A DNA stretch of 64,000 nt from the human T2T-CHM13v2.0 reference genome, Homo sapiens. The stretch lies in assembly GCF_009914755.1 (NCBI RefSeq), contig NC_060926.1; one strand, given 5' to 3'. Below the pieces are notes generated by a model. It was not told the origin of the DNA. It saw only the letters and a program-made list of their open reading frames with translations, and did not search any database. A program made the translations under genes and the position numbers. This document shows positions 1-64,000 of the stretch, in pieces (the stretch's first letter is position 1; each line of letters opens with the position of its first letter).

Positions 1-132
1 TTTAGTAGAGATGGGGATTTCACCATGTTGGCCAGGCATGCCAGGATGGTCTTGAACTCCTCACTTCAGGTGCTCCACCCGCCTCAGCTTCCCAAAGTGC
101 TGGGATTACAGGCGTGAGCTGCCGCTCCCGGC
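1..132 (-). mobile_element. AluS left-monomer portion, truncated by window edge
   Basis: Reverse Alu sequence (cccaaagtgctgggattacaggcgtgag...cccggcc). Confidence 0.9.
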
Positions 133-481
133 CATGGTCCAGTCTTTATGAGGGCAGCATCTCCTATTAGTCTCCCATATTGGATGGGTCCTGAACTTTG
201 TCTTCCATGAAAACTGAAGTTCAAGTTTGCCAAGTTTGGAAAGTAGCTTCAATACTCCACTTAGGGTTCATGCCTTCTCTTAGATTTTAGCATGATGCTT
301 TCCTTACTATATTGCAAACTGCTTTTTAAAAAAGATGCTTTTGATATTTAAAACAGTAATTAGTTGTTGTTTTCAACAAGAGGGTCAGTGTAGCTTGCTG
401 TATTACTGGAAATAGAAGTCCTTATCTCAATAAATTGTACCTTCAATCACTTGGTTGTTCGCTTCAGGAACATCGGAGTCC

Positions 482-1053
<572 letters not shown>

Positions 1054-1059
1054 ATATAC

Positions 1060-1426
<367 letters not shown>

Positions 1427-1467
1427 TTAACATACCATACAGTTCACCCATTTAAAGTACGCAATTT

Positions 1468-1962
1468 GGCGGGGCACGGTGGCTCATGCCTGTAATCCCA
1501 GCACTTTGGGAGGCCTAGGCAGGTGGATCACTTGAGGTCAGGAGTTTGAGACCAGCCTGGCCAACATGGTAAGACCCCGTCTCTACTAAAAATACAAAAA
1601 TTAGCTGGGCGTGGTGGCAGCAGGCACCTGTAATCCCAGCTACTTGGGAGGCTGAGGCAGGAGAATCACTTGAACCCTGAAGGTAGAGGTTTCAGTGAGC
1701 CGAGATCATGCCATTGCACTCCAGCCTGGGCGACAAGGGTAAAACTCCATCTAAAAAAAAAAAAATTAGCTGGGCGTGGTGGTATGCACCTATAATCCCA
1801 GTTACTCGGGAGGCTGAGGCAGGAGAATACCTTGAAGCCGGGAGGTGGAGGTTGCAAGATCTTACCACTGCATTCTGGCCTGGGCGACAGAGCAAGACGC
1901 TGTCTCAAAAAGTAATAAAATAAAATAAAATAAAATAAAATAAAATAAAATAAAATAAAATA
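1468..1962 (+). mobile_element. AluS with an extra right monomer (trimeric) and (TAAAA)n tail
   Basis: Left arm, right arm to about 1765, then a second aaattagctgggcgtggtgg right arm to about 1910. Confidence 0.85.
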
Positions 1963-1982
1963 AGATAATAAAGTATGCAATT

Positions 1983-2236
1983 TGGCTGGGTGCAGTGGCT
2001 CATTCCTGTAATTCTAGCACTTTGACAGCCCAGGAGTTTGAGACCAGCTTGGGCGAGATGGTGAAACTTTGTCTCTATTAAAAATAAAAAAAATTAGCCA
2101 GACATGGTGGCATGTGCCTGTAGTCCCAGCCACTCAGGAAGCTGAAGTGGGAAGATCCCTTGAGCCTGGGAGATTGAGGCTGAAGTGAGCTTAGATTGCA
2201 CCACTGCTCTCCAGCCTGGATGACAGAGCAGGACCC

Positions 2237-2276
<40 letters not shown>

Positions 2277-2290
2277 ATGGAATAAAAAAT
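1983..2290 (+). mobile_element. AluJ with (TAAA)n tail
   Basis: Alu dimer with J-type features. Confidence 0.85.
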
Positions 2291-2565
2291 AAAGCACACA
2301 ATTCAATAGCTTTTAGAATATTTGCAGAGTTATGCACCCATTGCCACCATCAATTTTATAACATTTTATTATCCCAAAGAGAAACCCTTATCCACTATCC
2401 ACCAATCTACTGATCATTCCCTCAGCCCTAGGCAACCATTAATCTACTTTCTGTCGCTATAGATTTGCCTATTCTGAACATTTCATATGAAGGGAATCAC
2501 ACACTATGTAGTCCTTTGTGATGGCTTCACTTAGCATCAGGTTTTCAAGGTTCATCCATGTTGAG
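2291..2565 (-). mobile_element. Old L1M 3' end fragment (continues from about 1420-1467)
   Basis: ccctaggcaaccattaatctactttctgtc...ttcacttagcat...ttcaaggttcatccatgttg is typical antisense L1MB-type 3' UTR. Confidence 0.75.
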
Positions 2566-2669
2566 TCTAGATACCTCCATTTCTCTCATCAAGTTATTAT
2601 GCTCCAGCCTTACTGAAGCAGCCATGCTCTTTTTCTCACATCAGCATCTTTGGAAATGTTCTCCCCACA

Positions 2670-3040
2670 GGCACTGTTGATTGGCTCAGCCAATATTCAT
2701 TGCAACCTTCTTCTAGTATGTCCTGCTCTATGGGCAAAACTGGAACACTAACCAGACATTTCCCAGAGCTCCTTTCAGCTAGATGAAAAATAGAACATAA
2801 GTTCTGCCAAGCAGATGCTCCCATTTGAGATTTGAATTCACAATTGAGTAAAATTGGGTAGAGGAGTCATCTGCATCATCGGCATGAATTGTAGAAGAGG
2901 AGGCAATGTGCTCCTGGTCAGCAGCTTCCTGTGGGGCAGCTATGATGTTCACCCACAGAAGAAGCTGTAGGATTCTGGGGTTGATGATTGTTCCTAGAAG
3001 CTCCACCTCAAACCTGCTTCTCCAGCTCATCAAATGTTAA
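2670..3040. mobile_element. Ancient ERVL-type LTR remnant (LTR33-like)
   Basis: cagccaatattcattgcaaccttcttctag...acatttcccagagctcctttcagctag resembles old ERVL LTR consensus (from memory). Confidence 0.4.
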
Positions 3041-3160
3041 TTTTGTACACCTGCTAATATCTGATCATAAGTGCATTTTATTGTCCTTGGAAGAGACTTT
3101 AAGAGCCTCTGTGGTTTGTTCTCTTCCCTAACTCCAACGAAATGAAATTCTTGTCATTCA

Positions 3161-3484
<324 letters not shown>

Positions 3485-3616
3485 CTAGCTAGTTGTTCTG
3501 TTTTAAAAGATCTCCAGAGACTGAAATCTTGAAATCTTGAAATCCCCTGTCCTAAGTTACAAGGTCTCCCTCACAGTCAAGTAGCTTTTCTTCATATCAA
3601 AGCAAACACTTTAGAG

Positions 3617-4531
3617 CAGTGCTGTTCAATAGAAATAGGATCCAGGCCACATAGGGAATTCCAGATTTTCCAGTAGCCATATTTAAAAAGTAGAAAGGAA
3701 ATTAGTGAAATTAATTTTAACGATATATTTTATTTAACCCAATATGCCCCAAATTTTATTGTGTCAACAAGTAATCAATATAAAAAGCAGGCTGGGCCGG
3801 GCACAGTGGCTCACGCTTGTAATCCTAGCACTTTGGGAGGCCGAGATGGGCGGATCACGAGGTCAGGAGATCGAGACCATCCTGGCTAACACAGTGAAAC
3901 CCTGTCTCTACTAAAAACACAAAAATTAGCTGGGCGTGGTGGCGGGCGCCTATAGTCCCAGCTACTCGGAGGCTGAGGCAGGAGAATGGCATGTACCCGG
4001 GAGGCAGAGCTTGCAGTGAGCCGAGATTGTGCCACTGCACTCCAGCCTGGGCGACAGAGCCAGACTCTGCCTCAAAAAAAAAAAAAAGTAGGATGGGTGC
4101 GGCAGCTCACCGTAATCCCAGCACTTTGGGAGTCTGAGCAGGGAGGATCGCTTGAAGCCAGGAGTTCAAGATCAGTCTGGCGAAACAGCAAGACCCCATC
4201 TCTGCAAAACTAAAAAATAAATTAGCCAGGTGTGGTGGTGCACCTCTGTGGCCCCAGCTACTCCAGGGGCTAAGGTGGGAGGATTACTTGAGTTGAGGAG
4301 GTCGAGGCTACAGTAAGCTGTGATTGTATCACTGCATCCCAGCCTGGGCCATAGAGCAAGACTCCATCTCTAAGAAAAAATTAAAAACAAAAAAGTAAAA
4401 AGTTATTAACACGAACTTTTTGAAATCCAGTGTGTATTTTATACTTGCAGTTCATCTCAGCTTGGACCAGCCACATTTCAAGTGCTTAACAGCCACATGT
4501 GGCACGTAGCCACCTATATTAGACAGAGTAG
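3617..4531. mobile_element. MER33 hAT-Charlie MITE split by two Alus
   Basis: Ends cagtgctgttcaatag and tattagacagagtag; perfect 8-bp TSD ctttagag at 3609-3616 and 4532-4539. Confidence 0.85.
3790..4395 (+). mobile_element. AluY (3796-4088) followed by AluJ (about 4090-4395) inside MER33
   Basis: AluY diagnostics ggagatcgagaccatcctggctaacac and gcagagcttgcagtgagccgaga; J-type arms follow. Confidence 0.88.
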
Positions 4532-4639
4532 CTTTAGAGCCATTTAATACCCCTCCCCTTGGTTACCCTTGGAAACCAACAGAATAGATCCCTTATGATA
4601 AACTTTCAGATAAAAGACAAGGATCGAGTCACTCTCTCA

Positions 4640-5803
<1,164 letters not shown>

Positions 5804-6141
5804 AGTGTGACTTTTAAAGCTTGTGTTGGACATGGGATGTGGTTGGCCCTTCCTCTTCTGACCTCCTACCCCTCCACTGGCAGGAAGTTCAGCACATATT
5901 TGGAACTCCATGAAAACAGCTGGGACCAGGGCAAGCGCCTTCAGTCCTACTTCGGAATGCAGCAACTCCCTGTAAAAATCACAGGAAAAAGCTGAATTAT
6001 GAGTTTGTTGTTGTTGCTTGGCTTCTTTTCTTTTTTTTTGAATTATGAATTTTAATATTGCTGATAACACTCACAGTAGGTTAAGGTGTGTCCATTGAAT
6101 GAACATAAGGCTTTTTAATGTTAATAATAATAAAGATTCAC

Positions 6142-6430
<289 letters not shown>

Positions 6431-6465
6431 ATTAAAAATAAAGACTCACAGAAAAGGGAAGGCTA

Positions 6466-7063
<598 letters not shown>

Positions 7064-7319
7064 TGGCAAAGCTAGTTGAATGAAGAGGGCAAAGAAGCCA
7101 GCCTTCTGGTCGGGAGTTGTTGATGATCTGATATGAGGCCCCTCCTCACTTTCTCTCCACCCCCTGCCTCCCTTCCTGTGCCCAAACTTGTTATTTATTC
7201 AGGCCAACCATAGTAGCCTGCAATAGCACCCAGCTTCCTTTCTTCGCTCCTTCTTTCTTTTCTTCCATCCTTCTTTCCCTCCTTCCTTTTCTTTTTCTTT
7301 CTTGCTCTCTTTCCCCCAC

Positions 7320-7866
<547 letters not shown>

Positions 7867-8498
7867 TAATGATCTGTTCCTGGTGAGCTCCCTGTCCTTT
7901 TAAGTCACAGCTGACTCACCAGGGCATGTTGTCAATCTTTAGGCTAACCAATGACCTTTGCCCTGTGCCTGGTGCAATAGCTTCTGCCAGTTTGAAGTGG
8001 AGGCGGGGTGAGGAGTAGGGGAGAATGATGCAGATGTGTATTAATGGCATATTAATGGAAGAGCATCAGGAGGAAAGCCCACAGAGCCCTGCAGTTGAAA
8101 GCCCCTCAGCAGCTTTGAGCCCAACACCACCCCCTACTCCAGCCATAGGAAGCTCAGGGACAGCTCCTCTTGGATTAATTTGAGAGCCTCTTTATTATGC
8201 CTTACAATAAAACTTCTTTATGTTAGCTAACTGCAGTGAACCTCAATTCCTTACAACCAAAAGAGTCTAGAGTAAAATGGTCTATAAGTTCTAAAACACC
8301 AAATATAATGGACACATTTTATGTTTCCAGCCCGCAACTTCCTTCTCTGAGAACTGCCCCACTTGAAGGTATGAACACCACCAAAAACTACAGGCAAACA
8401 AAAAAAGCACTGTCAATATCCATTCATCTAACAAATACCTATTGAATGCCTACTATATCTATATACCAAAATTAGAGTAGTTTCAACTATATGTGTGA

Positions 8499-8840
<342 letters not shown>

Positions 8841-9179
8841 TATAACCATGATTTTACAGAAAAATTTGTTTTACATCTCTCTGCCCAAATTGTCTTCCAA
8901 TTAATATTTGGCCTAGCTGGTATGCAAGCTAAAGATTGCTTGCAGGGAACACAGGTAGCACAGTGTGTATCTCACTTGAGAAAAAGCTGCTGACTTTCAT
9001 TATTGCTTCCTGAACAAAGTCGGGGAAGGGACCAAGAACGTGAGAGGTGATGTTTTAAAATGCAGCTGTATGTAAGGCATCCACAGGAAAGTAAACAGTG
9101 CAGTACTAGTGGAGTATGTTTACTGAAACAGGTGGCAGAGACACCTGGAAAGTCTCTGAAATGAGTCATTGGTAATTTA

Positions 9180-9495
9180 TATTTTATTTCTTTGATATAT
9201 ATTTTTTGAGACAAGGTCTTGCTCTGTTGCCTAGGCTGGAGTGCAGTGGCAGGATCACGGCTCATTCACTGCATCCTCCACCTCCCAGGCTCAAGTGATC
9301 CTCCTGCTTCAGTCTCGGGAATAGCTGTGACTACAGGCGTGCACCACCACGCCTGGCTAACTCTTCTGTTTTTTTGTAGAGACAGGGTTTTCTCCATGTT
9401 GCTCAGGCTGGTCTTGAACACTTGGGCTCAAGAGATTCTCCCATCTGGGCCTCAAAAAGTGCTGGGATTACAGGTGTGAGCCATCATGTCCAGTC
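9180..9495 (-). mobile_element. AluJ
   Basis: Reverse dimer; cattggt(a/g)att flanks. Confidence 0.85.
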
Positions 9496-10087
9496 CAGGC
9501 ATTGGTGATTCATAACATTGAATCAGTTATCTGCTTTACACACTCTTTAAGTTAGGTAGGTTTTGTCAGACTTACATATATTGAGTAATACTTGCACTCA
9601 AAATTAAATTCATTCAAATAAAGACCATGGAAGAAAAAATAATTAGGTTTTCATCCAGTGGGAAAAAACTCTATACAAGAGTGATTCTTTACCTTTTTGA
9701 GTATGAGAATTCCAGATCTTTATGATTTCAAAAGTAATAATGTTCATTAAAAAAATTTAAACATTATAGAAAAGTATTCATTCATTCAGTAACTATTTAT
9801 TTAGCACCTACTACCTATAAGACCCTGGACTAAGCCCTAGAGATGTAATAGTGAGCATAAAATAGATAATCTCCTATAAGCTCACCTTCTGGAAAAAGCA
9901 TTATTAATAGTCTGGTGAAGTTTGTTCTAGACCTTGCACATGTCTGGATTCTAACTCAGGATGATAAGTCTGTGGCCCTGACCCTCCTTCTGAGGGTCCT
10001 AAGATAGGAACCACTGCTCTAGAGGTGTTAGATGAAATGTTTGGCTTCACAGACTTCTGCCTCTGCACTACATGTCACTGATAGTCA

Positions 10088-10415
<328 letters not shown>

Positions 10416-10644
10416 AATCTGCATGACTACCCTTGAGAAAAGTCTCTTGCAGTGGAATTCAAGGCCATGCCACAACAGACTTTGGCACCACGCCTCTTCC
10501 TGATGGGAGCTGTCTTCGTAAGAGGCCGTACAAAAGCAAGGGAGGACAAACGTTTCCTGCTGTCCCTTTAATCAGATGGTGGAGAATGGGGAAAATATCC
10601 TGTTTCAGATCCAGGGCAGCCAACAGGTATTTGATCACTTACTT

Positions 10645-10970
10645 CAGGGGTCCCCAACCACCACTGCAGACCGGTACCCGTGAGTAGCCTGTTAGGAACC
10701 GGCTGCACAGCAGGAGGTGAGAGGTGGGCAAGTGCTGGGCAAGTAAGCATTACCGCCTGAGCTCCTCTTCCTGTCAGGTCAGCATGGCATTCGATTCTCA
10801 TAGGACCGCTAACCCTATTGTGAACTGTGCATGCGAGGGATCTCTGTGCATTCCTTTTAAGAATTTAATGCGTGAGAATAGTTTCATACCGAAACCACTT
10901 CCCACCCCATCCAGGAAAAATTGTCTTCCACGAAATCTGTCCCTGGTGCCAAAAAGGTTGGGGACTGCTG
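10645..10970 (+). mobile_element. MER1B hAT-Charlie MITE
   Basis: Terminal inverted repeats caggggtccccaacc ... ggttggggactgctg; partial TSD actta. Confidence 0.85.
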
Positions 10971-12091
10971 ACTTAGCATCTTGGAGCCTTAGTCCAGGAA
11001 AGATTAAATGTTGAGATGAACATTCCAGTTATATTTGAAGAGAGAGGCGGTTTCATGTTGCTCTTAGGAGGAAATTACTGGAGCAGGTACACACCCACAT
11101 AGTTTTGAGGACATTGTTCCTAAATCTCTGATATCATGCACATCTCCCATGTCAGAGATGCTCGTGGAAGTGTGCTGGGTGGAGCGTCTAGATTAGCTGT
11201 CTCTCATTACACCTTGTCTTTTGGGTTTCTAGGCATATAGTTTACAATCTAGCCTTGGGTTGTCATCCATGAGATCAATCTCCTGCATTTTTAATTTTTG
11301 TGCTTATAACTAAGTCTTCTTTAATGATGCTTTAATTGGGAATTTTGGCCTAAATATTCAAAAGATTTCATCGGAGAAACTTCAGGGAAAGTATCTTTTA
11401 CAATATACATATTGGCAGTTTTGATTAAATAAATTATTTATGCCATCTGCTGGTCTTCTTAGGTCTCACTTTTTCATTATTAATTTTTTTTACATTTAAC
11501 TTGTATTTATGCTATACACAAATGTGTCTAGAATAATCCTTCAATCAAACCCATAAATGTTTTATAAGGAAGGTACTGAGTTACAGAACTTGATTCTGAC
11601 CCATACCATCTATTTTTAAAATTTCCCCGTCCAAGACTAATTTAAAAAGATATTTATATATTATTTAGGGGAGAGCAATTATTCTGTAGTATAGACTAAG
11701 ATTGCTAAACAGTGTGTATTTTGGACTTCAAAGCCTTTATGAATATCAAAGAAGGTACATGATCCTGCTGAATAGTGAAGTTTGTCATCTCTACAAATGT
11801 AAAATAGCTCATTTAGCTAGAAATTCATTAAATGACTCTTCCTCCAAGAAAAAATTAACAAAGGTAACAAAGTCATTGCAACTGTTTTGTGTCCCCTTTG
11901 CCATCTGCCATCCCTCTATTCCTACCTGCCTCCTTCTAGTACATAGTCAGGTTGGAAGAATGTTTTAGGTAACCCATGATTGATGTTTCCCGATTAATTC
12001 ATATATATGCCTCAGAGTACTATAGGAGACTAATGAGGAGCAAATCGATGTGCTGCTAGAACTCTCCAAATTGAATTTTGCGTGAGGGTAA

Positions 12092-12695
<604 letters not shown>

Positions 12696-13062
12696 AAACA
12701 ACTAATAACTACGCCCAGGAGAAGGTCAGCTGCGGGGGTTAAGCCCTTGGGCTGGTTTTAGTGTTGCCCCTACTCCAATCTCCCTGTGGAGTTCTTAGGG
12801 GAAAAAGCTGCGAGTAATTTCAGCACTAAAGGAATTTCCTGAAAAAAGTGGGGAATCTTTTAAAATAATAATAATTAAAAAAGCTTATGTAAAATCGATG
12901 GCTGGTAACAAGAGATGTAAATAACAATTCAGACAGAGGTTTGTTGAAATCCTAGGATATTTTAACTGAGATGGTTTCAGAGAATAGCTATTCTGTCCAA
13001 ACCAAAGAGCAAAGAGTATATATAATTTCCTAAACATTTTTGAGTATGTAAAACACACATAC

Positions 13063-13170
13063 CAGGATTGAAATATACAGCTGCACCTGACACATACAGC
13101 ACAACTCCAGGGGTGCCATTTGCAGATAAGAATATGAAGAGCCCACTTTGGATTACACAGTGGCAGCCCT
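13063..13170. mobile_element. MER91-like hAT MITE remnant
   Basis: gcacaactccaggggtgccatt...gtggcagccct resembles MER91B (from memory). Confidence 0.5.
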
Positions 13171-13297
13171 TTGCAGATAGTACACAAATCAAAGATTCAA
13201 ACAGGTAAACAGCAGGAAGTTAGTTTCTCTGCCACCTTGTCCCCTAGGTGTCCTATCTGGGGCAGCAATTCATTAATCTTTGAGTGTCCTTCTCAAG

Positions 13298-13603
13298 TTT
13301 TTTTTTTTTCTTTTTTTGAGACAGAGTCTCACTCTGTCACCCACACTGGAGGCCAGAGTGTAGTGGCACGATCTCGGCTCCCTGCAACTTCTGCCTCCTG
13401 GGGTTCAAGCGATTCTGCCTCAGCTTTCTGAGTAGCTGGGATTACAGGCATGCGCCACCCGGGCTAATTTTTGTATTTTTAGTAGAGATGGGGTTTCACC
13501 ATGTTGGCCAGGCTGGTCTCAAACTCCTGACCGCAAGTGATCCACCCGCCTCGGCCTCTCAAAATGCTGGGATTATAGGTGTGAGCCACCGCCATGCCCG
13601 GCT
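13298..13603 (-). mobile_element. AluS
   Basis: Reverse dimer with poly-T. Confidence 0.88.
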
Positions 13604-14369
13604 AGCACTGATATTTTTAATACCATACTGTTTGCTGGTTCATGTTACCCAAGAAGCAGGGCTGCTCTTGATCATCCTTCTTTGATTTCTTGTCTAGACC
13701 GAGAGGCCTCTGCATTATTTTAAGCAAGTAGGGAACACTCACCCTTAACAGGAGCAGTGGGCCATTTCTGCAGGCCCATATGGTTTAGAGGGATCTATAG
13801 TCTCAAGGTTTTTAAGTGCATCAATCCAAATACCCCTGTCCCAAGTCTCAGGATTTCACTTCTTCCTAGTCAAGACCTTCACCTTGATGTAGCAGACTTG
13901 CTAAGACTAAGAACTCAAATTTCTCTGGAGTTCTGCCACCCTTAGAAGTAAATGCAGGGCCCCATCTCAAGCTTTTTCTGCCCTCTGGCTGTGGGAGATG
14001 AGAGTCCCTGGATAAGCTGCCAAGGAATCCCTCTTTGTTTTCACACTGGGCCTTCAGTTGGTGATTCATCACCTTCCCTCTTTTGATGTCTTTTAAAAAT
14101 GCATCAAGGATCCTCAGAAAGAGCCATGTGGTTCATTGTCCTTCGTGGTTAGTACTTTTTCCAATCTCTCAAAACCTTAGATATTGCAGTGGCTGGTACA
14201 TTCTCTTCCAGGAGTATTCCATCCAAGATCACCACTAGTGAAAGTTTAACAACTGCACTGCATGCCAGGAGCTGGCAGTGCGACTCCTACCATCAGCAAT
14301 GGGGTCTTCATTGCCAACTGGCAGATGGGTAATCACTGTAGAGTCTGTTTCCACAAACCACTCCCGGCC

Positions 14370-16159
<1,790 letters not shown>

Positions 16160-16374
16160 AGATTATAAGTAAAATTCAATAAAGGATTAGTGAGAAAAGG
16201 GATCAAAGACAGTTCACTGGAGAAACTCCTGCATGTACATCACAATAGGAAGAAGAATTGCCAGAAAAAGAGATGCCAGAGAGAGAACAAAGTGAGCAGA
16301 CAGCCTTGGGACACAAGGAAGCTGATGGGAGAAGTCCACAGGAAGCTTGGAGTTTCTTAATCCAGTCTCCTAGC

Positions 16375-16678
<304 letters not shown>

Positions 16679-17607
16679 TAAATCTCCTAACTTTAAAGAT
16701 GAGGAATTCCAGAGCAGAAAGGCTAAGGGGCTTAATTCCAAGTCACCCAGTAAGTCAGTAACAAAGCCCAGACTAACATTCATGTTTTCTGACCCTTCAT
16801 CCAATATTCTTAACTCTGTTTCTCTCTTACATATTGTGTAGGTGATCTCTTTCTTATTTCCCTCGGAGCGAGGAAAAGTTAAATTAGAAAAACTCTGAAG
16901 TATTCTGTTTGTGGGAGTTTGCTTCCTAACTTCATTAACTCTCACCAAAAAATTCTTAAATTATATTTATTATTATGTTAGTTTTTCTTTTCGCTTTGAA
17001 TAATGTCCACAAGGTGACATCAGTGAATATGAAGGGAGTTACTAACAAGTGTATAGATTTTATTTTTAAAGCTTTTGAGTAATTCCACAAAAAAATTTTC
17101 TTTTGAGCAGACTGGCTGCCTACCTTGTCATAGACTTATAAGAGAAACAAGGGATGTTTCTTTCATTTCCCTGCTTTAAATATAAGGCCGAACTTAGTAA
17201 TGCTTCTTTTTCTCTTTTTTAAATAAAACTTATCATGGTATGCCAAGAATGTTTAGTTGAAAAACACAAGATAAGAAGGGTTGAACTATCATTGAAATGT
17301 TATAAATTGCAACAGTTAATTTAGTCTCGTGCCTCCAGATTCGTGGTTATTTTAGAATAAAATTTCCTGGAAAAAAAAAATTGGTGATTGGTAGTGGGAT
17401 TGGTTTCCGAGATCTGGTACTGTTAACACCCAGTTTTAGATATAGCTTTAGAATTTGTGATTGAGAGACCCCCTGCCTAGGTTAGGGCATGTGGGCCCTA
17501 CAGACACACATTAAGACAATATTGAAAATTAGGGCTTGAAATTCCCAGATATCCTTGTGGGAAAAAAACAGTTTTCCCAAGGGCCTAATGACTTAAACAG
17601 ATCCTAT

Positions 17608-18207
17608 TGATACAGGAGTCAAGAAGAAACTACTTAGGCAGATAGTAAGGGTATGGCAGTCCTCGGTTAGGCTTTTCTTTTTAATGAAAAGCAGCCCCAA
17701 GTCATTTTCTTAACAGAGCAGCCTGTAAAGTCCAGCTGTAGACATAGACAAGCAAGCTGGGAGCTTGCATGGGTGAATACCTGCAGTAACCAGGGACTAG
17801 ACATGTTCAAGATGGCGGGCTCCATCTTCCCTTCTCTGCCAGCCACGTGTACAATAAAGAGCAGAAAAGATGGCGTTGGCCAAGAAAAGTTCATTTGCAT
17901 AATAAGATTAGGGTGGCGTGACCAGCCTTCCCCAGGTGCTATGTAAACGTCATACCTGCCAATCTGTGAGCCCTGTGTAAATCAGACACTGCCTTCTCAA
18001 TCTGACTATAAAGTCCGGGGCATCGGGCACGGGCTGGTCTTTTCTGCTCGGAGACCCCTTTTTCTATAGAGAGCTGTTTCCCTTTCTCTTCCCTTCTGCC
18101 TATTAAACCTCTGCTCCTAAACTACTCCTGTGTGTTTGTGTTCTAAATTTTCCTGGTGTGCAGTGAAAAACCCCAGGGTATATACCCCAGACAATGCAAC
18201 TGCTTCA
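17608..18207 (+). mobile_element. Full-length ERV1 solo LTR, LTR9 family (HUERS-P3 group)
   Basis: TG...CA termini, 600 bp, perfect TSD ctat (17604-17607, 18208-18211), TATA-like ctataaa near 18006, attaaa poly(A) signal near 18102. Confidence 0.8.
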
Positions 18208-18478
18208 CTATTGTCATTGTACCCATCTTACCTCACTTAAGAGTTAGTGTCACACTTACACACACTTAAGAGTTGTGTAAAAACAGAAGGTGTTGGGCAC
18301 CATAAAGACACTAAATACTGACTGGGGAGAGAACACAGGAAGTATAAGGCTTTTCTTCCTCCAGCTACTCCCCTATGCTTTGTGGGGAGGCACAGGGTCA
18401 CTTTTTCATTTGTTTTGTTTTGCTTTTTGACTCTGGCAACAACTTACTTTAATAGGCCAATAATTTTTATTCAGATAC

Positions 18479-19123
18479 TATCTGAGGCATTCAAACCAGA
18501 GAAACTCCATTTTGAATAGGGGCTGGGTAAAATAAGGCTGAGGCCTGCTGGGCTGCATTCCCAGGATGTTAGGCATTCCTAGTCACAGGATGACACAGGA
18601 GGTCAGCAGAGCTGGTATCAAGATACAGGTCATAAGGACCCTACCAGCTAAACAGGATGCAGTAAAGAAGCTGGCCAAAACCCACCAAATCCAAGATGGC
18701 GACAAAAGTGACCTTTGGTTGTCCTCACTGCTGCTTATATGCCAATTATAATGCATTAGCATGCTAGAAGACACTCCCACCAGCGCCATGACAGTTTACA
18801 ACTGCCATGGCAACATCAGGATGTTACCCTAAACGGCCTAAAAAGGGGGAGAAACTCTCAGTTCTAGGCACTCCGCACTCCTATCCCAGAAAACTCATGA
18901 ATAATTCACTCTTTCTTTAGCATATAATCAAGAAATAACCATAAGTATACTCAGGCAAGCAGCCCATGCCACTGCTCTGCCTATGGAGTAGCATTCTTCT
19001 GTTTCTTTACTACTCTAATAAACTTGCTTTCACTTTACTCTATGGACTTGCCCCGAATTCTTTCTTGTGTGAGATCCAAGAACCCTCTCTTGGGGTCTAG
19101 ACTGGGACCCCTTTCTGGTAACA
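18479..19123 (+). mobile_element. MER41 (A/B-like) solo LTR
   Basis: gaggcattcaaaccagag...ccaagatggcgac...aataaacttgctttcacttt...ggacccctttctggtaaca; TSD atac/atat. Confidence 0.85.
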
Positions 19124-19166
19124 ATATTGCAGTTACGCTCCCTAGTAGCATACTAAAAATTATTCT

Positions 19167-20327
<1,161 letters not shown>

Positions 20328-20627
20328 TGAAACTGTTAAATTCCGCGATATTGAGCAATATGGACCATATTTCCCCTCAAAATACATTCTTGTATAAATA
20401 TAGTAAGTTACATTTCCTTGAGTTAATTTTTAATTTTCAGATGGGAAACTAACCCAAGAAAGGACAATTTATTCAGAGACCTAGGATCTTCATTCATGTT
20501 CTAAAGCTAAAACAAATATATGAATACAAACATATGGATATTTGAAAATACCTGGAAGATTAGAAGGTTCGATTTCCAATTAAGATCTTTGCCATTGTAT
20601 GTAGAGAACATGAAGAGACAGCTTGTG

Positions 20628-20965
<338 letters not shown>

Positions 20966-21104
20966 TCAGCTCATCAGACTGGTGTATAAAATCCAAACTC
21001 CAATATACGGATCTATGGTGAGAAACGTATTGTTGCTCAGACCTGAGTCCATGTATTAGCATAATGATGACTGCATTTTCTCTCAGTAGATGAATTATAT
21101 ATAT

Positions 21105-21770
<666 letters not shown>

Positions 21771-22034
21771 TAAGTCGTCATAAATTTAAAAGTAAGAAAG
21801 TCATACAAAGTGTTTTCTGGGCTAGTGCAGTGGCTCACACCTCAAATCCCAGCACTTTTTGGCTGAGGTGGAAGCATCACTTGAGGTGAGCAATTTGAGA
21901 CCAACCTGGACAACACAGAAAAAACCCTGTTTCAATTTAAAAAGTTGGTTCTGGCTGGCGCGGTGGCTCATGCCTATAATCCCAGCACTTTGGGTGGATC
22001 ACTTGAGGTCAGGAGTTCAAGATCAGCCTGGTCA

Positions 22035-22232
<198 letters not shown>

Positions 22233-22802
22233 TTAATTAATTAATTAAAAAAGTAAAATAAAATAAAAAGTTGGTTCTTTGAGGGGATCAATAAAATTGA
22301 TAAACCTCTAGCCAAATTCATCAGGGGAGAGACAGGGAGGGAGATGGAGAGAAAACATATCAGGAAGTAGAGAAGACATCATCACACATCCTGTAGACAT
22401 TAAAATGATCATAAGGTAGTATTATAACAAATTTTTGCCAATCAACTTAAGCTAAAAATAGGAGAGAGCCTTCTCAACCTGATAAAGGTTTATCATAGAT
22501 GATAAACCTACAGCTAACATCATACTTAATGGTGTAAGATTGAATGCTTTTCCCCTAAGTTGAAGAACAAGGCAAGAATGCCCACTCTAACCACTTCTAC
22601 TGAATATTGCACTAGAGGTCCTACATAGTCTAGTAAGGCAAAAAATTAAAAATTAAAGAGAAACAAGCCAGGCACTGTGGCTCATGTCTGTAATCTCAGC
22701 ACTTTGGGAGGCTGAGTTGGGAGGATTCCTTGAGCCCAGAAGTAGTTGAATACTAGAATAAATGGGTTTAGTAAGTAAGTTCACAGGTTATAAGGCCAGT
22801 AA

Positions 22803-23002
<200 letters not shown>

Positions 23003-23437
23003 TAACAATAAACAGTAAGAAATTAAAATTGAAAAAATATATACAATAGCATAAAAACATGAACTATTTAGTTATAAATTTAATGTATGTTCAAGACTTG
23101 TACATTGAAAACTACAATACATTGCTTAGAGAAAGTAAAGTAGACACAAAGAAATAGAAAGACATCTTGTATTGGAAGACTTAATATTAAGATGGCAATA
23201 CTACCCAAAGAAATCTACAGAATCTATGTAATCTCTATTAAATCCCAATGGCCTTTTTTAAAAAATAGAAAGCTAATTCTAAAAATCATATCATGGAATT
23301 GCAAGGGAGTCCAAAGAACCAACTCCCGAGTAGCTAGGACTACAGGTGCGCACCACCAAGCCCAGCTAATTTTTACATTTTTAGTAGAGATGGGGTTTCA
23401 CCATGTTGGCCAGGATGGTCTCGATTTCTTGACCTCA

Positions 23438-23851
<414 letters not shown>

Positions 23852-24347
23852 TTATATCTTTTGTGGGTGAAAAAAATGGGCAAAGGATTTGAATAGATAT
23901 TTTTCCAGAAAAAGTATACAAATGGCCAACAAGCACTTGAAAAGATGTTCAACATTATTAGTCACTAGGCAAGTGCAAACCAAAACCACAATGACGAGGT
24001 ACCACTTCATACCAATAGGATGACTATAATTTAAAACAAAGCAAAATGAAATGAAAATTAACAAATGTTGGTGAGGATGTGGAAAAGATGGAACTTTTGT
24101 ACATTGCTTGTACAAAAGTACAAGAAATATAAAATGGCACAGCCAGTTCCTCAAAAAGTTAAAAATAGAATTACCATATGACCCAGCAGTTCCACTCCTG
24201 GTATACACCCCAAAGTATTGAAAACAGCTGTCCAAGCAAAAACTTACAGATGAATATTTATAGCAGCACCATCCACAATAGCCAAAAGGTGGAAACAACC
24301 CAAATGTAAAGTATCTAATGAACAGGTAAATAAAATGTGGTGTGTGA

Positions 24348-24379
<32 letters not shown>

Positions 24380-24510
24380 TAATGGGATGTTATTCTGCCA
24401 TAAAAGGAATGAAGTACTAATGCATACTACAACATGGATAAACCTTGAAAACATTATGCTAAGTGAAAGCGACCAGACACAAAAGGCCACATATTATATG
24501 ATTCCACTTA

Positions 24511-24801
<291 letters not shown>

Positions 24802-24941
24802 TCAATAAATAAATAAATAAATAAATAATAAAAATACCCAGAATAGGCAAATCTATAACAACAGAAAGCAGATTATTGGTTGCCAGAAGAAGGAGGGAAT
24901 GGGTATGAGGAATGACTTTGGACAGCAGCTGGTCACGACCC

Positions 24942-24991
24942 TCAGGCTTTCAATCTGAGGGTCCAGGGTTCATATCCCTGTTCAGGCACCA
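24942..24991 (+). pseudogene. 3' portion of tRNA-Lys(UUU) (tRNA-Lys3) with CCA; includes the 18-nt PBS (24974-24991) of the adjacent LTR
   Basis: tcaggctttcaatctgagggtccagggttcatatccctgttcaggcacca vs tRNA-Lys3 TCAGACTTTTAATCTGAGGGTCCAGGGTTCAAGTCCCTGTTCGGGCG-CCA. Confidence 0.92.
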
Positions 24992-24994
24992 CTT

Positions 24995-25426
24995 TGCCAC
25001 AGACCCTGGTGGACTAAACAAAGGAGGATGAATGCAGGAATAAAGACAAAGACAAAAAGATCTATTTTAAAAGAAGGGGTGAGGGGGCTCCTTGCTTCTT
25101 GTGAACAAGGACCTTGAGCTTCTATAGCCCTTCGTATTTATTGAGTAAAAGAAACTGGGAGGAGGGGGTGGTTGTAGGTCAGCTGCTTGATTTAGTGCAG
25201 GCCCGCATGACTGCTTTCTTAGAACAGTAGGCTCCAGATGTTCCATTAGATACTCTCAAGGAGCTCAGCGCCAGGGAGTGATTGCCCTCAGCATACCTTC
25301 TGGCAGCAAGCGCAGATGTGAGTTTGCTCACATCCTGTATTCATGATAAACAGTTTGCTCTTTGATCATATAGCCTCCAGTGGAATGCTGAGTTGGTCAC
25401 GACCCTCAGGCTTTTGGCTCCCAACA
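24995..25426 (-). mobile_element. LTR3 (HERV-K HML-6) LTR
   Basis: Minus strand starts TGTTGGGAGCC...GTGACCAACTCAGCATTCCACTGGAGGCTATATGATCAAA and ends GGTCTGTGGCA; a Lys3 PBS follows, as expected for HML-6. Confidence 0.85.
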
Positions 25427-25714
25427 TCCAGCAGCTTTGGGGATAATGAAAATGTTCTGTTTGGCATGAAGTACAGCAAAAACAAATAAATAAATACAAA
25501 TTAAAAATGAAAAAAAATGTTCTGGGACTAGATAGTGACCATGGTTGATAGGGATATACTTAACATAAAATGTGCAAGGCTTATATACTGAAACCTATAA
25601 AATACTGCTGAGAGAAATTAAAGAACTTAACAGAGAGTTACACCATACATATGTATCAAAAGGCTTCACATATTTAAGACATCATTTCTCCTCAAAATGA
25701 TCTGTATATTCAAT

Positions 25715-25932
25715 GTAAGATTTCTCAGCAGCAGCACAAGTGACATTTTGGGATGGATGGTTCTCTTCTTTGTTGTGAAAGGCTATCCTGTGCATTGTAG
25801 GATGTTGGGCAGCATCTGTGGCCTCTACCCACTGGATGCCAGTAGCAACCCCTGGTTGTGAAAACTAAAAATTTCTCCATATATTGCCTAATATCTTCTT
25901 AGGCATAACATTATGCTTAGTTAAAAACTACT
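25715..25932. mobile_element. MER20 hAT MITE
   Basis: tgacattttggg...tcctgtgcattgtaggatgtt...gcctctacccactggatgccagtagc. Confidence 0.8.
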
Positions 25933-26033
25933 GGTTTAGGCTGGGCTGGTGGTGCACACCTGTAATCCCAGCACTTTGGGAGGCTAAGGCAGGTTGATCT
26001 CTTGAGTTCACGAGTTCAAGACTAGCCTGGTCA

Positions 26034-26366
<333 letters not shown>

Positions 26367-26603
26367 TTATTAGTTTCCTAGGGCTACTGCAACAAATTAT
26401 TCTAAAACATAGGGTGCCTTAAAGCAACAGATATGTGCTCTCTCAGAGTTACAGAGGCCAGAAGTCCAAAATCAAGGTGTGGGCAAGGCCACATCCCCTT
26501 TGAAGGCTCTACGAGAGAATCCTTCCTTGCTTCTTCCAACTTCTGTTGGCTCCTGGTTTTCCTTGGCTTGTGACAGCACAATTGCAATCTCTGACTGTCT
26601 TCA

Positions 26604-27179
26604 TGTTACAGGCATTAGAACCAGAGTGACTCCATCTTGAATAGGTGAGCCAGGAATCGTCAGGATTGGTTTTGCAAGGTACAGGACACAAAGACCTCAC
26701 TGATTAAATGAAATGCAGTAAAGAAGCCACTCAAACCCACCAAAACCAAGATGGCCATGATAGTGATCTCTGGTCATTTTCACTGCTCATTATATGCTAA
26801 TTATAATACATTAACATGCTAAAAGACAATCCCACCAGCACCATAACGGTTTACAAATGCCATGGCAACTTTGGGAAGTTACCCTATATGGTCTAAAAAA
26901 AGGGAGAAACTCTCAGTCTTGGAAACTCCCCACCCCTTTCCCAAAAAACGCATGAATAATCCACCCCTTGTTTAGCACATAGTCAAGAAATAACTGTAAG
27001 TATACTCAATCAAGCAGACCATCCTGCTGTTCTGCCTATGGCGTAGGCATTCTTTTGTTCCTTTACTTCTGCAATAAACTTGCTTTCACTTTACTCTGTG
27101 GACTTGCCCTGAATTCTTTCTTGGGTGAGATCCAAGAACCCTCTCTTGGGGTCTGGATCAGGACCCCTTTCTGGCAACA
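26604..27179 (+). mobile_element. MER41-family solo LTR (shorter U3)
   Basis: TG...CA termini, perfect TSD ttca (26600-26603, 27180-27183); homologous to 18479-19123. Confidence 0.85.
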
Positions 27180-27233
27180 TTCACATGATCCTTTGCCCTG
27201 TGTTTCTGTGTGTCCTTTTCTGACTCTTATAAG

Positions 27234-27560
27234 TGTTACTGAAATGTCACGGGTTTGGTCTATGTCTCATTGCTTAAAGCACAGACAGCCCATCACTGAG
27301 ATGGGTTATTGCCAGGGAAGAAGGCTTTAATTGGGTGCTACAGCTGAGAATAGGGGATCAGTCTCAACTTCATCTCCCAACTGACTAAAATTGGGAGGTT
27401 TTCAAAGAAGGGTGGGGATGTAGCTAATTGTGGAAAGGAATTGTTGCTGGGGGTAGGTAAGGAAGCAATCATGATGAATGAGGGGTCTGGTGTCTCACAG
27501 TCTGGATGTGGTGATCTGGTGGGTTTCAGTCCCTTGCCTGAGGGTCGGTTTCCTGAGGAG
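27234..27560 (-). mobile_element. ERV1 (MER4-group) LTR 3' part, same family as 53265-53762
   Basis: tgttactgaaatgtcacgggtttggtcta...ttgccagggaagaaggcttt is the reverse complement of the 53650-53762 segment. Confidence 0.7.
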
Positions 27561-27588
27561 ACCCCGTGTCTGTCTCTCTCTCTCTTTT

Positions 27589-27657
27589 AAAGTGAAAGCA
27601 AATTTATTAAGAAAGTAAAGGAATAAAAGAATGGCTACTCTATGGACAGAGCAGCCC
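27589..27657 (-). mobile_element. Isolated MER41 R-region fragment
   Basis: Minus strand GGGCTGCTCTGTCCATAGAGTAGCCATTC...AATAAATTTGCTTTCACTTT; flanked by ctctctttt repeats. Confidence 0.75.
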
Positions 27658-27950
27658 CTCTCTTTTTATTTAAATTTTTTTGTAGAGACAGAGTCTAGCT
27701 GTGTTGCTCAGGCTGGTCTTGAACTCTTGGTTTTAAGCAATCCTCCTGCCCTGGCCTCCTAAAGTACTGGGATTACAGGCATGAGCCACTGTGCCCAGAC
27801 CAATGATCTCATTTCAATCCTTACCTTAATTACACCCGCAAATGCCCTATTTCCAAATAAGGTCACTTTCTGAGGTTCAGGATGGACATGAACCTCGTGG
27901 GGACACTATTCAAATCACTACACAGACTTCATCAAACACTAAAAACTTTT

Positions 27951-28530
<580 letters not shown>

Positions 28531-29037
28531 CCCACAAAGTAGGCATTAAATATTAATTTAATTAAAAACAGTAATATAGGGCAGAGATTTTAGCACTTTG
28601 CCTAAAACAGTTCCATTTTTTATCTTTAGGACTGCTTTATGTAGATTTGTGGTTCTTCATTTCTATTAGGTTGTTGGTTATTAATTATTAGTAGCATCAG
28701 TGTGTTTGTCCATGGTGGAAGTATCCTCCTTCCCATGTTGTTTTCTCCTTCTATTCTGCTATGAACATGGAAACCAGATGATCAACATTATTTTATTGTT
28801 TAAAATTGTGTAGAGGTGGAAAAATTCCACCTCCATCCTCTGGGTCCCAGCTGGGCCCAATAAATATTTTTGTGTTTATTTTATTTTTGAGACAGGTTCT
28901 TGCTCTGCCACTCAGGCTGGAGTGTAGTGGTGCGATCACAGCTCACCGCAATCTCAACCTCCTGGGCTGAAGAGATCTTCTCACCTCAGCCTCTAGAGTA
29001 GCTGGGACCACAGGCATATACCACCACACCTAGATAA

Positions 29038-29184
<147 letters not shown>

Positions 29185-29450
29185 TAAACAGATCTAACAT
29201 AGATGAACAGGAGAAAAGCATAACACTGTATAAGTTTTACATGGCATAGGGGCCCTCATAAAGAAATAAAGACCTGGCCAGGCGCAGTGGCTCACACCTG
29301 TAATCCCAGCGCTTTGGGAGGCCGAGGAGGGTGGATCATGAGGCCAGGAGATCAAGACCATCCTGGCTAACACAGTGAAACCCCGTCTCTACTAAAAATA
29401 CAAAAAATTAGCTGAGTGTGGTGGCGGGCGCCTGTAGTCCCAGCTGCTCA

Positions 29451-29609
<159 letters not shown>

Positions 29610-29895
29610 TTACATGATGAGTTGGACAAAGTGTAGTGAACTATGAAAATGTGATAAGGCAAAGGAGCTTGGGCTAGGGTAGTTAATTGGGTAGAGAAGT
29701 AGCCAGGAAGATAAGGGTTAGTTTAACAAGTCTTGTTTGTATGGAATTCCTTCAGACTCAACTTTCTTATCCCTGATGATAAAGCTGTTGCATCTTTCTA
29801 GTACAGGGAGGGTGTCTTTCCCATGGGAATTTTATCTTCTGCTTTTAAGAAAGAGCACAAAGGTCAAGGTTATCTTCTTACACCTGTTGTTTTTC

Positions 29896-30066
29896 TTTTT
29901 TTGTTTTCAATAAGGAAAACAGTTCTTGGCTCACAGTTCTGCAGGTTTTACAGGAAGCATGGTGCTGACATCTGCTCAGCTTCTGGGGAAGCCTCAGGCA
30001 GCTTATAGTCATGATGGAAGGCCAAGGGGGAGCAGTGTCATCAGATGGGGAAGCAGGAGTGAGAGT
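29896..30066 (-). mobile_element. MST (MaLR) LTR R-region retrocopy with A-rich tail
   Basis: ggctcacagttctgcagg...aggaagcatggtgctgacatctgctcagcttctggggaagcctcagg; 15-bp direct repeat cacctgttgtttttc at 29881-29895 and 30067-30081. Confidence 0.8.
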
Positions 30067-30114
30067 CACCTGTTGTTTTTCAAGAGCCTTTAACTTACAT
30101 AATCAATATTCCTA

Positions 30115-30357
<243 letters not shown>

Positions 30358-31227
30358 TTAAATCATGTCCTTTTATAAAGAAAATAGATTCTTGTTGAAC
30401 TTATGCAAATAACCATTTTGCCATGAAAGTAAGAATACTCACTGATAGTTTCTAAATTCTGGAGATATCAAGCAGGGAGAAAAAAATACATGTTTCAATT
30501 CTGCTTACAATGGTGTATTTTGGCAAATTGCTGCAAGCTATATATAGTTTAAGAGAAATGAAAAAAGATTTCTTAAATCTGGAAAACAAAATGTTAAAAG
30601 AATCAGCAATGTTTCAGATAAGTAATTTTCTTTAAAAAAATCATAATTTTTTAAATCAATTCATTCAATCCCATGTAATTAATTCTTGTTTTGCTTGATC
30701 TTGAATGAGAAGTTTTATGAATCCAGTTTTTCCATTAGAATTCTGAAAGTTCTTATCCAGTCCAATGGTATGATCTTAAAGTTATCACAAACCTATATTC
30801 CAGTGGACTTGTCTGAGTCTTTTCCATAAATATTTTTGGAGATAAACAATTTTAGGCTGGGCACGATGACTTGTGCCTGTAATCCCAGCATTTTGGGAGG
30901 TCAAGATGGGAGAATTGCTTGAAGCCAGGAGTTTGAGAATGGCCTAGACAACATGATGAGACCCTGTCTTTACAACTAAAAAAAAAAAAAGACAAGAAAA
31001 AAATGAAGATAAATAATTTTGGACTATTGATTGTAAGTGCTTTCAGGAAGAATCAAAGTAAACAATTGCCATCTGCAAATGACGAAAGACTTAAAGTAGC
31101 CATAGTTAAATATCTGATGAGAGTTTTCTATAATAATAATTCAACTTGCAGGGAAATTTGCCTATATTCTGTGTCATACAACATTTTAAGATTATAACTA
31201 GAATTATGACTGATAGTGTTATATTAG

Positions 31228-31490
<263 letters not shown>

Positions 31491-32030
31491 TGAACTCCTG
31501 ACCTCAGGTGATCCACCCGCCTCAGCCTCCCAAAGTGCTGAGATTACAGGTGTGAGCCACCGTGCCTGGCTTGGAACACTTATTTTATTTTGAGACAGAG
31601 TCTTGCTCTTGTCATCCGGGCTGGAGTGCAGTGGCATGATCTCAGCTCACTGCAACTTCCGCCTCCTGGGTTCAAGTGATTCTCCTGCCTCGGCCTCCTG
31701 ACTAGCTGGGATTACAGGAGGCTGCCATAATGCCCTGCTAATTTTTGTATTTTCAGTAGAGATAGGGTTTCACCATGTTGGCCAGGCTGGTCTTGAACTC
31801 CTGACCTCAGGTGATCCACTTGCCTCAGCCTCCCAAAGAAAGCAAAGACCTTCATTGTTTATTTTCTTTATAATTTTTTCTTTTGAGACAGTCTCATTCT
31901 GTCACCCAGGCTGGAGTGCAGCAGTACAAGTACAGCTCACTACAGCCTCAATCTCCTGGGCTCAAGTGATCCTCCCACTTCAGCCTCCTGATTAGCTGGG
32001 ATCACAGGTGTGCACCATCACCCTGGCTAA

Positions 32031-32177
<147 letters not shown>

Positions 32178-32710
32178 TAACAAGGTGATGAAAGTTGAGA
32201 CAGTTAATACAAACTTCCCTGAGAGACCGCATGATGGGACAAAGAGACACTTCGTGTTACGTGCTCCTGGCCAGCTTGCTAGCCGCCAGGTGCAAGCCTA
32301 ACAATTTGTGTCTCCTGGCTGGCAGAGATTAGAGAGAATATCCTCACTGGTCACAAAGCCAAGCTCTCAAGGCATAAAACAATTCAAAAGAAACACACAA
32401 AAGAAACAGACAAGGAAAACAAGGACTATTCCAGGGAGGCTGTGGATCAATAACCAATGGGTAGCCAGAACTAAATTCACAAGAGTCACACTTCAAAGAG
32501 CCAATTCTTACAAACGGTTTTCTCCTGCCAATCCAGATTTAGAAAAGAAGGGACAAGGAAAACTTTTACCTTTCTCTCTCAACTGCGCACTACAGAGATC
32601 CAGGAGAGCTGACTTTGATAAGAATTCCTACCTCTTTCAGCTTTTGTCAGGTGTCTTGGGATCTCATCTGCAGGCTCCAGAGTGAGTAGGGTGGCCCCCA
32701 ACATTTGAGG

Positions 32711-32728
32711 ATTACATCCTCATTGCCT
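32711..32728 (-). other. Degenerate primer-binding site complementary to tRNA-Ser(GCU)
   Basis: Plus strand attacatcctcattgcct vs tRNA-Ser-GCT 3' end ATCCCATCCTCGTCGCCA; some mismatches fit CpG decay; lies 5 nt from the LTR end. Confidence 0.65.
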
Positions 32729-32843
32729 GAAAGTATAGGAGTGGAAAAATTCCACCTCCATCTTCTTAGGGTTCCAGCTGGGTCCAAGAATTAAATTGAC
32801 GTAACATAGATTAACAGAAGAAAAACATAATATTGTACTCTTA

Positions 32844-33014
<171 letters not shown>

Positions 33015-33494
33015 CTACAAAAAAAAAAAAAAAAAAAAAAGCAAAAATTAGCCAGGTGTGGTGGTGCATGCCTGTAGTCCCAGCTACTAGAGAGGCTGAG
33101 GTGGAAGGATTGCTTGAGCCCAGGAGGTCAAGGCTGCAGTGAGCTGTATTTGTGCCACTGCACTCCAGCCTGGGTGACAGAGTGAGAGCCTGTCACAAAA
33201 ATAAATAATAAAAAAGAAAAAGAAACAGCCAGTTACTTACATACTGAATTCAACAAAGAGTAATAAACTGTGAAAATGTCATAAGACACAGGGGTTTCAG
33301 CTAGGGTAGTTAATTGGGTAGAGAAGGAGTTAGGAAGTTAAGAGTTAGCTTAACAAGTTTTGTTTGTGTGGAATTCCTTCAGCCTCAACTTTGTTGTCAT
33401 TGATGATGAGGCTGTTGTATCTTTCTAGAATAGAGAGGATGTCTTCCACACGGAATTTCATTTTCTGCTTTTAAGATCACAAAGGTCAAGATGA

Positions 33495-33797
<303 letters not shown>

Positions 33798-33900
33798 TGA
33801 TTCACCTGCCTTAGCCTCCCAAAGTGCTGGAATTACAGGCCTGAGCCATTGTGCCAGGCCTAGAATAGCGTGGTTTTTTTTTTGTTTTCTTTTTTTTTGA

Positions 33901-34178
<278 letters not shown>

Positions 34179-34649
34179 TAGCGTATTTTAACCACTTCAG
34201 TTGGAATATATAAAGTGTAACTTAAGACTTGCTTATACACTTTATATATGTCGTGGTTCTTGTGACATCTATTATTGGCCTGTGCAAAGGGCTTTTTTTT
34301 TTCTTTTGTAACTATGGATAAATTACCTAACTCTGTGTGGGAAATAATAGTACCTATATTAAGGGTTGTTGTAAGGATTAAAAGTGGGAAAGATTAAGTT
34401 GAGGTAGATTTAGTATAATTCAGTTATGTATTTTTTCCATTTATTAGTTTTTAAAGTTATAAAAACAAGTTAACAAATCAATATACTGTTCTTTATTATC
34501 TAATTTACAGTAATGCAATGTCATGAGTAGCCAAATTATAAACTATTTATAGAGCAAGGAATATAGTACAAATAATGACATTCCTTTGGTAAAATGTATC
34601 TATATGCAAGTATCAAACTCTGAGGAAATCAGACATAGAACCATTACTT

Positions 34650-34941
34650 TAATTTAATTTAATTTTATCTTGAGATAAGACCTTGCTCTGTCACCCAGGT
34701 TGGAGTGCAGTGGTGTGATCATAGCTCACTGCAGCCTCAATTTCCTGGTCTCCAGTGATCCTCCTGCCTCAGCTTCCCAAGTAGCTGGGACTACAGGTGA
34801 GTGCCACCATGCTCAACTAATTTCTAAATGTTTTTTGTAGAGACATGCATGATATCACTATGTTGTCCTCAGCTCAAACAATCCTCCTGCCTTGTCTCCC
34901 CAAAGTGGTAGGATTATAGGCATGAGCCACCTCGCCCAGCC
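34650..34941 (-). mobile_element. AluJ
   Basis: Reverse dimer. Confidence 0.85.
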
Positions 34942-35322
34942 AGTTTCATTAGATATCATGAGAAAACTTTTCTTACGGATTTAATGAAAACATATAAATA
35001 AGCTGCAAAAATGAATTGATCTGGCAAGTAACATAGAATTGTGTTTTCGTTAGTGGGAAATAGACAATATTAAATAAAATGAGATAATAAAGATAAGAAT
35101 TGACAAATATTGGAATGTTTTAAAATTTTATTTTGTTCTGCAAATGGAGTATGAATAGTTTATCATATGATTTGATACAAATATTTTATAACTACCTTGT
35201 TGAAAAACACACACCACATTTGAAAGAAATCATGTAAAAGTTTTATTGGTTTCTTTTAGCTAGTGTGTCATGAAAAGTTTGGTGATCCTAAAAACATATT
35301 TTAGTTACATTTAAGATAATCA

Positions 35323-35799
<477 letters not shown>

Positions 35800-35831
35800 T
35801 CATTCCTGCTAATGATGTGAGTTTGAGATGA

Positions 35832-36172
<341 letters not shown>

Positions 36173-36392
36173 TGAAAATTTACTATATTTATATATGTAA
36201 AAGAGCTATTTTTTAGCATTTTTTAAACAGATGCTCTCTTTGCTTTGCTTTCTTAAGATCAAGGCATTTGCCAATAATTCTTAGAGGATGGAAAAGGTCT
36301 TACTCCCACCACCCCACTTACCATATATTTTATTCATGAAGACCATAACAACAAGAGCCAAAATACCCCATTCCTAAAGCCAAGTTTCACTC

Positions 36393-36697
<305 letters not shown>

Positions 36698-37068
36698 TTC
36701 ACTCTTAACAGAAGTATGTGAAAGATAGAAAAAGACTGGTTCCTTTTTGATTGTTGAAGATTTCACCTTCGTCTGATGTCTTGGTGGGTATTTATCTGAT
36801 GGTGCCATAAAATAAGATTTCAGGTGAAGAACGGGTATGCTTTCGTTTTTGAAAAGTTGGAGAAGAGCTATTGTGAACATGGGTGCTTTCCCAAGCAGGC
36901 TGATTTTAGGAAAGAGAATACATTGAAGTTGAGGATCAGATTTCCACAAAGCTATCTATAATTGAGCACCTCTTGGAAAGCATTTTGTACTCCCAACAGC
37001 ATGGGAATCCCCAGTTTGAAGACCACTGGGGTAGACTCAAAAATGGCTAACCATGCCTTAAGAAAATA

Positions 37069-37085
37069 TTGCCATCTAGTGGCAA
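37069..37085 (-). promoter_or_regulatory. Candidate CTCF binding site
   Basis: Minus strand TTGCCACTAGATGGCAA matches the CTCF core CCASYAGRKGGCR. Confidence 0.65.
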
Positions 37086-57364: not shown

Positions 57365-57924
57365 GGACTAGCTCTCAGGACATTTGACTTGCACTGTAGC
57401 TACTCGGTTGTGTGTTTTATCTAGTCCATGGTTTCCTGAAGTATTTTCCATTGAACAGAAGTTCTTTAGATTGTTAATAGATGCTATATAACAAACGGGT
57501 TTGGTGATCACATTCTTTTGGGAAACTCTGAGCTTCTCTATGGCAGAACTTCTTAGAGTAATAAACATGCTCGTGAGAATTATGAACCACCTACAGAAGA
57601 AATGATATATGGTACCATGTTCCCTCATGTCTTTGATCATAGAACCTTATTTTTGAGTTGTATTTTGCAGGACTTCTGAAGAACACACTTCAGAAGACAC
57701 TATGCTAGACAATAAGCTCTTTGAGAGCCAAGACCTTACTATATCTATTTGTTCATATATTCCCTAGAGAACTCCAAAGAATATTTTGGTTCTAGTAGGT
57801 ATTCAATACACTTCAATAAGTACAGACTAAGTTGAAGGGATTCCAGGTACAAAAGTGAAAGGGCAGGAAAGCAGGGGTCATATTTAGGAACACTTGATTT
57901 AGTGGGGCAATAAATGATGAGGAG

Positions 57925-58125
57925 AAATCCTATAAACAATTATGTACCAACAAATTAGATAATTTATTCATAGAAAGATACAAGCTAACAAAAATTAACT
58001 CAAGAAGAAATAAACAATTTGAATAGGTCATAACAAGTAAATACATTTAATTAATAATAAAAAAAGCCAATCACCAAGAAAATCCTGGGCCCAGATGGCT
58101 TCACCACTGAATTATAACAAATAAA
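57925..58125 (+). mobile_element. L1 ORF2 fragment
   Basis: aactcaagaagaaataaacaatttgaatagg...ggcccagatggcttcaccactgaatt. Confidence 0.75.
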
Positions 58126-58724
58126 GGTACAGTAGGTACCATCAAGCCTGTGGATGGACGAATGGGAACTTTACCCATCAGTAATGGACTGCTAAAGGTT
58201 AGAAGAGGAGAATGACACAGTCAGGGCAGGCCAAATTCCTCTTTCCAAACAGAGATGCTGCTGACCTGCCTGGATCATCGACACTCCTAAACTGGGCTGG
58301 GCCAGATTGGTTCTGGATGTACTGGACACAGGTTCTGTGACATGCACTGTTTGATCAGACATGAAATTCAAGGCTGTGAGGTAGTCTCATCGTTCTGAGC
58401 AGGAATGTGGTATCAGAAATAGTCATAAATATCCTAAATCCCCAAATCGCCAGCAACAGGGCCTTAATACCACCCACTGGTCTAGAAATTAGTCTGAAAG
58501 TAGGTTATGCTGGTATGAAGTGGGCAGCTACCTGTTGCTTCAGGAAACTGATGTTACTTTGGCTAAATCAGGACAGGCTTGCTTTCATAATTTTTACTAA
58601 GGAATCAAAGCTTCTCAGAAAAATGTGACCAAAGCTCATCTCAAACTATAGCCATAAACATCACCCAAAATTGTCTTAAATATTACAAAATTCCCAAATG
58701 AGCTTTCTCCCTATACCTCTCCTT

Positions 58725-59679
<955 letters not shown>

Positions 59680-60100
59680 TATTGATCATTTTCTATGCTC
59701 CAAATGCTGACCTAGGCTCTGGGGATTGAGCAGTAAACAAAGTCCTGCCCTCATGGAACCTATGTTCTAGAGAAGGAGACAGATAATGAGCAAATAGATA
59801 TGTAATAGCGGTGGTAGATGCTTTGTAGAAAAAGAGTCAAGGGCTAGAGAGTGGTAGCGCTGCTACTTTAGATAGGGTGGCTAGGCAACCAGGTTTCTCA
59901 GAAGCCATCACATTTTATTAAAAACCTGAAAGCAAGAGGAAACTTCACAGATATGTAGGGGAGGGTTGTTCTGGACAGAGGGAACCACAGGTACAAAGAC
60001 TCTGAGATGTGAATGTGCTTCAGGTATGAAAAAAAAAAGGAAGCCAGAATGCAGCTCAATATACCAGGGGTGCCTAGTAGGAGATAAGGTTGGAGGAAAG
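59680..60100 (-). mobile_element. L2 fragment
   Basis: ctaggctctgggga...cagtaaacaaagtcctgccctcatggaacctatgttctag. Confidence 0.7.
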
Positions 60101-60313
60101 GTGGGTGCTATCATCTGAATATTTGTGTCTCCAACCCCCCAAATTCATATGTTGAATCCTAACCCCTAAGGTGCTGGTATTAGGAAACGAGACCTTTGAG
60201 GGCCAGACAGTTGCAGTTACTATTTTTTTTTTAACAATAGTGATATCATATTGTCAGCTTCTCTCACTTACCTAGATAGCAAATTTTAGATTCTTTAAAA
60301 AAATTAAACTTTT

Positions 60314-61105
<792 letters not shown>

Positions 61106-61439
61106 TAAATAAACTTTTAATTTTGAGATCATTGTAGATTCATATGTTGTAAAAAATAATTCAGAGAAATCCTATGTACATTTTACCCAGTTTCCCCAAG
61201 TGTTAACATCTTGCAAAGTTAAACTATAGTATCACAACCAGGATACTGACATTGATACAGAATATTTCCATCACCACAAGGATCCCTCACGTTGCCCTTT
61301 TATAGCCACGCCCACTTTAGTAGGCTTGAGCCCGGGAGGAAGAGGTTGCAGTGAGCCGAGATCACACTGCTGCACTCCAGCCTGGGTGACAGAGCAAGAA
61401 CTGTCTCAAAAAGAGAAAAAAAAGAAAAAAAAGGAGGGG

Positions 61440-61651
61440 TATTAGGGAGCTTGCTAGCCCCTCTCCCCTGCCACTATGTGAGGACACACAAAGGCACCAT
61501 TAATGAAAAATGAGCCCTCACCAGATACCTAATCTGCTGGTGCCTTGATTTTGGACTTCCCAGCCTCCAGAACGGTGGACAATGAATATTTGTTGTTTAT
61601 AAATTACCCAGTCTAAGGTATTTTGTTATAGCAACCCAAATGACTAAGACA
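61440..61651 (+). mobile_element. MLT1A/MSTD-like MaLR LTR 3' half (a 5' piece lies at about 60105-60200)
   Basis: ccttgattttggacttcccagcctccagaac...ataaattacccagtctaaggtattttgttatagca...ctaagaca. Confidence 0.75.
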
Positions 61652-62900
61652 ATGCATAAAGCTGCTATAAACGTTTGTGTACAGGGTTTAGGGTGGACAT
61701 TCAGTTTTCATTTCTCTGACATGAATGCTTAGGAGTGCTATTGCTGTGTCCTATGGTAGTTGCATGTTCAGTTTTTTAAGAAACTGCTAAACTGTTTTTC
61801 CAAAGTGGCTGTACCATTTTACATTTGTGGCAGCATGTATGAGTGATATATTTTCTCTACATCCTTGTCAGCATTGGTATTGTCTTGTCACTATTTTTTA
61901 AATTTTAGCCATTCTATTATGTGTGTGTAGTGATATCTCTTTGTAGTTTTTTTTTCTTTATTCTTTAAGAGACAGAGTTTTGCTCTGTCACCTAGGCTGG
62001 AGTACAGTGATGTGAGAGTTCTTTATATAGTCGAGATACTAGTACTTTGTTGAATATGTAGTTTGCAAATATTTTCTCCCAGTCTGTAACTTGTCTTTCC
62101 ATCTTCTTTACGAAGTTTTTTTGCAGAGCAAAAGTTTTAAATTTTAATAAAGTCCAATTTACCAATTTTTCATTTTATAGATTGGCTTTAGAAAGCTAGG
62201 CTGGGCACAGTGGCTCATGCCTGTAATCCCAGCACTTCAGGAGGTCAAGGCACTCCAGCCTGGGCAACGGAGAAAGACCCTATCTTACAAAGAAAAAAAC
62301 AAAAAACAAAAGAATCTTTACCTCACTTTCAATTTTTTAATTTTTATTTATTTATTTTTGAGACAGAGTCTCCTCTGTTGCCCAGGTTGGAGTGCAGTGA
62401 CACAATCTTGGCTCACTGCAGCCTTGACCTCCTGGGCTCAGGCAATCCTCCCACTTCAGCCTCCCCAGTAGCTGGGACTACAGGCACATGACACCATGCC
62501 TGGCTAATTTTTGTATTTTTAATAAAGACTGGGTTTCACCATGTTGCCCAGGCTGGTCTTGAACTCCTGGGCCCATGTCATCTACCCTCTGGCCTCCCAA
62601 AGTGCTGACATGACATGCATGAGCCACTGTGCCCGGCCCTCACCTTAGATCTTGCAGATTTTCTCCTAATTATTTTTCCTAAAAAGTTTTACTGTTTTAT
62701 GCCTTACATTTAAGTCCATGGTCCATTTTAATTTTTGTATATTGTATAAGGTGTGAGACTCAGGTTCATTATTTTGTCTTTGAATGTCCAATTTACTCCA
62801 GGACCATTGGTTGAAAATGCTGTCTTTTCTCCATTGAATTGCTTTTGCATATTTGTCAAAATTCAGATGGGTATATTGTGTGTGCCTATTTCTGGGTTCC

Positions 62901-63042
62901 TTCTATTCTATTCTATTCTATTCTATTCTATTCTATTCTATTCTATTCTATTCTATTCTTTCTATTCTATTCTATTCTATTCTATTCTATTCTATTCTAT
63001 TCTATTCTATTCTATTCTATTCTATTCTATTCTATTCTATTC
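62901..63042 (+). repeat. (TTCTA/ATTCT)n pentanucleotide microsatellite, 11 + TTCT + 16 units
   Basis: Counted directly from the sequence. Confidence 0.95.
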
Positions 63043-63300
63043 GTCTGTATCTCTATCCCTCTGCCAGTGCCACATGGTATTGATTGCTGTAGCTATATAA
63101 TTAAATCTTGAAATTGGGTAGACTGATTCTTCCCACTTTATTTTTCTTTTACAAAATTGTTTTAGCTATTCTAGGTCCTTTGCATTTCCATCTAAATTTT
63201 AAAACAATCTTGTCTATCTACAGGAAATCTTACTAGAATTTTGATAGGATTTGCATTAAACTTGTATATCAATTTGGGTGAGAATTGACATCTTTACTAA

Positions 63301-63689
<389 letters not shown>

Positions 63690-64000
63690 TGATCTGCCCA
63701 CCTTGGCCTCCCAAAGTGTTAGGATTACAGATTTGAGCCACTGCGCTAGGCCATAAATCATTTTTAATTTTGGTGTTCACACGTTTATTGCCAGCATATA
63801 GAAATGCAATTGATTTTTGTGTTTATCTTATATTCTATAATCTTGCTGAACATACTTATTACTTCTAGGAGGGTTTTTGTTTTTTTTCTGTAGAGTCCTT
63901 AGGATTTTCTATGTAGACAGTCATGTCATCTGCAAATAGGAACAGTTTTATTTCTTCCATTCCAATCTGTATGCTTTCTTTCCTTTCCTTGCTTATTGCA

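What the first reader, a model, noticed from the sequence alone, without database searches (positions are those of the whole stretch)
24923..25436. Fossil HML-6 reverse-transcription intermediate: LTR + PBS + tRNA-Lys3 read-through + jump back into U3
Seen, reading the minus strand: GA, a complete LTR3 (25426-24995), AAG, an 18-nt Lys3 PBS, then about 30 more nt complementary to tRNA-Lys3 through the T-arm, variable loop and anticodon loop. An exact 21-nt re-copy of the LTR's own U3 start follows (24930-24950 = 25394-25414). The whole unit lies between 8-bp direct repeats cagcagct (24923-24930, 25429-25436), with no gag leader. Established: HML-6 primes on tRNA-Lys3; plus-strand strong-stop synthesis normally halts at m1A58 after 18 nt; in HIV-1 RT assays read-through stalls at the modified anticodon loop; integrase removes a terminal dinucleotide; solo LTRs carry no PBS. 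Inference: an aberrant plus-strand strong-stop DNA copied a hypomodified primer, switched template and was captured without normal integrase processing. The extra GA would be the unprocessed end, and the 8-bp repeat is longer than the usual 5-6-bp HERV-K TSD.
Basis: partly seen in the sequence, partly recalled or inferred. Interest (0 to 1): 0.85.

Follow-up and report, generated by a model that had tools for sequence, protein, structure and literature searches.

The report
Fossil retroviral tRNA-primer read-through insertion
An ancient retroviral repeat in human chromosome 2 still carries a copy of the tRNA that primed its replication, read far past the normal stopping point and then joined back onto the repeat's own start: a rare frozen record of a reverse-transcription mistake.

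Summary
Read on the minus strand, the order is:
- an 8-bp repeat, then GA;
- a complete 432-bp LTR3 (HML-6);
- AAG and an 18-nt tRNA-Lys3 primer-binding site;
- 32 more bases complementary to tRNA-Lys-TTT, down to the 5' side of the anticodon stem;
- an exact 21-nt recopy of the LTR's own U3 (nt 13-33), then the 8-bp repeat again.

HML-6 proviruses do not carry this extension: 5 of 5 leaders diverge within two bases after the primer-binding site. No other place in this genome joins an LTR to extended Lys3 complement.

The best reading is a reverse-transcription error. Plus-strand DNA ran past tRNA position 58. It then switched templates at a 9-of-10-nt homology between the anticodon stem-loop complement and U3 nt 12-21, and was inserted with non-canonical ends.

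New here:
- A second, independent LTR3 on chromosome 12 carries LTR + start of the primer-binding site + the same U3 piece (nt 15-36). The U3 acceptor is therefore recurrent.
- The only transversion in the tRNA-derived stretch lies opposite A58 (about 2% by chance). This hints at bypass of a methylated base rather than a hypomodified primer.

Direct capture of an LTR-sized fragment cannot be told from a full-length provirus later reduced to a solo LTR. It is a new variant of a known kind, of moderate interest.

The parts
25429..25436 (-). Left (5') copy of the flanking direct repeat, AGCTGCTG on the minus strand
   Evidence: It is identical to 24923-24930. Removing the insert and one copy gives a continuous flank.
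25427..25428 (-). GA between the repeat and the LTR's TG. It matches the dinucleotide that separates the polypurine tract from U3 in HML-6 proviruses, so it is read as the unprocessed 5' end of plus-strand DNA.
   Evidence: The 3'-LTR junctions of L007, L008 and L019 read ...GGGAGA|TG or ...GGGGGAGA|T; L025 reads ...GGGAAA|TG. That is 3 of 4. The chance of GA is 1 in 16.
24995..25426 (-). Complete LTR3 (HML-6/HERVK3 LTR), 432 nt, TG...CA
Evidence: 81-90% identity to the 41 other matches (40 scored of 409 candidates); end-to-end alignments; star-like tree, end branch 0.086.
24992..24994 (-). AAG spacer between U5 and the primer-binding site, as in HML-6 proviruses
   Evidence: L003, L015, L022 and L023 have AAG at the same place, and L027 has AG.
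24974..24991 (-). 18-nt primer-binding site complementary to the 3' end of tRNA-Lys-TTT, including CCA
   Evidence: TGG is the complement of CCA, which genes do not encode. The piece therefore derives from a mature tRNA or from the viral primer-binding site.
24942..24973 (-). Read-through: complement of tRNA-Lys-TTT nt 58 to 27 (T arm, variable loop, anticodon stem-loop). 24973 is the A opposite A58. The last nine bases (24950-24942) are shared with U3.
   Evidence: tRNA-Lys genes match query 44-89 at 89-91% (one to 93%); reference genes; differences listed by tRNA position.
24927..24950 (-). Recopy of the LTR's own U3: nt 13-33 exact (24950-24930), nt 13-36 with one mismatch
   Evidence: family D1; 3 of 29 other LTR3 copies are also identical over nt 13-33, so the piece is U3-derived but cannot be assigned to this particular copy.
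24923..24930 (-). Right (3') copy of the flanking direct repeat, AGCTGCTG

Best explanation
This is the endogenised product of a reverse-transcription error of an HML-6 betaretrovirus, some tens of millions of years old.

1. Plus-strand DNA primed at the polypurine tract began with GA-TG and copied U3-R-U5. It then copied the AAG spacer and the 3' 18 nt of the tRNA-Lys3 primer still attached to the minus strand.
2. It did not stop before position 58. It bypassed A58, probably with a misincorporated dA, and copied on through the T arm, the variable loop and the anticodon stem-loop.
3. There its 3' end (AAAAG-T-CTGA, tRNA nt 36 to 27) matched U3 nt 12-21 (AAAAG-C-CTGA) at 9 of 10 positions. The strand switched onto U3 minus-strand DNA and added only 12-15 nt, to U3 nt 33-36. 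Synthesis then ended, most simply because it had to displace an existing plus strand.
4. The resulting LTR-length DNA carried a non-viral right end and an untrimmed left end. It entered the germ line by a non-canonical joining that left an 8-bp duplication instead of the family's 6 bp. The 3-of-4-nt match between U3 nt 33-36 and the start of the duplication suggests microhomology-assisted joining by host enzymes at that end.

Shown: the order, identity and boundaries of all pieces; the absence of the extension in proviral leaders; the GA match; the homology at the switch point; and the recurrence of the acceptor at a second locus.

Inferred: which strand and template were involved; bypass of a modified A58; abortive displacement synthesis; the joining route; and insertion as an LTR-sized fragment rather than as the end of a full-length DNA.
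For: - The anatomy and coordinates are confirmed.
- The tRNA part matches real tRNA-Lys-TTT genes from nt 76 to 27, with 5-6 differences in 50 nt. That fits the LTR's own end branch of 0.086 substitutions per site, so the tRNA piece is as old as the LTR.
- TGG (the CCA complement) and the AAG spacer sit exactly as in proviruses.
- 5 of 5 proviral leaders read TTCAAGGA... or TTGAGGA... after the primer-binding site, not tRNA.
- Of the 22 other matches to the junction query, none spans both the LTR end and the tRNA extension.
- Of the 29 genomic matches to the T-arm 20-mer, only the window copy adjoins an LTR.
- GA equals the polypurine-tract-proximal dinucleotide in 3 of 4 3'-LTR junctions.
- The switch point lies in a 9-of-10 homology.
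- A second locus, L004 on chromosome 12, reads TTTACA | LTR3 | CAG TGG | U3 nt 15-36 | TTTACA. It and the window are the only places in the genome where the U3 anchor recurs at LTR spacing. The two LTRs are not sisters in a star-like tree.
- The only transversion in the tRNA stretch lies opposite A58. The per-site, per-lineage transversion probability is about 0.022.
- Literature, passages only: m1A58 is needed for the plus-strand strong stop, and without it RT copies more tRNA that cannot pair with minus-strand DNA (PMC8599865). m1A is bypassed at some frequency and leaves mismatches (PMC4787781).
- There is no other LTR3 and no HML-6 internal sequence in the 64-kb window.
Against: - No tool here shows the empty orthologous site, so co-insertion rests on the 8-bp repeat alone.
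- The repeat's boundaries are ambiguous by 1-4 nt.
- An 8-bp duplication with a retained GA fits neither concerted integrase action nor simple end-joining.
- L004 has a canonical 6-bp duplication and a trimmed left end, so the two loci did not enter in the same way.
- A single-stranded 3' tail must have been made double-stranded by an unknown step.
- The common end point of the U3 piece (nt 33-36) has no demonstrated cause.
- The A58 mismatch is one site (p about 0.02) and its neighbour G59 also differs.
- An LTR-sized insertion is not distinguishable from a provirus reduced to a solo LTR.
Confidence: 0.5

Rival explanations
1. The reverse-transcription error is the same, but at the right end of a full-length linear DNA. 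The final plus strand copied a primer tRNA that had not been removed, ran past nt 58 and jumped into U3. The aberrant provirus was integrated. Later, ordinary recombination between its two LTRs left a solo LTR that kept the right-hand tail.
For: - Solo-LTR formation is the common fate of this family. 9 of 29 other loci rows show an LTR directly flanked by an exact 6-bp repeat, and 5 more show 5 of 6.
- L025 and L029 are paralogous loci sharing the downstream flank. One has a polypurine tract upstream and the other has host-like flank, which shows such conversion in this family.
- Experimental viruses with one 'bad' end are integrated with the good end joined by integrase and the other by host enzymes. 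The bad end is sometimes joined to extra viral sequence (PMC5041404, passages).
- L004's canonical left end and 6-bp duplication fit this route well.
Against: - In the window the left end also looks unprocessed (GA retained), so neither end is a 'good' end.
- No internal HML-6 sequence remains in the 64-kb window, although recombination would remove it.
- A primer that is still attached should have blocked the second strand transfer needed to make full-length DNA (PMC8599865, passage; inference).
Confidence: 0.3
2. The structure derives from an LTR-LTR (circle-type) junction or tandem-LTR form. U5 - primer-binding site/tRNA insert - U3 is the order seen at aberrant two-LTR circle junctions. 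A molecule broken 33-36 nt into the second LTR was inserted.
For: - The order U5, primer-derived insert, U3 is that of a junction with an insertion.
- Junctional insertions and deletions are described for HIV-1 circle junctions (PMC13332604, passage). Primer-binding-site and tRNA inserts at such junctions are recalled, not seen.
- Two independent loci end the second U3 at nearly the same base.
Against: - The second U3 starts at nt 13-15, not nt 1, and does so exactly where homology to the tRNA/primer-binding-site complement lies. That is what a template switch predicts and an end-to-end ligation does not.
- A circle would have to be opened twice at defined places.
- The left end begins exactly at GA-TG.
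Confidence: 0.1
3. The U3 recopy, or the whole tail, arose after insertion through a host process: templated repair, replication slippage or gene conversion. It was not made during reverse transcription.
For: The recopy is 21 of 21 identical to the LTR's U3, including an intact CpG in both copies, although the LTR's end branch is 0.086.
Against: - 3 of 29 independent LTR3 copies are also identical to the window over these 21 nt, so perfect identity is not unusual.
- The tail lies inside the flanking repeat.
- The tRNA part includes the CCA complement and starts at the proviral spacer.
- L004's two copies differ by opposite CpG decays (CA against TG), as expected of an old duplication.
Confidence: 0.05
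4. Chance juxtaposition: a solo LTR3 landed beside, or was hit by, a tRNA-Lys retro-copy or tRNA-derived repeat.
For: tRNA-Lys-TTT pseudogenes are scattered through the genome: 21 gene or pseudogene matches.
Against: - None of those 21 has the CCA complement or an adjoining LTR.
- Here the tRNA complement starts exactly 3 nt after the LTR's CA, with the proviral AAG spacer. It is in the primer orientation, stops inside the tRNA, and is enclosed with the LTR by one 8-bp repeat.
Confidence: 0.02

Closest known systems
Plus-strand strong-stop DNA and its m1A58 stop (retroviral reverse transcription; HIV-1 and MLV work)
   Same: The insert begins at the polypurine-tract-proximal dinucleotide. It runs through U3-R-U5 and continues into the primer tRNA's 3' 18 nt, exactly as strong-stop DNA does. 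PMC8599865 (passages) states that without the stop RT copies further tRNA sequence that cannot pair with minus-strand DNA.
   Different: Synthesis here went 32 nt past the stop, switched to U3 and was fixed in a germ line. The published work is in vitro or in cell culture with TRMT6-mutant cells. No endogenous fossil was found in print in my searches, which cover only the held library.
Aberrant ends of unintegrated retroviral DNA (two-LTR circle junctions with insertions or deletions)
   Same: The order is U5, primer-derived bases, U3. The terminal dinucleotide is left untrimmed.
   Different: The second U3 starts at nt 13-15 at a homology, not at nt 1, and is only 21-24 nt long. The molecule is chromosomal and flanked by a target duplication. 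I saw junctional insertions mentioned only in passages of PMC13332604. tRNA inserts at such junctions are recalled.
Aberrant integrations with one 'bad' viral end (ASLV end mutants; HIV-1 with integrase inhibitors or resistant integrase)
   Same: A non-viral or extended end is joined by host enzymes, the aberrant end is sometimes joined to additional viral sequence, and the host duplication is of non-canonical size (PMC5041404, passages).
   Different: In those experiments duplications are usually hundreds to thousands of bp, and one end is normal. In the window the duplication is 8 bp and the left end keeps GA. L004 has a normal left end and 6 bp.
Ty1 cDNA replication intermediates captured at chromosome breaks in yeast
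   Same: [quoted passage not shown]
   Different: The host (yeast), the element and the experimental breaks all differ. No target duplication is expected from break capture. tRNA read-through in those inserts was not seen in the passages I read.
tRNA-Lys3-complementary segment in HIV-1 U3 that aids minus-strand transfer
   Same: A Lys3-primed retrovirus has a U3 stretch related to its primer tRNA. LTR3 U3 nt 12-46 aligns with the complement of tRNA-Lys-TTT nt 36-4 at 27 of 35 columns.
   Different: The LTR3 similarity is statistically weak: 26 of 3000 shuffles reach the score for one isodecoder and 735 of 3000 for another. No function was tested. For HIV-1 I saw only a citing passage (PMC9757044); the primary paper is not held.

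Membership tests
LTR3 / HERV-K(HML-6) long terminal repeat | Full-length sequence similarity to the family's other genomic copies, with TG...CA ends | tested here: met
   41 other matches at 81-90% identity; end-to-end alignments, TGTTGGG...GTGGCA; it sits inside a star-like clade of 17 of the 30 rows. The name itself could not be checked against Dfam or Repbase.
LTR3 / HERV-K(HML-6) long terminal repeat | Lys3 primer-binding site 3 nt downstream of the 5' LTR in proviruses | tested here: met
   L003, L015, L022, L023 and L027 carry AAG (or AG) plus a Lys3-type primer-binding site. The window has the same spacer and site.
Ordinary solo LTR (recombination product of a canonical provirus) | LTR directly flanked on both sides by the family's 6-bp target duplication, with no primer-binding site | tested here: not met
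   There are 74 extra bases (AAG to the U3 recopy) on the right and GA on the left. The repeat is 8 bp, against an exact 6 bp in 9 of 29 other rows.
Plus-strand strong-stop DNA-derived insert | 5' end at the polypurine tract/U3 cleavage site | tested here: met
   The GA before TG equals the proviral junction dinucleotide in 3 of 4 3' LTRs. The chance is 1 in 16.
Plus-strand strong-stop DNA-derived insert | 3' end within the copied primer tRNA (normally 18 nt) | tested here: met
   The tRNA complement runs from nt 76 to at least nt 32, and matches to nt 27. That is longer than the canonical 18 nt.
Plus-strand strong-stop DNA-derived insert | Never part of a full-length provirus at this site | not testable with these tools
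   This needs orthologous loci of other primates. Only this one genome was searchable.
Canonical integrase-mediated integration (betaretrovirus type) | Both ends trimmed to TG...CA and a 6-bp duplication | tested here: not met
   The window keeps GA, its right end lies in U3 nt 33-36, and it has an 8-bp repeat. L004 meets the left-end and 6-bp criteria but not the right-end one.
tRNA gene, pseudogene or tRNA-derived SINE | Complete cloverleaf or internal promoter region; no encoded CCA | tested here: not met
   a partial tRNA model hit only, 22.4 bits against a gathering score of 29; similarity to the tRNA ends at nt 27. The CCA complement is present.
Two-LTR circle junction | U5 end joined to U3 nt 1 (plus or minus small insertions or deletions) | tested here: not met
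   The second U3 begins at nt 13 (window) or nt 15 (L004), at a homology with the donor.

The most novel reading that the evidence does not exclude
U3 nt 12-46 of the HML-6 LTR may be a tRNA-Lys3-related element, a counterpart of the tRNA-Lys3-complementary segment reported for HIV-1 U3. Because it resembles the primer's complement, it would repeatedly capture mis-extended plus strands, giving two independent germ-line fossils with the same acceptor and end point. The chromosome 2 fossil would also preserve a misincorporation opposite A58. That would be a direct sequence record that the primer tRNA carried m1A58 tens of millions of years ago and that a betaretroviral RT bypassed it in vivo. 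Such read-through-and-jump events would then be a plausible route by which primer-like sequence enters U3 at all.
Probability: 0.15. Interest if true: 0.8.

Novelty: new variant of a known kind. Interest (0 to 1): 0.55.

Why it matters
Whether m1A58 is what stops plus-strand strong-stop synthesis, and what becomes of products that run past it, has been studied only in vitro and in engineered cells (PMC8599865, passages). This locus is a natural, germ-line-fixed example of such a product. It shows how far synthesis ran (to the anticodon stem), how it resolved (a homology-guided switch into U3, then 12-15 nt), and that such DNA can still reach the chromosome.

With the chromosome 12 locus it marks a recurrent acceptor site in the HML-6 U3. 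It also gives a search template (LTR, primer-binding site, more than 18 nt of tRNA, or a short second U3) for mining other genomes for reverse-transcription errors. For genome annotation, it explains a 'solo LTR' with 74 extra bases and an atypical duplication. No effect on a host gene is suggested: none is annotated in the window.

Tried and rejected
- **Snap-back self-priming at the anticodon stem.** It would give CTGA-GGGTC and then tRNA-sense bases. The observed bases after GGGTC follow U3 for 6-7 more nt, and L004 has the U3 piece without the tRNA part. Rejected.
- **Tail as a continuous copy of the whole tRNA down to nt 14 or lower.** Ungapped identity collapses after nt 27, while U3 matches 21 of 21. 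Rejected. The gapped resemblance of the right flank (AGCTGCTGTCCA) to further tRNA/U3 sequence was judged post hoc.
- **A canonical 6-bp duplication GCTGGA/GCTGTC with a trimmed left end.** This needs two adjacent transversions plus a 4-nt coincidence. I judged it much less likely than the exact 8-mer (my arithmetic).
- **L1 endonuclease-type insertion.** There is no poly(A) and no T-rich cleavage motif at the site (by eye). Rejected.
- **A replicating sub-lineage carrying the tail.** The window and L004 LTRs are not sisters, and sequence downstream of an LTR is not inherited by progeny. Rejected.
- **A recopy younger than the LTR.** Not needed, because 3 of 29 copies are identical over the 21 nt.
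- **Genome-wide scans for more examples** found only the window and L004, plus unrelated tandem repeats on contigs 11 and 24 and 4 chance hits. The scans need exact 10-12-mers in both copies, and 348 two-mismatch hits were not listed, so decayed examples could be missed.
- **Tool limits.** The primary HIV-1 U3/tRNA papers are not held. Supplements were not consulted.
Full report
**Observation**

I read 24700-25700 on the minus strand and ran a repeat search. In element orientation the order is:
- host flank ...CCCCAA;
- AGCTGCTG (25436-25429);
- GA (25428-25427);
- a 432-nt LTR from TGTTGGG to GTGGCA (25426-24995);
- AAG (24994-24992);
- TGGTGCCTGAACAGGGAT (24991-24974);
- 32 further bases, to 24942;
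- a stretch identical to the LTR's own U3 (24950-24930 = 25414-25394, 21 of 21; 24 nt with one mismatch to 24927);
- AGCTGCTG again (24930-24923).

With U3 nt n at window position 25427-n, the recopy is U3 nt 13-33, or 13-36 with one mismatch.

**The LTR and its family**

The window's own genome could be searched. The 561-nt region found 41 other matches at 81-90% identity over the LTR part (40 scored of 409 candidates). I aligned the 432-nt LTR to the 29 other loci that were cut out and read their flanks.

- Five loci are 5' LTRs of proviruses (L003, L015, L022, L023, L027). All have the AAG (once AG) spacer and a Lys3-type primer-binding site. All then continue TTCAAGGACG... or TTGAGGA..., not tRNA.
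- Four loci are 3' LTRs preceded by a polypurine tract (L007, L008, L019, L025). Three read ...GA|T(G) and one reads ...AA|TG. The window's extra GA is therefore the expected untrimmed dinucleotide, at 1 in 16 by chance.
- Nine rows show an exact 6-bp repeat abutting TG...CA (L002, L009, L010, L011, L014, L016, L017, L021, L024). L011 and L021 are duplicates of one insertion. Five more rows show 5 of 6 (L006, L012, L013, L028, L029).
- The rest are truncated or unclear (L005, L018, L020, L026, L030), apart from L004, discussed below.

The family's duplication is thus 6 bp, and the window's 8 bp is atypical.

**The tRNA part**

I took reference sequences from real genes rather than from memory. 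The 20-mer from the T-arm/variable-loop part has 29 matches in the genome at up to 2 mismatches.
- From their flanks and ARAGORN, 21 are tRNA-Lys-TTT genes or pseudogenes, with the tRNA continuing to its 5' end and without the CCA complement.
- Seven are unrelated.
- One is the window.

Against two isodecoders (L037-type and L040-type), the window matches the tRNA complement without gaps from nt 76 to nt 27, with 6 or 5 differences:
- G73 and G69 (CpG transitions);
- G59;
- A58 (T to A, the only transversion);
- U36;
- A31.

After nt 27 ungapped identity collapses. A 104-nt junction query gave 23 matches: itself, 12 tRNA genes covering only query 43-89, and 10 LTR ends stopping at query 36-56. 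No other locus spans both. Rfam's tRNA model gives a sub-threshold partial hit (22.4 bits against a gathering score of 29). In that hit the U3-derived GGTCACGACC mimics a D arm.

**The switch point**

The tRNA complement nt 36-27 and U3 nt 12-21 differ at one of ten positions: AAAAG-T-CTGA against AAAAG-C-CTGA. The window has the U3 base C there. The strand therefore left the tRNA somewhere between nt 35 and nt 32 and continued on U3, or changed later with a T-to-C mutation. Only 12-15 new bases (U3 nt 22 to 33-36) follow.

Snap-back on the anticodon stem would explain CTGAGGGTC but not the next 6-7 bases, which follow U3.

**A second locus**

L004 on chromosome 12 reads TTTACA | LTR3 | CAG TGG | AGCCTGAGGGTTGTGACCAACT | TTTACA.
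- It consists of an LTR, the spacer (one mismatch), the first three bases of the primer-binding site and U3 nt 15-36.
- Alternatively it holds ten bases of the primer-binding site with one mismatch, because GCCTGA is shared by the primer-binding site and U3 nt 16-21.
- It lies inside a canonical 6-bp duplication, and its left end is trimmed.
- Its own U3 and the extra piece differ only by opposite decays of the CpG (CA against TG). That points to an old duplication.

Scans for the U3 anchor recurring at LTR spacing found only the window and L004. They also found unrelated tandem repeats on contigs 11 and 24 and 4 chance hits. In a tree of 30 LTRs the two are unresolved members of a star-like group, with end branches 0.086 and 0.063. 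They are therefore independent insertions.

The same acceptor (…CTGA|GGG, nt 21/22) and nearly the same end (nt 33-36) were thus used twice. L004 could also be a window-like structure that later lost 41 nt between its two GCCTGA repeats. I cannot tell the two readings apart.

**Mechanism**

Published work (passages only) says that the plus-strand strong stop needs m1A58, and that without it RT copies more tRNA that cannot pair with minus-strand DNA (PMC8599865). It also says that m1A is not an absolute block and that its bypass leaves mismatches whose composition depends on the 3' neighbour (PMC4787781).

The lone transversion opposite A58 therefore fits bypass of a methylated base.
- From 29 pairwise LTR comparisons, the per-lineage transversion probability is about 0.022 per site.
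- The coincidence is therefore about 2%: suggestive, not proof.

I infer that the short extension after the switch reflects abortive strand-displacement synthesis on U3 minus-strand DNA already covered by a plus strand. Nothing here tests that.

The right junction shows a 3-of-4 match between U3 nt 33-36 (AACT) and the first bases of the repeat (AGCT). That is compatible with microhomology-assisted joining by host enzymes. Experimental precedents exist:
- viral DNA with one bad end being inserted partly by host enzymes (PMC5041404);
- capture of LTR-region cDNA intermediates at breaks in yeast (PMC11372161).

**What stays open**

- Route. An LTR-sized strong-stop-derived fragment cannot be separated from a full-length DNA with the same aberrant right end that later became a solo LTR. 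No HML-6 internal sequence or second LTR3 is in the window, but recombination would erase it.
- Joining. An 8-bp duplication with GA retained (window) against 6 bp and a trimmed end (L004) means the two entered differently.
- Why the U3 piece ends at nt 33-36. By eye, U3 nt 20-33 (AGGGTCGTGACCA) resembles the U5 terminus (AGGGTCTGTGGCA), a possible cryptic integrase end. The junctions do not fit a concerted 6-bp event from that CA.
- Whether U3 is itself tRNA-related. U3 nt 12-46 aligns with the complement of tRNA nt 36-4 at 27 of 35 columns. Dinucleotide shuffles reach that score 26 times in 3000 for one isodecoder and 735 times in 3000 for the other. This is weak.
- The orthologous empty site could not be examined.

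**Age**

The end branch of 0.086 is matched by 5-6 changes in the 50 tRNA-derived bases. The tail is therefore as old as the LTR. With a recalled neutral rate near 2.2e-9 per site per year this is roughly 30-40 million years (inference).

The 21 of 21 identity of the recopy is not odd: 3 of 29 independent copies are identical to the window over those bases.

**Comparison and novelty**

Read-through of the primer, aberrant viral DNA ends, host-mediated joining of bad ends and capture of cDNA intermediates are all known from experiments. I did not find an endogenous LTR followed by an extended tRNA complement and a homology-guided return into U3, nor the recurrence of that U3 acceptor. They cover only the held library, most subscription-journal papers are absent, and supplements were not read.

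I file it as a new variant of a known kind. It is a genuine, well-preserved fossil of a reverse-transcription error, of moderate interest to retrovirologists and without evident consequence for the host.

Noticed in passing
L004:1487-1953 (G000 contig 12: 31,930,205-31,930,671): A second LTR3 has a short second U3 piece: TTTACA | LTR | CAGTGG | U3 nt 15-36 | TTTACA. It is inserted in another LTR-like repeat. Its left flank carries a tandem duplication of AGAGCCTGAGAAATTTACTATG, which shares GAGCCTGAG with the U3 piece.
   Followed up: yes
window 25381-25415 (U3 nt 12-46, minus strand): The start of U3 resembles the complement of tRNA-Lys-TTT nt 36-4 (27 of 35 columns). It also holds a 9-mer, CTGAGGGTC, identical to tRNA sense nt 40-48. 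By shuffling this is weak: 26 of 3000 and 735 of 3000 shuffles reach the score.
   Followed up: partly
window 25394-25407 against 24995-25007: U3 nt 20-33 (AGGGTCGTGACCA) looks like the U5 terminus (AGGGTCTGTGGCA), so it may be a cryptic integrase end. This was seen by eye only.
   Followed up: no
window 24937-24963: The tail forms a perfect 9-bp inverted repeat, GACCCTCAG / CTGAGGGTC, with a 9-nt loop (I9). One arm comes from the tRNA part and the other from U3.
   Followed up: partly
window 24700-24830: An Alu-type element with a T/A-rich tail lies just downstream of the insert. It gives sub-threshold mir-3135 and SRP RNA hits.
   Followed up: no
L025 and L029 (contig 19: 22.33 and 22.13 Mb): Two LTR3 copies are sisters in the tree (100/100) and share their downstream flank. 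One has a polypurine tract upstream and the other has host-like flank. This looks like a duplicated locus kept as a provirus in one copy and as a solo LTR in the other.
   Followed up: no
L011, L021 and contig 14: 18,190,525-18,190,950: The same LTR3 insertion is present two or three times within 80 kb on contig 14, with identical TTTTAA duplication and flanks. This is a segmental duplication.
   Followed up: no
G000 contig 11: 786,084-787,963 and contig 24: 938,291-938,839: There are tandem repeats whose units contain the U3 anchor words: a roughly 53-bp unit with GCCTGAGGGT and a roughly 30-bp unit with AGGGTTGTGACC. They are unrelated to LTR3.
   Followed up: no
L036, L040, L042 against L037, L038, L039, L043: There are two tRNA-Lys-TTT isodecoder types in this genome. 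They differ at nt 4 and 69 (C/T and G/A), and some also at nt 17. The T-type matches the window's primer-binding site and the U3 similarity better, but CpG decay could produce the same bases.
   Followed up: partly
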